This document shows, one piece after another, positions 1-64,000 of a stretch of 64,000 nucleotides of DNA. Both the position numbers and the translations under genes were made by a program. The first letter of the stretch is position 1; each line of letters starts with the position of its first letter. Origin of the DNA: Dehalococcoidia bacterium (GTDB lineage: Bacteria; Chloroflexota; Dehalococcoidia; Lucifugimonadales; UBA3495); NCBI GenBank assembly GCA_965197655.1, contig OZ240220.1, forward strand, positions 993,788 through 1,057,787, written 5' to 3'. Under the pieces are notes generated by a model. The model saw only the letters and a list, made by a program, of their open reading frames with translations. It was not told the origin of the DNA and did no database searches.

Positions 1-909
1 GCTGATGTCCCGTTCGCCCCACAGCGCCACGTTTTCCAGGGCGGTTACGCTGTGACCTCGAATCAACCGGGCCAGGCCGCAGATACGCTCTGCCAACTCC
101 GGGTTACGCTTGTGGGGCATTGACGAGGAGCCGGTTTGCCCCTGGCCGAAAGGTTCCTCCAGTTCGTGGAGTTCGGTGCGCTGCAAGGAGCGGATTTCGG
201 TGGCGAACTTTTCCAGGGAGGCGGCAATGAGGGCCAGGGTGGTGATGAAATGGGCGTACCGGTCTCGCTGGATGACCTGGTTGGAAACCGGGGCCACCTG
301 CAACCCCAACTGGCGACATACCCTATCTTCTACTGACGGCGGGATGGTGGCGTGGGTGCCTACCGCGCCGGAGATTTTGCCCACCCGGATGCTCTCGATG
401 GCATCCTGGAGGCGGGCCTGCTGGCGGCGCAGTTCTTCCCACCAGAGGGCCAGCTTCAGCCCGAAGGTCATCGGTTCGGCATGTACCCCGTGGGTGCGGC
501 CCATCATCATGGTGTCCTTGTAGGCTACTGCCTGCTTTTCCACCGTTTCAATGGCTTGAGCCAGTTCCTTTTGGAGCAACTCGCCGGCTTCCACCATTTG
601 CAGGCTCTGGGCCGTGTCCAGCATATCGGAAGAGGTCATACCCAAGTGCAGCCAGCGTCCCTCCGGCCCGATGCCCTCGGTGATCGAGGTCAGGAAGGCA
701 GTCACGTCGTGGCGGGTAATCTCGAACAGCTCCATCATCCGCTGATGGTTGTATTTGACCGGGCGGAGCCGGGCCAAGTCCTCGGCGGGGATTACGCCCT
801 CTTCGGCCCAGGCTTCGGCCACGGCCAACTCCACCTGGAGCCATTTTTCGTACTTGTTCTCATCCGACCAGACCTTCTTCATCGCCGGGCGGGAATATCG
901 ATCAATCAA
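1..909 (-). CDS. purB: Adenylosuccinate lyase, N-terminal ~303 codons (C-terminus lies beyond window start)
   Basis: My minus-strand translation gives (L)[26 protein letters not shown]...[10 protein letters not shown]...[11 protein letters not shown], the fumarate-lyase/PurB signature. TTG start at 909 follows GGGGGA. Absent from the ORF track because it runs off the edge. Confidence 0.9.
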
Positions 910-1040
910 TCCTGTTCCCCCTAATGTTTTTCATTTATCCACGAAGGGCCACGAAGTTTCACGAAGGGCCTGTGTCTCTACGACGTTATTGAGGAATCAG
1001 CGTTATTGAGGAATCGGCGCCAATTCGGTTGGTTTATCCG

Positions 1041-1697
1041 TCAGGTTCCGGTCTGCCCAAATAATTCTTTGGTTGCGGCCAGCACGTCGCCGAAGTCGGT
1101 GAAAGGCTGAAAAGGAACCTTTTGACGTTGGCATTCCTCGGCCAGGAAACTGTGGGCAAAGACGGTGTCGGCTATTTTCGCCGCCTCAAAATCAGAACGG
1201 CCATCCCCTACATAGATTACGTGATACCCCAACTGCCGGTAGCGGTCAACGACCAGGCCCTTGGAGTTGCCCCGGCCTTCTTCCCCCGGGTAGGCGTGGT
1301 GGTAGTAGTAAGAGATGCCCTGCGGGGTGAACCGGGTGTTCACGCAATATACCGGCACGTCCGGCGCGCCCTCCTTTTCCAGCAGGGCTTTGATATAGAA
1401 ATCCAGGCCCAGGCTGACCACTGCCATCGGGCTGTTCAATTGCTGGCAGTAGTCCCATAACTCGGTGAAGTGGCGGCGCAGGTTGGCGTTTTCCTTAACA
1501 TAAGCCTGCATCGTGGCTCGGTCGGCGCGGATATTGCGGAAGGTAATTTCCTGGTAGTCCTTCAGCGACAGCTCGCCGTCGCGGAACCGGGCGCGAACAT
1601 CCTGCCAGGTGTCATCGCCGAACCGGCGCAGCAACATTTCCGCCACGTTCTGGACGGCGGCGGTGTCGTCAAAATCGGTGAGGATGGCGGGAATCAA
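1041..1697 (-). CDS. HAD-superfamily phosphatase, MtnX/PSP-like subfamily
   Basis: Motifs LTDFDDT (DxDxT), VSLGLDFY and YVGDGRSDFEAAK. Overall layout resembles B. subtilis MtnX. I placed the start at TTG 1697, 12 nt after the purE stop; the track's longer ORF overlaps purE. Confidence 0.6.
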   Translation of the reverse strand: MIPAILTDFDDTAAVQNVAEMLLRRFGDDTWQDVRARFRDGELSLKDYQEITFRNIRADRATMQAYVKENANLRRHFTELWDYCQQLNSPMAVVSLGLDFYIKALLEKEGAPDVPVYCVNTRFTPQGISYYYHHAYPGEEGRGNSKGLVVDRYRQLGYHVIYVGDGRSDFEAAKIADTVFAHSFLAEECQRQKVPFQPFTDFGDVLAATKELFGQTGT

Positions 1698-1708
1698 GCT
1701 AATGCTCC

Positions 1709-2167
1709 TTAACGCTCCCGTAATTGCTGCCGGTAATTCTCGTAAGCCTGCCGGATATGGTCGTGCCGCAGCCCGAGGATTTCGGCGGCGAAGAAAGCGG
1801 CGTTGCGCGCCCCCCAAGCGCCCACGGCCATGCAGGCGACCGGAATGCCCGGCGGCATCTGTGCGGTGGCGAGCAGGGAGTCCATACCGTTAAGCTCGCT
1901 GGAGGCCAGGGGAATTCCAATCACCGGCAGGGTGGTCCAGGAGGCCAGGACGCCCCCCAGGGCCGCCGAACCGCCGGCGGCGGAAATAAGCACTTCGATG
2001 CCCCGCTCCCGGGCCGTGGTGGCGTATTCCTGCACCCGCTCCGGCGTCCGGTGGGCCGACATTACCCGCACTTCGTAATCTACGTTCATTTGTTCCAGGA
2101 CTTCCAGCGTCTCCTTGACCACGGGTTCATCCGAGGCGCTGCCCATCACTACTCCGACTAATGGCAC
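1709..2167 (-). CDS. purE: N5-carboxyaminoimidazole ribonucleotide mutase
   Basis: VGVVMGSASD...MSAHRTPE...AGGSAALGGVLAS...PVIGIP, a classic PurE pattern. Confidence 0.93.
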   Translation of the reverse strand: MPLVGVVMGSASDEPVVKETLEVLEQMNVDYEVRVMSAHRTPERVQEYATTARERGIEVLISAAGGSAALGGVLASWTTLPVIGIPLASSELNGMDSLLATAQMPPGIPVACMAVGAWGARNAAFFAAEILGLRHDHIRQAYENYRQQLRER

Positions 2168-2204
2168 AACAAAATCCCTTCCATTTCAAGATTTGAGAAT
2201 AGAG

Positions 2205-2690
2205 CTAAAGGTCAATTTCTTCCTTGAAAGCCTCAATTACGGCCCGCTCCAGGACTTCCCGCTGCTGACGTACTTCTTCGCCGTTCACCAGCAAGTAGAT
2301 CCGGTCGTCGGCTTTCCCAAGCTCCACGTCAATGGCGCACTCTACGGCTTCTTCCCAGGACAGGGAAAAACGAAGTTCCTCGCCATCCGCATATTCATCG
2401 TCGTCCTCTTCCTCTTCACCGTCGTCATCGTCATCATCGTCAAAGTCGAACTCATCCTCGGCTTCTTCGAAGTACTCCAAATCGGAGGACGATTCAACTA
2501 TCCCACTGCCGCCCAGGAGGATCTCGTTTACGTCCACCAGCAGTTGGGCGATTTGGAGCGAGGCGGCCAACTGGTAAAGTTCTTCCCGTTCCTGTAAGAG
2601 TTCGTCATCATCCACGGGATCGCCCAACGATTGGGTGCGGGCCACTTCCACTTCACCGCGCAATTCTGACAATGTTTCCCGCCAAGCCAT
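2205..2690 (-). CDS. Hypothetical hyper-acidic protein
   Basis: 161-aa ORF with the run FDFDDDDDDDGEEEEDDDEYADGEE. Co-directional and tightly spaced inside the pur gene string. I recognise no family. Confidence 0.55.
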   Translation of the reverse strand: MAWRETLSELRGEVEVARTQSLGDPVDDDELLQEREELYQLAASLQIAQLLVDVNEILLGGSGIVESSSDLEYFEEAEDEFDFDDDDDDDGEEEEDDDEYADGEELRFSLSWEEAVECAIDVELGKADDRIYLLVNGEEVRQQREVLERAVIEAFKEEIDL

Positions 2691-2758
2691 ACCGCCCTCC
2701 CGACAGTTTAATGGTCTTGTTAACCGCCGGCCAAGGTTATGCCGGCGGTACTCTTAAT

Positions 2759-3346
2759 TCATGACTTACCGAGGCGACTCACAAAATAACAGAATTCGTC
2801 AACTTCCCGATAGTCGGCCAAGCCGTGCATGGTGCGTACCCGCTGCAAGCCGTCCAGCAAATCCAGGTAGCGCAGCCCCAAGTGCCCCTTGCCCAGTGTC
2901 TTGGGATAAAGGCCGAGCCGCCGCAGAGTACGCTCGGCGGCCGGGTTCCACACGGCCAGCAAGCCCGGCTGTCTCAAGCAGAGCAGGTAGGAAATGAACT
3001 CCTTGCCCGCTCCGGCCAGTCTATAGGCCCCCATTTCGGACACACATTCGTTGAAACGCGCTTCCAGAGTGATACTATCATAGAGCAAGAAATCGAGGGT
3101 ATCCCTAACCTCGGCAATCGGGTTAACGGCAAAATGCTTGCTCCGGCTGCCCCCGGAGGCGCGGTACAAGGCCCGGCCCTGTTCCTCGGTCAGGGAGGGC
3201 AGTTCGTCTTCCGAAAGCCAGGTTGCCAACTCACCGGCTCGCTGCCAGTGACGTTTCCAGTAACGAGCCAACGCACCTTCCCGTTCGGCTTGGCGGTAGG
3301 CTTCGGCCAGGGCAAAGCGGTCAGCGGAGACAGTTCCGGCGCTCAT
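2759..3346 (-). CDS. Hypothetical protein
   Basis: 195-aa ORF whose ATG overlaps the purD stop by 4 nt (translational coupling). No recognisable motif. Confidence 0.6.
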   Translation of the reverse strand: MSAGTVSADRFALAEAYRQAEREGALARYWKRHWQRAGELATWLSEDELPSLTEEQGRALYRASGGSRSKHFAVNPIAEVRDTLDFLLYDSITLEARFNECVSEMGAYRLAGAGKEFISYLLCLRQPGLLAVWNPAAERTLRRLGLYPKTLGKGHLGLRYLDLLDGLQRVRTMHGLADYREVDEFCYFVSRLGKS

Positions 3347-4629
3347 ACACCCTTCCGGCAGCCAGTGGATAGGTCGCCAATATCCCGGCGGTAGTAGGCG
3401 TTCTGGAAGTGTATCTGTTCCGCTCTCCGATAAGCTGCTTCCCTTGCTTGGGGCAGCGAATCGCCCCGGCCCACTGCGGTCAGCACCCGCCCACCGCTGG
3501 TAACTACCCGTCCGCCGTTATCAGCAGTTAGTTGAGTGCCGGCCTGGAATACTATAGTATCCGAATCTTCTTCATTCAGCCCGGTTATCTCCAGCCCGGT
3601 CGCGTAAGGGCCGGGGTAGCCGCCGGATACCATTACCACCCCGAGGTGGGCCTGGGCGCCCCAACAGACCTGGGTTTGGGAGAGATTGCCTTCAATGCAA
3701 GCGGTCATAACTTCGATAGGGTCGCTTTCCAGCAAAGGCAGGATTACCTGGGTCTCCGGGTCGCCAAACCTGCAATTGAACTCCAGGACTCTCGGGCCGC
3801 TTTGGGTAAACATAAGGCCGGCGTAAAGCATACCCCGGTAAGGGGCGCCCTGCTGAGCCATCGCTCCGATAATCGGCTCCATAATCGTCCGGCTGACCTC
3901 TTCCGCCAGTTGTGGGTTCCAGAAAACCGGGGGCGTGAAGCTGCCCATTCCCCCGGTGTTCGGCCCGGTGTCGCCTTCCCCGATTGGCTTGTAGTCGCAG
4001 GCGGCAACCAGGTTAGAGACGTTTTCTCCGTCGCTGAACCCGAAAACGCTGACCTCCGCTCCTCGTAGCCATTCCTCGATAACGACTATATCCCCGGCGG
4101 CTCCGAAGATACGGTCATCCATGCAGCCCATTACCGCAATGACAGCCTCTTCGGTGCTGGAACAAAGGGCGACGCCCTTTCCCGCTGCCAGCCCGTCCGC
4201 CTTGACCACCACCTGCCCTCCATGAGAGTGGAGGAAGTCCAGGGCCAGAGATCGGTCGCGGAAAACTCGGTATTCAGGGCTGGGAATCCCGGCATCCTGC
4301 ATAACCTGGCGAGCAAAGCTCTTGCTGGCCTCCAGTTGGGCGGCGGCTCGGCTTGGGCCAAAAGCGGGAATGCCGATAGAACCCAGCCGGTCAACCAGGC
4401 CGTCGGCCAGGGGTTGTTCCGGCCCGACTACCACAAGGTCAACGCCCAGTGACCGGGCGGCATCGGCCACGGCAGCCACGTCCTCCGGGTTGACCTTCAG
4501 GTTGGTTGCAACCTGGGCAGTGCCGGCGTTGCCCCCGGCTACCCAGAGGTCCGTTAAACGGGGACTGCGCTTCAACCGCCAGGCCAGGGCGTGTTCCCGC
4601 CCGCCGGAACCGACTAACAAGACTTTCAA
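3343..4629 (-). CDS. purD: Phosphoribosylamine-glycine ligase
   Basis: MKVLLVGSGGREHALAWRL... plus an ATP-grasp region and C-terminal GGRVL motif. TTG start. Confidence 0.93.
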   Translation of the reverse strand: MKVLLVGSGGREHALAWRLKRSPRLTDLWVAGGNAGTAQVATNLKVNPEDVAAVADAARSLGVDLVVVGPEQPLADGLVDRLGSIGIPAFGPSRAAAQLEASKSFARQVMQDAGIPSPEYRVFRDRSLALDFLHSHGGQVVVKADGLAAGKGVALCSSTEEAVIAVMGCMDDRIFGAAGDIVVIEEWLRGAEVSVFGFSDGENVSNLVAACDYKPIGEGDTGPNTGGMGSFTPPVFWNPQLAEEVSRTIMEPIIGAMAQQGAPYRGMLYAGLMFTQSGPRVLEFNCRFGDPETQVILPLLESDPIEVMTACIEGNLSQTQVCWGAQAHLGVVMVSGGYPGPYATGLEITGLNEEDSDTIVFQAGTQLTADNGGRVVTSGGRVLTAVGRGDSLPQAREAAYRRAEQIHFQNAYYRRDIGDLSTGCRKGV

Positions 4630-4810
4630 GGGTTAAAATTGTCTCCTTTAGCGCCGCAACGTGCCGGGGGAATAGTGTTGAGTAACCCGCATTGGAAAGG
4701 CAAATCGGCTACGTTGGTTCATCTTCTCGCGGATAGTCGGACGGCCAGGGGTTTTCACCGGGTGAATAAGCCCTGGTTTCTATGGAAATTCCTTCCGGAT
4801 TTCCATTACC

Positions 4811-6424
4811 TTATTCCCACTCAATAGTGCCTGGGGGTTTGCTGGTGATGTCATAGACGACCCGGTTGACCCCGCCTACCTCATTGACAATTCGGCTGGA
4901 GATGCGGGCCAGGACCTCATAGGGAAGGCGCACCCAATCGGCGGTCATGGCGTCGTTGCTCGACACCGCCCGGATGGCGCACACATAACCGTAAGTCCGG
5001 TAATCCCCCATTACTCCCACAGTGCGGCTGTCGCTGAGTACCGCAAAGCTTTGCCAAATCTCCTCATAGAGTCCGGCCCTTTCCACCTCGTCCAGCACAA
5101 TCCAGTCACATTCCCGCAGGATTTCCAACCGTTCCTCGGTAACCTCTCCGATGATACGGATAGCTAGGCCGGGACCGGGGAAGGGTTGGCGCATAACTAT
5201 TTCCCGGGGCAGGCCCAGTTCCAGCCCAACCTCGCGCACTTCGTCCTTGTACAGGTAACGCAGCGGTTCAACCAGCGACAGTTTCATATAGTCGGGCAGG
5301 CCGCCCACGTTGTGGTGCGACTTGATTCGGGCGGAGGCCCGATTCTCCGGCGTCTCGCTCTCGATTACGTCGGGATACAGGGTACCCTGGGCCAGAAACT
5401 CGGTGTCGCTCAACTCGGCGGCGGATTCCTCAAATACCCGGATGAACGCTTCCCCGATGGCCTTGCGCTTTACTTCCGGGTCGGTTACACCCTCCAGACG
5501 GGACAAAAAGCGCTGGGAGGCGTCCACGTAGAGGAGGTTGAGGCCGAGATTCTGCCGGTAGGTTTCCTGTACCTGTTCCGCCTCGTCTTTGCGGAGCAGG
5601 CCGTTGTTCACGAAAATGCAGGTCAGGTTGTCGCCGATGGCCCGGTGCAGCAGCACGGCGGCTACCGAGGAATCCACCCCGCCGGAAAGGGCGCAGATGA
5701 CCCGTCCCGTTCCGACCTGTTCCCGGATGCGGTTCACCGAGTCGGCAACAAAGTTCTCCGGCGTCCAGGTGCCCCGGCAGCCACAGACCCGGAAGAGAAA
5801 GTTATCCAGGATGGTCTGTCCCAGGGGCGTATGCTGGACTTCGGGATGAAACTGAAGCCCGAAAATGCCGGCGCCGTTGCTGATGGCGGCATTCGGCGAG
5901 TTCTCGGTGCCGGCCAGGGAGGTGAATCCTGGGGGCAACAGGTCAACCCGGTCACCGTGGCTCATCCAGACCTGGAAGGAATCAGGCATATCGTAGAGCA
6001 GGGATTCGGTGGCTTGAAGGGTCGGCCCAGAGCTTTCCTGGGTTAGCGATGCTGAGCCGTACTCCCGCTTCTCGCCCGGGGCCACCTTGCCGCCCAACTG
6101 GTGTACCAGGGCCTGCATTCCGTAGCAGATGCCCAGGGCCGGCAGGTTGTGTTCGAAAACCCAGTCGGGGACCAGCGGTGCGTCGGGTTCATAAACGCTG
6201 GCCGGGCCACCGGAGAGGATCACCCCTTTTGGAATAATTCTTTGGGTAACCACTTCCCAGGTTGAAGAAGCCGAGACCACTTCGGAGTAAACCTTCGATT
6301 CCCGGGCGCGGCGGGCAATCAGGTGACTGTATTGGGAGCCGAAATCTATGATGACGATGCCTTCGCCCACCGACCGGCTCGTGTTTTGGGTATCCCTGGC
6401 ATTGGCTCTTGGGCTGCTGACCAT
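4811..6424 (-). CDS. guaA: GMP synthase (glutamine-hydrolysing)
   Basis: GATase domain (ICYGMQ, HPE) followed by the ATP-PPase loop SGGVDSSV and C-terminal PPGTIEWE. Confidence 0.95.
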
Positions 6425-6450
6425 CGAGTCCTTCTCGGCCGTCCCATGCG

Positions 6451-6495
6451 CGGCCTGCGTCCAATTGGCCTGTCTCCAGTTGGCCTGTCCCCAAT
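6451..6495. repeat. Three tandem 15-bp repeats YGGCCTGYSYCCARt in the guaA leader
   Basis: cggcctgcgtccaat / tggcctgtctccagt / tggcctgtccccaat are directly adjacent, 27-71 nt upstream of the guaA start. Confidence 0.8.
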
Positions 6496-6585
6496 CGGAA
6501 ATTAGCGGATTTCCATAGGAAAATATACCACACGGCGCATTTCGTTGCTACTTCAACCCGGTGGGTCTATGGGGTATTTTGGTGG

Positions 6586-6700
6586 GCATTCTGAGGAGTG
6601 GAGCGATGAAGAACCCGAACCCGTTTTACCGACCATTTGCCCGGCGCAGGCAGCGGTTCTGGCTGAAAGATTTTGGATTCTTCGCTCCGCTCAGAATGAC
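6586..6700. repeat. Palindromic repeat family B (termini CATTCTGAGCGGAGCGAAGAATCC)
   Basis: Inverted termini cattctgaggagtggagcgatgaagaaccc ... ggattcttcgctccgctcagaatgac. Other copies at 17485-17653, 40712-40840 and 59134-59269. Confidence 0.85.
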
Positions 6701-6739
6701 ACCGGAAGACGGATGAAAATAGAAGACCCTGTTTAACCG

Positions 6740-6869
6740 CAGGGTCTTTCGGTTCTCGACGGAGTTGGCGGGATGCAGAGGGCAACCACAAGGGTTGCCC
6801 CTACGCCCAGGATTCTGTTGGTAGGGGCTGCCCTTGTGGCAGCCCAGGGAGAAGAACCGAAAGACCCTG
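6740..6869. repeat. Palindromic repeat family C (termini CAGGGTCTTTCGGTTCTC)
   Basis: cagggtctttcggttctc ... gagaagaaccgaaagaccctg with core gggttgcccctacgcccagga. Near-identical copy at 10731-10864. Confidence 0.85.
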
Positions 6870-6962
6870 TTGTAACCCGGCCAAGTGGTTTACAATATAT
6901 ACGAGTTCTGCTATATTCTTGGTGCTGGATACATCATGGGCCTGTACTTCAGCCGTTGGTGT

Positions 6963-7039
6963 GGCGCATTCGTCTAGCGGCCCAGGACACCGCCCTCTCA
7001 AGGCGGAGATCAGGGGTTCGAATCCCCTATGCGCTACCA
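6963..7039 (+). tRNA. tRNA-Glu (anticodon CUC), CCA encoded
   Basis: I folded the cloverleaf by hand: acceptor GGCGCAT/ATGCGCT (G1-U72 wobble), D arm GTCT..GGAC, anticodon stem CCGCC/GGCGG with loop CTCTCAA, T arm AGGGG-TTCGAAT-CCCCT. Very close to E. coli tRNA-Glu. Confidence 0.9.
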
Positions 7040-7171
7040 ACCTTTTCTTCCTTCTTTTCTCCCTTTACGGTTTAACCTGTTCCCCTTTTGCTTCCAGCCT
7101 ATCTTTTTGTCCTCTGAGCCATACCCCTCCGGGATTCCTCCAACCGCTTTCGGTTAAGCTATACTCTTCCC

Positions 7172-8047
7172 ATGACCACATTATCGCTGGTTTTGGTGTT
7201 GTTGGCTGCCGTTGCCCATTCTTCCTGGAACTTGCTGATCAAGCGTTCCGGCAACAAGGAAATCTTTGTTTGGTCGTTGCTGGTCAGCGGGAGTGTGCTG
7301 ATGGCGCCGCTGGGTGTGGCGCTGCTCTGGTTCAACCCGGTACAGCAGCCCGGCTGGTGGCTGGTCCTGGCCACGGTGATAACCCATACCTTTTACTCAA
7401 TCCTGCTGGGACGCGGCTACGCCCGGGGAGACCTTTCCCTGGTGTATCCCGTCGCCCGCGGGGTTGGCCCGATGCTGGTTCCCATATTGGCAGTATTGAC
7501 CCTGGGGGAGCAAATCGAGTTGCCGGCCATTATGGGCATTGTCTCAATCATCGCCGGCATCTATCTTGTGTCCTGGTGGGGCCGATTTCGGCGGATTTTC
7601 CATCACCCAATGGAGCTGATTAGAGACGGTGGTTTCCGGTACGCCGTCCTGACCGGGCTGACCATTACGATTTATACTCTGGTGGACAAGCGAGGGGTGG
7701 AATATGTCCAACCCTTTCTGTACGTTTACCTGCTCAACCTGGGAGCGGCGATTGGTTTGGTTCCCTACATATTGCGTAACCACGGGCCGGCCCGGGTGTG
7801 GCAGGAGTGGCGCTTGAATCCCTGGTCCATAGTCGCCGCCGGGGTACTTCTATTCATTGCCTACGGCCTGGTATTGACCGCATTCTCGTTGTCACGGGTC
7901 AGCTATGTTGGCCCGGCCCGGGAAGTTGGAATAGTCATCGGCGTACTGATGGGCGTCTTTATCCTGAAGGAACCCTTCGGGTTGGGCCGACTGCTCGGCT
8001 CCGGCTTTATCGTCCTAGGCCTGGCCCTTATCGCACTGTCTCCATAA
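7172..8047 (+). CDS. EamA/DMT-superfamily transporter
   Basis: 291 aa with about 10 hydrophobic helices and the two-EamA-repeat architecture. Confidence 0.75.
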   Translation: MTTLSLVLVLLAAVAHSSWNLLIKRSGNKEIFVWSLLVSGSVLMAPLGVALLWFNPVQQPGWWLVLATVITHTFYSILLGRGYARGDLSLVYPVARGVGPMLVPILAVLTLGEQIELPAIMGIVSIIAGIYLVSWWGRFRRIFHHPMELIRDGGFRYAVLTGLTITIYTLVDKRGVEYVQPFLYVYLLNLGAAIGLVPYILRNHGPARVWQEWRLNPWSIVAAGVLLFIAYGLVLTAFSLSRVSYVGPAREVGIVIGVLMGVFILKEPFGLGRLLGSGFIVLGLALIALSP

Positions 8048-8132
8048 AGCCGGCCCGTACACCTTGGGTGTGTTGGTGGAATGTTATAATGCGGGCAGAC
8101 CCGTTAATCGGGCAGTCAACGTGAGGTAATTT

Positions 8133-9218
8133 GTGATGATAAATCAGGAAAGACTGGTAAACTCTTTCTGCGACCTGGTACGCATAGACAGCCCCTCCAA
8201 CGAAGAAGAGGAGGTCGCCCAACACCTGACCGGGCGGCTGACCAAGCTCGGCTTTACGGTAGAACGAGATGCCCACGGCAATGTGATTGCCTCGGAACCG
8301 GGCGACAGGCCGCTGCTCCTCTCCGCCCACATGGATACGGTTGAACCGGGCCGGGGTATTGTGCCACTAATCCAGGGCGACCGCATTGTCTCCGAGGGCC
8401 AGACCGTTTTGGGCGGCGACTGCAAAGCCGGCATCGCGGCAATTCTGGAAGGGCTGGAGTCGGTGGTGGATGATGGAGTAGCCCGCCGTCCGGTGCAGGC
8501 CGTCTTTACCCGTGGCGAGGAAATAGGACTGGTGGGAGCCACCAACCTGGACTATTCGATGATTCGGGCTTTGGAAGCGGTGGTGTTCGACGGCAACGGC
8601 CCGGTGAATACGATAACCGGCTCCAGTCCTACCTATATGAGCTTTGACGTAACGGTCAAAGGCCGGGGCGCCCACGCCGGCGTTGAGCCGGAAAAGGGCC
8701 TTTCTGCCATCCGAATCGCCTCAGAGATAATTGGCGAATTGCCGCAAGGCCGCCTTGACCCCGAAAGCACCTTTAACGTAGGACTCATCTCCGGCGGCAC
8801 GGTGCGCAACGCCGTCCCGGTGGAGGCGGTGTTTGGCGGTGAATTCCGCAGCCGCAACACCGAGACCTTCGACCTGCTTAAAGTGCAGCTACAGGCCACG
8901 CTGGAGCAGGCCCGCCAGAAGTACCGGGACGCGACCATCGAGGAGGAACTGGAAGTCCTGTTCCATATGTATAACCTGGACCCGGAAGAGGCAGTGGTGC
9001 GGATGACGCGACGGATAATGGAGAATATGGACCTGGTGCCCGACATCCGGCCCTCCGGCGGCGGCACCGATGGCAACGTGATGCGGAGGCAGGGCATCCA
9101 GAGCGTGGTGGTGGGAATGTCCACCAATGAAATGCACACGGTGGACGAATACGTGGTTATCCCTGACCTGGTGAATACGGCTGCCTTCTGCCGGAGGCTG
9201 ATAACTGACGGGTATTAG
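8133..9218 (+). CDS. M20-family metallopeptidase (PepT/tripeptidase-like)
   Basis: SAHMDTV, GGDCKAG and FTRGEEIGLVGA metal/catalytic motifs. Start is GTG 8133 or ATG 8136. Confidence 0.8.
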   Translation: MMINQERLVNSFCDLVRIDSPSNEEEEVAQHLTGRLTKLGFTVERDAHGNVIASEPGDRPLLLSAHMDTVEPGRGIVPLIQGDRIVSEGQTVLGGDCKAGIAAILEGLESVVDDGVARRPVQAVFTRGEEIGLVGATNLDYSMIRALEAVVFDGNGPVNTITGSSPTYMSFDVTVKGRGAHAGVEPEKGLSAIRIASEIIGELPQGRLDPESTFNVGLISGGTVRNAVPVEAVFGGEFRSRNTETFDLLKVQLQATLEQARQKYRDATIEEELEVLFHMYNLDPEEAVVRMTRRIMENMDLVPDIRPSGGGTDGNVMRRQGIQSVVVGMSTNEMHTVDEYVVIPDLVNTAAFCRRLITDGY

Positions 9219-9251
9219 CCGGCGCAACGTGTGTCGGTATAACTACGCTGT

Positions 9252-9287
9252 AGGGGCGGGTTTGAAACCTGCCCTGTTTTCATCTTT
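9252..9287 (+). terminator. Hairpin plus T-tract after the peptidase gene (family F repeat copy)
   Basis: aggggcgggttt-g-aaacctgccct followed by gttttcatcttt. Confidence 0.45.
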
Positions 9288-9403
9288 AACAATTTGTTTG
9301 CTACGGAGCAACTCCCGGCGTCACCTTAGCTAAAGAAGAGCGATACTTGGACGGGTTTCAAACCATCTGTTCCGACTAACGCGAGTGCTCATCGCTAAGA
9401 CAA

Positions 9404-9443
9404 CTTATCCGTCGTTCCTGCGAAGGCAGGAACGACGGATAAG
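9404..9443. repeat. Family A hairpin, single-arm version
   Basis: Perfect 18-bp stem cttatccgtcgttcctgc / gcaggaacgacggataag with GAAG loop. Followed at 9465-9483 by a solo IS5-type end (acttattcagaggtttcc). Confidence 0.85.
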
Positions 9444-9502
9444 TGTAAACATCACGAGTCACGGACTTATTCAGAGGTTTCCCCTAGAAGCCGGTAGGTT
9501 GA

Positions 9503-10669
9503 CTAGCCGTTAGAGTTAGTTGGAGGATGTTTCCGGGCCGCTCCGTCCACTATCTCAGCCAATTCTCTTGAGAACTGCTCTCGCTGCCAGGCCCGAATCT
9601 CGACAGCTTCCGTTCCCGCCAACTCGGTTTTCCAGGTGTTGGGCTGCTGGGCCAAACGCTCCAGGCTGGCCGCCGGCCAAAGCAGCGCCGGGTCCAAGCC
9701 CAGTTCGGCGCTCTTATTCAGCCGCCACTGCTTCAGGACTTGCAAGCGGGCCTGGACATCCCGGCTCAGGAAATGGTTTCGCCGGGTCCGGGCCGGGCGG
9801 TTAACTACCGGGCCGCCCTGTCCTCGTTTTACCGCCTCCCTTATCTTGCTTCCCGCCCGGCGAACCAACTGCGGGGATAAGTCCGGCACCTCTTCCAGGG
9901 GAACGTGGGGCGTTTGGGTCAGGTAGAGCAGGGTTTCGTTCCGCATAACCCGGTAGGCCGGCCAGTCCAGTCGTTCCGCTTCCAGCTCTCTAAACTCAAA
10001 CAGTTCCTTCAAAACTGCCAACTCCCGCGGGCTTAGGCGGTCACTCCCTTTCACTCTGAAAAAGGCCGGTTCGGTTCCTTCATGAGGGATTGCCCCGGCT
10101 TCTTGCAAGCGCGAAAACTCCTCTTTAACCCAGTCAAGCCGGCCGGCTTCAGCCAGGAGTTGGCGCAATTTGTCCGCGAGGGGAATGAGGTGTTGAACAT
10201 CGGCGGCAGCGTAAGCCACAGCTTCAGGAGGGAGGGGACGCAGCGCCCAATTCGACCGTTGCAGCCGCCGGCTCTTGGGTATCTCCACCCCCAGAAAATT
10301 GCGCAAAACGTCGGCCAGGTTAGGGCTGAGCATCCCCAGAAACCGGGCGCAGGTCTCAGTGTCGAACAGCCCGGATACCTTGAACCCGTACTCTCGGTAA
10401 AAGGAGCGCAGGTCATAGTCAGACCCATGTAGTATTTTGGTAACCGACGGGTCGTTCAGGATTGCTCCCAAAGCGGATAGGTCAGTCACGGCCAAGGGGT
10501 CAAGCAGGTAGGCGGAATCGGCGCTCCCTATCTGGATTAGGCAAATCCGGCCTCGATAGGCGTACATACTGTTGGCTTCGGTATCAATCGCCAATTCGGT
10601 TTCGTGGGCCAAGCGGGCGGCGATTTGCTCCCATTCCTGCTGTTTGGTGATTAACTGGGGCCGGTTCAC
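9503..10669 (-). CDS. rnd: Ribonuclease D (DEDD 3'-5' exonuclease plus HRDC)
   Basis: AIDTEANS, HGSDYDL and YAAADVQHL exo motifs I-III, then an HRDC-like C-terminal region. GTG start. Confidence 0.85.
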   Translation of the reverse strand: MNRPQLITKQQEWEQIAARLAHETELAIDTEANSMYAYRGRICLIQIGSADSAYLLDPLAVTDLSALGAILNDPSVTKILHGSDYDLRSFYREYGFKVSGLFDTETCARFLGMLSPNLADVLRNFLGVEIPKSRRLQRSNWALRPLPPEAVAYAAADVQHLIPLADKLRQLLAEAGRLDWVKEEFSRLQEAGAIPHEGTEPAFFRVKGSDRLSPRELAVLKELFEFRELEAERLDWPAYRVMRNETLLYLTQTPHVPLEEVPDLSPQLVRRAGSKIREAVKRGQGGPVVNRPARTRRNHFLSRDVQARLQVLKQWRLNKSAELGLDPALLWPAASLERLAQQPNTWKTELAGTEAVEIRAWQREQFSRELAEIVDGAARKHPPTNSNG

Positions 10670-10730
10670 TTACCCTCCAACTTACTCTCCATTGGGGTCT
10701 CAAACGGTCGCTTTGCGTTCAGTATAGCAG

Positions 10731-10864
10731 ACCGGGCCTTTCGCTTTTCAGCGGGGTTGGCGGGCGGCGGCGGGCAACCACCAGGGTTGCCCCTACGCCC
10801 AGGATGTTCTGTTTGGTGGGGGCTGCCCTTGTGGCAGCCCAGGGAGAAGAACCGAAAGACCCTG
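10731..10864. repeat. Palindromic repeat family C, second copy
   Basis: Shares gggttgcccctacgcccaggatgttctg...ggctgcccttgtggcagcccagggagaagaaccgaaagaccctg with 6740-6869. Confidence 0.85.
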
Positions 10865-10874
10865 GGATAGTAGA

Positions 10875-10988
10875 TAGGACGATTGCAAAGTCCGCGCCAA
10901 GCACCAAACCCGTTCGTGGTGAGCTTGTCGAACCATACCGCCTGGCCCTTCGACAAGCTCAGGGCGAACGGACTTTGCAATCGTCCTA
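10875..10988. mobile_element. MITE-like element with 19-bp terminal inverted repeats and a perfect 10-bp TSD
   Basis: TIR taggacgattgcaaagtcc / ggactttgcaatcgtccta. Flanked by GGATAGTAGA at 10865-10874 and 10989-10998. Interior is a nested palindrome (gagcttgtcgaa...ttcgacaagctc). Confidence 0.8.
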
Positions 10989-11071
10989 GGATAGTAGAGG
11001 GGTTGCTTTCCCGGTTCATAGCCCGATGCTATACTTGGGCCGTAGTAGCCTTATGTGATTATGGAGGAAGC

Positions 11072-11854
11072 ATGAACGGAGCGGAATTGAAAGCCACCCT
11101 GCAAGCGGGTGGCCGGGTATATGGCACGATGATAACCCACGGGCGCAATCCCCGCTGGGTGGAAGCCCTGGGCGGCATCGGCCTGGATTACGTGGTGATC
11201 GATACGGAGCATGGGCCGCGCAGCCGGGCCGAGTTGGCCGATTACCTGGCCGCCTTTAGCGGCTCCGGCGTGGTTCCCATTATGCGCATCCCCATACCGG
11301 CCTCCCACTATGTAACGATGGCCCTGGATGCCGGGGCGCAGGGGATTTTGGCGCCCTACTGCGAAACGGTGGAAGAGGTCAAGGAGGTAATCGGCGCAGC
11401 CAAGTGGCGCCCCTTGAAGGGCGAAGCGGTCCGGCGCCTGATGGACAGCGGCGAGCACGTCAGCGACGCCAGCCGTGCCTACCTGGAACAGCGCAACCGG
11501 AATACTGTCGCCATCATCGGCATCGAAAGTGTGACGGCGGTCAACAACCTGGAAGAAATCCTGAAGGTGCCAGGGATTGACGGCATCTTTGTTGGGCCGA
11601 ATGATATGAGCATATCCGTGGGCTACCCCGACCAGTACGACCGTCCCGAATACCAGGATACGGTCAAGAAGGTAATAGACACCTCGGAAGCGCACGGAAT
11701 CCCGACCCTGGTGCATCACCAGACGTCAGACCTGTCCGCCCACTGGGTCCGGCAAGGGGCGCGTTTTGTGCTGCACACCACCGACCGGCGTACGCTGGCC
11801 GAGGCTTATCGGCGGGATTTCGCGGCTTTAAGGGAAGTGGCGGCGGAAAACTAG
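11072..11854 (+). CDS. HpcH/HpaI-family aldolase
   Basis: GLDYVVIDTEHGP plus a TIM-barrel aldolase pattern. ATG 11072 follows GGAGGA; the longer ORF in the track reads through repeats. Confidence 0.75.
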   Translation: MNGAELKATLQAGGRVYGTMITHGRNPRWVEALGGIGLDYVVIDTEHGPRSRAELADYLAAFSGSGVVPIMRIPIPASHYVTMALDAGAQGILAPYCETVEEVKEVIGAAKWRPLKGEAVRRLMDSGEHVSDASRAYLEQRNRNTVAIIGIESVTAVNNLEEILKVPGIDGIFVGPNDMSISVGYPDQYDRPEYQDTVKKVIDTSEAHGIPTLVHHQTSDLSAHWVRQGARFVLHTTDRRTLAEAYRRDFAALREVAAEN

Positions 11855-11861
11855 GCGTTGC

Positions 11862-12146
11862 CTACTGCCTGTCTTTAGACTCCCAGCGGCGGCGCAGGGT
11901 GTCGATATAGACTCGTTCATAGTCCCCGTGATGGCCGGTGTGGGCCGAGTCGGCAAGCTGCTCGGCCCACAGGTATTCCACGTCTTCCCAGCGGATGGGG
12001 TAGGGGGGCTGGTCAAAGAAGGTGGTTACCGCCGTGTTGGGGTCGGACGCCTCCATATAGCCCATCATCTGGAAGTTGTCGTAGTGGTTGCCGCGGTCGG
12101 AAATGAACCTTCCCTTCATTGCGGCGAGGATAACGAAAGCTGGCAT
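11862..12146 (-). CDS. Hypothetical protein
   Basis: 94-aa ORF with non-repetitive composition. No family recognised. Confidence 0.4.
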   Translation of the reverse strand: MPAFVILAAMKGRFISDRGNHYDNFQMMGYMEASDPNTAVTTFFDQPPYPIRWEDVEYLWAEQLADSAHTGHHGDYERVYIDTLRRRWESKDRQ

Positions 12147-12282
12147 AGATAAATCTCTAGCCTATTGCGTTCCTTTTCACCCGGAGGCGTCGAGAAACAG
12201 AGGCTTCTCTGGGTAACTCCGTGCCTCCGCGTCTCTGTGTGAAAAAAGTCCAGACAAAAATGAACCGCCAACCACCGCCGAA

Positions 12283-13437
12283 CTACCTGGCAAAAATATG
12301 AACGGTGGTAACGTCCCCCGCTCCGGAGCATTGGGCCAGCCCAACCTGAGCCTTGGCAACCTGCCGGGGCCCGGCCTCTCCGCGTAGCTGGGTCACCGTT
12401 TCGTGGACCATTCGGATACCAGTAGCGCCAAAGGGGTGTCCCATTGCCAACAGCCCGCCGTCGGTATTTACCGGCAGGTCACCGGTCAGGGTGGTGCGGC
12501 CCTCCAGGGTAGCCCGCCAGGCTTCGCCCTTGGGGGTCAGTTGCAACGCCTCTATTTGCTGCAATTCCCCGATAGTGGCAGCATCGTGGACTTGTACCAG
12601 GTCCACGTCCTCCGGCCCCAGCCCGCTCATTTCATAAGCCGCCAGGGCTGCCGGTTCGGTGCGGTAAGGACTGAAAGCGGAATGGTCGCTGCCCCGCCCG
12701 TTGTAGTTGCCGGAGGTCAAGGTAGCTGCCAGTATCCGCACCGCCCGGGACTCGTCCAAGCCGTACCGTCCCAGGGCATCGCGGGCGCAAAGAATGGCGG
12801 CGGCAGAACCTTCGCTGGTGGGACAGCACTGGTAGAGGGTCAGCGGGTCGGCAATGGGCCGCGACGCCAGCACCTCCTCCACCGTATAGGTTTCCTTGCG
12901 GTGGGCGTAGGGATTCAGGGCGGCGTTCTGCCGAGCTTTGACGGTGACCTGGGCCAGGGCTGCTGCCGGCGCGCCGGTCTCTTCCATGTAGCGACGCATC
13001 CGCAGGGCATAGCCGGCCATCATGTGGTCGCCGCCGATGTACCGCTCCGGGCTGTCCTCGGCGGTTACGGTTACCGGGCCGCCGGGAACTTTTTCCGCGC
13101 CGAAGGCCAGAGCCAGGTCATAAACCCCGGAGGTGATACCCCAGTAGGCTTGCCAGAAGGCGGTTGAGCCGCTGGAGCAAGCGTTTTCCACGTTAATTAT
13201 CGGTATCCCGGTCAGGCCCAAGCTGCCCAGAGCAGTTTCGCCTATCGACATTCCTTGATAATAGACGTGGCCGAAATAGGCCACCGGAATGTCCTGCCAG
13301 CGGACGCCGCAGTCCTTCAGGGCCTCAATGACCGACTCTTGGGCCAGGGTTGCCAGGTCCTTCTCACGAAACCGGCCAAAGGGGTGCAGTCCGACCCCGA
13401 CTACTACCACATCCCGACCGGACTTGAACTGAGTCAC
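12283..13437 (-). CDS. SCP-x-type thiolase / acetyl-CoA acetyltransferase-family protein
   Basis: VENACSSGSTAF active-site Cys region and C-terminal GHPFGATG. GTG 13437 follows GGAGG and overlaps the upstream stop (GTGA). Confidence 0.8.
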   Translation of the reverse strand: MTQFKSGRDVVVVGVGLHPFGRFREKDLATLAQESVIEALKDCGVRWQDIPVAYFGHVYYQGMSIGETALGSLGLTGIPIINVENACSSGSTAFWQAYWGITSGVYDLALAFGAEKVPGGPVTVTAEDSPERYIGGDHMMAGYALRMRRYMEETGAPAAALAQVTVKARQNAALNPYAHRKETYTVEEVLASRPIADPLTLYQCCPTSEGSAAAILCARDALGRYGLDESRAVRILAATLTSGNYNGRGSDHSAFSPYRTEPAALAAYEMSGLGPEDVDLVQVHDAATIGELQQIEALQLTPKGEAWRATLEGRTTLTGDLPVNTDGGLLAMGHPFGATGIRMVHETVTQLRGEAGPRQVAKAQVGLAQCSGAGDVTTVHIFAR

Positions 13438-13895
13438 TCCCTTGCCTCCTTCCCGGCCTCCGCCGGCGGTCCTACCGGCTGCCACTTGTAAACAATTCTC
13501 GCCCGGCCCGACTCATTGGCCTGGACTCTTTGCAGGGCCAACTCAACCGCCAAGCCGATTTTCAAGTTCCCTTCGGCGCAATCCACCACTTCAGCTAAAA
13601 TATGGGGGCCTTCGGGCAGCTCGACTTCTCCCAGCGTGTAGGGAACCGGGCCAGGCCAACCGGCCGGCGGCACCCGGACAATGGTGAAGCTGTAAAGCAT
13701 TCCCTTTCTGCTCAGCTCCACCGCTTCCAGGTCGTCCGAAGAACAGGCCTGGCAGAAAATGGCCGCGCCAAAAACGTAGATTCCACAGTTTCGACAGCGC
13801 ATACCTAACAGTACGCCGGTTGTTCCTGCCGGGTCGGTTAGCCGCAACCGGCTTGGGTCAACCGAGATTGCCGTAGCTTCCGTTGACGTTGTCAT
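13434..13895 (-). CDS. DUF35 Zn-ribbon/OB-fold protein (thiolase partner)
   Basis: CRNCG...CQAC zinc ribbon followed by an OB-fold region. Translationally coupled to the thiolase gene. Confidence 0.75.
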   Translation of the reverse strand: MTTSTEATAISVDPSRLRLTDPAGTTGVLLGMRCRNCGIYVFGAAIFCQACSSDDLEAVELSRKGMLYSFTIVRVPPAGWPGPVPYTLGEVELPEGPHILAEVVDCAEGNLKIGLAVELALQRVQANESGRARIVYKWQPVGPPAEAGKEARE

Positions 13896-13992
13896 GCCAT
13901 AGCCCCTGTTTTCAGTCGTAAGGAGTTTGCCTTGCAATGGAAATTCAGCTTAATTCAGCTACCGGGTGGTGTCAACCGAGGCGGTGTGGCGG

Positions 13993-14144
13993 CAGGGCAA
14001 TCGCATTAGACCGAAGAACGAATACCCGTCGTTCCTGCGAAAGCAGGAACCTCTGCCCCTGACGCCAATAGATTCCTGCTTTCGCAGGAATGACGAGTAG
14101 GGCGCAGGATGACGGGTTCCCCCGATTCCAAATGCGATAGCCCT
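13993..14144. repeat. Family A element (TIR cagggcaatcgcat plus double-hairpin core)
   Basis: cagggcaatcgcatt...cgtcgttcctgcgaaagcaggaac...ttcctgctttcgcaggaatgacg...aaatgcgatagccct. Confidence 0.8.
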
Positions 14145-14281
14145 ACCCCAACCACTGCCCCCTATTGACCCTGCCATTGGCCCGTGATAGCTTGAACGGC
14201 GGAAGGCTCCTCCGTTCTCTACCTTTGATCAAGTCTTCAATAACTGCGCCGGCATCGACGGAAAGCGGGAAAGCAGGAAAT

Positions 14282-15976
14282 ATGGCAGCAAGTATAACCG
14301 GCCCCACGGATACTATCCGCCCGATGTGGGAAATGTCGCTGGGCGAGTTCCTGGATGGGGTGGTACGCCGCAATCCGGACAAGGTGTTTCTGGAGATTGC
14401 CGGCCAGTCCATCACCTACCATGACTTTCACCGGAGGGTTAGGCAAACCGCCGGAATGTTCCAGGAAATGGGGGTAGGCTGCGGCGACCGGGTTTGCCTC
14501 TTTCTGCCCAATTGCCCGGAGTTCCATTATTGCTGGTTCGGCCTCTCCCTGATTGGCGCCATCAGCGTTCCGGTCAACACGGCCTACAAGCGGGATGAGA
14601 CCGCCTTCATCCTGAACGACGCCGGCGCCAAAGCCGTAGTTACCCATCCTACCCTGCTGGCCGTAGCCGACGCAGCTGTTAACCTGACGCCGGGCGTTCA
14701 ACATAAACTGCTGGTAACCACGCCGGTGGGGAGCGATGCCCCGGCTCCGTCAGCCCCGGAAGAACCTGCTTTGGGCACTGCTTTCGACCCTGCTGTGGGA
14801 GCCGAGTGGGCCAACTTTGACGATGCCCTGGCTCAAGCCCAGATGTTGGCCGAAACGCCGGAAGTATTGCCGCAGGACATCGCAATGCTGGTCTATACCT
14901 CCGGCACCACCGGCAACCCCAAGGGGGTGCAGGTGACCCACCTGATGTACGTGGCTGCCGGGCAGGGATTCGCCCACTGGACCGAAGCCACCGAAGATGA
15001 CCGCTTCTTTACCTGCCTGCCCTTCTTCCACGCTAACGCCCAGTATTACTCTACGATGGGCGCCCTGGCCGCCGGCGCCACGCTGGTGGTCGCCGAGCGG
15101 TTCAGCGCCTCTCGCTTTTGGGAGCAGGTGCGCGGGGCCGACGCTACGGTGGTGAACTTTATCGGGATGATGATGCCGGTGCTGTCCAAACAGCCGCCCT
15201 CCGAACTGGACCGGGCCAACCGGGTCAGGCTTTTCTATGGGTCTCCCGCCTTTGCACCGGAGTTCCTGCAAGACTTTCAGGACCGGTTCGGCACCGACAT
15301 AATCGTCGGTTTCGGTATGACCGAAACCTGCTACGGCTCCATCGAGCAAATCGGACAGCGCCGCCGGCCCAACTCCTCCGGTTCGCCCCGGCTGCATCCC
15401 GATTCCCGGTTTCTCAATCAAATCCGCATCGTGGACGACTCCGGCAATCCGGTCGCCAATGGCGCGGCGGGAGAAATTACCATCAAAAACCCCGCGCTGA
15501 TGCCCGGTTACTGGCGCAATGAGGAGCAGACCCGCCTGGCGTTGCGGGACGGTTGGCTGCACACCGGAGATTTGGGCTGGCAGGACGAAGACGGCTACCT
15601 TTACTTCGTTGACCGAAAAAAGGACGTCATCCGGCGGCGGGGCGAGAATATATCCTCCCAGGAAGTGGAAGATGTGATTAAGCGCCATCCGTCGGTGTTG
15701 GATTGCGCCGTAATCGCCGTGCCGTCAGAGTTGGGCGAGGATGAGGTCAAAGCCTACGTGACGCCCCGCCCGCCGGCCGAAATAGAGCCGGAAGCAATAG
15801 TTTACTGGTGCGCCGACAATCTGGCCTACTTCAAGGTTCCCCGCTACCTTGAGGTGCGCGAGGAACTGCCTCGCACACCCAGCCTGCGGGTACGCAAGGA
15901 CCTGTTGCGGCAGGAACGGGATAATCTGGTGGAGGGCTGCTTTGACCGGGAAGAGGCCGGCATTCGACTCCGGTAA
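14282..15976 (+). CDS. AMP-dependent acyl-CoA synthetase/ligase
   Basis: YTSGTTGNPKGV (AMP-binding motif I), GFGMTET and TGDLG...DRKKD. I chose the internal ATG 14282. Confidence 0.85.
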   Translation: MAASITGPTDTIRPMWEMSLGEFLDGVVRRNPDKVFLEIAGQSITYHDFHRRVRQTAGMFQEMGVGCGDRVCLFLPNCPEFHYCWFGLSLIGAISVPVNTAYKRDETAFILNDAGAKAVVTHPTLLAVADAAVNLTPGVQHKLLVTTPVGSDAPAPSAPEEPALGTAFDPAVGAEWANFDDALAQAQMLAETPEVLPQDIAMLVYTSGTTGNPKGVQVTHLMYVAAGQGFAHWTEATEDDRFFTCLPFFHANAQYYSTMGALAAGATLVVAERFSASRFWEQVRGADATVVNFIGMMMPVLSKQPPSELDRANRVRLFYGSPAFAPEFLQDFQDRFGTDIIVGFGMTETCYGSIEQIGQRRRPNSSGSPRLHPDSRFLNQIRIVDDSGNPVANGAAGEITIKNPALMPGYWRNEEQTRLALRDGWLHTGDLGWQDEDGYLYFVDRKKDVIRRRGENISSQEVEDVIKRHPSVLDCAVIAVPSELGEDEVKAYVTPRPPAEIEPEAIVYWCADNLAYFKVPRYLEVREELPRTPSLRVRKDLLRQERDNLVEGCFDREEAGIRLR

Positions 15977-16011
15977 GGCTGCCGGGAGCCGTTTACCCGC
16001 CCTACCGAGGC

Positions 16012-16083
16012 CCCGTCGTTCCTGCGCAGGCAGGAACCTAAAACCTCGAGAACAGAGGTTCCTGCCTGCGCAGGAACGACGGG
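16012..16083. repeat. Family A double-hairpin core only
   Basis: cccgtcgttcctgcgcaggcaggaacc-N-ggttcctgcctgcgcaggaacgacggg, 36 nt after the ligase stop. Confidence 0.85.
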
Positions 16084-16237
16084 AAAGGGTTCTTACCCAT
16101 CATCTGCCGTTGCCCGGCCCGGCTTACGCGGCGGCATTTTACCCGGTTCCTTTATGGTCTATAATTGTTAGCAAGATAGGCGAAGACAGCCCGGGTAACC
16201 TGAATTATCCGACGGTCAATTCGCCGCTGGGGGTGGT

Positions 16238-16585
16238 ATGAACAAGATAGAGGCAATCATCAGGCCGGAGAAACTAACCAGCGTTAAGGACGCCCTGGCC
16301 GCCGGCGGGCTGCCCGGCCTAAACGTAACCCAGGTTACCGGGCGGGGAGCGCAGTTGGGCATAGCAGTTGGCGGGCCTCGGGGTGTTGCCGGTAGCTATG
16401 TGGTGGATATGCTGCCCAAGGTTAAGTTGGAAACCGTGGTTCGGGACGAGGATAGCCAGCGGGCAATTGACATAATCGTCCAGAACGCCCGTACCGGAAA
16501 CATTGGCGACGGCAAGATTTTCATAACGCCCGTGGCAAATGCCATCCGTATCCGAACCGGCGAAGAGGGCGAAATTGCCCTCTAG
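16238..16585 (+). CDS. PII (GlnB/GlnK-family) signal-transduction protein with divergent T-loop
   Basis: MNKIEAIIRPEKL...TGNIGDGKIFITPV...IRIRTGEEGE. T-loop region is GRGAQLGIAVGGPRGVAGSYVVD. Confidence 0.85.
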   Translation: MNKIEAIIRPEKLTSVKDALAAGGLPGLNVTQVTGRGAQLGIAVGGPRGVAGSYVVDMLPKVKLETVVRDEDSQRAIDIIVQNARTGNIGDGKIFITPVANAIRIRTGEEGEIAL

Positions 16586-16874
16586 CGGCGCCCGGATACG
16601 GTGCCAGTGGGGCGCATGGCTGGTTAAGACGAGGCTCAGCACTGCCGGTGATATCACCGAAAAACGGTTACTGCCGCCTTGGAAGGGCTGCAACCGGGTA
16701 TGCTATTCTGTTCCTGCCTAAAGTCACACCGACCAGCGGGGTCGGAACGGTAGAATCCTTAACCTGAGGAGCTTCAATCTGGTCTGCCCGGCCCGGCTTC
16801 AAGGCCCGGCTCCAGGATTGAGAATGGCTATAGCTTGGACGGAGCGACCCCGCCCGGTTTTAAGAGGGGAAGAG

Positions 16875-17351
16875 ATGGCAGAACGAAGATATTGGCTGTT
16901 TAAGTCCGAACCTAAATCTTACTCCTTTAGCGAACTACTAGCGGAGGAGAACCGTACCGATTATTGGGACGGCATCCGTAATTATCAGGTTCGCAATATG
17001 ATGCGGGACGAGATCAAGGCCGGCGACGGGGTGCTTTTTTACCACAGCAGCGCCAAGCCGACCGCGGTTGTAGGCACGGCGCGGGTGGTGCGGGAAGCCT
17101 ACCCGGACTTTAACGCCTGGGACCCGAACAACAAATACTATGACCCCAAAAGCGACCCGGCCAATCCTACCTGGCTGATGGTTGATATCCGGGCAGACCA
17201 GGAATTTGCCCGTCCGGTTACCTTGCAGGAAATTAAGCAGAACCCCAAACTTCAAGATATGATGCTGGTCAAGCGGGGCGTCCGGCTCTCCGTCCAGCCG
17301 GTCAGCAAAGAGGCTTGGGATGAAATTGTGGCCTTGGGAATTGGGGAGTAG
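16875..17351 (+). CDS. EVE (PUA-like) domain protein
   Basis: RYWLFKSEPKSYSF...WDGIRNYQVRN...VLFYHS...VVGTARVV is the typical EVE/THYN1 pattern. Confidence 0.8.
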   Translation: MAERRYWLFKSEPKSYSFSELLAEENRTDYWDGIRNYQVRNMMRDEIKAGDGVLFYHSSAKPTAVVGTARVVREAYPDFNAWDPNNKYYDPKSDPANPTWLMVDIRADQEFARPVTLQEIKQNPKLQDMMLVKRGVRLSVQPVSKEAWDEIVALGIGE

Positions 17352-17484
17352 GCGCCCAACGGCCCAACGATCGTAGGGACCGGCGTAGAGACCGGTTTCA
17401 AATCTTCCCTGGTTTAGTGCAATAAGGCTCTGGCCGGGTGGTTTCCTCGGTAAGAAAAGGCGGGTCTCAAGCCCGCCCCCACAT

Positions 17485-17653
17485 CAGGGTCTTTTTATTG
17501 TCATCCGCCTTCCGGTGTCATTCTGAGCCGCTACTGTCATTCTGAGCGGAGCGAAGAATCCTGAATCTTTACCGCCAGAACCACCGTGGTGCCGGGCAAA
17601 TGGTTGGCAAATGAGGACTTTGGATTCTTCGTCGCTCCGCTCCTCAGAATGAC
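17485..17653. repeat. Palindromic repeat family B copy (abuts the IS)
   Basis: gtcattctgagcggagcgaagaatcc ... ggattcttcgtcgctccgctcctcagaatgac. Confidence 0.85.
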
Positions 17654-17961
17654 AACTAGGGAACCTCTGAACAATTGATAGCAATGACAATTTTCGAGTG
17701 TTGCGGGCTTTGGGGGGAGACTTAGGGCCGGCTAATTGGTCGGTTTTGGTAGATTCTTGAGCCTGGCCAGGCTCGGATTTCGGGTCTGTGGGTCGATGGG
17801 GCGCACTGCCCCCTGGGTCAACTGGCTAAAAGGGCTTGGGCCGGTCTCAGGTTGGCCAGCCCCAGCAGCAGGGCCACGCGTTCAGTGTTCTTGGCCAGGC
17901 CCCGGTAGCGTACTTTGGCATAGCCGAATAGCTGCTTTACGTCCAGGAAGGGGTGTTCCAC

Positions 17962-17984
17962 CCCCGCCTTCGCGGGGGCAGGCT
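17962..17984 (-). repeat. 23-nt hairpin mini-insertion, copy 2
   Basis: Minus-strand reading is AGCCTGCCCCCGCGAAGGCGGGG, inserted between codons AAG(K) and GTG(V). Confidence 0.8.
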
Positions 17985-18581
17985 CTTGGCCCGTATCGAT
18001 GCCTTGATCTTCTCTACTACTGCCTCCCCGCTGTCCGGTTCCAGTTTCCGCCGCTGCCCCGGCCTCATGGCCACCAGCCAGTCCACCGCCAATCCCAGGT
18101 TCTCGGGGCGCTGCTGCACTCCGGTGTAGCCGGCATCTCCCCACACCTGCCGCTCCCCGCCGTGCACCAACCGGTGTGTCTCGGTCACGTCATGCACGTT
18201 AGCTGAGGTGGCGCTGCGGCGATGCACCAGACCGGTCTTGGCGTCCGCCCCGATGTGCAGCTTCATCCCAAAGTGCCATTGATTGCCCTTTTTGGTCTGG
18301 TGCATCTCTGGGTCCCGCTGCCCGGTGCGGTTCTTGGTGGATGACGGCGCTTCAATGATAGTGGCGTCCACAATGGTTCCCTCCCGCAATCGCACTCCCT
18401 GCTCTTGCCGGTGACCCTTGATTTCCTCAAACAGTCCCTGGCCCAACTGATGACGCTCCAGCAGGTGGCGAAAGTGCAGGATGGTACTCTCATCGGGAAT
18501 CGGTTCCGACAACCGCAGCCCAGCAAACCGCCGTACCGACTCCGCTTCGTACAGCAGGTCTTCCAGGGCTGGGTCGCTCAG

Positions 18582-18604
18582 AGCCTGCCCCTGCGAAGGC
18601 AGGG
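18582..18604 (+). repeat. 23-nt hairpin mini-insertion, copy 1
   Basis: Plus-strand reading is AGCCTGCCCCTGCGAAGGCAGGG, inserted between codons AAC(N) and CTG(L) of the minus-strand gene. It differs from copy 2 only by a compensatory T-A to C-G stem pair. Confidence 0.8.
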
Positions 18605-19039
18605 GTTGTAGCACAGTTGGACAATATGCACCCGCAGCAGCACGGGCAAGGGATAGGGACGCCGGCCTCGCTCCGACGGGAAGTAGCAGGGTCGAATGCG
18701 CTCTTCCAGCCGTTGCCAGGGAATCAAGGAGTCCATCCGCTCCAGGAATTCCTCCCGTCGGGTCCGCCTCCGCTTGTGCTGGTAGTCCAGATCGGCAAAG
18801 CTGGGTTGCCCGTTCATCCTCCTACTCCCTGGCCATTATCTTCCTTTCCCCTCACTATCCCATATTCAACCCTTTTATTCAGAGGTTCCCTAAAAGACCC
18901 TGGCCCCCACAGCGCGGTTATAGCATCATGCATGGGAATACCATTAGTTATTGGGAATACCGTTAGACAAGAAAGCGCCCCGGCAAGGGAAATCCGTTGC
19001 CGGGGCGTACCGTTTTACCGGCGCCTGTTTTATAGCGTA

Positions 19040-20719
19040 TTACAAGGAACCGTCGATGCTCACGTTAATTACCGCCGGTTTGCCGCTGCCAATGGCCCGT
19101 TCCAGGGCCGGGCGCAATTCCGTAGGGTCTTCCACGTTTTGGCCGGCTACTCCCATAGCCTGGGCGATTTCCGCCAAGGGCAGGGGCGTGGCGAAATCCA
19201 TCCCAACATACTCGCTGTTTCTTTCCGAGTCTTCCAGCATACCCCGCAGGTAAACGTCCATGTTTACTTTGAGAATGCGGTAGGAGCGGTTGTTGCAGAT
19301 AGCGTAGGTCACCGGAATGTTGTAGCGGGCCGCCGTCCACAATGCCTGCACCGTGTACATTGACGCGCCGTCTCCCACCACCGCTACCACCGGGCGGTCC
19401 GGGTTAGCCAGCTTGATGCCCAGCGCGCCGGGCATGGCCCAGCCGAGAGCGCCGCCCCGGATGCTGTAGAAGCTGCCCGGCGCGTCCGGCTCAATCGCCT
19501 GCAACAGGGCGCCGCGGGAGGTTATGGCTTCGTCGGCGACGATGGCATTGTCCGGCAGGGACTGGGCTAATTCGTACATCATCCGGTCCACCGGCATCGG
19601 GCGGCTGTCCGCCATCCCCTGCATCCGCTGCAGGTAGGCTTCCCTGGCCTGGCGGCGGGCGTTGCCCAGGGTCGCCGCCCTGGTTGCCGCCGCTTCCCGG
19701 GCTGGTGCGGACATATCCTGGTCCAGGGCGTCGGCCAAGTCGGCCAGCCCGGCTTGGGGATCGCAGGGTATGCCTAATTCGGTGGGATACATCTTCTCGA
19801 TTTCCTTGCCGTTACTGTCCAGGTGAATCAGCTTGGTTCCAGGCGACAGAAACGGTTCCGGCACGTACAGGAAGGAGGAAAATACGTTGGTGCCGACGGC
19901 CAACACCACGTCGGCGCCGGCCAGTTGCTGCCGGGTGGCCGAACTGTTCAGGTTCAGCATACCGGCGTACTGGTCATGGTTGGTGGGGAAGTTAACCTCG
20001 GAGTAGGTATAGGAGGTGGCAAACACCTTGGCCCCCACTTGCTCGGCCACTCGCACCAACTCGGCCATTGCGCCGGACTGTCCCACCCGGTCGCCCAGCA
20101 CGATCACCGGGTTTTCCGCCTGGGACAGCAGTTCCGAAGCCCTGGCAACGGCGGCGACATCCGGGCGCATCCTGAAGTAACCCGGCGAAGACGGGACAAT
20201 ATCAACGTCAACCTCTTCGTCCATGGTGTCCCAAGGGAAGGAAAGGAAGACCGGGCCGGTGGGCGGCGTCTTGGCTTCCTTGAAGGCCCTCCGCACCGCC
20301 ATCGGTATATTGGAGGCGTGGGGCACCTCGGCGCTCCACTTGGTGAACTGCTGGGTCATTTCCACCAGATCGCCGGACAAAACCGGCTCGCTGAGCAGCA
20401 TTCGGGTGTCCGAATTGCCGGCGGTCAGTACCAGGGGCGTGCCGCCCCGGTAGGCGTTATACAGGGCGCTGACACCGTTAGCCAACCCGCCGGCGATGTG
20501 AATGTTGGCAAAGGCCGGCTTGCCCGTGGCTCGGGCGTAACCGTCGGCCATGCCGACGGCGGTACCTTCCTGCAACGCCTGCACGTACTTGAGGTTGGGG
20601 TAGTCCTGGAGCACGTCCAAGAAGGGGGTTTCGCTGGTGCCGGGGTTTCCGAAAATGTATTCCAGGCCCTCGGCGGCGAGCATTCGGGCCAGAGCTTCCT
20701 TGCCGGTCATCCTTGCCAT
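19040..20719 (-). CDS. Thiamine-diphosphate-dependent enzyme (benzoylformate decarboxylase / acetolactate synthase family)
   Basis: N-terminal GNPGTSE, central domain, and the ThDP motif GDGASMYTVQALWTAARYNIPVTYAICNN. Confidence 0.8.
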   Translation of the reverse strand: MARMTGKEALARMLAAEGLEYIFGNPGTSETPFLDVLQDYPNLKYVQALQEGTAVGMADGYARATGKPAFANIHIAGGLANGVSALYNAYRGGTPLVLTAGNSDTRMLLSEPVLSGDLVEMTQQFTKWSAEVPHASNIPMAVRRAFKEAKTPPTGPVFLSFPWDTMDEEVDVDIVPSSPGYFRMRPDVAAVARASELLSQAENPVIVLGDRVGQSGAMAELVRVAEQVGAKVFATSYTYSEVNFPTNHDQYAGMLNLNSSATRQQLAGADVVLAVGTNVFSSFLYVPEPFLSPGTKLIHLDSNGKEIEKMYPTELGIPCDPQAGLADLADALDQDMSAPAREAAATRAATLGNARRQAREAYLQRMQGMADSRPMPVDRMMYELAQSLPDNAIVADEAITSRGALLQAIEPDAPGSFYSIRGGALGWAMPGALGIKLANPDRPVVAVVGDGASMYTVQALWTAARYNIPVTYAICNNRSYRILKVNMDVYLRGMLEDSERNSEYVGMDFATPLPLAEIAQAMGVAGQNVEDPTELRPALERAIGSGKPAVINVSIDGSL

Positions 20720-20772
20720 GTGCTTACATCCTTTCTATGGAATTACATCTATTTATGAGTTGCTGTTCCGGG

Positions 20773-20905
20773 CAGGGCTATCGCATTTGGAATCGGGGAA
20801 TCCGTCATTCCTGCGAAGGCAGGAATCTAGTGGCGTCAGGGGCAGAGGTTCCTGCTTTCGCAGGAACGATGGGTTTTCGTTCTTCGGCCTAATGCGATAG
20901 CCCTG
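20773..20905. mobile_element. Family A MITE copy
   Basis: TIR cagggctatcgcat / atgcgatagccctg. Flanks are CTGTTCCGGG / CTGTTCTCGG (8/10). Confidence 0.75.
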
Positions 20906-20925
20906 CTGTTCTCGGTTACTGGTTT

Positions 20926-21333
20926 TTACAGGTAAATCATCCACTCCAACAGGTTCTGGTCCGGGTCACGGGCGTAAAGGCTGACTGCCGGTAGCCCGCC
21001 GCCGGCCCGGGCACCCTTGCGAGGCCCCGGCCCCCGGATAACCTCTACTCCGGCCTCGGCCAGCATCTGCTGGCAGGATTCCGCCGTCCCGTCCCAAACG
21101 AAACAGATGTCGGCGCAGCCCGGCACCGCCGTAGGGCCGCGCAGGGTCGCCTCGTAACCCTCCGGGTGGACGTTTATCTTGGAATCGCCAATTTGGATGG
21201 AGAAAATATTGGCGGTTCCGGCGCGCCAGGCGTCCTCGTCGTTAATGGTAAAGCCCAGCTGCTTGTAAAACTCGATAAGTTTCTCCGCGTTGGCCGTGGG
21301 CATAGCGATGTGGTCAAAGCCGATGGTGGACAT
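20926..21333 (-). CDS. VOC/glyoxalase-family protein
   Basis: MSTIGFDHIAMPT...RDPDQNLLEW. ATG 21333 follows AGGAGA; the longer ORF in the track enters a repeat. Confidence 0.7.
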   Translation of the reverse strand: MSTIGFDHIAMPTANAEKLIEFYKQLGFTINDEDAWRAGTANIFSIQIGDSKINVHPEGYEATLRGPTAVPGCADICFVWDGTAESCQQMLAEAGVEVIRGPGPRKGARAGGGLPAVSLYARDPDQNLLEWMIYL

Positions 21334-21349
21334 TGTGCTCTCCTGTTCC

Positions 21350-21479
21350 CTAAACTCTGGCACCTTCACCCGTCGTTCCTGCGCAGGCAGGAACCTCTTT
21401 CCGCACGATTTAGGTTCCTGCCTGCGCAGGAATGACGGATGGGTTAAACATCACGGTCACGCACCTTTTCAGAGGTTTC
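21350..21479. repeat. Family A double-hairpin core with IS5-type end module
   Basis: aaactctggcaccttcacccgtcgttcctgcgcagg...ggaatgacggatgggttaaacatcacggtcacgcaccttttcagaggtttc fills the whole intergenic gap. Confidence 0.8.
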
Positions 21480-22307
21480 TCAGGTTCCCTGTAGCGCCGT
21501 CACTTCAGCCAGGAACTCCAGCACCAGGTTCCTGGTGCGCGTAGCCTCGTTGCTGAGCAGGCCGTGTTCCGCTCCGGGGATAATGTGCAGTTCGGAAGCG
21601 GCAATTCCCTGATGCAGTTGCCGTCCGCACTCTACGTTGATCCGGCTGTCGGCGGTGCCGTGGACAATCATCGTTGGCATGGTAAGCTCGGACAGGCGGG
21701 ATTCCAGCGAATCCTTGATGTCCAGGTAGCTCTGGATTGTCTTAACTATACCTTCGTATTGCCCCAGGTTTATGTCGCGGAGTTTGGCGAACTCCTGCGG
21801 CTGTGACTCTTTGAGTCCGGGCCAACGGGCGGTCAGTCCTGCTTCGACTGCCGCCTCCCGTCCCCTTGCCGCCCCGGCCTGTTTAATGCCGTCCAACTCC
21901 CGCTGCCGGGTCGCCCGCTCCGATTCCTGAACGTAGGTCATAGTGTTAATCAGCAGCAGGGTTTGGGTCATCTCCGGGTGGTCCAGCGCAAATTGCAGGG
22001 CGATGGGGCCGCCAGCAGAAGAACCTAGAATGTGGGCGCGGGGAACGCCGAGATGCCCCAGCAACTCGTACAGGTCTTGGGCATAGTTGGGGATGGAGTA
22101 ACCGTCATCCGGGGTCTCGGAGCGGCCGGCGGCGCGGCGGTCGTAGGAAATCACCTGGAAATCCGGGGCAAGAACCTCGGCGTGGTGGGCCATCATCTGA
22201 ACGCAGCCTTCGCCGCCGCCCAGCCCGCCGTGAATCATCACCAGCGGCTGCCCTGTGCCGTGTACCTCATAATACATTCGGAAACCGTTAATAGTCGCTT
22301 CTGGCAC
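21480..22307 (-). CDS. Alpha/beta-fold hydrolase
   Basis: HGGLGG oxyanion region, GSSAGG nucleophile elbow and late HG..H. GTG 22307 follows AAGGGGG. Confidence 0.75.
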   Translation of the reverse strand: MPEATINGFRMYYEVHGTGQPLVMIHGGLGGGEGCVQMMAHHAEVLAPDFQVISYDRRAAGRSETPDDGYSIPNYAQDLYELLGHLGVPRAHILGSSAGGPIALQFALDHPEMTQTLLLINTMTYVQESERATRQRELDGIKQAGAARGREAAVEAGLTARWPGLKESQPQEFAKLRDINLGQYEGIVKTIQSYLDIKDSLESRLSELTMPTMIVHGTADSRINVECGRQLHQGIAASELHIIPGAEHGLLSNEATRTRNLVLEFLAEVTALQGT

Positions 22308-22458
22308 GTTTGCCCCCTTTAACTGGTATCCGGTAATCGGCTCCGACCACACGGTAGCCGGGTCCTTCTACCGGCAACTGTCGTACCTATTTGCTTGAAC
22401 TTGTTCCGCTCAGCCCCATATTAGCCCCAACAGTTCACGCTGGCAAGCCGAGGCATAG

Positions 22459-22625
22459 GGAACCTCTGAATAAGTCAACGACATTGCAGCGAAAGCCGAA
22501 ATTTCGGAGGGGAGCTTAGGGGCGTCAGCTATGCAATGCGCGCCGGCACCCCCATCCCCGAATCCAGTTCGGGGCAGGCTCTAACCTTCTCCCGTCGAAG
22601 GGGAAGGGACTTGTTCAGAGGTTCC
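22459..22625. mobile_element. 167-bp MITE derived from the IS5-family element
   Basis: Same termini GGAACCTCTGAAtaagtc ... gacttgTTCAGAGGTTCC. Perfect 4-bp TSD ATAG at 22455-22458 and 22626-22629. No coding capacity. Confidence 0.85.
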
Positions 22626-22675
22626 ATAGGATAATCGGAGCAATGCGGCAGGCGATTCCACAGGTAGCGCATTCC

Positions 22676-22705
22676 TTGACAAATACTTGGCCCAAACCAT
22701 ACAAT
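22676..22705 (+). promoter_or_regulatory. Candidate sigma70-type promoter
   Basis: TTGACA, 18 nt, TACAAT, about 95 nt upstream of the 22801 start. Confidence 0.5.
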
Positions 22706-22800
22706 CCGCCCAATCAGTATCCCCGGAAGTGGGCGCCCCGAATTGGTTTTTACCGGATTTGAAATATCCCATTGCACTATAAGGGATTAGGAGGAATCTG

Positions 22801-23988
22801 ATGTATCAGTGGCCGAAAGTAATCTACAAAGAAGAAGGAATGCGGGAGGGTATGCAGATCGAGGATGCCAGCATATCCGTGGACGACAAGATTGAACTGC
22901 TGGATGCGCTGTCCGAGACCGGTCTGCCCCAGATAGTAGTCGGCTCCTTTGTTAGCCCCAAGTGGACGCCTCAAATGGAGCGAATTGACGAAATCGTGAC
23001 CCGTTTCACCCCCAACCCCGACGTGACCTACACGGCATTGGCCTTGAACTCCCGGGGTGTGGAGCGCGCCCGGGCCTATTCTCCGCCCCTGACCATTGAG
23101 CGGGATCCTTACCCGCGCCTCTCCTGCCATATGTGCGACGTTTTTGTTCGCCGCAACACCAACCGCTCTCAGATGCAGGAGATGGAACGGTGGCCCCAGA
23201 TTATCGCCCAGGCCCAGGAACTCAACATCCGGGAAGCCGGTATCGGCTGCAACGCCAGTTGGGGTTCCAACTTCCTCGGTGAGTTTCCGGTTGACAACCT
23301 GATGACCCTCTTCGAGAAGCAGCACGGTATGTGGGACGAAGTAGGCATCAAGGTGGTCAGCTGCTCCATGGGCGACCCCATGAGCCACTGCACCCCGGCC
23401 AAGGTGGAAGAGAGCATCACCCGGGTCAAGGAACGCTGGCCTGAAATCAGCCACTTCCGGCTGCACCTGCACAACGGCCGCAACATGGCGATCGCCTCGG
23501 CCTATGCCGCTATGCGCACCCTCGGCCCGGATGACACTTTAGAGTTGGACGGCACCATCGGCGGTTACGGCGGCTGCCCTTACTGCGGCAATGGCCGCGC
23601 CACCGGCATGGCCCCCACCGAGGACTTGGTCCACATGATGGAAGACATGGGCGTCAATACCGGCGTGGACATCGACAAGGTAATTGACTGCGTTTGGATG
23701 GCCGAGCGGATTATGGGACGGGAGCTTTTCGGCCACGTCTCCAAGGCCGGCCCCCGGCCCAAGCGGGTCGAGCAGCTCTACGACATGAATATGCCCTTCG
23801 TGGAAACCCTGGCCCAGGCCCGCCACTTCAAGCAAGGCCCCAGTGTGTACGAAGGCGGCATTTACCCCTACGCCGAGCCGATTACCAGTCCCTACCGGGA
23901 GCGGGTGGAAAATGGCCTGCCGGCCTACGACACGGGGACCGGCGATTTCCCCTGGAAGCAGGACTGGTTCCCGGCCAAGGACAACTAA
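22801..23988 (+). CDS. HMG-CoA-lyase-like (DRE-TIM metallolyase) family protein with C-terminal extension
   Basis: EEGMREGMQ...VGSFVSPKW...HLHNGRNMAIASAYAA...GGCPY pattern of HMGL-like/citramalyl-CoA-lyase enzymes. Confidence 0.65.
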   Translation: MYQWPKVIYKEEGMREGMQIEDASISVDDKIELLDALSETGLPQIVVGSFVSPKWTPQMERIDEIVTRFTPNPDVTYTALALNSRGVERARAYSPPLTIERDPYPRLSCHMCDVFVRRNTNRSQMQEMERWPQIIAQAQELNIREAGIGCNASWGSNFLGEFPVDNLMTLFEKQHGMWDEVGIKVVSCSMGDPMSHCTPAKVEESITRVKERWPEISHFRLHLHNGRNMAIASAYAAMRTLGPDDTLELDGTIGGYGGCPYCGNGRATGMAPTEDLVHMMEDMGVNTGVDIDKVIDCVWMAERIMGRELFGHVSKAGPRPKRVEQLYDMNMPFVETLAQARHFKQGPSVYEGGIYPYAEPITSPYRERVENGLPAYDTGTGDFPWKQDWFPAKDN

Positions 23989-24142
23989 ACCTGCCCGTGG
24001 TTTGTTAAAGTGTCAGGTGCGCGGTCCTCAATGCCCGGGCGGCGCACCGACTTTCCGATAAGGGGTGCCGGTGAAATTCAAGTGTAAGGTGTTCCCGGCA
24101 TTAGTGTATAATGGGTTTGAGACTTAACAGGAGGGTGCGCTG

Positions 24143-24364
24143 ATGGCAAAGCAGAAAGCTCGTATCACTGCGTCACGCTCATTCGTGGAAGGGTTGGCCC
24201 GCATTTTCGACCCTTTCTCCAACTTTGACCGCAGGCGTCACCGCAGCTCTTACGGCAAGACCGTAACTGAACAATTCCGAGAGGACTGGGAAACGATCGG
24301 CCGCGATATGAAGACCGCCCTCACCAAGCTTGAGAAGCAAGAAAAGGAAACCTTCGGACGCTAA
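24143..24364 (+). CDS. Hypothetical small basic protein
   Basis: 73-aa ORF preceded by AGGAGGG. No family recognised. Confidence 0.45.
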   Translation: MAKQKARITASRSFVEGLARIFDPFSNFDRRRHRSSYGKTVTEQFREDWETIGRDMKTALTKLEKQEKETFGR

Positions 24365-24821
24365 CGGTTGTATTGTGACGATGGAAGATGGCGCAGCCAG
24401 CAATCTCCCCGAGAATCAGCCTGCCACGTGGCAGGCTGATGTTATTCCTGAAGAGAGCCACACGTTCACCATTTCGGCACAAACATGGATTGGCCCTCTT
24501 CCCGATCCGGTTACGATGGAGCGGTACGAAAGGCTGGCACCCGGCGCAGCCGAGAGATTTCTGGGTATGATGGAAGGCGAGGTAATCCACCGTCAAGTGA
24601 TGGATTACCGGGAATCCAGGCGGCAAGATTGGGGATTAGCCGCCGCATTTATTGTGGTGGTTCTAATCGTAGCTGCCGGCGCCGGGCTGATTTATATGGG
24701 CACGGCTGGGCCGGCGCCGCTGTTATTGGCATCAACGTCGTTGGTCTGGCTGCGGTATTCATTACCGGAGGCATACGCCGGCGCGCCGGTTCGGTACAAT
24801 CTGATAACTCGGATGACCTGA
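24330..24821 (+). CDS. DUF2335-family membrane protein, probably frameshifted near 24700
   Basis: GPLPDPVTMERYERLAPGAAERFLGMMEGEVIHRQ matches DUF2335 as I recall it. The second TM helix (AVIGINVVGLAAVFITGG) lies in the +1 frame, which ends at 24832. Confidence 0.55.
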   Translation: MRSKKRKPSDANGCIVTMEDGAASNLPENQPATWQADVIPEESHTFTISAQTWIGPLPDPVTMERYERLAPGAAERFLGMMEGEVIHRQVMDYRESRRQDWGLAAAFIVVVLIVAAGAGLIYMGTAGPAPLLLASTSLVWLRYSLPEAYAGAPVRYNLITRMT

Positions 24822-24891
24822 TGCACGATTAACCATGCCGTCCGGCTTGGTTTCAGTCCTGCCAGGAATCTACTCACTAGGAGATCGCTGT

Positions 24892-25482
24892 ATGACCACC
24901 AGCCCTACCGACCCTAACCAGGTCCGACTGACCGGAGAAAACTCCTTTATCCGCCTTTCTCAGGATGGGGGCGAAACACAACTCACCCGAACCAGCCACT
25001 GGCGCATCCTCCTATCCCCGGCTGGCCCGGGCCACGTCCTGTTCATCAAGAGCGACGCGACGGACAACGAGGTGCGGATATATGCCGATAACATTGCCTT
25101 GGCCCGTTGGCTTCAAGAGGAAATAGAGTGCCTGCTCTTCCCTGAATTTGCCGCCCGGAACATTCCGGTCACCGACGCGGAGTTTACCAAGTCCGGCGAT
25201 ATCCGTTCCTTCTGGACGGAAAAGGTGACCAGCGACGATGACGAGATAATGTTGACCTGGTACGATTTCCTGGAGCCTTATGTGCTGCGGGTGGAGGCGG
25301 GCAGCGCGCCCGGCCGTCCCCACGGTGTTTACAGTTGTTTCGTCCCGGCCCGCCGGGCCCAACTGACCATCAACGGCAACTTAGTGGAGGGCGAGCCGGC
25401 GCTGGAAATGCGCGGCGACAAACAAAGCAGCAGCGCCTGCATCGCCTGGTCAGAAACCTGGGTGAGGCCGGCAACGTCCTAA
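24892..25482 (+). CDS. Hypothetical protein
   Basis: ATG 24892 follows AGGAG. 196 aa with no recognisable motif. Confidence 0.5.
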   Translation: MTTSPTDPNQVRLTGENSFIRLSQDGGETQLTRTSHWRILLSPAGPGHVLFIKSDATDNEVRIYADNIALARWLQEEIECLLFPEFAARNIPVTDAEFTKSGDIRSFWTEKVTSDDDEIMLTWYDFLEPYVLRVEAGSAPGRPHGVYSCFVPARRAQLTINGNLVEGEPALEMRGDKQSSSACIAWSETWVRPATS

Positions 25483-25611
25483 CGGGCAAATTGCCCGGTT
25501 ACTTGCTTGGTTCATTCTGAAATCGTTGCCGGGCGGACCCCAATCGTTTTCCGGCAAAGGGCCAATCCTACTACCAGGGACCAATTCTACTACCAGGGGG
25601 TAGCAGCAGCT

Positions 25612-26271
25612 ATGACACAACAGGAAATAACCGGCGGTTCCCCGGGAAGGGTTCTTTTCCCGCAGTTCCAGAACGAAATCTATGATATGTACGCCGAAGA
25701 ACTGGAAGGGCTGACCGACGAACAGCTTGATTTCCGGTCGGACCAGTGGGGTTGGAGTGAGTGGAGCATTCGCTACAACGTGAGCCACGTAGCCTCCGGC
25801 GATTTCCGGTGGCTGTTACAGCGATGGGGTGAGAACCTTTTTACCGAGGGCCTGCCCGAAATCGAGGACTGGGAAGGCATCATTGAGTCCCCTTACGACC
25901 GGCGGCTGGACGAAACCAAGTACTGGGAACTGGACTCCATTATGGCGGTGTTCCGCAAGGGCCTGGACTTTGCTTTGTCGGTGCTGGACTCGGAAACGGT
26001 GGACTCGATGCGCAGCAGGGAGTTGAAAAGCAACATCGGCGGCCAATTGCACTGGCTGGAGGCCCATTCTTCCGGTGTGCGACCGGACCTGGAAGACCCG
26101 GCACAGGGTTACATAACCCTGGAAGCCACCTTCCGGCATCGCTATTTCGAGTATATGACCCACCTGTATAACATCCAACGCCTCAAGAAGGCTCAAGGCT
26201 TGCCGGCGCGGGTGGATATTCCCTTCGTTGGTTACCACGCCCTGCCGAGTTGGGACCGGAGCGAACCCTAA
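25612..26271 (+). CDS. DinB-superfamily-like protein (tentative)
   Basis: LTDEQLDFRS...WSIRYNVSHV and C-terminal H-containing helices resemble the DinB_2 four-helix bundle. Start is uncertain. Confidence 0.4.
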   Translation: MTQQEITGGSPGRVLFPQFQNEIYDMYAEELEGLTDEQLDFRSDQWGWSEWSIRYNVSHVASGDFRWLLQRWGENLFTEGLPEIEDWEGIIESPYDRRLDETKYWELDSIMAVFRKGLDFALSVLDSETVDSMRSRELKSNIGGQLHWLEAHSSGVRPDLEDPAQGYITLEATFRHRYFEYMTHLYNIQRLKKAQGLPARVDIPFVGYHALPSWDRSEP

Positions 26272-26305
26272 CAAACCGGCCTGCAATAAGGCACCCTGGT
26301 TACGG

Positions 26306-26439
26306 CAGAGCAATCGCACGTGACGGTGAAGCCCTTCTCCCGTCGTTCCTGCGAAGGCAGGAACCTATGTCCTCAACGTTTTAGGTTCCTGCTTTCGCAG
26401 GAACGACGGATAGCCTCCAATCCAAATGCAATAGCCCTG
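26306..26439. mobile_element. Family A MITE copy with perfect 10-bp TSD
   Basis: TIR cagagcaatcgca / tgcaatagccctg. CTGGTTACGG at 26296-26305 and 26440-26449. Confidence 0.85.
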
Positions 26440-26586
26440 CTGGTTACGGAGCCAGAACAATGGCAAAGTCGGTCATAGCCCCCGACCGCTCGTCCTGAGC
26501 TTGTCGAAGGATCCCCCTATTGAATGCAGCTCTGGTTCGACAAGCTCACCATGAGCGGATTTTATGGGCCAATGCAGTTTTCCCGT

Positions 26587-27336
26587 TTACGGAGCAGGTG
26601 CTTCCAAGTCCGGGAACTGGCTTCGGCGGGCCTCCTTGGCAAAGGCAAACCCCCACACGGAAAGAGCGCCGGTTTCCTTCAAGGCGGCGGCACAGGCGGC
26701 CAGGGTGCTGCCGGTGGTACTCACGTCGTCCACTACAATCAGGGACATTCCCGTGGCATCCGTTGGGCAGGTAAAAACGCCTTCCATATTTTCCACGCGC
26801 TGCTGGCGCCCCGAGGTGCGGGCTTGCGGTGGGGTGTTCCGGGTACGGTAGAGCAGTTTTTCAGCTACCGGCAGCCCGGTTAATTTGCTCACTTCCCGGG
26901 CCAGCAGCCCCGCCTGGTTATAGCCACGCTCCCGCAGCTTGCGGGGGTGCAGCGGCACCGGAACCAGTACGTCGCCGGGGATGGGGTTGGCGGACAGGTA
27001 GTCGGCCAGCAGCCGGCCCAGCAGAGGGGCGGCCACCCGGACATTCCGGTACTTGAACTGGTGAATTGCTTGCCGGGCGGCGCCTTGCATCAGGTACGGG
27101 GCGCGTATCCCCTCTATTATTTGCCCGGAGGAGCGAACCCGCTCCCGGCAGATCCCACTGACCCCCAAATCGGCGCAGATGTCGCAGAATGGCGGTTCCA
27201 GCCGGGGCAAAGCGGCAATGCAGGGAGGACAGAGCAAGCCCCCCTCCTTACCGCAGCCCAGGCATCGCATCGGCAGCAGTAAGTCCAGCGCGGAGCGGGT
27301 TACCTGGTTAAGTACGTTTTTCAGCGTAATCTGCAT
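26587..27336 (-). CDS. comF: ComF-family phosphoribosyltransferase-domain protein
   Basis: N-terminal Cys4 (CLGCG...CPPC), RGYNQA, and PRTase loop VVDDVSTTGST. Confidence 0.8.
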   Translation of the reverse strand: MQITLKNVLNQVTRSALDLLLPMRCLGCGKEGGLLCPPCIAALPRLEPPFCDICADLGVSGICRERVRSSGQIIEGIRAPYLMQGAARQAIHQFKYRNVRVAAPLLGRLLADYLSANPIPGDVLVPVPLHPRKLRERGYNQAGLLAREVSKLTGLPVAEKLLYRTRNTPPQARTSGRQQRVENMEGVFTCPTDATGMSLIVVDDVSTTGSTLAACAAALKETGALSVWGFAFAKEARRSQFPDLEAPAP

Positions 27337-27403
27337 AATTTATTTGAGCGAGGACTAACTCGCCGGCGCTACATTGGAATAACTTTGGAAAACCGGAGGG
27401 TTT

Positions 27404-27904
27404 CTAACCGCTCTTCCCCCGGTTCTCCCGCCACCGATGCAACATCTGGGAGTCGCGGGGAAAGGCCAGGGGAGGAAGGGAGTCCAGGTTGAAAAAAGCC
27501 ACTTCCAGCGCCTCCGGACCGGCTTGCAGTATGCCACCGGTTTCCACGCCGGCAAAGGCGGCCACGATTGTCGGGCTGCCCGCCTCGGAAAACAGGCCGA
27601 CCAGCCCCTCGATTTTGACCAGCAGCCCGGTTTCCTCTTCCACTTCCCGGGCCGCGGCCTCTTCCACCACCTCCCCGCGGTCAACATAACCGCCCGGCAC
27701 GCTCCACAGACCGTATCCGGGGTCACCAGCCCGGCGCATCATTAGCACCTTGCCCTCCCTTTCGATAATGGTAACGGCCGCCACTTTGGGGTCGTAAAAG
27801 ACGACGCGGCCGCAGCCGGGGCAGACCGGGCGCAGTATTCCCGCTGACTGACGCGCCTCCAGCAGGGAACCGCAGCCGGAGCAGAACTTGTCGCCTTGTT
27901 GCAT
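27404..27904 (-). CDS. NUDIX hydrolase with N-terminal zinc ribbon
   Basis: CSGCG..CPGCG, then the Nudix box GGYVDRGEVVEEAAAREVEEETGL. Confidence 0.85.
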   Translation of the reverse strand: MQQGDKFCSGCGSLLEARQSAGILRPVCPGCGRVVFYDPKVAAVTIIEREGKVLMMRRAGDPGYGLWSVPGGYVDRGEVVEEAAAREVEEETGLLVKIEGLVGLFSEAGSPTIVAAFAGVETGGILQAGPEALEVAFFNLDSLPPLAFPRDSQMLHRWRENRGKSG

Positions 27905-27935
27905 AATTTACCTGTAAACCGGCCAGATAAACCGG

Positions 27936-28874
27936 TCAGAAGTTGGAGGCTCTTAACAGGGCATCTACTTCTTGCCGAGAGGGCATGGAGTCCTGGGCGC
28001 CTACCCTGGTTACCGACAGAGCGCCGGCCGCCGATGCCATCCGAACTGCTTGCAGTACGCTCCGTCCCTCGGCCAAGGCTACCGCTAACGCGCCGTTAAA
28101 GGCATCTCCGGCGCCGACGGAATCCACCGCTTCCACCACAAAGGGAGGCACGTACTCGCCGCCTTCCAGGGTGGCGTAGTATGCTCCCTGGGGACCCAGC
28201 TTGACCACCGCCGTATCAATGCCCCGGCTCAGCAGCGTACCCGCCGCCAGGGCTGCTGATTCCCGGTCCGTCACTGGATAGTCCACCAGGGCCTGCGCGT
28301 CGGTCTCGTTGGGAGTTATGACATCGCAGCAGGTGTAGAAAGCCGGCGGCAGGGGGCGCACCGGGCTTGGGTCCAAGATTACCGGTACCCCCCGGGCCGC
28401 CGCGGCCTGGGCTACTTTCAAGGACAGCTCTACCGAAACTTCCAGTTGCAGCAGCAGCGCCGACGCCCGGTATAACAACTCCATTACTTTTTCCGCTTCG
28501 GCCTCGCCGCAGGTGTTATTGGCGCCCAGAACCTGGATGATCTGGTTTTGCGCCGTGTCGTCAATGTTGATCACCGCGATGCCAGTGCTGGTGCCGGGCG
28601 TTACGGCCACGCCGGAGACATCCACTCCGGCGTCCTCTAGGGAGCGGATTGCCTGCGGGCCAAAGATGTCGTCGCCGATGCGGCCTACCATCGCCACCCG
28701 CGCTCCCATACGGGCCGCCGCCATGGCCTGGTTGGCCCCCTTGCCGCCAGCGTAAGTCAGGAACTGCCGGCCCACCACCGTCTCCCCGGCCTCGGGGAAT
28801 CGGGCGGTCAGCGTCACCAGGTCCATATTGATGCCGCCGAGGACCACTATTAAAGGACGCTCTTCTCTATTCAT
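27936..28874 (-). CDS. rbsK: Ribokinase (PfkB family)
   Basis: GGKGANQA and C-terminal DSVGAGDAFNGALA motifs. Confidence 0.85.
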   Translation of the reverse strand: MNREERPLIVVLGGINMDLVTLTARFPEAGETVVGRQFLTYAGGKGANQAMAAARMGARVAMVGRIGDDIFGPQAIRSLEDAGVDVSGVAVTPGTSTGIAVINIDDTAQNQIIQVLGANNTCGEAEAEKVMELLYRASALLLQLEVSVELSLKVAQAAAARGVPVILDPSPVRPLPPAFYTCCDVITPNETDAQALVDYPVTDRESAALAAGTLLSRGIDTAVVKLGPQGAYYATLEGGEYVPPFVVEAVDSVGAGDAFNGALAVALAEGRSVLQAVRMASAAGALSVTRVGAQDSMPSRQEVDALLRASNF

Positions 28875-29032
28875 TCGCCATTCACCTTGACCGGACTTGA
28901 GGTTGGATGAAGTTAAGGGAACGGAACCGTCACCTTACGCTACCATTGACCGAATGGGGGGTCAACGGGCGGATAGCCGTCTCAGGGCAATCGCGTCTTA
29001 ATTTCAGGGAATCTGATTCACCCCGGCGCCAA

Positions 29033-29113
29033 CCCCTCACCCCAGCCCTCTCCCCAAAGGAGAGGGAGCAGATTCACCCCTCGCCCTGTGGGAGAGGGGC
29101 CGGGGGTGAGGGG
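29033..29113. repeat. Palindromic repeat family D (CCCTCACCCC..GGCCCCTCTCCC..GGAGAGGGG..GGGGTGAGGG)
   Basis: Copies here and at 32438-32517 and 43015-43091. Confidence 0.85.
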
Positions 29114-29125
29114 ATGCCGGCCGGG

Positions 29126-29154
29126 TTCAGGTAACATTGGCTCCGTGCTATAAT
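29126..29154 (+). promoter_or_regulatory. Candidate promoter
   Basis: TTCAGG, 17 nt, TATAAT with TG at the extended -10 position, about 100 nt upstream of ATG 29256. Confidence 0.4.
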
Positions 29155-29255
29155 TCCAACGCACGGCAGTTCCGCCCTGGTTGGTTCCGGCCCAAGTCGC
29201 TTGCCGACTTTGTCCGATACCGCACTTTATCTCATATTGTAAGGAAGAGAAACTT

Positions 29256-30446
29256 ATGGCTTCGGCTCTTGAAGATGTTAAAGTGGTTGACCTGACCCGG
29301 ACCCTGGCTGGCCCCTTCTGTACGATGCTGCTGGGAGACCTGGGCGCCGATGTGGTCAAGATTGAGGAGCCGGAACGGGGCGACGAAACCCGCTCCTGGA
29401 CACCTTTCTGGAATGGAGAAAGTACCCAGTTCGTTTCCTTCAACCGGAACAAGCGCAGCCTGAGCCTGAACCTGAGGGAAGAGGAAGGACTGGATATTGT
29501 ACGGTCGCTGGCTGCTGACGCCGACGTAATGATTGAGAGTTTTCGCGCCGGCGCTCTGGAGCGGATGGGTCTGGGTTACGAGGACATTCGCCGGATAAAC
29601 TCCGGCATTGTTTACTGCTCCATATCCGGCTACGGGCGTACCGGCCCGATGGCCGAAAAGCCCGGCTACGACCTGATTATTCAAGCCTACAGCGGTTTGA
29701 TGGACTTGACCGGAGAACCGGACGGGTTGCCCCTGCGCGTCGGTTTTTCCCTGGTTGACCTCTTTACCGGAATGATGGCCTACGGCTCGGTGGTAACCGC
29801 CCTGTACCACCGGCGGCAGACCGGCCAGGGCCAGCGCATCGAGGCGGCCCTGCTGGACGGGCAAGTGGCCGCCTTGAGCTACCACGCTACCGCATATATG
29901 GCTACCGGCGTAGTGCCCCAGCGCATGGGTTCCGGCCACCCCAGCCTGGTTCCCTACCAGAGCTTTCCGGCCTCCGACGGCTACTTCATCCTTGGGGTAG
30001 CCAATCAGGGGTTGTGGGAACGTTTCTGTGCGGCCATTGAGCGGCCCGACCTGCTGGAAGATACCCGCTTTAAGACCAATGACGACCGGGTGGTCCACCG
30101 GGCCGAATGCGTCGGACTGCTCAGCGAGATTTTCCGTACCCGCACCGTGGCGGAATGGGTTGAGGTCATTGAGCGGGCCGGCGTGCCTTGTGGCCCCATC
30201 AACCGGGTGGATGATGTGGTAAACAATCCCCAGGTGCAGGCCCGAAATATGATTGCCGAACTGTCCCACCCCAACGTGCCGGACTTGAGAATCCCCAATT
30301 CGCCCCTGAAACTGGCCGAGACACCTGCGGCCATCAAGCGTCCCCCGCCGCTGCTGGGCCAACACAACGAGGAAATCCTGGCTGAACTGGGCTACGAGGC
30401 GGAGGTGATTGCGGAACTGCGGCGAAAGGGGGTTATCGGAAAGTAA
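29256..30446 (+). CDS. Family III CoA-transferase (CaiB/BaiF)
   Basis: VKVVDLTRTLAGPFCTMLLGDLGADVVKIE... plus the conserved Asp region (GFSLVDLFTG). Confidence 0.85.
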   Translation: MASALEDVKVVDLTRTLAGPFCTMLLGDLGADVVKIEEPERGDETRSWTPFWNGESTQFVSFNRNKRSLSLNLREEEGLDIVRSLAADADVMIESFRAGALERMGLGYEDIRRINSGIVYCSISGYGRTGPMAEKPGYDLIIQAYSGLMDLTGEPDGLPLRVGFSLVDLFTGMMAYGSVVTALYHRRQTGQGQRIEAALLDGQVAALSYHATAYMATGVVPQRMGSGHPSLVPYQSFPASDGYFILGVANQGLWERFCAAIERPDLLEDTRFKTNDDRVVHRAECVGLLSEIFRTRTVAEWVEVIERAGVPCGPINRVDDVVNNPQVQARNMIAELSHPNVPDLRIPNSPLKLAETPAAIKRPPPLLGQHNEEILAELGYEAEVIAELRRKGVIGK

Positions 30447-30541
30447 ACGGGCGTGAGGGTTGGTGGTTCTACAGGCTCACCACGAACGGAGCTTTCCACT
30501 AACAAGCTCACTAAGAACGGAATACCGGTCCTAAAGGTTGC

Positions 30542-30743
30542 CAGGGCTATCGCATTGGGATTGCGGGCTATCCGGTGTTCCTGCAAAAGCAGGAACTCAA
30601 GAATACTCTGAATAAGTCATTAAACTCTGGCGCTTTCACCCGTCGTTCCTGCGCAGGCAGGAACCTAAAACCTTGCGGACAGAGGTTTCTGCTTTCGCAG
30701 GAACGACGCAAAGTAGATATTTGCGTCAGATGCAATGGCCCTG
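30542..30743. repeat. Family A composite element
   Basis: TIR cagggctatcgcat / atgcaatggccctg enclosing an extra hairpin, an IS5-end-like module (actctgaataagtc) and the double-hairpin core. Confidence 0.75.
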
Positions 30744-30780
30744 AGGATTTGCCAAAATCAGTTGACATAAAGGAAATTAG

Positions 30781-31539
30781 TTGCAGAGCAGAAAGAAGAT
30801 CCGTTTGATTCATACCTCCGATACCCACCTGGGCGTGGACTGGCGGCCCGAAGTGGCGGAAGACGCTTTTCGCGCCGTGGTTGACAGCGTGACCGTCTTA
30901 CAGGGCGACGGCCTCCTTATCGTGGGGGACGTTTTCGACCATGCCCGGGTGCCGGACCGGGTGCTGGAGTTTTTCCTGGGGCAGGTGGGGCGGCTGGAGT
31001 GTCCGGTGGTGGTTTTGCCGGGCAACCATGACCTCTACCACCGGGAATCTCTTTACCGCCGGCAGCCTTTCCAGGATGCGCCCAGCAATTTTCTCTTGTT
31101 TACCGAAGAAGCCGGGCAGACCATCTCCCTCCCCGACTTAACCCTTGACCTTTGGGGCCGGGCGATGTTGCAGCACACGCCGGAGTTTCGACCCTTGCTC
31201 GGAATGCCCGAGGCGCAAGCCGGCCGCTGGCTGGTGGCCCTGGCCCACGGTCACTACCATTTTGCTGATGATAAGGACTTGCGTTCCTCCCCCATTTATC
31301 CCGACGAGGTCGCCGCCGCCCCCTGCGACTACCTGGCCTTGGGCCACTGGGAGCGGTTCGTGGACGTTTCCCAGGGCAGTACCAGGGCATTCTATTCCGG
31401 GTCGCCCCTCGGCGCATCTTCGGACAATTACACTGTAACGGTTACCGTGGTGGAATTGGACCCAATCCTTGGCGTCAGCGCCCGCCAATCCAGGTTAGAC
31501 GGCGTAAACGCGACCGGTCAGGTTGCGGTCATCAACTGA
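30781..31539 (+). CDS. Metallophosphoesterase
   Basis: IHTSDTHLG, VGDVFD and GNHD motifs. TTG start. Confidence 0.75.
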   Translation: MQSRKKIRLIHTSDTHLGVDWRPEVAEDAFRAVVDSVTVLQGDGLLIVGDVFDHARVPDRVLEFFLGQVGRLECPVVVLPGNHDLYHRESLYRRQPFQDAPSNFLLFTEEAGQTISLPDLTLDLWGRAMLQHTPEFRPLLGMPEAQAGRWLVALAHGHYHFADDKDLRSSPIYPDEVAAAPCDYLALGHWERFVDVSQGSTRAFYSGSPLGASSDNYTVTVTVVELDPILGVSARQSRLDGVNATGQVAVIN

Positions 31540-31551
31540 TTGAGGAGTGAA

Positions 31552-32436
31552 ATGAGCGAGATGAAGCGGTTAAGCCGAGACCAGCATATTTACTTTCTGG
31601 ACCCGGAGGGTGAACCGGCAATCACCATTGACTCCGGTGAAGAGTTAATCGTAGAAACCTGGGACGCCTTTGAGGGCTTGCGCGACCCGGCATCCCTGGA
31701 CGCTAAAGCGTTGAAAGGCCCGGCTACCGGCCCCATCTACGTCAATGGCGCCGAGCCGGGAGATGCGCTAAAGGTGGAGTTTCTGAGCATCACCCCCAAG
31801 GAAGGGGCGGCGCACATGGTTATGCCGGGACGCGGCTTCCTTGAAGAAGAGTTCACCGAGGGCTACCCGACGGTAATGGAATTTGAGGACAACCAACTGG
31901 TGCTGCCCAGCGGCTTGAAGCTGACCATGCTGCCTTCGATGGGGCTGGTGGCGACCACACCCACCTACGTTCAGAACACCGCCAGCGACAGCGGCCCCTA
32001 TGGTGGCGACATTGATATGAAGGAACTGGTGGCCGGCAGCACGATCTATATGCCGGTGTTTGTGGATGGCGGGCTGCTGGTGATGGGCGACTGCCACGCT
32101 ATCGTGGGGGACGGCGCGGTGGCAGGAACGGGGGCGGAGTGCGCCGCCGACAGCCACATCCGGGTGACCGTGGAAAAGGGTATGCACATCGCCAGCCCCC
32201 GCGCCCTGACCCCGGAGCATTTTGTAGTGCTGTCCTATGGGGAAGACCTGGCTCCGGCAATGAAGCAGGCCGTGCGGGAAATGGTGGATTTTCTGGTGCG
32301 GGAGAAGGGCCTGGCCCCCTACGATGCCTATACCCTGTGCAGCCTGGCCGGCGACGTGCGGGTTTCCCGTACCTTCCGCCCGATCAGCCCGGTAAAGATG
32401 ATGCTGTCCCGCCAAGCGCTGGAGCAACTGGGGTAG
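31552..32436 (+). CDS. Acetamidase/formamidase-family amidohydrolase
   Basis: GPIYVNGAEPGD..., GGDIDMKEL and VMGDCHAIVGDG are typical of the FmdA_AmdA family. Confidence 0.8.
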   Translation: MSEMKRLSRDQHIYFLDPEGEPAITIDSGEELIVETWDAFEGLRDPASLDAKALKGPATGPIYVNGAEPGDALKVEFLSITPKEGAAHMVMPGRGFLEEEFTEGYPTVMEFEDNQLVLPSGLKLTMLPSMGLVATTPTYVQNTASDSGPYGGDIDMKELVAGSTIYMPVFVDGGLLVMGDCHAIVGDGAVAGTGAECAADSHIRVTVEKGMHIASPRALTPEHFVVLSYGEDLAPAMKQAVREMVDFLVREKGLAPYDAYTLCSLAGDVRVSRTFRPISPVKMMLSRQALEQLG

Positions 32437-32437
32437 G

Positions 32438-32517
32438 CCCTCACCCCCGGCCCCTCTCCCACCAGGAGAGGGGTGAAGCTACTCCCTCTCCCTGGGGAGA
32501 GGGTCGGGGTGAGGGGG
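32438..32517. repeat. Family D repeat filling the gap between convergent genes
   Basis: Same motif as 29033-29113. Begins 2 nt after one stop codon and ends 6 nt before the other. Confidence 0.85.
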
Positions 32518-32522
32518 ATCGT

Positions 32523-33296
32523 TTACATGACCGAGAAGCCGCCGTCCACCGTCAGTACCGCTCCGGTGATGTAGTCCGAGGCGGCGCTGGACAGGAAAAC
32601 TACCGCCCCCTGCAACTCGTCAACCTCGCCCCAGCGGCCGGCGGGTATGCGGTTGCTAATCATCTGGAATCGTTCCGGTTGGTTGACCGGGATGTCCGAG
32701 GTTAGCGTGGTCATAAACCAGCCGGGCAGGATGGCGTTGGACTGGATATTGTCCTTGGCCCAGGCCACGGCCAGGCTCTTGGACAGTTGCACCACGCCGC
32801 CCTTGCTGGCGGAGTAGGGCGCGCCGCTGCCTCCCCCGCCGAAAATGGAATACATGGAGCCGATGCCGATTATCTTCCCGCCGCCCTGATTGACCATGTG
32901 CGGATAAACCTCCCGGGCCGCTAGGAACGCCCCCCGCAGGTTGACATCCAGCACCAGGTCCCATTCCTCGGTAGTGGTCTGGTCGGGAGTCTTGCGTACC
33001 ACCGTGCCGGCATTGTTGACCAGGATGTCCACCCGGCCAAAGGCGTCGAGGGTATCGGCCACCATCCCCTTGATTTCCGATTCTTGGGTCACGTCCACGG
33101 TCAAACCCTGGGCCTGAACCCCCAAGGATTCCAATTCCGCTACAGCCTCGGCGGTTTTATCGGCATCTCGGGCGGCCACTGCGATATTGGCTCCGGCGCC
33201 GGCCAGGCCGCGGGCCATACCCAACCCCAACCCGCCGTTGCCGCCGGTTACGATTGCTACCTTGCCAGTCAAGTCAAAAAGCCGTTGAACGCTCAT
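32523..33296 (-). CDS. SDR-family oxidoreductase
   Basis: TGGNGGLGLG, NNAG and YSASKGG motifs. Start at ATG 33296. Confidence 0.85.
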   Translation of the reverse strand: MSVQRLFDLTGKVAIVTGGNGGLGLGMARGLAGAGANIAVAARDADKTAEAVAELESLGVQAQGLTVDVTQESEIKGMVADTLDAFGRVDILVNNAGTVVRKTPDQTTTEEWDLVLDVNLRGAFLAAREVYPHMVNQGGGKIIGIGSMYSIFGGGGSGAPYSASKGGVVQLSKSLAVAWAKDNIQSNAILPGWFMTTLTSDIPVNQPERFQMISNRIPAGRWGEVDELQGAVVFLSSAASDYITGAVLTVDGGFSVM

Positions 33297-33473
33297 TGGT
33301 CCTCGCATTAACTTTGTAGTTGGTATTACTCTACCATATTCGGCGGTGGCCCATTTGGATGGCGGAATGGGCGGGGTTCTGGATTCCTCGGCCACGCGCA
33401 GAATGACCTGGTTTTAGGGAGCGGTTGTCTGCCGCCACTACCGGGCAATTGCATTAACCTCAAAGGTTACAGT

Positions 33474-33543
33474 TCGTCGTTCCTGCGGGGGCAGAAACCT
33501 CTGCCCATAACGCTTTGAGGTTCCTGCCTCCGCAGGAACGACG
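33474..33543. repeat. Family A double-hairpin core
   Basis: tcgtcgttcctgcgggggcagaaacc...ggttcctgcctccgcaggaacgacg. Confidence 0.8.
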
Positions 33544-33711
33544 TATTGGCCGTCAACTTACCTGCGGTTTAGCTGCCGCCTATTACGAGACAATTGCGAA
33601 ACTCCACGATGGAGAAAGCATCCTGAGAGACGGCCATTTGACCAGAAGACTCCAGCAGGCCAAAATAGAAAACATTCCACGACAGGGAACGCCGGAACCG
33701 GAGAAAAAAAT

Positions 33712-33957
33712 ATGGACATCTACCAGCTGAACTATGTGCTCCACGAACCTGCGGAAGACCACGGCTGGCTGTACCGGGCCGAGGTCCCAGCCCTTCAGGG
33801 CTGCGTGGCTTGGGGTGACACCCCGGAAGAAACCCTCAAAAGCCTCTTAGCAGTAGCGCAGACCATCATCCAAGTTTGCAAGGAAGACGGTCAAGGCCTG
33901 CCCCCCGAGCTAACTCCCTTGCGCAGCCCTGAAGGCACCTTAACGGTAACCGCATGA
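33712..33957 (+). CDS. hicB: HicB-family antitoxin
   Basis: YRAEVPALQGCVAWGDTPEETLKSL pattern. Overlaps hicA by 4 nt. Confidence 0.8.
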   Translation: MDIYQLNYVLHEPAEDHGWLYRAEVPALQGCVAWGDTPEETLKSLLAVAQTIIQVCKEDGQGLPPELTPLRSPEGTLTVTA

Positions 33958-34163
33958 CCTACCGGGAACTCCGCACAAAGCTGGAAACCTTGGGTTGCAG
34001 ATTCCGGCGCCAGGCCGATGGGTCCCACGAAATGTGGGTGAACCCCTCCAACGGGCAGCGGGCGATCATCCCCAGGCACGGCAATCGTGACTTGGCCACA
34101 GGAACTCTCCACCAAATCAGAAGAGACCTGGGAATCTCCAGGTCGGACTTCGACCAGGCGTAA
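33954..34163 (+). CDS. hicA: HicA-family mRNA-interferase toxin
   Basis: 69 aa with ...GSHEMW...IIPRHGNRDLATGTLHQIRRDLGI, the typical HicA pattern. Confidence 0.85.
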   Translation: MTYRELRTKLETLGCRFRRQADGSHEMWVNPSNGQRAIIPRHGNRDLATGTLHQIRRDLGISRSDFDQA

Positions 34164-34291
34164 GCCACACTGCCCAATTCACCCCCCTTCCAATCACCGG
34201 CAGTACAACAGGCCCCGGACAAAATCGAGGGCGCGCAACACGCACAAGCCCAGCAAGGGAGTTTTGCAGTTCTCTCCTATTACACCTCAAG

Positions 34292-34320
34292 TTGACACCC
34301 CAATGGGTATATGATAAGTT
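34292..34320 (+). promoter_or_regulatory. Candidate promoter for the pyrophosphatase gene
   Basis: TTGACA, 17 nt, TAAGTT. Confidence 0.35.
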
Positions 34321-34365
34321 TCCAACGCTCAAAACGGAGCATTCCTTGAAGGTAGAGGTGTGTTC

Positions 34366-36462
34366 ATGGATTCCACAAGCGGTCTGCTAATTGTATTGCC
34401 ATTGGTTGCCGGGGTTATTGCCCTGGCCTTTGCCGCCTTTATGGCCTTCCGGGTAATTGGAGCCGATGCGGGCAATGAGCGAATGACTGAAATAGGCGAC
34501 GCCATTCGAACTGGGGCGTCGGCTTTTTTGCGTACAGAGTATCTGGCCCTGCTGCCCTTTATCCTGGTGGTTACCGTAGTGTTGGCTGTGCTGGACTACA
34601 CCCTTTTCACCCACAATCTGGGCGTACCGGCAACGGCCATCTCTTACCTGGTAGGCGCCATTTGCTCCGGCTTGGCCGGCTTTATCGGAATGAACGTGGC
34701 AGTTCGGGCTAACGTCCGCACCGCCGCCGCTGCCATGCGCGGGCTGAATCCCGCCCTGCGCGTGGCCTTTTCCAGCGGTACGGTGATGGGAGTCACCGTA
34801 GTGGGCATTGGCCTGCTGGGAGTCAGCATCCTCTACCTGATTTTCCAGGATATCAGTGCCGTGGCCGGGTTTGGCTTCGGGGCCAGTTCCATCGCCCTCT
34901 TTGCCCGTGTTGGGGGCGGTATCTTCACCAAGGCCGCCGACGTGGGTTCTGACCTGGTGGGCAAGGTGGAGGCGGGAATCCCCGAGGATGACCCGCGCAA
35001 CCCCGGCGTAATTGCCGACAACGTGGGCGACAACGTGGGCGACGTGGCCGGCATGGGCGCCGACCTGTTCGAGTCCTACGTGGGCAGCATCATCTCCGCC
35101 GTGGCCCTGGTGGGGGCTGGCACTTTGTTTGCTATGCAGCAGCCTCAATTTGAGCAAGCTCTGTTCCCGATGCTGTTGGCCGGAGCCGGAATTATCGCCG
35201 CCATCTTGGGAACTTTCGTGGTACGCAGCGGCGAACAGGCCGACTTTGAGAAGCTGTTGTGGGCCTTGCGCTACGGTATATTTGCTGCCGGCGGCCTGCT
35301 GATTATTTTCGCCGCCGTCCTGACCGTCACCGTCACCGGAAACTGGGCCTGGTTCGGCTGCGTGGTGGCCGGACTGGTGGCTGGCACGATTATCGGTTTG
35401 GCAACCGAGTATTACACTTCCTATAGCCGTAAGCCAACCCAGCGGGTAGCCGAGGCATCGCAGACCGGCGCCGCCACGGTAATCATCAGCGGCATCGCCA
35501 CCGGAATGCTCAGCACCTTGATTCCGGTTATCTGCATCTCTATTGCCATTCTGCTGGCCTACTGGTTCGCCGGTTTCTACGGCGTGGCGCTGGCCGGGGT
35601 TGGCCTACTCTCCACTCTGGGCATCACGTTGGCTACCGATGCTTACGGCCCGGTGGCGGATAATGCCGGCGGCATTGCCGAGCAGGCGCAACTGGACCCC
35701 CAGGTTCGCGAACGTACCGATGCTCTGGACGCCCTGGGCAACACCACCGCCGCCACCGGCAAGGGTTTTGCCATCGGCTCGGCGGCCCTGACTGCCCTGG
35801 CCCTGCTGGCCGCCTATTCGGTGAGCGCCGGTTTGATTGAGTTGGGCGAAGACGGACGCTTGACCGCCGGTGGTGTCGGCATTAACCTGCTCCAGCCGGA
35901 GATTCTGGTTGGGGTGATTATCGGGGCGATGCTGCCCTTCATCTTCTCTGCCTTGACCATGCAAGCGGTGGGACGGGCGGCCCAGGGTATTGTTGACGAG
36001 GTACGGCGTCAGTTCCGGGAGATTCCCGGCCTGATGGAGGGAACCGCTCAGCCGGACTCGGCCCGCTGCGTGGACATCAGTACCCGGAGCGCCCTCCGCG
36101 AGATGATTATACCCGGCGTGATGGCGGTAGTTGCTCCTCTCGCCACCGGCTTTATTCTGGGCGAGGCCGCTTTGGGCGGGCTGCTGATCGGGGCGGTTTC
36201 CGCCGGGTTCATGCTGGCGATAATGATGGCCAGCGCCGGCGGTTCCTGGGACAACGCCAAGAAGTACGTGGAGTTGGGCAATTTCGGCGGCAAGGGTTCC
36301 GACGCCCATAAGGCGGCGGTAGAGGGCGACGTGGTTGGCGACCCGTTCAAGGACACCTCCGGCCCATCCCTGAACATCCTGCTGAAGCTGATGGCAATTG
36401 TATCCCTGGTCTTTGCCCCAGTTTTCGCGGAATTGCCGGCGCTAATCAATTTTGCGGGGTAA
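34366..36462 (+). CDS. hppA: Membrane-integral H+/Na+-translocating pyrophosphatase
   Basis: About 16 TM helices, with GGG(I)FTKAADVG(S)DLVGK, DNVGDNVGD and GGSWDNAKKY signatures. Confidence 0.95.
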   Translation: MDSTSGLLIVLPLVAGVIALAFAAFMAFRVIGADAGNERMTEIGDAIRTGASAFLRTEYLALLPFILVVTVVLAVLDYTLFTHNLGVPATAISYLVGAICSGLAGFIGMNVAVRANVRTAAAAMRGLNPALRVAFSSGTVMGVTVVGIGLLGVSILYLIFQDISAVAGFGFGASSIALFARVGGGIFTKAADVGSDLVGKVEAGIPEDDPRNPGVIADNVGDNVGDVAGMGADLFESYVGSIISAVALVGAGTLFAMQQPQFEQALFPMLLAGAGIIAAILGTFVVRSGEQADFEKLLWALRYGIFAAGGLLIIFAAVLTVTVTGNWAWFGCVVAGLVAGTIIGLATEYYTSYSRKPTQRVAEASQTGAATVIISGIATGMLSTLIPVICISIAILLAYWFAGFYGVALAGVGLLSTLGITLATDAYGPVADNAGGIAEQAQLDPQVRERTDALDALGNTTAATGKGFAIGSAALTALALLAAYSVSAGLIELGEDGRLTAGGVGINLLQPEILVGVIIGAMLPFIFSALTMQAVGRAAQGIVDEVRRQFREIPGLMEGTAQPDSARCVDISTRSALREMIIPGVMAVVAPLATGFILGEAALGGLLIGAVSAGFMLAIMMASAGGSWDNAKKYVELGNFGGKGSDAHKAAVEGDVVGDPFKDTSGPSLNILLKLMAIVSLVFAPVFAELPALINFAG

Positions 36463-36490
36463 GATACAAAGGCATAATTCGGTAAACAAC

Positions 36491-36515
36491 AGGGGCGGGT
36501 TTCAAACCCGCCCCT
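36491..36515. repeat. Family F hairpin AGGGGCGGGTTTCAAACCCGCCCCT between convergent genes
   Basis: 12-bp perfect stem. Related copies at 9252-9275, 17459-17482 and 37141-37186. Confidence 0.85.
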
Positions 36516-36521
36516 ACGAGT

Positions 36522-37097
36522 TCAGGGATTTCCGCCTAGCTCCGCCAGTCTGACCATTTCGACTTCTACGGCGCGGCCATCTATCTTCAACCGGACCAGC
36601 GTCCCTAAAGAACCGGGACGGTGGCGGCGGCCGGGGTAAGTGGGACTGCCGGGGTTTATCAGCAGCGCGCCGTCGCAGTGGCAGATGAGTTCCTCGTGGG
36701 TATCGCCGAAAACCACCACGTCCACCGGCCGGCCAAACTTGCGGGCCAGGATGTCGGCAAGCCGCCCTTCCGGGAAGACCAGCTCCGTACCGTCCGGGCT
36801 GGTTGAAATCCGGGGCGTGGGCCACTGAATATCGTGGACCATTCCGATGCTGACTTCCTCAACCTGCACTACCCGGGTGGTCTGGGCCAGCCGGTCGCCC
36901 GGTTCCGTCGGGTCTTCGTAACCCCGCACCGCCAGGACCGGGGCGATTGTTTCCAGATAGTCCAGCACCCCCAGACACTCCAGGTCGCCGCAGTGGAGAA
37001 TCAGGTCAACCCCGGCCAGGGCTTCCAGCACTACCTCCGGCAGGCTGCGCCCGCTGCCGGCCATGTGGGTATCGGAAATCAATCCTACTTTCTTCAA
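36522..37097 (-). CDS. YfcE/MJ0936-type metallophosphoesterase
   Basis: GLISDTH, HCGDL, FGDTH and GSPT motifs. Start uncertain (TTG 37097). Confidence 0.7.
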   Translation of the reverse strand: MKKVGLISDTHMAGSGRSLPEVVLEALAGVDLILHCGDLECLGVLDYLETIAPVLAVRGYEDPTEPGDRLAQTTRVVQVEEVSIGMVHDIQWPTPRISTSPDGTELVFPEGRLADILARKFGRPVDVVVFGDTHEELICHCDGALLINPGSPTYPGRRHRPGSLGTLVRLKIDGRAVEVEMVRLAELGGNP

Positions 37098-37287
37098 TAG
37101 TAATATCCTGAATGAGGGTGATTCGAGGATCTTCTTGTCTTGGGGCGGGTTTTGTAACCGGGCGGGTTTGTAACCCGCCTCTACGTCGATCACCGCCCTG
37201 TTGGGTCAGACTGGTGCGTCTGCCCGGCGCGCAATTTCAATCTTGACTACCATCCGGCGCCATTGCCTGCCGGCTGCCAATTGTCGG

Positions 37288-37866
37288 TCAGTTTCGGTTC
37301 TCCCACAGGGTAAAGTAGTCGGGGGAATCGTCGCGCAAGGCCTCGGCCAGTTCCTGGTGGCTCAGGTCTTGCAGAATGACGTTTTCCTCCGCAACCAGAC
37401 GGGCGATTACGCTTTCCCACTCGGAGATGTCTGCGCCGCCGGGATAAGACTGCAACAATTCCCGCAGGCTGGTGACCAGGCGGTCGGAGTGCATCGCCAG
37501 CGCCCCGCCGCTGATGATGAACACTACCACTGTCGGCAGTTCCTCTTCATCGTCCGGGTCAACGTCCAGCCGCTCCAGAATGGAAGACATTGCCACGCCC
37601 CGGATGATTTCCTCCAACCGCAAAGGTAGGTTAATCAGGTGGGCAAAGGGGAACGGGTTCCCTTCCCGAAGGGTCTTGGAAAACTCGAATTCCAGGCCGT
37701 GAAAGAACTCCTCGTCAAAGACTTCGGCGGTATTCAACAGCGAGACCTTCGAGCGGTCGTCCCGAAGGTCAACCGCCAGAAACTCCTGAAGATGGGGAAA
37801 AATGTATAGCATAATGTCCGGGCGTTCTCCGTCCGGCAGCTGACCGTAAAAGGGGTCGTCAATCAA
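37288..37866 (-). CDS. Hypothetical protein
   Basis: 192-aa acidic ORF 22 nt downstream of otsA on the same strand. No family recognised. Confidence 0.55.
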   Translation of the reverse strand: MIDDPFYGQLPDGERPDIMLYIFPHLQEFLAVDLRDDRSKVSLLNTAEVFDEEFFHGLEFEFSKTLREGNPFPFAHLINLPLRLEEIIRGVAMSSILERLDVDPDDEEELPTVVVFIISGGALAMHSDRLVTSLRELLQSYPGGADISEWESVIARLVAEENVILQDLSHQELAEALRDDSPDYFTLWENRN

Positions 37867-37888
37867 CGATGTTCTCCTGTAATTCCGG

Positions 37889-39385
37889 CTAGAGCAGATT
37901 GCCGATGTCTTCCAGTTGACGGCAAATCCAGTGGTTGACGTCCTCCCGGTTCACCGCTTCCGTCAGAGTGCCGGCCCGCCGCTTCCGTTCTTCCGGCGAC
38001 ATAAGGATGGCCTGGTGCAAGGCTTCCATAGTCCCTTCAATATCGGTGGGCGATACCGGCAGCGCCCCCCCGGATAATTGGTGGTAGGCCCCGCTGGTCT
38101 CGGAAAGAATCAACACACCGTTCTGGGTATTGACCACCGGGCCCTCCTTGGCTACGAGGTTCATCCCTTCCATGATGGTGTTGACCAGCAGCACGTCGTA
38201 CAGCTTCATGCCGGCAATGGCTTGGGTGTAATTGTTTTCCATGAAGGTGGTTATAGGCTGCCATTCCGGGCTGCCAAAGCTCTGGTTGATGCGCGCCACC
38301 ACCTGCTGAATTTCTTCCATATAACGCTGGTACTGCCGGATATGGGTCCGGGAGGGCACCAGAAAGGCGAGGAAGTTGACCTTGCCCTGCAATTCAGGAT
38401 GGCGGGACAGGAGCAGTTCATAAGCGCGAAACCCGCGGACTACGTTCTTGTTGGGCTCGGCCCGGTCGATGCGTACGATAGTCGCAGTCGCGCCGCTCCG
38501 GATTGACCGTATTCTCTCTTCGTATTCCAGAGCGCGTGGGGAGTTAGCAATACGCTGCACCTCAGCCACATTGATGGAAATTGGGTAAACCTGAACGTGG
38601 GTGGTCTTGCTTTGGCGCCGGATTAGACATTCCTGCCGGTCAACTTGGGCGTCGGGAACGAACTCCTCCACCGTATCCAGAAAACTCTGCCGGTCCTGGG
38701 GGGTTTGAAACCCGACAATGTCGGCGCTGGACAGGGAGGCGCAGATTTGGCGCGTGATGTAGGAAGGAATCATCTGCCAGTAGCGCGGAGCCGGCCAGGG
38801 TATGTGAACAAAATGCTGGATAACGGCGTCGGGTACTTCCCGACGCACCAATTCGGGCAGCAGGTACAGGTGATAATCGTGACCGATGACCACCGGAGGC
38901 TGACTGCTTTCCAGGGATTGTTCCACTACCAGCCGGGCGAAGGCCTGATTGACCGGCACATAGCCGCCCTGCCAGGCGTCATGGACGCTGGCATCTACGT
39001 TGGGGTTGTAGGGCGGGTTCCACATATAGTGCTGCAAAAACCAGAGCAAGGGATTGCACAGCACGTTGTAATACTTGTGGTAAACCCGCCGGGGGGTGAC
39101 CACATAGCGGAGGTTTATCTTGTGGCCGGGCAGGGGGGAATGGTAGGCAGAACCCTGGGCGCCGCTGGATACGGCGCGGTCGCCTTCACCCATCGCGCTG
39201 GCAATCCAGGTGAATTGGGCGGTCTGCGCCAGCCCATTAAGTGCGGTTACGATGCCGCCGCTGCCCCGCCGCGCCTCCGGGCGACCGTCGGGGGTCATGT
39301 GGTGTTCCACCGGCCCCCGGTTGCTGGCAACAATCAGGGAACGGCGGCTCAATAAGCTGTCGCATAGCTGATTAAGGTCAGCCAT
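37889..39385 (-). CDS. otsA: Trehalose-6-phosphate synthase (GT20)
   Basis: IVASNRGP, HDYHL, FVHIPWP and NLVAKE motifs. Confidence 0.9.
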   Translation of the reverse strand: MADLNQLCDSLLSRRSLIVASNRGPVEHHMTPDGRPEARRGSGGIVTALNGLAQTAQFTWIASAMGEGDRAVSSGAQGSAYHSPLPGHKINLRYVVTPRRVYHKYYNVLCNPLLWFLQHYMWNPPYNPNVDASVHDAWQGGYVPVNQAFARLVVEQSLESSQPPVVIGHDYHLYLLPELVRREVPDAVIQHFVHIPWPAPRYWQMIPSYITRQICASLSSADIVGFQTPQDRQSFLDTVEEFVPDAQVDRQECLIRRQSKTTHVQVYPISINVAEVQRIANSPRALEYEERIRSIRSGATATIVRIDRAEPNKNVVRGFRAYELLLSRHPELQGKVNFLAFLVPSRTHIRQYQRYMEEIQQVVARINQSFGSPEWQPITTFMENNYTQAIAGMKLYDVLLVNTIMEGMNLVAKEGPVVNTQNGVLILSETSGAYHQLSGGALPVSPTDIEGTMEALHQAILMSPEERKRRAGTLTEAVNREDVNHWICRQLEDIGNLL

Positions 39386-39497
39386 TGTCGGCTCCGCGAC
39401 GGCTCCCGCTCATTCCTTTTCCCCACCCCACAATCGCCATCTGTGTTCTCCTTTTAAGGCCAACCACGAAATGCTGACGCGTCAGCTTCCACTGTAC

Positions 39498-39630
39498 CCG
39501 GGACAATCGCATTATGCCGGGACACCGCTGTCCGTCGTTCCTGCTTTCGCAGGAACCTAAATCCTCCAGGTAGAAATTCCTGCCTACGCAGGAATGACGG
39601 TGGCAGGAGATGCGAAATTGCGATTGCCCG
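39498..39630. mobile_element. Family A MITE copy
   Basis: TIR ccgggacaatcgca / tgcgattgcccg. Flanks TCCACTGTAC / GCCCCTGTAC (8/10). Confidence 0.7.
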
Positions 39631-39801
39631 GCCCCTGTACCAAAGACAGCGGATACTGGCTACAATTCCAGATTAGGATAAGGTATGGGCCTTGTCAAGC
39701 AAGCCGGCCCGGCGGCGCGACTGTCCCAAGACCATTCTAAATTGCTTCAGGACACCCGAAAGATACCACCGGGAAGCGTCAGGGTCGGGAGCATAACGGC
39801 T

Positions 39802-40596
39802 TTAGCCTGCCGATGCTCCGGGGCCGGCCACCGGGTTGTGCCGGGCCAATTTTTGGATGGCTGAAACGGCCAGACCCAGTTCGGGGACCGCGATGTCAGG
39901 TTCGGTCAGCGGGTCATTGGGGTCGGGCCTTGGGTAGAACCCCTCAATCCACACTGTTTTCAGGCCGCATTGCTTGGCGCCCATAACGTCGGTCTGGAAG
40001 TGGTCGCCAACATGGATAGCTTGGGACGGGGTGGCATCCAGTGCGCGCAAGGTAATCAGGAAAATCTCGCAAGCCGGTTTTGCCACTTTCGCTTCGTCGG
40101 AAAAGGTCAGGGTGTCAAAGAACTCCAACATCCCATGCTCGGCCAGGAAACGGCGGAAGGACACGCCCGGCGTCATTCCCGTATTGGAAATCAAGCCAAT
40201 CCGAAACCCCATTTCCTTGACGCTGCGCAAAACCGCAACACCGTCCGGGTGGGGAATCGGCGGGTGGACAAAGAATGAGTCGCCATAGGCCGTGGCAATT
40301 TCCTGCAAGGTAGATTCGGAGAGGCGAGAGCCCAGACCGGGGCTGATGCCGTCAACAAATATCTCAACCTGCTCGCCGAAGCTGATGTCCTTCAGCTCTT
40401 CCCTGATGTCCTGACAGCGGCGGGCGCAGTTCCTGTAAGCTGTGTTAATGCGCTCCGCGTCGTGCAATTCCCCGGCTTTCAGCAGGGCGTCTCGCGTACC
40501 GTCCAACCGTGCCTGACTGCGGACGCGCCCTACCTCCGGGCGGTCCAGCAGCAGGGTTTGCCACAAGTCGAAAGTTATTGCGGTGATTGCGCCCAA
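39802..40596 (-). CDS. HAD-superfamily hydrolase (subfamily IA-like)
   Basis: ITFDLWQTL (DxWxT variant), ISNTG and VGDHFQTDVMGA. Confidence 0.7.
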   Translation of the reverse strand: MGAITAITFDLWQTLLLDRPEVGRVRSQARLDGTRDALLKAGELHDAERINTAYRNCARRCQDIREELKDISFGEQVEIFVDGISPGLGSRLSESTLQEIATAYGDSFFVHPPIPHPDGVAVLRSVKEMGFRIGLISNTGMTPGVSFRRFLAEHGMLEFFDTLTFSDEAKVAKPACEIFLITLRALDATPSQAIHVGDHFQTDVMGAKQCGLKTVWIEGFYPRPDPNDPLTEPDIAVPELGLAVSAIQKLARHNPVAGPGASAG

Positions 40597-40711
40597 TGTT
40601 GCTTATCCCGGCAGCCGAATCATGGCAACTTGGTCTTTGCTGTCTTTATTATAACCTAATTGCCTTCGGTCCCGTATGCGGCGCGCTCTCCGAATGAAGG
40701 GTATTTTAGTT

Positions 40712-40840
40712 CTCATTCTGACGAGCGGAGCGACGAAGAATCCAAAATCCTTATTGAGTCCATATTTGCCGGTCATTTGCCCGGCGCCAGTAGCGATTCT
40801 AACCGAAAGATTTTGGATTCTCCGCTCCGCTCAGAATGAC
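40712..40840. repeat. Family B repeat copy
   Basis: tcattctgacgagcggagcgacgaagaatcc ... ggattctccgctccgctcagaatgac. Confidence 0.85.
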
Positions 40841-40859
40841 AGTGAAGGGGGCAGAATGA

Positions 40860-40994
40860 CGGGGCTATCGCATTGGGATAGCAGGCTGTCCGTCGTTTCT
40901 GCGCAAGCAGGAACCTCTGTCCTCAAGGTTTTAGGTTCCTGCCGGCGCAGGAACAACGGACAAGGCACATCTACCCTCAGGTGCAATAGCCTTG
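40860..40994. mobile_element. Family A MITE copy
   Basis: TIR cggggctatcgca / tgcaatagccttg. Flanks GGCAGAATGA / GGCAGAGTGA (9/10). Confidence 0.8.
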
Positions 40995-41093
40995 GGCAGA
41001 GTGACATAACGGGTCGGACAACGCCTGAGAGGCTCAGCCTTCCCGCCGGATAGCCCCCATAATTCAAGCAGCTTTTCAGAGCCGGCCAAATCC

Positions 41094-42506
41094 CTAAATG
41101 GGTGGCCGGCGGCGGTGCCAATCGGTAGTCTGCTCGTAGGCGTGAGCCGCCCGCAGGACGGTTAGCTCGTCAAAGGGTTTCCCGGCCAGTTGCAGGCCAA
41201 TGGGCATTCCAGCCTCGGAAAAGCCGCAGGGTACGGAGATGGCCGGTGTTCCGCTGATGTTGTAGGGTCGGGTGTATTGGGTCAGCGCCCCGGTCGTCCC
41301 CACCGTCCGGTCACCAATTACCATTTCCGAAGCCAGGATCGGGGGAGCGGTTACCGGCTCCGCGGGGCCGGCCAACAGGTCAACATCCTGGAATAGCCGC
41401 GCCATTTCCTGGTTGAACCTAGCCCTGGCCTGCTGCGCTTTCAGATAATCGGCGGCGGTCACGAAGAGGCCGGCTTCCAGGCGCAGACGGACTGAGGGGG
41501 TCAGCTTATCCCCGTCCCGGGCCAGCAGTTCCCGGTGATAGGCGGACGCCTCGGCCATCAGGATAGCGCCGGAAATCGCCTGGGAATCCTTGAACATCGG
41601 CAGGGAAACTTCGGTTACCGTGGCCCCCAGCTCTTCCAGGTGAGCGACCGCTGCCCGCACCGCCGCTTCTACCTCCGCGTCCAGCGGGGCGTCAAAGTAT
41701 TCGCGGGGCAGGCCGATACGCAACCCTTCAACCGACCCGGCAAGGGCAGTAGTGTAGTCGGGGATTTCTCTAACCGTCGTAGCCACGTCCTTGGGGTCAT
41801 GGCCGGCAATGACGTTCATGGTCAGGGCGGCATCCTCCACCGTCCGCACCATCGGGCCGGGGTGGTCCAGGCACCAGGAGAGGGGAGTCAATCCGGCCCG
41901 GCTGACCAAGCCGTAGGTAGGCTTGAGGCCGACTATGCCGCACAGGGCGGCGGGTATCCGAACCGACCCTCCGGTGTCGCTGCCCATTGTTATGGTGCAT
42001 TGGCCGGCGGCTGCCGCCGAGCCGGAGCCGCCGCTGGAGCCGCCGGTGACCAGTTCCGGGTTCCAGGGGTTGTGCATGTGGCCGTAATCGAAGTTTTCCC
42101 CGGTGGGGCCGTAGGCGAACTGGTGCATATTCAGCTTGCCCAGCAGGATAGCCCCGGCCCGCTGAAACCGGGCGGCCACGGTGCAGTCCTCCGCCGGCAC
42201 AAAGGTGTCAAAGATTCTTGAGCCGGAAGTGGTGCGAACCCCGGCGGTATTGAACAGGTCTTTCAGCCCTACCGGAATCCCGTGCAACGGCCCCCGGTAG
42301 TTGCCGGCCTGGATTTGCGATTCGGCGCGGCGGGCAACCTCCCGGGCTTGCTCCGGCAAGAGGGTGATAAAGGAATTGAGGGTGGGTTCCGTAGCTTCTA
42401 TGCGGGCCAGGTGGGCATCAACTACCTCAACCGGCGAAACCTCTTTGTCGCGGATGAGGCCGGAAAGTTGGCCGGCGCTCATATAACATAATCCAAGTCC
42501 GTCCAT
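41094..42506 (-). CDS. Amidase-signature enzyme (GatA/AtzE-like)
   Basis: GGSSGGSGSAAAAG...GSDTGGSVRIPA amidase signature. NMHQFAYGPTGEN replaces the GatA-type NMDEFAMGSS. Confidence 0.85.
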   Translation of the reverse strand: MDGLGLCYMSAGQLSGLIRDKEVSPVEVVDAHLARIEATEPTLNSFITLLPEQAREVARRAESQIQAGNYRGPLHGIPVGLKDLFNTAGVRTTSGSRIFDTFVPAEDCTVAARFQRAGAILLGKLNMHQFAYGPTGENFDYGHMHNPWNPELVTGGSSGGSGSAAAAGQCTITMGSDTGGSVRIPAALCGIVGLKPTYGLVSRAGLTPLSWCLDHPGPMVRTVEDAALTMNVIAGHDPKDVATTVREIPDYTTALAGSVEGLRIGLPREYFDAPLDAEVEAAVRAAVAHLEELGATVTEVSLPMFKDSQAISGAILMAEASAYHRELLARDGDKLTPSVRLRLEAGLFVTAADYLKAQQARARFNQEMARLFQDVDLLAGPAEPVTAPPILASEMVIGDRTVGTTGALTQYTRPYNISGTPAISVPCGFSEAGMPIGLQLAGKPFDELTVLRAAHAYEQTTDWHRRRPPI

Positions 42507-42517
42507 ATTGCCCTTCC

Positions 42518-42730
42518 TTATTCCTGAAATGGTTGAGCCGGGCTGAAGGCCATATCCGGTTCGGCCCCGCCGACGTCAATTTCTGCCAGGGCTTCCAGTC
42601 CGGCCAAGGCGTTTTGCACATAAGGAAATAGCTCGTCCATGTGCGGAGAGTTCACATTAAGGCCGGCGGCCCTGGCGAGGTAGTCAAAGTTCTCGCGGGT
42701 TAAGGGCTTTTCTCCGGGCATCGCAGTCAC
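42518..42730 (-). CDS. GatC/AtzG-like small subunit
   Basis: 70 aa. LTRENFDYLARAAGLNV...LAEIDVGGAEP parallels the GatC pattern (LTREEV..LA.LA.L.L....L.E.DT.GVEP). Lies 11 nt upstream of the amidase. Confidence 0.6.
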   Translation of the reverse strand: MTAMPGEKPLTRENFDYLARAAGLNVNSPHMDELFPYVQNALAGLEALAEIDVGGAEPDMAFSPAQPFQE

Positions 42731-42886
42731 CTCGCGGCGGATGTTTAGTGGGCGGATGTTTAATGGTTGAAGGTGTTTAACGGGTGATAACCTACCGGGC
42801 GTATTATCAACCTAATGGGTAGGTATAGCAAATCCGGGCCTTTATCCGGGCCAATGCGTTCAAGTAGGGCCTTCATTCCTCGCCCC

Positions 42887-43018
42887 CAGGGTTACCGCAT
42901 TTGGATTGCAGGCTATCCGTCGTTCCTGCGCAGGCAGGAACCTCTGCTCTCAAGGCTTCAGGTTCCTGCCTGCGCAGGAACGACGGGAATATGACTGTGC
43001 GTCTTACACAATAGCCCT
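42887..43018. repeat. Family A element
   Basis: cagggttaccgcat...double-hairpin core...cacaatagccct, abutting family D copy 43015-43091. Confidence 0.75.
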
Positions 43019-43091
43019 CACCCCTGGCCCCTCTCCCACAAGGCGAGCGGATCAATTACTCCCTATCCTTTGGGGAGAGGGCCGGGGTGAG
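43015..43091. repeat. Family D repeat
   Basis: ccctcacccctggcccctctcccacaagg...ggggagagggccggggtgag. Confidence 0.8.
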
Positions 43092-43229
43092 TAGTTGCCT
43101 TGAAGGTTGGCAACTGGTCGGGGCGCCGCCGGTGTTTGCCGGTATCAAATGTTGCTATACTCTTCCAGCCGGTGGTCCAAGTATGCGAGCTGGCGTCAAA
43201 ACCTTGAATCTTAAGACGGAGAAGAGCGT

Positions 43230-44045
43230 TTGCTCTGCCAAGACTGCAATTATCAAGCTAATGATTCCGACGCCTTCTGCGTCCTTTGCGGGGGCAGGTT
43301 GAGAGCGGTCTCCTCCCGGTTGGAGACTGACCAGCAGAATCAGGACGGCTTGGCCACAGTATCCTGGCGGGGTGGTCAGGTGACGATGGCCCTGCTGTTG
43401 GTGGGGATGTCCTTCCTGTTGCTTAGCGCGGCTATCCTGCTGTTAGAGCCACTGCCGAATGGCTTGGCTTGGGGCGCCTGGCTGGGCAGCCACGCCATCG
43501 GGGTGGTGATTCTCGCGTCGGTCTGGCTGCTGGGACAGGATAAGGAGCGGGTATCCCAGGCTACCTTGTTGGCTGCCCTGGGGCTGCGCCGGCCGCGTCT
43601 TTCCTGGGTCAAGTGCGGGCTGCTGGCGTTGCTGGCCGTGGGCGTGAGCATCGGGGCCACCGCGCTTTATGCCTTGCTGGTAAGACTCCTGGGCGTGGGC
43701 TTGCTGCTACCGCCCGACGTGCCCCGGGCGGTAGTATTTCCCGGCATTTCTGCCCTGCTTACCTTTGAGGCGCTGGCCGGCTGGACGCCGTTGACCGAGG
43801 AGCTATTTTTTCGCGGCTTTGTCTTTGCCGGCCTGGTTCCCCGCTGGGGTGTATTGCGGGCGTCGCTGGGCAGCGCCTTGATTTTCGCGGTCTTTCACCT
43901 GCACCCCGGGGTACTGGTTCCCATTTTTATCGCCGGGCTTTTGCTGGCCGGACTGTACCGGCTGACCGGCTCCTTGTGGCCCTCGATTTTAGCCCACGCC
44001 GCGCAGAACGCCGTAGCTTTGGTGGCTATCATTTACCAGGGCTAG
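43230..44045 (+). CDS. CPBP-family intramembrane glutamic endopeptidase with N-terminal zinc ribbon
   Basis: CQDC...CVLCG, then EELFFRG, FAVFH and ILAHAAQN (CAAX-protease motifs). TTG start. Confidence 0.8.
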   Translation: MLCQDCNYQANDSDAFCVLCGGRLRAVSSRLETDQQNQDGLATVSWRGGQVTMALLLVGMSFLLLSAAILLLEPLPNGLAWGAWLGSHAIGVVILASVWLLGQDKERVSQATLLAALGLRRPRLSWVKCGLLALLAVGVSIGATALYALLVRLLGVGLLLPPDVPRAVVFPGISALLTFEALAGWTPLTEELFFRGFVFAGLVPRWGVLRASLGSALIFAVFHLHPGVLVPIFIAGLLLAGLYRLTGSLWPSILAHAAQNAVALVAIIYQG

Positions 44046-44148
44046 ACAATAGGCAACGGGTAAGCTACAGTTGCAGGCAGAATCAACCTGAAGAATGAAC
44101 CCGGCGCCGCCGAGAAGCAAGCGGCAGTTCGGGCAAAGTACGGTTGGG

Positions 44149-44976
44149 ATGAGCAAAGACCGAATCGACCGTATCCAGGATAAGTTCAAGGCTATCAAGC
44201 GGGAAGGACGCCCCGGCCTGATTGTTTACCTGACCACCGGGTTTCCCGACCTGGAGGCGACCAGGGAGTTGGTTCCTGCTTTGGCCGCGGCCGGCGCCGA
44301 CGCCATCGAACTGTCCATCCCCTTCAGCGACCCCCTGGCGGACGGGCCGGTCATCCAGGAATCCAGCTTTCACGCGCTGGGTCAGGGTGTCACTCCGGAC
44401 GACTGCCTGGACACGGTAGCCCAGGTGCGGGAGCAGGTGCCGGATACGCCGCTGATTTTGATGACCTATTACAATCCGGTCTATACTTATGGTCTGGAGC
44501 GGTTTGCGCAGCGAATGGCGGAAGTTGGGCTGGATGGGATTATTCCGGTGGACTTGCCGGGTGAGGAAGCCGGCCCCCTGTATCAGCAATGCGCCCCTAG
44601 GAACATTCACCTAGTGCCGTTGCTGGCCCCCACCAGCACTGACGACAGCATTAAGACCGCGGTCTCGGTAAGTTCCGGCTTTATCTACTGTGTTAGTTTG
44701 ACCGGAGTTACCGGAGAGAGGGACCAGGTTTCCGCAAGAGGGCCGGAGTTGCTTAATCGAGTAGGCGCGCATACGTCGCTGCCACTGGCCGTAGGATTCG
44801 GTATTTCGCGGCGTGACCATGTAGAAACGGTGTGCCAATATGCTCAGGCAGCGGCGGTGGGCACCGCCCTGATTCGTACAATCCTGGAATCGCCCCGCGA
44901 CCAGGTGGTGGCCCAGGCCAGCAAGCTGGTTGCGGAACTTGCCGGCAAACCCTGGCCGCCGGGAGGAACCGACTGA
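44149..44976 (+). CDS. trpA: Tryptophan synthase alpha chain
   Basis: IELSIPFSDPLADGPVIQ plus the C-terminal GFGIS region. Confidence 0.9.
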   Translation: MSKDRIDRIQDKFKAIKREGRPGLIVYLTTGFPDLEATRELVPALAAAGADAIELSIPFSDPLADGPVIQESSFHALGQGVTPDDCLDTVAQVREQVPDTPLILMTYYNPVYTYGLERFAQRMAEVGLDGIIPVDLPGEEAGPLYQQCAPRNIHLVPLLAPTSTDDSIKTAVSVSSGFIYCVSLTGVTGERDQVSARGPELLNRVGAHTSLPLAVGFGISRRDHVETVCQYAQAAAVGTALIRTILESPRDQVVAQASKLVAELAGKPWPPGGTD

Positions 44977-45347
44977 TGACAGTTTGTCGAGGACTGAGGG
45001 GAGCGACCACCGCCGACAGCAATACGGCGGATGCAATATATTCCGCTACCCGGGAAATGCTGGAGTATCTCATTGAGGCCAACGGAATAGAGGAGCGGGA
45101 TGTGGCGATGGCCTATTTCACCGTTACCCCCGACCTGAATGCAGCTTTTCCCGCCGCCGCCGCCCGCCAATTGGGGTGGAACAACACCGCATTGATGTGC
45201 GCTACCGAGATTCCCGTCCCTGACTCCTTGCCGAGTTGCGTTCGTGTCCTTATACTGGTGAATACTGAAAAGGAACCTCAAGAGCTGAAGAATGTCTATC
45301 TCAAAGGCACGGAAGTCCTGCGACTGCAAGGGCTAGAGACTACATGA
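44976..45347 (+). CDS. aroH: AroH-type monofunctional chorismate mutase
   Basis: RGLRGATTADSNTADAI...FTVTPDLNAAFPAAAARQLGWNNTALM...VRVLI. The ATG overlaps the trpA TGA by 1 nt. Confidence 0.8.
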   Translation: MTVCRGLRGATTADSNTADAIYSATREMLEYLIEANGIEERDVAMAYFTVTPDLNAAFPAAAARQLGWNNTALMCATEIPVPDSLPSCVRVLILVNTEKEPQELKNVYLKGTEVLRLQGLETT

Positions 45348-45410
45348 AGTTAATTCCGGTAATGGAATCCGTGAAAACCGTATCGGGCACTCTGTTCAGC
45401 CGCTTCTCTT

Positions 45411-45435
45411 ACGGCCTCCGGGCCGTTTGTCTTTT
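45411..45435 (+). terminator. Intrinsic terminator after aroH
   Basis: acggcc-tccg-ggccgt followed by ttgtctttt. Confidence 0.55.
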
Positions 45436-45548
45436 GCATAGTCCAAACCTTATCTCCAATCCGTTGGGTGGTTTTCCGCCCAGACGTTGGCCCATTCTGG
45501 TAAGTTAAACTGGGAATACCAATCCCGAATCGAGAAGGTGACGAAGAA

Positions 45549-46580
45549 ATGATTGTGGTAATGTCCAAGGACAGCACTCCGGCACAACTGGCGGAGGTAG
45601 AAGCTCGCATCGAAAATCGGCCAGGACTCGCCCCCCAGGTTTTTCACGGTGTTGAACGCGTTGTGGTGGGGGTTCTCGGCTCCATACCGCCGGACCTCCG
45701 TGACGAAATGGCGCTACTCCCCGGCGTGGCCGAAGTGGTGCCAATCTCCAAGCCCTACAAGATGGCAAGCCGGGAGTTTCACCCGGACAGCTCAATAGTA
45801 ATGGTCGGCGACGTAGCGGTCGGCGGCCCTGAGCCGGTGGTCATGGCCGGCCCTTGCTCGGTGGAAGACGAGGAGCAAATGGTCAGCACCGCCCGGGCGG
45901 TCAAGGCTTCCGGGGCCAGGATTCTACGCGGCGGGGCGTTCAAGCCGCGCACCTCCCCCTACAGCTTCCGCGGCATGGGACTTGATGGCCTGAAACTGCT
46001 GAACATTGCCAAAGAAGAGACCGGCCTTCCCATCATTACTGAGGTGATGACCCCCGGCGACGTTGACACGGTTGCCAAATACTCCGACGTATTGCAGGTA
46101 GGCGCCCGCAATATGCAGAACTACAACCTGCTGGATGCGGTGGGCGAGACCCGAATGCCGGTGATGGTCAAGCGGGGCTTGGCCGCCTCTTACGAAGAGT
46201 GGCTGCTGGCGGCGGAATACGTCTTGGCCGGCGGCAATAACAATGTCATTCTTTGCGAGCGCGGCATCCGCTCTTTCGAGAGTTTCACCCGTTTCACGAT
46301 GGACGTGGCAGCGATTCCGGTAATCAAGCGGCTCAGCCACCTGCCCATCATTGGCGACCCCAGCCATAGCACCGGCCACTGGTATCTGGTAACCCCGGTG
46401 GCCCTGTCGGCCATCGCCGCTGGCGCTCACGGTCTGCTCATCGAGGTTCATCCCAACCCGGACCTGGCAAAGTGCGACGGCCCCCAGTCCCTTACTTTCG
46501 AGAATTTCGCTATTTTGATGGACCAGGTGCGCGCCGTTAAAAATTCTCTGGCGGCCACCGCCCCGGTCGGCGCCTCCTAG
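45549..46580 (+). CDS. aroF: 3-deoxy-7-phosphoheptulonate (DAHP) synthase, type I-beta with N-terminal regulatory domain
   Basis: About 75-aa ferredoxin-like N-terminal domain, then a KDO8P/DAHPS-I-beta core (GPCSVE, RGGAFKPRTSPY, GDPSHS). Confidence 0.85.
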   Translation: MIVVMSKDSTPAQLAEVEARIENRPGLAPQVFHGVERVVVGVLGSIPPDLRDEMALLPGVAEVVPISKPYKMASREFHPDSSIVMVGDVAVGGPEPVVMAGPCSVEDEEQMVSTARAVKASGARILRGGAFKPRTSPYSFRGMGLDGLKLLNIAKEETGLPIITEVMTPGDVDTVAKYSDVLQVGARNMQNYNLLDAVGETRMPVMVKRGLAASYEEWLLAAEYVLAGGNNNVILCERGIRSFESFTRFTMDVAAIPVIKRLSHLPIIGDPSHSTGHWYLVTPVALSAIAAGAHGLLIEVHPNPDLAKCDGPQSLTFENFAILMDQVRAVKNSLAATAPVGAS

Positions 46581-46739
46581 CAATTGCGCTGCCTGGGCTG
46601 GCTGGTTAGGTGAACGATGGAAACTTGGCGAGGGATTCTGGCGTCCGTTGAGGATGCCGGCCCTCGCTTTTTCATTGGCGATTTTAGGTCCCACTTTCCG
46701 GTATATTTCGGGGATGCCGGAGAGACTCGGGTTTGGAGC

Positions 46740-46874
46740 AAGGGCTATCGCATATGATGGCAGATTCCCCTTTTCCGTCGTTCCTGCGAAAGCAGGAACC
46801 TCTGTCTGCAACATTTTAGGTTCCTGCTTTCGCAGGAACGACGGATAGCTTTCAATCCTACTGCGATTGCCCTG
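46740..46874. mobile_element. Family A MITE copy with perfect 10-bp TSD
   Basis: TIR aagggctatcgca / tgcgattgccctg. GGTTTGGAGC at 46730-46739 and 46875-46884. Confidence 0.85.
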
Positions 46875-47004
46875 GGTTTGGAGCCATGAGCAATTGATTT
46901 GGCTGATGATTTAGTTCATAATTCTTAATACAGTCTGAAATCCTTCAAGCTGCGGGGCCGGATATCAACGGGACCAAGCTCTGCTTCCTGACCGGGGGTG
47001 CAAG

Positions 47005-47586
47005 ATGTTTCCGCAAATAACCCTGTCATCGCTAACGAGGGAAGACGTTAACCGGCTGGCCGACTGGCTCAGCGACAATGATGTCAACAGCTTGTGGTAT
47101 GGCTTGGGAGAAGATGGGCAGCCGCTTCACATTGGCTATTCGCCGCAACAGATATTGGAAGTCTCCCCGGAAGAATGGGCCGAATTCCTGGACGACGAAG
47201 ACCGCAAGATTTACCCGGTATATACCAGCGAGGGCGAACACATCGGCGAGGGTCAGTTGGTGATTGAATGGCCCTTGCTGGAAGCGCAGTTGTTTCTGCT
47301 GATTGGGCGCAAAGACCTTTGGCATCATCACTACGGCACGTCCGCTCTGGTTTCGCTGCTGGATGAGGCGTTTAACACCTACGAACTGCACCGGGTCTGG
47401 GTGGATGTTCCCGAGTATAACGAAAACGCTCTGCGAATGTTCCGGCACTTGGGTTTTGTGCTGGAAGGACACTTTCGAAGAACCCATCGCAAGGATGATA
47501 ACTGGTATGACTCCTTTGCAATGGGTTTGCTGTGGGATGAGTACCCTCGCCGGCGGGCGCGGCTGATGAGCAACGGGATACAGTAG
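47005..47586 (+). CDS. GNAT-family N-acetyltransferase
   Basis: RVWVDVPEYNENALRMFRHLGFVLEG is the typical RimJ/L-like acetyl-CoA-binding region. Confidence 0.75.
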   Translation: MFPQITLSSLTREDVNRLADWLSDNDVNSLWYGLGEDGQPLHIGYSPQQILEVSPEEWAEFLDDEDRKIYPVYTSEGEHIGEGQLVIEWPLLEAQLFLLIGRKDLWHHHYGTSALVSLLDEAFNTYELHRVWVDVPEYNENALRMFRHLGFVLEGHFRRTHRKDDNWYDSFAMGLLWDEYPRRRARLMSNGIQ

Positions 47587-47665
47587 TCCCTTTCCCTGGT
47601 TTCGGAAGAACATACTGGCAGCGCAAGAAATATAGCAGGTAAGCCAGAACGTCGAGAGGTGTCAG

Positions 47666-48388
47666 ATGCCGGTAATTACGATGAATGGGCCTATTGGAAG
47701 CGGCACCTTTGAGGTCGGCCAGATGGTCGCCCAACGGCTGGGTATCAACTACGTTGACCGAATGGTTTTTGCCGAAGCGGCCCGTCTGGTGGGGTCGCCG
47801 ATGGTTACTTTGATCGAAAAGGAGCAGCGGGTGATCCGGTTCCGGGAGCGGCTGGGCCGCTTCTTGCAGACTATGCTGGAACGGTCGGCGATTTCTGGGG
47901 TGGGCGGAGAACCCTACTTTGGGCATGGCACCGAAATGCTGCCGGCCGAGACCTACACCGAGCTGATCGGGGATTCTCCCTCAGCGACGCAGACGGTTAA
48001 CGACAAGGCTTTTATCGAAGCTACCAGCTCGGTAATCAAGGGCTTGGCCGATGGCGGCGACGTGGTAATTATCGGCCGGGGCGGAAATATGATACTAGCC
48101 GACTTTCCCGGCGCGCTCCACGTGGGGATGCTGGCGCCGCTGGAATCTCGCATCGAAAACATCATGACCCGGGAACATTACGCCAGAGCCGAAGCCAGCA
48201 AGTACGTGGCGGAACTGGAAGAGGCGCGGATCGCCTTTTTCCGAAAGTTCTTCAAGGTGCACCCGAATGACCCGGAACTCTTCCACCTGATCCTTAACGG
48301 CGCCAGAATCAGCCCGGAGACTGCCGTTGAAATGGTGGTTCACGCCGCCGCGGAACTGACCCACGCAACCGAGGATGTGGTGGCGTAA
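47666..48388 (+). CDS. Cytidylate-kinase-like family protein
   Basis: ITMNGPIGSGTFEVGQMVAQRLGINYVDR and IIGRGGN, the Cytidylate_kin2-type pattern with a degenerate P-loop. Confidence 0.6.
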   Translation: MPVITMNGPIGSGTFEVGQMVAQRLGINYVDRMVFAEAARLVGSPMVTLIEKEQRVIRFRERLGRFLQTMLERSAISGVGGEPYFGHGTEMLPAETYTELIGDSPSATQTVNDKAFIEATSSVIKGLADGGDVVIIGRGGNMILADFPGALHVGMLAPLESRIENIMTREHYARAEASKYVAELEEARIAFFRKFFKVHPNDPELFHLILNGARISPETAVEMVVHAAAELTHATEDVVA

Positions 48389-48577
48389 ATCCAGGATGTA
48401 ATGGGGGGAACGCTCCTGGTTCACCTATAGGTAATTAGTAGGCAGTCGGAGCGATTCCCCTTTTATAAATCCTGCCTTGCCGAGCCAACTGCCGGCGAAG
48501 GCTGGTTAGTTGCGAATCGGTGTATCGCCCGAGAATCGCCTGAATCCTCTGATTTCCTTTGGAAGGTTCTCTACTGA

Positions 48578-49381
48578 TTGATTCCATTTTCTGATGCGGA
48601 TGTCCCCCGGCGGGCTTATGCCCCGGTCAATAATGTCATTATTGGCCTGAACCTGCTGGTTTTCCTGTACGAGTTTACCCTGAGAGGATTGGGTCTGTTA
48701 TTTGGCGGGGACAGCTTCCGGCTGACCCTGTTCTTTCTCACTTGGGGTTTCATTCCGCGGGAATTAACCGAAGGAACCGCCTATCTCACTTTGCTTAACT
48801 TCGGCGATATTGATACGCCGTTGCCTACCTGGGCCACTATTTTCACCTCAATGTTCATCCACGGCGGTCTGCTGCACCTGGCTGGGAATCTGATGTTCCT
48901 CTGGGTCTTCGGGAGCAACATTGAGGGACGCTTGGGCCACATCAAGTATCTGCTGTTCTATTTGGTGACCGGCGCAGCGGCCACTCTGACCCACTGGCTC
49001 GTTGACCCGGCGTCGCCGATTCCCCTGGTGGGAGCCAGCGGGGCCATCGCCGGAGTTATGGGGGCATACCTGCTGCTGTATCCCCGGAACCGCATTAACA
49101 CCATCATAATCTTCTTTTTTATAACCGTGGTGCGGCTTTCGGCGACGCTGCTCCTGGGTTTCTGGTTCCTTTGGCAGCTTATCCAGGCGGTCTTGTCCAT
49201 TGGGGTTTCCGGCCAGGTAAGCGTCGCGTTTTGGGCCCACGTTGGAGGCTTTGTCGTCGGGGCCGGCATTATAGCCAGCTACAAACTGCTTACCGGCCAG
49301 CCCTTGCGCCCACCCAAGTCGCCCCCGTCGTCTCCTTCCAGTGTCGGGACAAAGTTCTGGCGAGGGAGACGTTTGGATTAG
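48578..49381 (+). CDS. Rhomboid-family intramembrane serine protease
   Basis: FIHGGLLHLAGNM, GASGAIAGVMG (catalytic Ser) and AHVGGF (catalytic His). TTG start. Confidence 0.85.
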   Translation: MIPFSDADVPRRAYAPVNNVIIGLNLLVFLYEFTLRGLGLLFGGDSFRLTLFFLTWGFIPRELTEGTAYLTLLNFGDIDTPLPTWATIFTSMFIHGGLLHLAGNLMFLWVFGSNIEGRLGHIKYLLFYLVTGAAATLTHWLVDPASPIPLVGASGAIAGVMGAYLLLYPRNRINTIIIFFFITVVRLSATLLLGFWFLWQLIQAVLSIGVSGQVSVAFWAHVGGFVVGAGIIASYKLLTGQPLRPPKSPPSSPSSVGTKFWRGRRLD

Positions 49382-49408
49382 CTGGCGTTTTCTTGGGCTG
49401 GCAACCTC

Positions 49409-50524
49409 TTACAACGCTTGCGAAAGGTCTTCAATAAGGTCAGCCACGTTTTCTAACCCAATAGATACCCGAAGCAAATTATCAGGAGTCTCGGTATTTG
49501 GTCCTTCCATTGAAGCGCGATGCTCGATCAGGCTCTGAGTGCCACCAAGACTCGTTGCCCGGATGAACAGCTTAACCCTGGCGGCTACCTGCATTGCCGC
49601 ATCCCTTCCTCCTCCAACCTGAAACGACAACATACCCCCAAAGCCCGACATTTGCCGCGCTGCAATGGCATGACCCTCATGCCCGGTCAGGCCAGGATAA
49701 TGAACCGCCTCTACGCGCGGATGATCGTTCAAGAAGCGGGCGATTTTGATTGCGCGCTCACTATGGGCCGGCATCCTGAGATGCAATGTTCTAATACCTC
49801 TGAGTACTAACCAACAGTCGAAGGGTGACGGGACTGCTCCGCAAGCATTCTGAATCGACTTGACTCGGCGGAAGAAGTCCGAGTCTTCTTTGCTGACGAT
49901 AACGCCGCCCAGGACATCTTCGTGGCCGCCCAAATACTTCGTAGTTGAATGCATCACCAAGTCAGCACCCAACCCCAAAGGCTGTTGCAGAATTGGACTC
50001 GCCCAGGTGTTATCACAAACGCAAAGAGCTCCGGCATTATGAGCAATCCGGGCGATTTCGGTCAGGTCCGTTATCTTCAGGAGCGGGTTGGAGGGCGTCT
50101 CGGTCCAAATAATTCGGGTGTTGGGCAGCACCGCCTGACTAACCTGTTCCAGGTCAGTCATATCTACCCAGGTAGCTGCCAGTCCCCAATGCGAAAATAT
50201 ATCCTGCAGAAGGCGGGAAGTGCCGTGATAGCAGTCGCTGGGTAAAATGACATGGTCGCCCGTTGACAATGCCTGAAACAGAGTGGCCGTAGCCGCCATA
50301 CCGGAGGAGAATCCAGCGGCGGCAACGCCTCCTTCAAGAAGGGTCATACATTCTTCCAAAGCCTGGCGATTTGGATTGCCGCCACGGGAATAGACAAACC
50401 CCCGCGAATACTGGCCGTCCAAATCCCTTTCGAAAGTTGTAGATAAATATATCGGCGGAGCCACAGCTCCCGTGGCCGGGTCAACCTTATGGGCAGCTTG
50501 AGCGGCAATCGTCTCAATTCTCAC
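49409..50524 (-). CDS. PLP-dependent Cys/Met-metabolism enzyme (cystathionine gamma-synthase/beta-lyase family)
   Basis: ...VMHSTTKYLGGH (PLP Lys) plus overall family colinearity. Confidence 0.85.
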   Translation of the reverse strand: MRIETIAAQAAHKVDPATGAVAPPIYLSTTFERDLDGQYSRGFVYSRGGNPNRQALEECMTLLEGGVAAAGFSSGMAATATLFQALSTGDHVILPSDCYHGTSRLLQDIFSHWGLAATWVDMTDLEQVSQAVLPNTRIIWTETPSNPLLKITDLTEIARIAHNAGALCVCDNTWASPILQQPLGLGADLVMHSTTKYLGGHEDVLGGVIVSKEDSDFFRRVKSIQNACGAVPSPFDCWLVLRGIRTLHLRMPAHSERAIKIARFLNDHPRVEAVHYPGLTGHEGHAIAARQMSGFGGMLSFQVGGGRDAAMQVAARVKLFIRATSLGGTQSLIEHRASMEGPNTETPDNLLRVSIGLENVADLIEDLSQAL

Positions 50525-50690
50525 CGGGTCCTCCTCGAGTTTAGCTTCAACGTAATTCTTCTCCCGTCGTAGATTTTCCCAATGAGAACTCTCTACGATC
50601 TACCGGAAATCCTATTCTTACTCTCTAAATGTGTTATCATATCATCCACAACGGTAGTTCACTATTTTCCAATCTCAGGTGGAGGAACAT

Positions 50691-53018
50691 ATGCTCGATT
50701 ACAAGCCAAATATTGTTCTGTCTAACCAGGAATTTAACGTGGTAGGCACCCGGCCGGTGCGGCCTGACGGCGCCGACAAGGTCACCGGCAAGGCTAACTA
50801 CGCTGCCGACCTCAACCTGCCCGGTTTGCTGTACGGCAAGGTCCTGCGCAGCCCCCACGCCCACGCCCGTATCAAGTCCCTGGACACCAGCCGGGCCGAA
50901 GCCCTCCCCGGCGTGCGGGCGGTTATCACTTCCGCCGATATACAGAAACCCTCCGGTCGCGCCTCCGAACTGGCCGAGGGCGCGATGGTCAACTATAAGT
51001 TCCTGAGCAACAACGTCATCGCCGACGGCAAGGCTCTTTACAAGGGACACGCCATCGCCGCTGTAGCAGCGGCCAGCGCCCACGCCGCTGAGGAAGCCCT
51101 CAAGCTGATTGACGTGGAGTATGAGGTGCTGCCTCCGGTTATGGACGGCAAAGAGGCAATGAAGGAAGACGCTCCGCTGGTTCACGAACGGCTGGCCGGT
51201 ATGACTACCGCCGCCATCCGGGCCGGCGGCATTCTGGACGACGACGACCCCACCAAAGGCACTAACATAGCCAACCACTTCGAGTTCAAGCTGGGCGACG
51301 TTGAAGCAGGATTCCAGGAAGCGGATATCATCGTAGAAAAGGAAACCTCCACCGTGGCGGTCCACCAGGGTTACATTGAACCCCACTGCGGCACCGCCCA
51401 ATGGCACGAGGACGGCAGCCTGACCATCTGGTCCAGTAGCCAGGGCCAGTTCATGGTGCGGGACTACACCGCCCGCCTGGTGGGGGTTCCCGTCTCCAAG
51501 GTCAAGGCAATCCAAATGGAAATTGGCGGCGGCTTCGGGGCCAAGCTCACCGTTTACATGGAGCCGTTGGCGGCCCTGCTGGCCCGCAAAGCCGGCGCTC
51601 CGGTAAAGATGGCAATGAACCGCGCCGAAATTTTCGAGGCCAGCGGCCCCACCTCCGGCACCTACGTTAGCGTCAAGATTGGCGCCACCAAGGAAGGCCG
51701 CATTACCGCAGCTTCCTCCACCCTTATATTTGAGGCGGGAGCCTTCCCCGGTTCTCCGGTGCCCGGCGGCGCCCAGTGTATGATGTCGGCCTACGACATA
51801 CCCAACGCCTACATTGAGGGCTACGATGTGGTGGTCAACCGGCCCAAGACCTCTGCCTACCGCGCCCCCGGTTCTCCCGCCGCCGCTTTTGCGATGGAGA
51901 CCGCCATTGACGAGATTTGCGAGAAAATCGGGATGGACCCGCTGGATTTCCGGCTGCTGAACAGCTCCAAAGAGGGCGTTCGCCGCGCCACCGGCCCGCT
52001 GATGCCCAAGGTTGGCTTCATTGAAACCCTGGAGGCGGCCAAGGCTCACCCCCACTATTCGGCTCCCCTGGAAGGGCCGTACCGGGGGCGGGGCGTTGCC
52101 AGTGGATTCTGGGGCAACAACTCCGGTCCCTCCAGCGCCGTTGCTCTGGTGCACCCGGACGGCACCGTCAGCCTTATCGAGGGTTCGCCGGACATTGGCG
52201 GCACCCGCGCCTCCGTCTCTCAGCAGTTCGCCGAGGTATTGGGCATCGCGATGGAAGACGTTAAGCCCCAAATTGCCGACACCGACTCCATCGGCTTCAC
52301 CTCCAACACCGGTGGCAGCGGAGTAACCTTCAAGACCGGTATGGCCGCTTATACCGCCGCCCAGGACATCAAACGGCAGATGATTGAGCGGGCAGCCAAG
52401 ATATGGGACGTTTCGATTGAGGACGTGGAGTACGAGAACGGTGTCTTGCAGCACAAGTCCGACCCGGAACTGCGCCTGACCTTCCGGCAGTTGGCGGCCC
52501 GCCAGACGCCCACCGGCGGCCCCATCGTGGGCAGCGCCGGCGTCAACCCGCCCGGCGCCGGCCCAGCCCTGGCTTGCCACATGGTGGACGTGGAGGTTGA
52601 CCCGGACACCGGGAAGGTGACCATTCTCCGCTACACTGCCTTGCAGGATGCCGGCAAGGCCATCCATCCCAGCTACGTGGAGGGCCAGATTCAGGGCGGC
52701 GTGGCCCAGGGCATCGGCTGGGCGCTGAACGAAGAGTATTTCATTAACGACCAGGGCCACATGGTCAATTCCAGCTACCTGGACTATCGGATGCCTACCA
52801 GCCTGGATCTGCCGATGATTGATACGGTAGTGGTGGAAATCGCCAATCCCAGTCATCCTTATGGGGTGCGGGGCGTTGGCGAGGTTTGCATCGTGCCTCC
52901 TATGGCCGCCATCTCAAATGCCGTCTATAACGCCATCGGGGTGCGGATGAACAGCCTGCCCATTAACCCGGGTAGGGTCCTGGAGGCCCTGTGGGGCAAG
53001 GAAGACGGCTCCAAGTAA
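50691..53018 (+). CDS. Xanthine dehydrogenase/aldehyde oxidase-family molybdopterin-binding subunit
   Basis: N-terminal a/b-hammerhead (GKANYAADL..LYGKVLRSPHAHA), the GGGFG motif and C-terminal YRAPG / GVGE regions. ATG 50691 follows GGTGGAGG. Confidence 0.9.
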   Translation: MLDYKPNIVLSNQEFNVVGTRPVRPDGADKVTGKANYAADLNLPGLLYGKVLRSPHAHARIKSLDTSRAEALPGVRAVITSADIQKPSGRASELAEGAMVNYKFLSNNVIADGKALYKGHAIAAVAAASAHAAEEALKLIDVEYEVLPPVMDGKEAMKEDAPLVHERLAGMTTAAIRAGGILDDDDPTKGTNIANHFEFKLGDVEAGFQEADIIVEKETSTVAVHQGYIEPHCGTAQWHEDGSLTIWSSSQGQFMVRDYTARLVGVPVSKVKAIQMEIGGGFGAKLTVYMEPLAALLARKAGAPVKMAMNRAEIFEASGPTSGTYVSVKIGATKEGRITAASSTLIFEAGAFPGSPVPGGAQCMMSAYDIPNAYIEGYDVVVNRPKTSAYRAPGSPAAAFAMETAIDEICEKIGMDPLDFRLLNSSKEGVRRATGPLMPKVGFIETLEAAKAHPHYSAPLEGPYRGRGVASGFWGNNSGPSSAVALVHPDGTVSLIEGSPDIGGTRASVSQQFAEVLGIAMEDVKPQIADTDSIGFTSNTGGSGVTFKTGMAAYTAAQDIKRQMIERAAKIWDVSIEDVEYENGVLQHKSDPELRLTFRQLAARQTPTGGPIVGSAGVNPPGAGPALACHMVDVEVDPDTGKVTILRYTALQDAGKAIHPSYVEGQIQGGVAQGIGWALNEEYFINDQGHMVNSSYLDYRMPTSLDLPMIDTVVVEIANPSHPYGVRGVGEVCIVPPMAAISNAVYNAIGVRMNSLPINPGRVLEALWGKEDGSK

Positions 53019-53043
53019 CTGCGGGTCAGTGAGTAAACATAAT

Positions 53044-53313
53044 ATGCCTGAAGTGTGGATACCAACCACGATGCAAAGCCTGACCGGCGGCCAGCACCGG
53101 GTACAGGTCGAGGGCCGGACGGTGCGCCAGGTGATCAACAACCTGGACCAGCAGTTTCCGGGGGTGAAGGCCATCCTCTACGACGAGGAAGAGGACGACC
53201 TGCAAACCGGAATTGCGGTAATCGTGGACGGCGAGGCCAGCCAGATTGGCCTGCTGGAACGGGTCCAGGAGGGCAGCGAAGTCCACTTCCTGCCGGCTAT
53301 TGGCGGGGGTTGA
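53044..53313 (+). CDS. MoaD/ThiS-family ubiquitin-like sulfur-carrier protein
   Basis: About 90-aa beta-grasp-like sequence ending ...FLPAIGGG (C-terminal Gly-Gly). Confidence 0.65.
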   Translation: MPEVWIPTTMQSLTGGQHRVQVEGRTVRQVINNLDQQFPGVKAILYDEEEDDLQTGIAVIVDGEASQIGLLERVQEGSEVHFLPAIGGG

Positions 53314-53343
53314 GCTTGGGCTGAACAGGTTACGGACAAAAGA

Positions 53344-53377
53344 GGGCCAGGCATAACGCCCGGCCCTTTTTCTCTTT
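53344..53377 (+). terminator. Intrinsic terminator
   Basis: gggccagg-cataacg-cccggccc followed by tttttctcttt. Confidence 0.65.
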
Positions 53378-53379
53378 AG

Positions 53380-53388
53380 TGTTACAAT
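53380..53388 (+). promoter_or_regulatory. Extended -10 element TGtTACAAT
   Basis: Immediately after the terminator and about 30 nt upstream of the proposed nuclease start. Confidence 0.35.
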
Positions 53389-53420
53389 ACGTTTCACATA
53401 ATCTCTTGAAAGAGGGCGAG

Positions 53421-54371
53421 TTGACGACTAAGCCACGAAAAGAACCCTATTTTGCTGAAGCGGAAGAATGTCAGAAATGTCCGTACAGCTCGCCTTGTGT
53501 TACCAAACTTGACGACCAAGCTCCCAGGATAACCAGGCCTACCGTGTTTGACTGCGTATTTAGAGGCCTGACACTGGAAGGGAGTATTCCAAAGATTATA
53601 AATGACTTGGAGAACCAAGTGAGGAGAGCGGCCGATGCGAGATATGGTGCAGGAACCGGCCAGTCATTAAGCGGAGGCATTAACAATACAAGAGGAGAGT
53701 GGTTTGAGAACATTCTAAAGCTAATTTTCTGGAATGTGGCTATCGAGTTTGACAAAGCCAAGACTTTAATCTTGAAACTTCCCAATGCCTCACAACTCAG
53801 TTTCCATAATTTATATGAACAAAGGGCAAACGGCTACTTGACGGAATTATTTGCTTCTCTGAGGGATCGTGGAATAGAAATGACAATGTCCAATCCTGAT
53901 TTCGTATGCATTACCAATTTGACAGATGATATTGACATCCCATCAGATTCTGTATCTGTCAGTGAGGAATTGTTAAAGCAGTTGGACGTGGCTTATCAAA
54001 AGTTGCTCGGACGCTGTTCAGCTGACTCGATTCCTTTTGTGCTGACAGTCAAAACCTCCCTACGTTCGGATAGGAGATATCAGATTGTCCATGAAGCCAA
54101 CGTCGTGAAGTCCTTGGTAGCTCATTTGGCCGGCCGCTTCTGGCAACAGAACCTCTACACCGCTTTCTACGCGATGATAGCTTCTAACGTATCCGCCGGA
54201 GACCGTAACGCCCTCCGCAACCCGGCAACTCATACCCTGGTACAAGTTAACTGGACTCCGGTGCCGCTGGTGGATGAGGTTTATCAGATAGATTCTGTTG
54301 AGGATGTGCAAGAGATTATTAGGGGGCTGTTGGAGAAACACTTAGGCACGGATAACCCAACTACTTCCTGA
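53421..54371 (+). CDS. Type II restriction endonuclease, NgoMIV/Cfr10I/Bse634I family (predicted CCGG-core specificity)
   Basis: SNPDFVCI ... TVKTSLRSDRRYQIVHE matches the family pattern PD...(S/T)xK-x3-R-S-D-R-x6-E (NgoMIV: PD140...SCK187WTIR191SD193R194AQNARSE201). Low-GC gene. I placed the start at TTG 53421 (track start 53379). Confidence 0.7.
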   Translation: MTTKPRKEPYFAEAEECQKCPYSSPCVTKLDDQAPRITRPTVFDCVFRGLTLEGSIPKIINDLENQVRRAADARYGAGTGQSLSGGINNTRGEWFENILKLIFWNVAIEFDKAKTLILKLPNASQLSFHNLYEQRANGYLTELFASLRDRGIEMTMSNPDFVCITNLTDDIDIPSDSVSVSEELLKQLDVAYQKLLGRCSADSIPFVLTVKTSLRSDRRYQIVHEANVVKSLVAHLAGRFWQQNLYTAFYAMIASNVSAGDRNALRNPATHTLVQVNWTPVPLVDEVYQIDSVEDVQEIIRGLLEKHLGTDNPTTS

Positions 54372-55611
54372 ACACCAGGATAGCTTCCTGGTCGATAGCA
54401 GCGCCCGCTTCCCGCATCTTAGGCAGGCGTTTGGTGGGGAGCTTCCTGAAGTGGCAATCCTCCAGTTGAACTCCTATGGAATCCATCAGTTCAACCGTGA
54501 TTTGCCCATTGTCCAGCACCTGTTTGTTCAGAACCCGGTTGCCGATGACGATGATGATTCGGTTTCGAGTTACCCGGGCCATTTCGCGGAGGGTATCGTA
54601 GTAATCCGCGTAGAAGGCCACAGCTTCCCGTACGGAAGCAGGGTTGTCGGATAAGAGGTCTATCGCGTGGTGCAGAGACCGGGACGGTGAGATGATGCGC
54701 TGTCCTTTGCCCCAGCCCAAGGTGCTGTCCTTGGACATCTGCATCTGCTTCCGACTGTAACCCAGCCAGTAAAGCATATTCTTGGAAAACTGGGTGTAGT
54801 TGACCCCATTACGTTCATCCCCGTAAGGCGGCGAACACAGTATCGTGTCAGCCGCATCGTCGGGCAAGCTGAGCTGCCGGGTATCCCCCTTTTCTATCAT
54901 TGCCCTCGAACCCGGGGGAAGGGCTGGAATACGCTCTTCAGCCAAAGCAATATACTTGTTGAATACGCCGAATATGTCGGGATTGAAGATTTCTTGCTGT
55001 TCTGGGGTCATTCGCCGCAGGCGGACTTCATTTCGGTGGGTTAGGCTGACACTCCGGACCGTGGCTGAAAACAGTGCCTGAAACAGGTTTCGCAACCCTG
55101 AGTTCTGGATTTCGTCAACCGCAACTCGCAAAGCCGTCAAAGGTGCAAGCATATAGTCTTTGAACCAAAACTCTACGAAATCAGATTTGGGAAAACGTAT
55201 CGGTGGGCCTTCGTACTCCATCGCTCGGGCCAGAACATTGGCTCCGGTGATACGGATTTCCTCGGCTTCAATATGAGTAGTCTTTGCCCTAGAAACCAGC
55301 ACCGCCAGTGCGTTAATGTCCCGCCCAATTGCTTGGCGGCCTGACCGAATGGTTTCGACAAGAACGGCGCCACCGCCGCAAAACGGGTCCAGCACTGTTC
55401 CGCGGGTCGGGGCGTAGGTGTCAATTAACTGGCGGGCTAGGGCAGGAATCATGGCAGCAACGTAGGTATGGATACCGTGGGTCGCATACTGCGTATCTTG
55501 GCTGGCAAAGTCCCAACAGCCATCAGGAACTCCGTTAATGACCGATGGTATCCCTTCCATTGCTGGCAATAGCCCATTAGAGGGGGCAACGGTGTATTGG
55601 CTGGTGGACAT
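54361..55611 (-). CDS. DNA amino-methyltransferase (N4-C or N6-A), cognate methylase
   Basis: Motif I VLDPFCGGGAVLVE about 175 aa before motif IV LCSPPYGD. Convergent with the nuclease gene, with 3' ends overlapping by 11 nt. Confidence 0.8.
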   Translation of the reverse strand: MSTSQYTVAPSNGLLPAMEGIPSVINGVPDGCWDFASQDTQYATHGIHTYVAAMIPALARQLIDTYAPTRGTVLDPFCGGGAVLVETIRSGRQAIGRDINALAVLVSRAKTTHIEAEEIRITGANVLARAMEYEGPPIRFPKSDFVEFWFKDYMLAPLTALRVAVDEIQNSGLRNLFQALFSATVRSVSLTHRNEVRLRRMTPEQQEIFNPDIFGVFNKYIALAEERIPALPPGSRAMIEKGDTRQLSLPDDAADTILCSPPYGDERNGVNYTQFSKNMLYWLGYSRKQMQMSKDSTLGWGKGQRIISPSRSLHHAIDLLSDNPASVREAVAFYADYYDTLREMARVTRNRIIIVIGNRVLNKQVLDNGQITVELMDSIGVQLEDCHFRKLPTKRLPKMREAGAAIDQEAILVFRK

Positions 55612-55777
55612 CTAACCTCTCCGACGTGTGGGATGGCTTATCCTAGCAAACCGGGTAGTTTTAGACAAGCAACGATTGTCAGTAATTGGAATCAGATAGT
55701 CCCATCGTCACCTCCTGAACTCCATCCAACTTGCGACGTGATACAATAGCCTTACACCCAGACCCACGTAGGGAATT

Positions 55778-56086
55778 ATGCGTTATTTGCTGGTGGACGG
55801 CGACTGGCCGCCGCTGTTTGTTCACGCCCGGTGCGAGGACGAGTTGCTGGCCAAGGCTGAACTGCTGCTCTTTGCCGAGGATGCGGCCCAAAGCTATCCC
55901 GGCCGGGCGGTGGTTGGCTCCTACGACGTGGAGCCGAGCCTGACCATTGGCAACCTGAAGCGGGCCTACCGGCAGGATGAAGCGGGGTACAACCGACTCC
56001 TGGCCTACCGGCAGCGCATCCTCAGCGGGGGATGGCCTTACCCGGTGTGGACGGCGCAAGAGGACAAATCCGGGGCCGCCGGCTAA
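55778..56086 (+). CDS. Hypothetical protein
   Basis: 102-aa ORF preceded by TGaTACAAT (55739-55747). No family recognised. Confidence 0.45.
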   Translation: MRYLLVDGDWPPLFVHARCEDELLAKAELLLFAEDAAQSYPGRAVVGSYDVEPSLTIGNLKRAYRQDEAGYNRLLAYRQRILSGGWPYPVWTAQEDKSGAAG

Positions 56087-56154
56087 CGGCGTCGGTCCAA
56101 CTTGGGCCGGGCAAAGGGTTGACTTTATTTATCGGCATTCAGCAGTAGAGGGGA

Positions 56155-57711
56155 ATGGTGGCAGATAGCTCGAACAACCGAAACACGGCAGCCGCCCAGC
56201 GCTACCATGATGCTACCAAGCATTCCTGGCACAGCGTCCACACCACGGCCCACTACATGGACTGGGACAACCAGCCGATACCTTTCAAGGTGTATCCTGA
56301 TTTGGATGGGCAGCCGCTCCCCAATAACCTGCCCTCCAGCGAAGCAGCTGCACTTTCGGCCCTGACTGCACTGTTGCCTGCCCAGCAGGTAGAACCAACC
56401 CTGCGAGACCTGGCCGGGTTGTTCTACTTTGGAGCCGGGATTACCAAGCGGGGCGTTACCCCCGGCGGCCAGATTTACTTTCGGGCGGCGGCCTGCACCG
56501 GCGCCCTCTACCACATTGAGCTTTACCTGGTCTGCGGTGGGATGACCGGCTTGGCCGACGGCGTTTACCACTTTGGCCCCCACGACTTCTCCCTCCGTCA
56601 GTTGCGGGCGGGAGATTACCGGGGAACTCTGGCAGCGGCGTCCGGCGGCGAGCCGTCGGTAACCCAAGCCCCGGCTATTCTGGTCACCACTTCCGTTTAC
56701 TGGCGCAATGCCTGGAAATACCAGAGCCGAGCCTACCGTCACTCCTGGTGGGACAGCGGGACTATTCTGGCTAATCTCCTGGCGATTGCCGGCGCCAACG
56801 GGCTGCCCTTGGGAGTAGTAACGTCCTTCGTGGACGATCCGGTCAACCGGCTGCTGGACCTGGACGAGGACCGCGAGGCGGTCCTGCACCTGCTGCCGGT
56901 GGGGAGAGTTGACGGCAATAGCCCGCCGGCCCCGCCAGAGGTTGCGCCGCTGGGGTTGGAGGTGTCACCTTATTCCCGGCGTGAAGTGGACTACCCACAA
57001 ATACGGGAGATGCACACCGCATCCTGTTTGGCCCTTCCTGGAGAGGCAGCGGAATTGCGGGGTGGGTCGCCGGCGCTGACCGGCCCTGACCCTCTCGGCG
57101 AGTTATTTCCGATCAACCCAACGCCGGAAGAGGAACTGCCCGTAGAAAGTATTGAGTCGGTAATCGTGCGGCGGGGTTCCAGCCGTCAGTTCCGGCGCGA
57201 ACCGATAACTTTTACGCAGCTTTCCAATATGCTGCTGCGGGCTACCCAGGACTTGCCTGCCGACTTTCTGGGTAACCCCGGCGCAACCTTGAACCAGTTG
57301 TACCTGATTGTTAACGACGTGGCCGGACTGCCGTCGGGGAGCTACGTTTACCATCCGCATCAAATGGCCCTGGAGCAACTGAAGGAAGGTGAGTTTCGCC
57401 AGGAAGCGGGATACCTGGGGCTGCAACAGGAACTGCCCGCCGACGCCAGCGTCAACGTTTACTTCCTGACCGACCTGTCCGCCGTATTGGCAAAGTATGG
57501 CAATCGGGGATACCGAATGGCCCAAACCGAGGCGGCAATTCGCGCCGGACAGCTATACTTGGCAGCTTACGCCCAACGGTTGGGGGCCTCCGGGCTGACC
57601 TTCTTCGACGATGATGTTACGGAGTTCTTTTCGCCTCATGCCGCGGGAAAAAGCGTGATGTTTCTGATTGCCCTGGGCCGCCCACGCCCACGCCGAAGGG
57701 CAAGCCGCTAA
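56155..57711 (+). CDS. SagB/ThcOx-type dehydrogenase, tandem nitroreductase-fold domains
   Basis: N-terminal YHDATKHS, YFRAAACTGALYHIELY, and a second domain VRRGSSRQF...TEAAIRAGQLYL..GASGLTFFDD. Confidence 0.7.
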   Translation: MVADSSNNRNTAAAQRYHDATKHSWHSVHTTAHYMDWDNQPIPFKVYPDLDGQPLPNNLPSSEAAALSALTALLPAQQVEPTLRDLAGLFYFGAGITKRGVTPGGQIYFRAAACTGALYHIELYLVCGGMTGLADGVYHFGPHDFSLRQLRAGDYRGTLAAASGGEPSVTQAPAILVTTSVYWRNAWKYQSRAYRHSWWDSGTILANLLAIAGANGLPLGVVTSFVDDPVNRLLDLDEDREAVLHLLPVGRVDGNSPPAPPEVAPLGLEVSPYSRREVDYPQIREMHTASCLALPGEAAELRGGSPALTGPDPLGELFPINPTPEEELPVESIESVIVRRGSSRQFRREPITFTQLSNMLLRATQDLPADFLGNPGATLNQLYLIVNDVAGLPSGSYVYHPHQMALEQLKEGEFRQEAGYLGLQQELPADASVNVYFLTDLSAVLAKYGNRGYRMAQTEAAIRAGQLYLAAYAQRLGASGLTFFDDDVTEFFSPHAAGKSVMFLIALGRPRPRRRASR

Positions 57712-57790
57712 CATCAGCCTCAAATCGTCAAGTTCTCCAACTCATTGTCAAGTTCTCCAATTCAACGGTAACTGTTCAGTGTCGAAATGT

Positions 57791-57860
57791 CCGTCGTTCC
57801 TGCGCAGGCAGGAACCTCGCTAACCGCAATTCGAGGTTCCTGCTTTCGCAGGAACGACGG
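57791..57860. repeat. Family A double-hairpin core
   Basis: ccgtcgttcctgcgcaggcaggaacc...ggttcctgctttcgcaggaacgacgg between convergent genes. Confidence 0.85.
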
Positions 57861-57931
57861 GCTTTCTTACCCTGGAGAATCCCCTCAACTCTGAACTGTT
57901 ACATTCAACGAGGTCTCAATCGGTCAGGCCC

Positions 57932-58972
57932 CTAAACCTCCACCGGCTCAATCTTGACCACCCGGCCAGTGCGGGCTGACTCAATCATTGCCAAGGTCGC
58001 TTCCACCACCCGCAGGCCGTCCCTGCCGGTTGCCGCCGGCTCGTGATCATTTTCTACCGCCCGTTGGAAGTCCTCCATTTGGGCGATGAAGTTGCCCAGG
58101 TAGTTGTCTGTATAGGCTTCGGTGCAACTCACCGTGTCGGTGGTCACGTCAACCTCGCCCTGCTGGGACTCCCAGATGGTTGCTCGGCTGGTGATTCGGC
58201 CATTGATGCCGTAGAGGGCAAAGTCGTTGCGGGAATCGGGCAAGAGGCGGCCGCAAACTACGGTGCCCAGGGTTCCCTCCTCGAACCGCAGCGTGAGCGT
58301 CGCTATCTGCTCCAGGGGCCGCTCCTCGGTCTGCCCGTCGGTAAGGGCCGCCACCTCGGTTACCTCCTGGCCCAGCAAGAACCTTAACAGGTCAACCACG
58401 TGGACGCCGGTACCCATCATTGTTGAGGCGCCGCCAATGGCTTCCGGGTCGTCCCACCACTGGCGCAATCCGGTACGGGGCGGAAATGTCTCCTGGCCCC
58501 GGGTGCCAAACCCCCACTGCCCTTGCGCCAGGGTAACCCGCCCCAGCGCGCCTTGAACCACCAGGTCGCGGGCCAGAATGTGACCGGGATTATGTCGCAA
58601 CTCAAACCCCACGCCCAGCTTGACCCCGCTGTCCCGACAAATCCGCACCATCGCCACCGCGTCCTCCAATGTGGTGGTCATCGGCTTTTCGCTGAGGACG
58701 TGCTTGCCACTCTGGGCTGCCTGGATAGCTTGGGCCGCGTGGAGGGAGTTGGGAGAGGCAATGAACACGGCGTCAACCCGGCTGTCGGCCAGCATATCGT
58801 CCAGGGAACCATAGGCGGCGCTGGCTCCGTGCTTGGCGGCAAAGGCGTCGGCCCGACCCTGGTCGCGGCTGCACACCGCTACCAGTTCCGAACCTGCGGC
58901 GGCGGTGATTGCCGGCGCTATCTTGTTATCCGGGTGCAATCCGGTGCTGACGATTCCCCAACCAAAAGCCAC
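57932..58972 (-). CDS. Gfo/Idh/MocA-family oxidoreductase
   Basis: N-terminal Rossmann fold (WGIVSTG...AVCSRD), EKP motif and C-terminal alpha/beta domain. GTG start follows GGGAGG. Confidence 0.8.
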   Translation of the reverse strand: MAFGWGIVSTGLHPDNKIAPAITAAAGSELVAVCSRDQGRADAFAAKHGASAAYGSLDDMLADSRVDAVFIASPNSLHAAQAIQAAQSGKHVLSEKPMTTTLEDAVAMVRICRDSGVKLGVGFELRHNPGHILARDLVVQGALGRVTLAQGQWGFGTRGQETFPPRTGLRQWWDDPEAIGGASTMMGTGVHVVDLLRFLLGQEVTEVAALTDGQTEERPLEQIATLTLRFEEGTLGTVVCGRLLPDSRNDFALYGINGRITSRATIWESQQGEVDVTTDTVSCTEAYTDNYLGNFIAQMEDFQRAVENDHEPAATGRDGLRVVEATLAMIESARTGRVVKIEPVEV

Positions 58973-59093
58973 AACAGACCTCCCGATCCTTTAAGCTGAT
59001 TCTTACCAGCCAAGATAAGGAAAGGCGCTGCCGGTGTCAAACCGTTTTCCAATGGGTGCGGTTTGGTTTCCCTTATCCGTAGGTGAAGGGACG

Positions 59094-59299
59094 CAGGGCA
59101 ATCGCGCTTTAACCAACAGTGGCCTCGCCAACGGTCATTCTGCGCTCTAGGTCATTCTGAGCGGAGCGAAGAATCCAGAATCTTTCGGAGCAAGGGTTGT
59201 CCGGTATCCGGCAAGGGTCCACCCGGAAGGATTTTAGATTCTTCCTCCGCTCCGCTCGGTCAGAATGACATCATGGGAAATTATAACGCGATTGCCCTA
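59094..59299. mobile_element. MITE with family A termini carrying a family B repeat as cargo
   Basis: TIR cagggcaatcgcg / cgcgattgcccta. Interior 59134-59269 is a family B palindrome. Flanks TGAAGGGACG / TGAAAGGACG (9/10). Confidence 0.8.
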
Positions 59300-59399
59300 T
59301 GAAAGGACGCGGCCAACTTGACAAGCCGGGGGCAGACAGCTAAAGTACCGGCAGGATAGAGGATACACCTCCGTTCAACCTTAACAAATAAATTTCACG

Positions 59400-59592
59400 T
59401 TCGGGGCACCGTGTCGGTTTAATTGGGAAGGCGGTGAGAATCCGCAGCGGTTGCGCCACTGTAAACGGGAAGCTCTTTGACCGGATTGCCACTGTCCAAA
59501 GGTTCTTACCCAGCACGAATGGGGCTGGACTAAGGAAGGGATGGGAAGGCGTCAAAGTAGCTGTGATCCGTAAGCCAGGAGACCTGCCCCGG
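59400..59592 (+). ncRNA. Cobalamin (B12) riboswitch aptamer
   Basis: aattgggaaggcggtgagaatccgc..gc..gccactgt core and B12 box agccaggagacctgcc. Located upstream of corrin-pathway genes. Confidence 0.8.
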
Positions 59593-59688
59593 AATGTTGG
59601 ACCTCTGCTCTGCGCTAAACGGAGACGGTTCTTCATGGCGGCTTGGTGGTATGTTCAGGGTTGCCGTGAATCGTACTGACCTGATAGT

Positions 59689-59727
59689 TCCCCCGGTAGC
59701 AGCAGAGCCGGGGGATTTGTTTTTATT
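59689..59727 (+). terminator. Riboswitch expression-platform terminator
   Basis: tcccccgg-tagcagcagag-ccggggga followed by tttgtttttatt. Confidence 0.65.
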
Positions 59728-59774
59728 GACTACCGGGTTAGGTCCGGCAGTCTCCTGGACAAGGTAAGTATTAG

Positions 59775-60473
59775 ATGAGCAGCGATAATACCGGAATAGC
59801 AATGACTGTGGTGGCGGTCGGCCCCGGCGACCCCCGGATGCTCACCATGCGGGGGCGGCAGGCGCTGGAAGCCGCCGACCTCGTCGTGGGTTTCAAGACC
59901 GTTCTTGATGTAGTTACCGAGTGGTGCGGCGGCGCCGAAGTGCGGCCAATGAGCTACCGGGACCAGGAAGAGGTGCTGGAGTATGCCGCCGGGCAGGCCG
60001 GACAGGGAAAGAACTGCGTGGTCTGCTGCTGGGGAGACCTGAACGTCTCGGCCCACGAACTGCTGGCCCGGGTTTACCGGCGGGCGGAAAAGGTGGAGTT
60101 GATTCCGGGAGTCAGTTCCATCCAGATAGCTTGCGCCCGCGCCGGAATTGCCCTGGAAGAGTCCCTGTTCATTACCCTGCACCGGCGGGACGGCTCGGAA
60201 CCGGCCCTGGCCGAACTTGAACGCTACTTGCGGGAGGGGCTGCGTAACATAATCCTGTTGCCCCGTCCCTTTGACCTGATGCCGCCGGGCATCGCCAGCG
60301 ACCTGGTAGCTGCCGGCATTCCCGCGGTACGCCCGGTTACGGTCTATCAGCGGCTAACTCTTGAGGGAGAAAAGGCTTGGAGCGGCACTCTGCAAGAGTG
60401 TGCCGACCTTTCCGAAGAGTTCAGCGACCTGTCGATAATGGTCTTTCTCCGATCCACTTCAGATCAAGAATAA
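59775..60473 (+). CDS. Tetrapyrrole (corrin) methyltransferase, CbiE-like
   Basis: VVAVGPGDPRMLTMRGRQALEAADLVVG is the TP_methylase N-terminal motif. Start may be ATG 59802. Confidence 0.65.
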   Translation: MSSDNTGIAMTVVAVGPGDPRMLTMRGRQALEAADLVVGFKTVLDVVTEWCGGAEVRPMSYRDQEEVLEYAAGQAGQGKNCVVCCWGDLNVSAHELLARVYRRAEKVELIPGVSSIQIACARAGIALEESLFITLHRRDGSEPALAELERYLREGLRNIILLPRPFDLMPPGIASDLVAAGIPAVRPVTVYQRLTLEGEKAWSGTLQECADLSEEFSDLSIMVFLRSTSDQE

Positions 60474-60515
60474 ACGGGCAGGAATAACCGGAAGGTATTG
60501 ACCGATTTGACCTCT

Positions 60516-63500
60516 ATGCCGGAAACAGAAAGGCCGGAAAACAGCCGTAAGACGCTGGTTCTGGTAACCACTGCCGATACTGATATTCTCACCGCCGACC
60601 GGGCTCTGTCCGGTCTGCCGGATGATTTTCCGCAGGTGCGGGCCTACAACCCGGTGGGGTTGGACAGCGCGGAGTCCCGTGCCGACTTATTGAGTTCCGC
60701 CGGTGATGCCGGTGTCGTGGTGCTGCGGCTACTGGGCGGCAAGCGGGCCATGCCCGACACTTTTGACTCGCTGGTTAGTCTGTGCCACGACCGGGGGATT
60801 CCCTTGATTGCCTGTCCCGGCCACCAGGAATGGGATGAAGACCTGGTAACCGCCTGCTCGGTGCCGGTGGCCGAACTGGAAACAGTCTTTTCCTACTTGA
60901 TGCGCGGCGGGATTCCCAATTTCCGCAACCTCTTCCTCTTCCTCAGCGACACTTACCTGGGCAGCGACTACGGCCACGAAGCCCCGGAGCCGGTGCCTTG
61001 GGAAGGCATCTACCACCCCGATGCCAGCGCAGAGGAAACCGATGACGTTGACCGCTTTATCAGCAGCCGGTTCAGGCCAGATCGCCCCAGCATTGGCCTG
61101 CTGTTCTACCGCGCTCACTGGATGAGCGGCAACTTGCAGTTCGTGGACGACCTTATTCGCTGCCTGGAAGCACAGCAGGTCAACGTCCTGCCGGTTTACT
61201 CCTACAGCCTCAAGCATAACCCGGAGGAAGATGGGCAGCGCAGCCGTACCCTGACCACCTTTATGGCCGATGCTAGTGGAGTGTCCCGGGTGCATTGCAT
61301 CATCAACACCATGGGCCTGGCGATGAGCGACCTGAGCCAGGAAGGTCCAACCATCGCCACCGGCTGGTCGGTGGACCTGCTGGATGCGCTGGACGTGCCA
61401 ATTATCCAGGGGATTGTCAGCACCGGCACCCGCCAGGAATGGGAGGAAAACTCCCTGGGCCTGGGGCCGATTGATACCGCAATGAACGTGGCCCTGCCGG
61501 AGTTTGATGGCCGCATTATTGCCGTGCCGGTCTCCTTCAAGGAAGAAACTGCCGGTTCCAACCCCGGTTCCAACGGTACAGCCCTGACCGGCCCCCGGCT
61601 CCAGCGTTACGTAGCGGCGCCGGACCGGATGGACGCCCTGGCCCGGTTGTCGGCAAAATGGGCCGCCCTGCGCCTCAAGTCCAACCGGGACAAGCGCATC
61701 GCCATCATTATGAGCAACTACCCCACCAAGGACGCCCGGATTGGCAACGCAGTGGGGCTGGACACGCCGGCTTCGGTAGTCAACCTGCTGAATGCCCTGC
61801 AAGCCGCCGGTTACCGGGTGGAGGATATACCTGCCGACGGGGATGAGTTGGTGCATCGCATCATCGAGCGGTGCAGCAACGACCGGGACTCGCTAACCGA
61901 GGAGCAAATGCGGCTGGCGGCCGGCCACGTAGAGCGGCGGCAGTACGCCGAGTGGTTCCAGGGTTTCGCCCCCAAAGTACAGCAGCAACTACAGGAATCC
62001 TGGGGCGATCCGCCGGGCCAGATTTACCGCACCGGGGATTCCCTGGCAGTTGCCGGGCTGGACTTGGGCAACGTCTTTGTCGGGTTGCAGCCGCCCCGGG
62101 GCTTTGGGGAGAATCCCATATCGGTTTACCACAGCCCGGACTTGACCCCCACCCATCACTATATCGCCTACTATCGCTGGATACGCGACGTATTCGGCGC
62201 TGACGCGATGATTCACGTCGGCAAGCATGGCACGTTGGAATGGCTGCCGGGCAAAGGTATCGGCCTGTCCGACGCCTGTTACCCGGAAGTGGCGTTGCAA
62301 GATTTGCCCCTCTTCTATCCCTTTATCATCAACAATCCCGGCGAAGGCACCCAGGCCAAGCGCCGCACCCACGCCACCATCATTGACCACCTGATCCCAC
62401 CGATGACCACCGCGGACAGCTACGGCGACATCGCCAAGCTGGAACAGCTGATGGATGAGCATTACCAGTGCCAGACCTTGGACCCGGCCAAGCTGCCCAT
62501 GCTGGAGAGCCAGATTTGGGAGATGGTACAGCAGGCGGAACTCCACCGGGACTTGGGCGTTGAAGCTCAACCCGACGATTTCGGTGGGTTCATGCTGGAA
62601 ATTGACGGGTACTTGTGCGAAATCAAGGACGTGCAGATTAAGGACGGCCTGCATACCCTGGGCGAACCGCCTACTGAGGAACAACTGGTAGGACTGCTGT
62701 GCGCCCTGACCCGGCTTGACATCAGCGGCATTCCCAGCCTGCGCCGCGCCTTGGCCGAGGCTTTGGGGCTGGACTACATTGCCCTGCTGGATGACCCCGG
62801 CCGGGCGGTCAACGGAAGCATACCATCCCTCTTGCGAGACTTGGATGTGGAAACTCCGGTACGCAGCGCCGGCGACGTGATTGAACGGCTGGAAATGCTC
62901 TGCCGCAGCGCCTATGACAAGCTGTTGTCCGGCGGGTTTCAATCGGGGCAGGTGCCGGAGGTCGTTGCCGAACTGCTGGGTCAGCCCGATGCCGCTACCG
63001 ACCAGGTTCTGCGCTACGTTACTGATTTCATCCACCCGGCCCTGATGCGCACCACCGACGAAATCGACAACCTGCTGCGGGGGCTGGAGGGCCGCTTCGT
63101 GCCGCCAGGTCCTAGCGGCGCGCCAACCCGGGGAATGGCTAATGTCCTGCCCACCGGACGCAATTTTTACTCCGTTGACCCCAAGACGCTGCCCTCCCCC
63201 GCCGCTTGGGAAGTAGGCAAGGACCTGGGCGATGCCCTGCTGGAAAAGTACTTGCAGGAAGAGGGCGGCTACCCGGAAATGGTGGGCGTGGTAGTCTGGG
63301 GAACCTCGGCCATGCGTACTCACGGTGACGACATTGCCCAGATAATGTATCTGCTGGGCGTCCGGCCGGTCTGGCAGGCGGAAAGCCGCCGGGTATCCGG
63401 CATTGAGGTTATTCCCCTGGAGGAACTGGGACGGCCCCGGATCGACGTAACGGTGCGGATTAGCGGTTTCTTCCGCGATGCCTTCCCCAACCTTATCTAC

Positions 63501-64000
63501 CTGCTGGACCAGGCGGTGGAAAAGGTGGCGTCCCTGGACGAACCGCCGGAGCGCAACTTCATCGTCAAGCACTTGCAGGAAGACCTGGAGCGGAGCGATG
63601 ATTCTTCCCCCACTCATGGTGGGCCGGCCGAACCGCGTGCCGCCGGCGCCCTCTACCGCATCTTCGGCAGCAAGCCGGGGACCTATGGAGCCGGCATCTT
63701 GCCGGTGCTGGACGAGCGCAACTGGGAAACGGTCCATGACCTGGCCGAGGTCTATACCGCGTGGGGCGGCTATGCCTACACCCGCCAGGATTTCGGGGTC
63801 AACGCCCGCCCCCAGTTCCGGCAGCGGTTCAGCCAGATTGTGATTGCCGCCAAGAACCAGGACAACCGGGAGCATGACGTTTTTGACAGCGACGATTATA
63901 TGCAGTACCACGGCGGGATGATTGCCACGGTGCGCTCCTTGACCGGTCGCAACCCCCGACAGTTTTTCGGGGACACTTCCGACCCCTCCCGTTCCCGGGT
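60516..64000 (+). CDS. cobN: Cobaltochelatase large subunit CobN (N-terminal ~1161 codons; continues past window end)
   Basis: My own translation gives MPETERPENSRKTLVLVTTADTDILTA... and VGKHGTLEWLPGKG (around 62220). Open to the window edge, so absent from the ORF track. Confidence 0.85.
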   Translation, partial: MPETERPENSRKTLVLVTTADTDILTADRALSGLPDDFPQVRAYNPVGLDSAESRADLLSSAGDAGVVVLRLLGGKRAMPDTFDSLVSLCHDRGIPLIACPGHQEWDEDLVTACSVPVAELETVFSYLMRGGIPNFRNLFLFLSDTYLGSDYGHEAPEPVPWEGIYHPDASAEETDDVDRFISSRFRPDRPSIGLLFYRAHWMSGNLQFVDDLIRCLEAQQVNVLPVYSYSLKHNPEEDGQRSRTLTTFMADASGVSRVHCIINTMGLAMSDLSQEGPTIATGWSVDLLDALDVPIIQGIVSTGTRQEWEENSLGLGPIDTAMNVALPEFDGRIIAVPVSFKEETAGSNPGSNGTALTGPRLQRYVAAPDRMDALARLSAKWAALRLKSNRDKRIAIIMSNYPTKDARIGNAVGLDTPASVVNLLNALQAAGYRVEDIPADGDELVHRIIERCSNDRDSLTEEQMRLAAGHVERRQYAEWFQGFAPKVQQQLQESWGDPPGQIYRTGDSLAVAGLDLGNVFVGLQPPRGFGENPISVYHSPDLTPTHHYIAYYRWIRDVFGADAMIHVGKHGTLEWLPGKGIGLSDACYPEVALQDLPLFYPFIINNPGEGTQAKRRTHATIIDHLIPPMTTADSYGDIAKLEQLMDEHYQCQTLDPAKLPMLESQIWEMVQQAELHRDLGVEAQPDDFGGFMLEIDGYLCEIKDVQIKDGLHTLGEPPTEEQLVGLLCALTRLDISGIPSLRRALAEALGLDYIALLDDPGRAVNGSIPSLLRDLDVETPVRSAGDVIERLEMLCRSAYDKLLSGGFQSGQVPEVVAELLGQPDAATDQVLRYVTDFIHPALMRTTDEIDNLLRGLEGRFVPPGPSGAPTRGMANVLPTGRNFYSVDPKTLPSPAAWEVGKDLGDALLEKYLQEEGGYPEMVGVVVWGTSAMRTHGDDIAQIMYLLGVRPVWQAESRRVSGIEVIPLEELGRPRIDVTVRISGFFRDAFPNLIYLLDQAVEKVASLDEPPERNFIVKHLQEDLERSDDSSPTHGGPAEPRAAGALYRIFGSKPGTYGAGILPVLDERNWETVHDLAEVYTAWGGYAYTRQDFGVNARPQFRQRFSQIVIAAKNQDNREHDVFDSDDYMQYHGGMIATVRSLTGRNPRQFFGDTSDPSRSR

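Follow-up and report, generated by a model that had tools for sequence, protein, structure and literature searches.

An interrupted IS5-family transposase gene

The window, a 64,000-nucleotide stretch of a contig from a Dehalococcoidia bacterium, carries an IS5-family insertion sequence on the minus strand (17659..18890), which was aligned against eight other copies and measures ~1232 bp with 46 nt of inserted hairpins included. Its terminal inverted repeats are GGGAACCTCTGAA...TTCAGAGGTTCCC, and each of its boundaries is ambiguous by 1 nt owing to the target duplication, TA or CTA. At seven loci of sister strains (L366-L370, L372, and L373), the IS is missing and the site is unoccupied (...gggtctttTAGttgtcatt...). 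The assignment to IS5 is based on the IS5-group DDE profile of the transposase, the terminal inverted repeats, and the TA/CTA duplication as compared with the empty sister-strain site.

The transposase gene lies on the minus strand in three pieces: piece 1 (18605..18817; codons 1-71, 213 nt), which ends in ...VQLCYN; piece 2 (17985..18581; codons 72-270, 597 nt), which runs from LSDPALED to KASIRAK; and piece 3 (17818..17961; codons 271-317 and the stop codon, 144 nt), which begins with VEHPFLDVKQ. An earlier note on this DNA had described the pieces as parts of a 317-codon reading frame separated by two near-identical 23-nt hairpins. The coordinates and strands of both hairpins and the lengths of the three pieces are as it gave them, and deletion of exactly 46 nt (both 23-mers) restores an ORF of 954 nt encoding 317 amino acids. 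The restored protein matches the NCBIfam profile transpos_IS5_4 with 319.6 bits (cut-off 140), as well as the Pfam domains DUF772 and DDE_Tnp_1. It shares 77-96% full-length identity with many 317-aa proteins, and its length is that of dozens of intact homologues. The note had also held that the protein is colinear with E. coli InsH across the two junctions. Colinearity is borne out by the transpos_IS5_4 match, in which residues 24-308 align as a single uninterrupted stretch to positions 1-284 of the 285-position profile, and by the closest intact IS, L365, which over 1184 aligned nt differs from the window copy by 22 mismatches and exactly two 23-nt gaps.

Hairpin insertion 1 (18582..18604, plus strand; AGCCTGCCCCTGCGAAGGCAGGG) is antisense to the transposase and consists of an AGCCTG tag followed by CCCCTGC-GAAG-GCAGGG(G), the T-A variant, with the flanks ctcAG/GTTG (the slash marks the point of insertion). 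Hairpin insertion 2 (17962..17984, minus strand; AGCCTGCCCCCGCGAAGGCGGGG) is in the sense orientation and consists of the same tag followed by CCCCCGC-GAAG-GCGGGG(G), the C-G variant, with the flanks ccaAG/GTGG. The only two differences between the 23-mers, as the note had observed, are the two partners of this T-A or C-G pair within a 7-bp stem. When folded as single-stranded DNA, the 23-mers have energies of -8.6 and -9.8 kcal/mol, and the AGCCTG tag is unpaired in both; no chance matches to them are expected (100 shuffles). Both lie at codon boundaries, a fact that carries no weight because each of their own boundaries is ambiguous by 1 nt (one G).

A third member of this family occurs in the window on the minus strand (22557..22580; AGCCTG followed by CCCCGAA-CTGGA-TTCGGG(G)), in an intergenic region with the flanks ggttAG/GATGGGGGTG. 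It is kept in all aligned sister strains, with an orthologue in L366, and there is no indel at this place.

Insertion 2 is located immediately 5′ of the VEHPF codons, which encode the catalytic Glu motif R-x3-E-x6-K, and an identical out-of-frame tail, SLPPRRRGWNTPSWT, is present in P0068, P0070, P0082, and P0101. Since each insertion shifts the reading frame, and the second also detaches the Glu residue of the catalytic DDE triad from the remainder of the transposase, the window copy is most probably transposase-dead and would be mobile only with transposase supplied by intact sibling copies. The genomes concerned also contain such intact siblings (P0005 and P0024 on a 4.08-Mb contig), and many copies of this IS family are visibly decaying through truncations and other indels.

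Anatomy and distribution of the AGCCTG hairpins

The 23-mer is widespread beyond the window, where an exact 24-mer was found in at least 120 stretches of the genome collection. The hosts among the matches listed include Proteobacteria, Dehalococcoidia, Acidobacteria, Planctomycetota, Cyanobacteria, and CPR bacteria, and the same 24-mer is present in isolate genomes of Stenotrophomonas, Sphingobium, Lysobacter, Fulvimonas, and Chthonobacter. The copies have a common anatomy, namely the 6-nt AGCCTG tag followed by a CCCC...GGGG hairpin, inserted in a single orientation between AG and G without target duplication; the insert adds 23 nt, or 24 nt when the loop has 5 nt.

Family statistics were obtained from 123 unique copies (122 unique sites) among the matches listed. 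The AG/GT flank proposed in the earlier note holds at both window sites, and its upstream half holds for the family: an A stands at position -2 in 66% and a G at position -1 in 71% of the 123 copies (p ~1e-30 and ~1e-19, respectively), with ~30% of copies lacking an upstream AG. The T after AG/G is not general, as it occurs in just 34 of the 123. The compensatory pair that distinguishes the two window copies, by contrast, generalises, because the variable stem pair is of the Watson-Crick type in 109 of the 123 copies against an expectation of 33%. All four pair types occur, and the hairpin is thus kept through compensatory changes. The variants are lineage-specific, with only C-G and T-A in Dehalococcoidia and mostly G-C in Alphaproteobacteria. 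A further 35 AGCCTG hairpins of the CCCC..GGGG form with other stems (24 distinct) were found in 1.2 Mb of loci, whereas permuted tags, under identical counting, gave a mean of 2.7.

The majority of copies are intergenic or located in other repeats, and 12 of the 122 unique sites fall in transposase ORFs (recognized by Pfam or conserved motifs) of six IS families. Nearly all copies are single, with a few tandem or nested arrays (L240, L247, and L249). Copies are also found in the loops of other repeat hairpins, the AGCCTG hairpin often lying within the loops of hairpins tagged with CGTC: 22 of the 122 sites are inside another perfect hairpin, compared with 6% of control AG/G sites (p = 1e-5). 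The general pattern AGCCTGCCCC-N10-GGGG was searched in a pilot on viral contigs only, and for these hits restoration of an ORF carries no information, since long runs without stop codons occur in every frame of G+C-rich DNA.

Filled and empty sites

Alignment of the IS family to which the window copy belongs reveals three insertion sites. Site 1 is occupied in the window only and is vacant in L001-L008 and L365; site 2 is occupied in the window and in L001-L006 and vacant in L007, L008, and L365; and site 3 (gccAAG/AGCCTGCCCCGTTGCAGAACGGG/GTAC) is occupied in L007 and L008 only. Near-identical IS copies thus differ by the presence or absence of the hairpin, and copies lacking one 23-mer (site 1 in L001-L006) or both (L365) exist. 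The insert is exactly 23 nt at all three sites, and the site-2 insertion recurs in the independent assemblies ERZ25069138, ERZ25072076, ERZ25067264, and ERZ23495182.

The same kind of 23-nt insertion breaks at least eight other transposase genes, which can be read as filled versus restored sites. In unrelated genomes, deletion of the 23-mer yields colinear Pfam domains in transposases of IS3, IS5, IS21, IS66, IS256, and IS630, where the hairpins lie in either orientation relative to the ORF and in differing codon phases. A corresponding pair was found in another repeat, since L249 carries CGTCATTCCCGCGGAG[24 nt]GCGGGAACCC beside an uninterrupted copy of that repeat. The insertions, with their exact boundaries, their orientation, and their preference for an upstream AG, are demonstrated. 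Of the mobile hairpin postulated in the earlier note, the mobile, oriented, and site-selective character is consequently supported by three filled and empty IS sites and at least eight other transposase genes; its likening to a REP/RAYT-like or IS200-like single-strand insertion is taken up below.

The centre of the IS is nearly identical between subfamilies, which suggests recombination between IS copies, and, judging from this sequence pattern, site 2 may have become common to the subfamilies via gene conversion and not by repeated insertion. A 27-nt block in L003-L006 was left out of the AGCCTG family because it has no hairpin fold and takes the place of TAC, and is not a simple insertion.

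Search for a partner gene

No neighbour family beyond IS genes is shared around 140 copies when ORFs within 1.5 kb are clustered, and no RAYT-like gene is obvious between the inverted hairpin pairs of L237 and L238. Crude regular expressions for the HUH/Y1 and GIY-YIG motifs each gave zero matches in the window and 1.2 Mb of loci. Searches against Rfam, at the gathering threshold for the whole window and permissively for 17500-19100, returned nothing relevant, and string searches of the literature with the hairpin sequence returned unrelated primers only. Apparent terminal repeats in L292 flank housekeeping genes and probably reflect only the way in which the locus was cut.

Comparison with known hairpin elements

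The REP/REPIN-RAYT systems, and group-3 REPs in particular (PMC8266576; PMC3733652), share many characteristics with the AGCCTG element. The Stenotrophomonas REP is likewise 23 nt long, and its cleavage dinucleotide is set by pairing with a GTAG guide (PMC8266576). As in REPs, a short unpaired 5′ tag directly precedes a perfect G+C-rich hairpin, the element is oriented and lacks a target duplication, its stems vary while pairing is kept, and copies occasionally occur in genes; with its 7-bp stem it conforms to the definition of a REP palindrome (20-40 nt, pairing maintained). On the other hand, REPs have GTAG or GTGG 0-2 nt 5′ of the hairpin, whereas the tag is AGCCTG (or CCTG) in all copies of the present element, which are singletons and not the inverted doublets of REPINs or BIME clusters. 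In addition, REPs are normally lineage-specific, whereas an identical 24-mer occurs here across phyla, and no RAYT gene was found near any AGCCTG copy examined.

A second comparable system is the class of CGTC-tagged REPs, or NTS/Ssn-related motifs (PMC3733652; PMC11893778). The GIY-YIG nuclease SsnA cleaves these motifs in single-stranded form and binds the tag and hairpin only as single-stranded DNA (PMC11893778). The earlier note had recognized that the apex GCGAAGGC is common to the 23-mers and to abundant hairpins of the window that it called family A. These hairpins belong to this known class, displaying all features of CGTC-tagged REPs when compared with PMC3733652, and the window has ~14 CGTC doublets. 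Comparison of the window strain with L366-L373 reveals polymorphism for one CGTC doublet as well as for the IS. The two kinds of hairpin co-occur in genomes and share the apex YGCGAAGGCR, loops of 4-5 nt, an oriented tag-plus-hairpin structure, and a cross-phylum distribution. By contrast, the AGCCTG element is devoid of the CGTC (or TGTC/CCTC) tag, the CCA tail, and the head-to-head dimer, and its stem begins with CCCC..., whereas that of the CGTC REPs begins with (A/G)TTCC... and comprises 8-9 bp starting with A/T pairs.

Similarly to IS200/IS605-type elements, the AGCCTG element is oriented, inserts 3′ of a short specific sequence, and causes no duplication. These elements are recognized through a hairpin and a 5′ guide, and the target AG is complementary to the CT of the AGCCTG tag, as the guide model would predict. 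However, the AGCCTG element has one hairpin and not two different ends, carries no transposase gene, and has a target of just 2-3 nt. It also differs from a MITE in lacking terminal inverted repeats beyond its own hairpin and in lacking a target duplication. The palindromic elements of Rickettsia, like REPs in genes, are palindromic repeats within protein-coding genes, but the Rickettsia elements are longer, in frame, and tolerated in functional proteins, whereas the AGCCTG element is a 23-nt frameshifting insertion in dispensable IS genes. Short G+C-rich hairpins that interrupt ORFs are also known as mobile GC clusters in mitochondria and as "byp" elements, which are bypassed during translation, as in yeast mitochondria and T4 gene 60. 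Bypassing has no support in the present case; matched take-off and landing codons (AAG) are found at site 2 only, with none at site 1.

Origin of the insertions

The two 23-mers are probably independent insertions of a REP-like, non-autonomous mini-element that may move as single-stranded DNA. In this model, the element would comprise an unpaired 6-nt AGCCTG and a G+C-rich stem of 7 bp closed by a loop of 4 nt (CCCCNGC-GAAG-GCN'GGG), and the stem would be completed by the target's first G. Insertion would take place between AG and G in one orientation, adding exactly 23 nt without duplication, with at most one G of ambiguity. By analogy with the systems described above, the element would move in single-stranded form and be cut and rejoined by an enzyme recognizing the tag and hairpin, for which an HUH Y1 transposase of the RAYT/IS200 type and a GIY-YIG Ssn-like single-strand nuclease are candidates. 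As with IS608 and REP/TnpAREP, the target AG may be picked by its complementarity to the tag's CT.

The 23-mers might instead have arisen with no dedicated enzyme, either copied from elsewhere in the genome when replication switched template at microhomologies (a left-hand AG and a right-hand G) or spread through gene conversion between IS copies. Microhomology is indeed present at both junctions, where the target AG faces the AG of the element and the terminal GGG of the element faces the target G; conversion accords with the recombination suggested by the IS centre, and in one strain pair the other, 27-nt block is carried by each of the two IS copies of one strain and is missing from those of its partner. 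Template switching, however, should leave ragged ends, whereas an insert of exactly 23 nt is seen at each empty or restorable site that could be compared, namely the three of this IS family and those in nine or more other transposase genes, and 123 unique contexts from many phyla show the same tag and orientation with the recurring AG flank. The conservation of hairpin and tag while the stem interior covaries likewise speaks for structure recognition, and we regard an enzyme-free origin as unlikely. Still less probable is a host weapon, that is, a defence-like system inserting the hairpin preferentially into transposase genes or transposition intermediates. The hits in transposase ORFs of six IS families would suit such a system, as would the three sites in the window, L289, and L334 that hit K/VE of the catalytic Glu, with a similar one in L277. 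The K/VE hits, however, result from the AAG/GT target preference, and the share of IS genes is roughly what would result if insertions that shift the frame persisted in dispensable DNA alone, given that IS elements presumably make up ~10-15% of non-essential sequence (our own estimate). Such a preference is also at odds with the intergenic or repeat location of most copies and the lack of an associated gene around 140 of them.

The suggestion of the earlier note that the hairpins are removable intervening sequences gating the transposase, whether by DNA excision, RNA processing, frameshifting, or translational bypass, would leave the IS autonomous. IS copies bearing the site-2 hairpin come from several loci and from no fewer than five assemblies, so that they have multiplied; moreover, the loop at site 2 offers an AAG equal to the take-off codon AAG, from which translation would go on in frame with two extra codons, and a +1 shift added to the 23 nt would likewise bring the frame back. 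However, site 1 has no matching codon and its frame meets TGA at the end of the insert, the two copies are in opposite orientations relative to the mRNA, and the second cuts off the catalytic Glu. Intact siblings able to act in trans, the plain decay of many copies, and the lack of an Rfam family match in the region also speak against gating. Transposases of six IS families are interrupted by this element, which lies in either orientation and in differing codon phases, as would be the case for frameshifts in dispensable DNA, and we consider a gating role highly improbable. Local mutation or an assembly or sequencing artefact might be suspected because many of the sources are metagenome-assembled genomes. 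This explanation is refuted for practical purposes by the site-2 insertion in four independent assemblies, the same 24-mer in isolate genomes, and the expectation of zero chance matches.

Implications

Few clean insertion events are on record for which the empty site is known as well, and the spread of REP-type hairpins has been argued largely from in vitro cleavage and copy-number patterns. Because the hosts of the AGCCTG hairpins are conserved transposase genes, each insertion can be read to the nucleotide, and the outcome is repeated over many independent events and many phyla: exactly 23 nt, in one orientation, at AG/G, without duplication. The filled and empty sites are evidence that REP-like hairpins truly move, and a defined substrate and target are now available for enzyme hunting. 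These data also suggest that tagged hairpins beyond those with GTAG and CGTC exist. It is tempting to speculate further, on a reading that we hold to be rather doubtful, that tagged REPs include a distinct third class, represented by the AGCCTG hairpin, which at 23 nt may be the smallest DNA element to have insertion junctions exact to the nucleotide and which might be moved across phyla by an undescribed hairpin-specific single-strand DNA enzyme or by a new Ssn/RAYT specificity; its AAG/GT target would then lead to recurrent knock-out of DDE transposases at the catalytic Glu codon and act as a brake on IS elements. The insertions also matter for annotation, as the hairpins nest in each other and in insertion sequences, and the 23-mers break transposase genes into "pseudogene" pieces and give rise to spurious peptides, SLPPRRRG among them.

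The interrupted transposase and its host element

The IS5-family element at about 17659-18890, bounded by the inverted repeats GGGAACCTCTGAA.../...TTCAGAGGTTCCC, carries a transposase that is called as three minus-strand ORFs (18578-18817, 17937-18614 and 17818-18144) overlapping at two points. The two 23-mers that the earlier note placed within it lie exactly there, at 18582-18604 on the plus strand (insertion 1) and 17962-17984 on the minus strand (insertion 2), and are the only matches in the 64 kb searched at up to three mismatches, where shuffled sequences led us to expect none. Cutting out both, 46 nt in all, leaves pieces of 144, 597 and 213 nt that join into one 317-codon ORF, as had been claimed. 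Colinearity with IS5-type transposases across the junctions also holds: the restored protein aligns in one unbroken stretch to NCBIfam transpos_IS5_4 (residues 24-308; positions 1-284 of the 285 in the profile), also matches Pfam DUF772 and DDE_Tnp_1, and has dozens of 317-aa homologues with 77-96% identity over the full length in a protein-collection search. The closest intact copy, L365 (encoding the homologue P0002), differs from the DNA of the window IS, across 1184 aligned nt, by 22 mismatches and exactly two 23-nt gaps. The restored ORF is therefore no coincidence, and the original observation is confirmed.

An identical TPP enzyme adjoining the IS locus is encoded in eight sister-strain loci, of which six were aligned to the window (L366-L370 and L373; 95-98% nucleotide identity). 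Seven of the eight show the empty IS site, ...gggtctttTAGttgtcatt..., and the window IS is therefore an arrival specific to this strain, with a duplication of TA or CTA. Insertion 2 directly precedes the VEHPF codons, and RAKVEHPFLDVK in the restored protein fits the spacing R-x3-E-x6-K, which we take to be the catalytic motif of the IS5 group. Copies bearing insertion 2 alone encode a 285-aa product without the catalytic Glu; several homologues cover only 85-90% of the query and finish, like the middle ORF of the window, in the out-of-frame tail KASIRAK-SLPPRRRGWNTPSWT. The window copy was hit twice and inactivated by the two hairpin insertions, and since this inactive copy landed at a new locus, we infer that it was mobilised in trans; the 4.08-Mb contig that carries interrupted copies also encodes intact relatives (P0005 and P0024). 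Among the IS5-family homologues, P0001 (451 aa), P0032 (463 aa) and P0085 (396 aa) contain internal tandem duplications of about 80-130 residues of the transposase core.

Filled and empty sites among IS copies

Alignment of the DNA of the homologues revealed three independent hairpin sites in the host IS family. Site 1 (CTACAAC|...|CTGAGC on the transposase sense strand) is occupied in the window alone; site 2 is occupied there and in L001-L006, L007, L008 and L365 having it empty; and at site 3, between GCCAAG and GTACGC, L007 and L008 have a 23-mer, AGCCTGCCCCGTTGCAGAACGGG, whose stem differs and whose loop is GCAG. Each of the three inserts is 23 nt long, opens with AGCCTGCCCC, closes with GGG and is flanked, in element orientation, by AG and GT. 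The comparison of IS copies proposed earlier thus yields empty-site copies, L365 lacking both 23-mers. Subfamilies of the IS have nearly the same central sequence and different ends; therefore, site 2 may be common by descent or gene conversion, not by two hits.

Other variation was seen in the same copies. At site 3 in L374 (about 2320-2340), a sister of the IS copy in L007 reads GCCAGAAGGTAC exactly at the position of the L007 23-mer, where other IS copies read GCCAAAGTAC or GCCAAGGTAC; L374 has two extra nucleotides and the same shifted frame. Loss of a hairpin could have left this sequence behind, but one deletion is not enough to explain it. In L003-L006 (e.g., L003 10244-10270), GGAGCCTGCCCTGAGCGCAGCCGAAGG replaces TAC in frame, giving GACPERSRR. 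This block, which shares the AGCCTGCCC start of the hairpins without folding as one and resembles the CCTGAGC-nnnn-TCGAAGG repeats abundant in L249, is present in both IS copies of one strain and in neither orthologous copy of the other (L001 and L002), a concerted state at two loci that suggests spread by gene conversion between IS copies. L001 also has a 148-bp MITE-like insertion (16168-16315; ends ATAGTATTACAACGACAG...CCGTCGTTGTAATA, ATA flanks) that is not found in the orthologous L003 and L004.

A widespread family of AGCCTG-tagged hairpins

The finding is more general than the sequence-only reading could see, and the hairpin family extends beyond one IS and one organism. The window holds a third, intergenic member with a 5-nt loop (22557-22580, minus strand). 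In searches beyond it, as the earlier note had advised, the exact pattern AGCCTGCCCCNGCGAAGGCNGGGG occurred in 20 stretches of a viral-contig collection and in at least 120 stretches of a one-genome-per-species collection, across many phyla. Record titles among the matches listed name Alpha-, Beta- and Gammaproteobacteria, including the isolates Stenotrophomonas sp. PS02298, Sphingobium sp. AP50, Chthonobacter rhizosphaerae, Fulvimonas soli DSM 14263 and Lysobacter sp. ISL-50, as well as Desulfobacterota, Acidobacteria, Planctomycetota, one cyanobacterium, Bacteroidota, Bdellovibrionales and one WWE3 candidate-phylum genome; Dehalococcoidia genomes contribute at least 13 loci. Independent assemblies and isolate genomes rule out an artefact. 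In a control scan, the bare hairpin CCCCNGCGAAGGCNGGGG usually had CCGTCG or CCGTCA as its 5′ neighbour, and AGCCTG preceded it in 6 of the 120 stretches listed, far over 1 in 4096. In the 1.2 Mb of fetched loci, AGCCTG was followed by a CCCC...GGGG hairpin with other stems or loops 35 more times (24 distinct), against a mean of 2.7 hairpins for permuted tags, the sole high permutation, GAGCCT, being the same family read one base earlier.

Target and stem were examined in 123 unique copies from the matches listed. Position -2 is A in 81 (background 0.19; p = 6e-30) and position -1 is G in 87 (background 0.31; p = 2e-19), CAG, AAG and TAG being the commonest upstream trinucleotides. The G right after the 23-mer is fixed by the search pattern; it is nevertheless part of the target, because the empty IS sites show it. 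The next base is G in 56 copies and T in 34, so that the AG|GT flank proposed earlier holds only in part. The compensatory T-A/C-G pair described for the two window insertions is a feature of the family: the free stem pair is Watson-Crick in 109 of 123 copies (C-G 50, G-C 36, T-A 13 and A-T 10; 33% expected, p = 1e-37) and T·G in a further 8. Among the copies listed, those of Dehalococcoidia have C-G and T-A only, both kinds seen in the window, and those of Alphaproteobacteria mostly G-C, which argues for amplification within lineages and counts against contamination. Folded as single-stranded DNA, the element forms a 7-bp stem with the tag left free.

In the viral contigs L013, L099, L105, L239 and L241, a predicted phage protein reads through the hairpin in frame close to its N-terminus (MSPTLEQ-PPPSRGQA-SWTPEM); the hairpin may be a tolerated intragenic copy, or the start codon may be mis-called. 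The window also contains a perfect 11-bp palindrome at 24415-24440, ATCAGCCTGCC-ACGT-GGCAGGCTGAT with AGCCTGCC on both arms, within a segment absent from L369.

Insertion into other repeats and genes

Many of the copies listed lie inside other repeat hairpins, as in L248 and L327 (cgtcattcccgcgaAG|23-mer|Gcgggaatcc), L329 (cgtcgttcctgcgaaggcAG|..|Gaac), Xanthomonadales (..GGTGCCCGAAG|..|GGCGGATGAGGG) and Dehalococcoidia, including the third copy of the window (..GGAGAGGGTTAG|..|GGTGAGGG). With the 23-mer taken out, a perfect hairpin encloses 22 of 122 sites, compared with 146 of 2388 AG|G sites taken from these loci as controls (Fisher p = 1e-5). L249 holds two adjacent copies of one CGTC hairpin, of which one is interrupted and the other is not, and nested or tandem arrays occur in L240, L247 and L249. 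The usual host context of AGCCTG hairpins in Dehalococcoidia is a repeat family of the form CTCACCCC..CCCTCTCC-loop-GGAGAGGG..GGGGTGAGGG, seen in the window at about 29035-29115 and at 32451-32503; the 82-nt block at the former is peculiar to the window strain among the aligned sister strains.

Recognisable transposase ORFs hold 12 of 122 sites. In six cases, deletion of the 23-mer(s) left a single colinear Pfam match containing the junction: IS3 (rve) in L302 and in L323, where two hairpins lie 98 nt apart, IS5 (DDE_Tnp_1) in L358, IS66 in L275, IS630 (DDE_3) in L333 and IS256 (Transposase_mut) in L297. In an IS21 transposase (L289), the junction falls between the rve and Mu-transposase C-terminal matches of a continuous 390-aa frame. 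An insert of 23 nt is frameshifting, so hairpins are expected to survive in genes that are dispensable, and the share in IS genes is about that predicted from tolerance alone; thus, no targeting is inferred.

Relation to known tagged hairpins and possible mechanism

The abundant "family A" hairpins of the window, CCGTC-GTTCCTGC-nnnn-GCAGGAAC-CT, number about 14 in 64 kb, mostly as head-to-head doublets about 20 nt apart with variable loops (gaag, gaaa, gcag and complements). They lie at 9403-9444 (a 19-bp extended hairpin), 14031-14091, 16018-16077, 20807-20867, 21375-21432, 26345-26404, 30577-30664, 33489-33539, 39537-39595, 40935-40954, 42922-42981, 46780-46839 and 57796-57855. Judged by sequence, they conform to the CGTC-tagged REP class described by Di Nocera et al. 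(2013; PMC3733652), of the Ssn-related-motif type. The doublet adjoining the TPP-enzyme gene (about 20780-20880; also about 21390-21430) is a 104-nt block present in the window, L366 and L369 and not in L367, L368, L370 or L373, and a neighbouring doublet is partly deleted in L367; CGTC repeats are therefore polymorphic among strains 95-98% identical.

Only GTAG and CGTC tags were recognised among REPs, the CGTC class being found without a transposase (Di Nocera et al., 2013; PMC3733652). For GTAG REPs, which in Stenotrophomonas are 23 nt long, the TnpAREP cut site is a dinucleotide set by guide pairing (PMC8266576). Repeats of the CGTC kind, known as NTS or Ssn-related motifs, are substrates of SsnA, a small GIY-YIG nuclease that binds and cuts them as single-stranded DNA only, with cleavage governed by the upstream tag (Chenal et al., 2025; PMC11893778). 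The AGCCTG hairpin has the tag-plus-hairpin anatomy common to both classes and shares the GCGAAGGC apex with "family A," as noted earlier for the two 23-mers, but carries the defining tag of neither class, and full-text literature searches for its sequence found no published description. We class it as a REP-like mobile hairpin with a new kind of tag, seen here with its exact junctions.

Probably, the hairpin is a non-autonomous single-strand mobile element, the reading we favour because four features match the products of single-strand "peel and paste": an insert of constant 23 nt wherever an empty or restorable counterpart exists, insertion in one orientation behind a fixed dinucleotide with no duplication, a tag and a structure that are both conserved, and over-representation within hairpin loops. 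If the guide model applies by analogy, the AG of the target would be complementary to the CT inside the tag. Of the REP/RAYT-like element first proposed, the mobile, oriented and site-selective hairpin is borne out by filled and empty sites and the AG preference. Crude motif searches, which prove little, found no RAYT (Y1) or Ssn-type (GIY-YIG) enzyme motifs in the window or the 1.2 Mb of loci. The main rival, template switching or gene conversion, would explain the microhomology at both junctions but accounts poorly for the uniform ends, and we regard it as unlikely. A dedicated anti-IS function is very improbable, the data being explained without it. Very improbable, too, is the earlier suggestion of a removable sequence gating the transposase by excision, splicing, frameshift or bypass: the two hairpins lie in opposite orientations, insert 1 is closed by a stop codon and the same hairpin breaks unrelated genes.

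Among other features of the window, a paired-hairpin repeat, GGGCAACC-n5-GGTTGCCC ... GGGCTGCC-cttgt-GGCAGCCC, occurs in two copies (6780-6845 and 10772-10840). The ORF at 10883-11854 begins with repeat-encoded peptides (PFVVSLSNH...PFDKLRANG), and its called start is therefore probably spurious. A tRNA gene lies at 6963-7036, and a cobalamin riboswitch (59387-59605; 96 bits) lies upstream of the gene at 59775.
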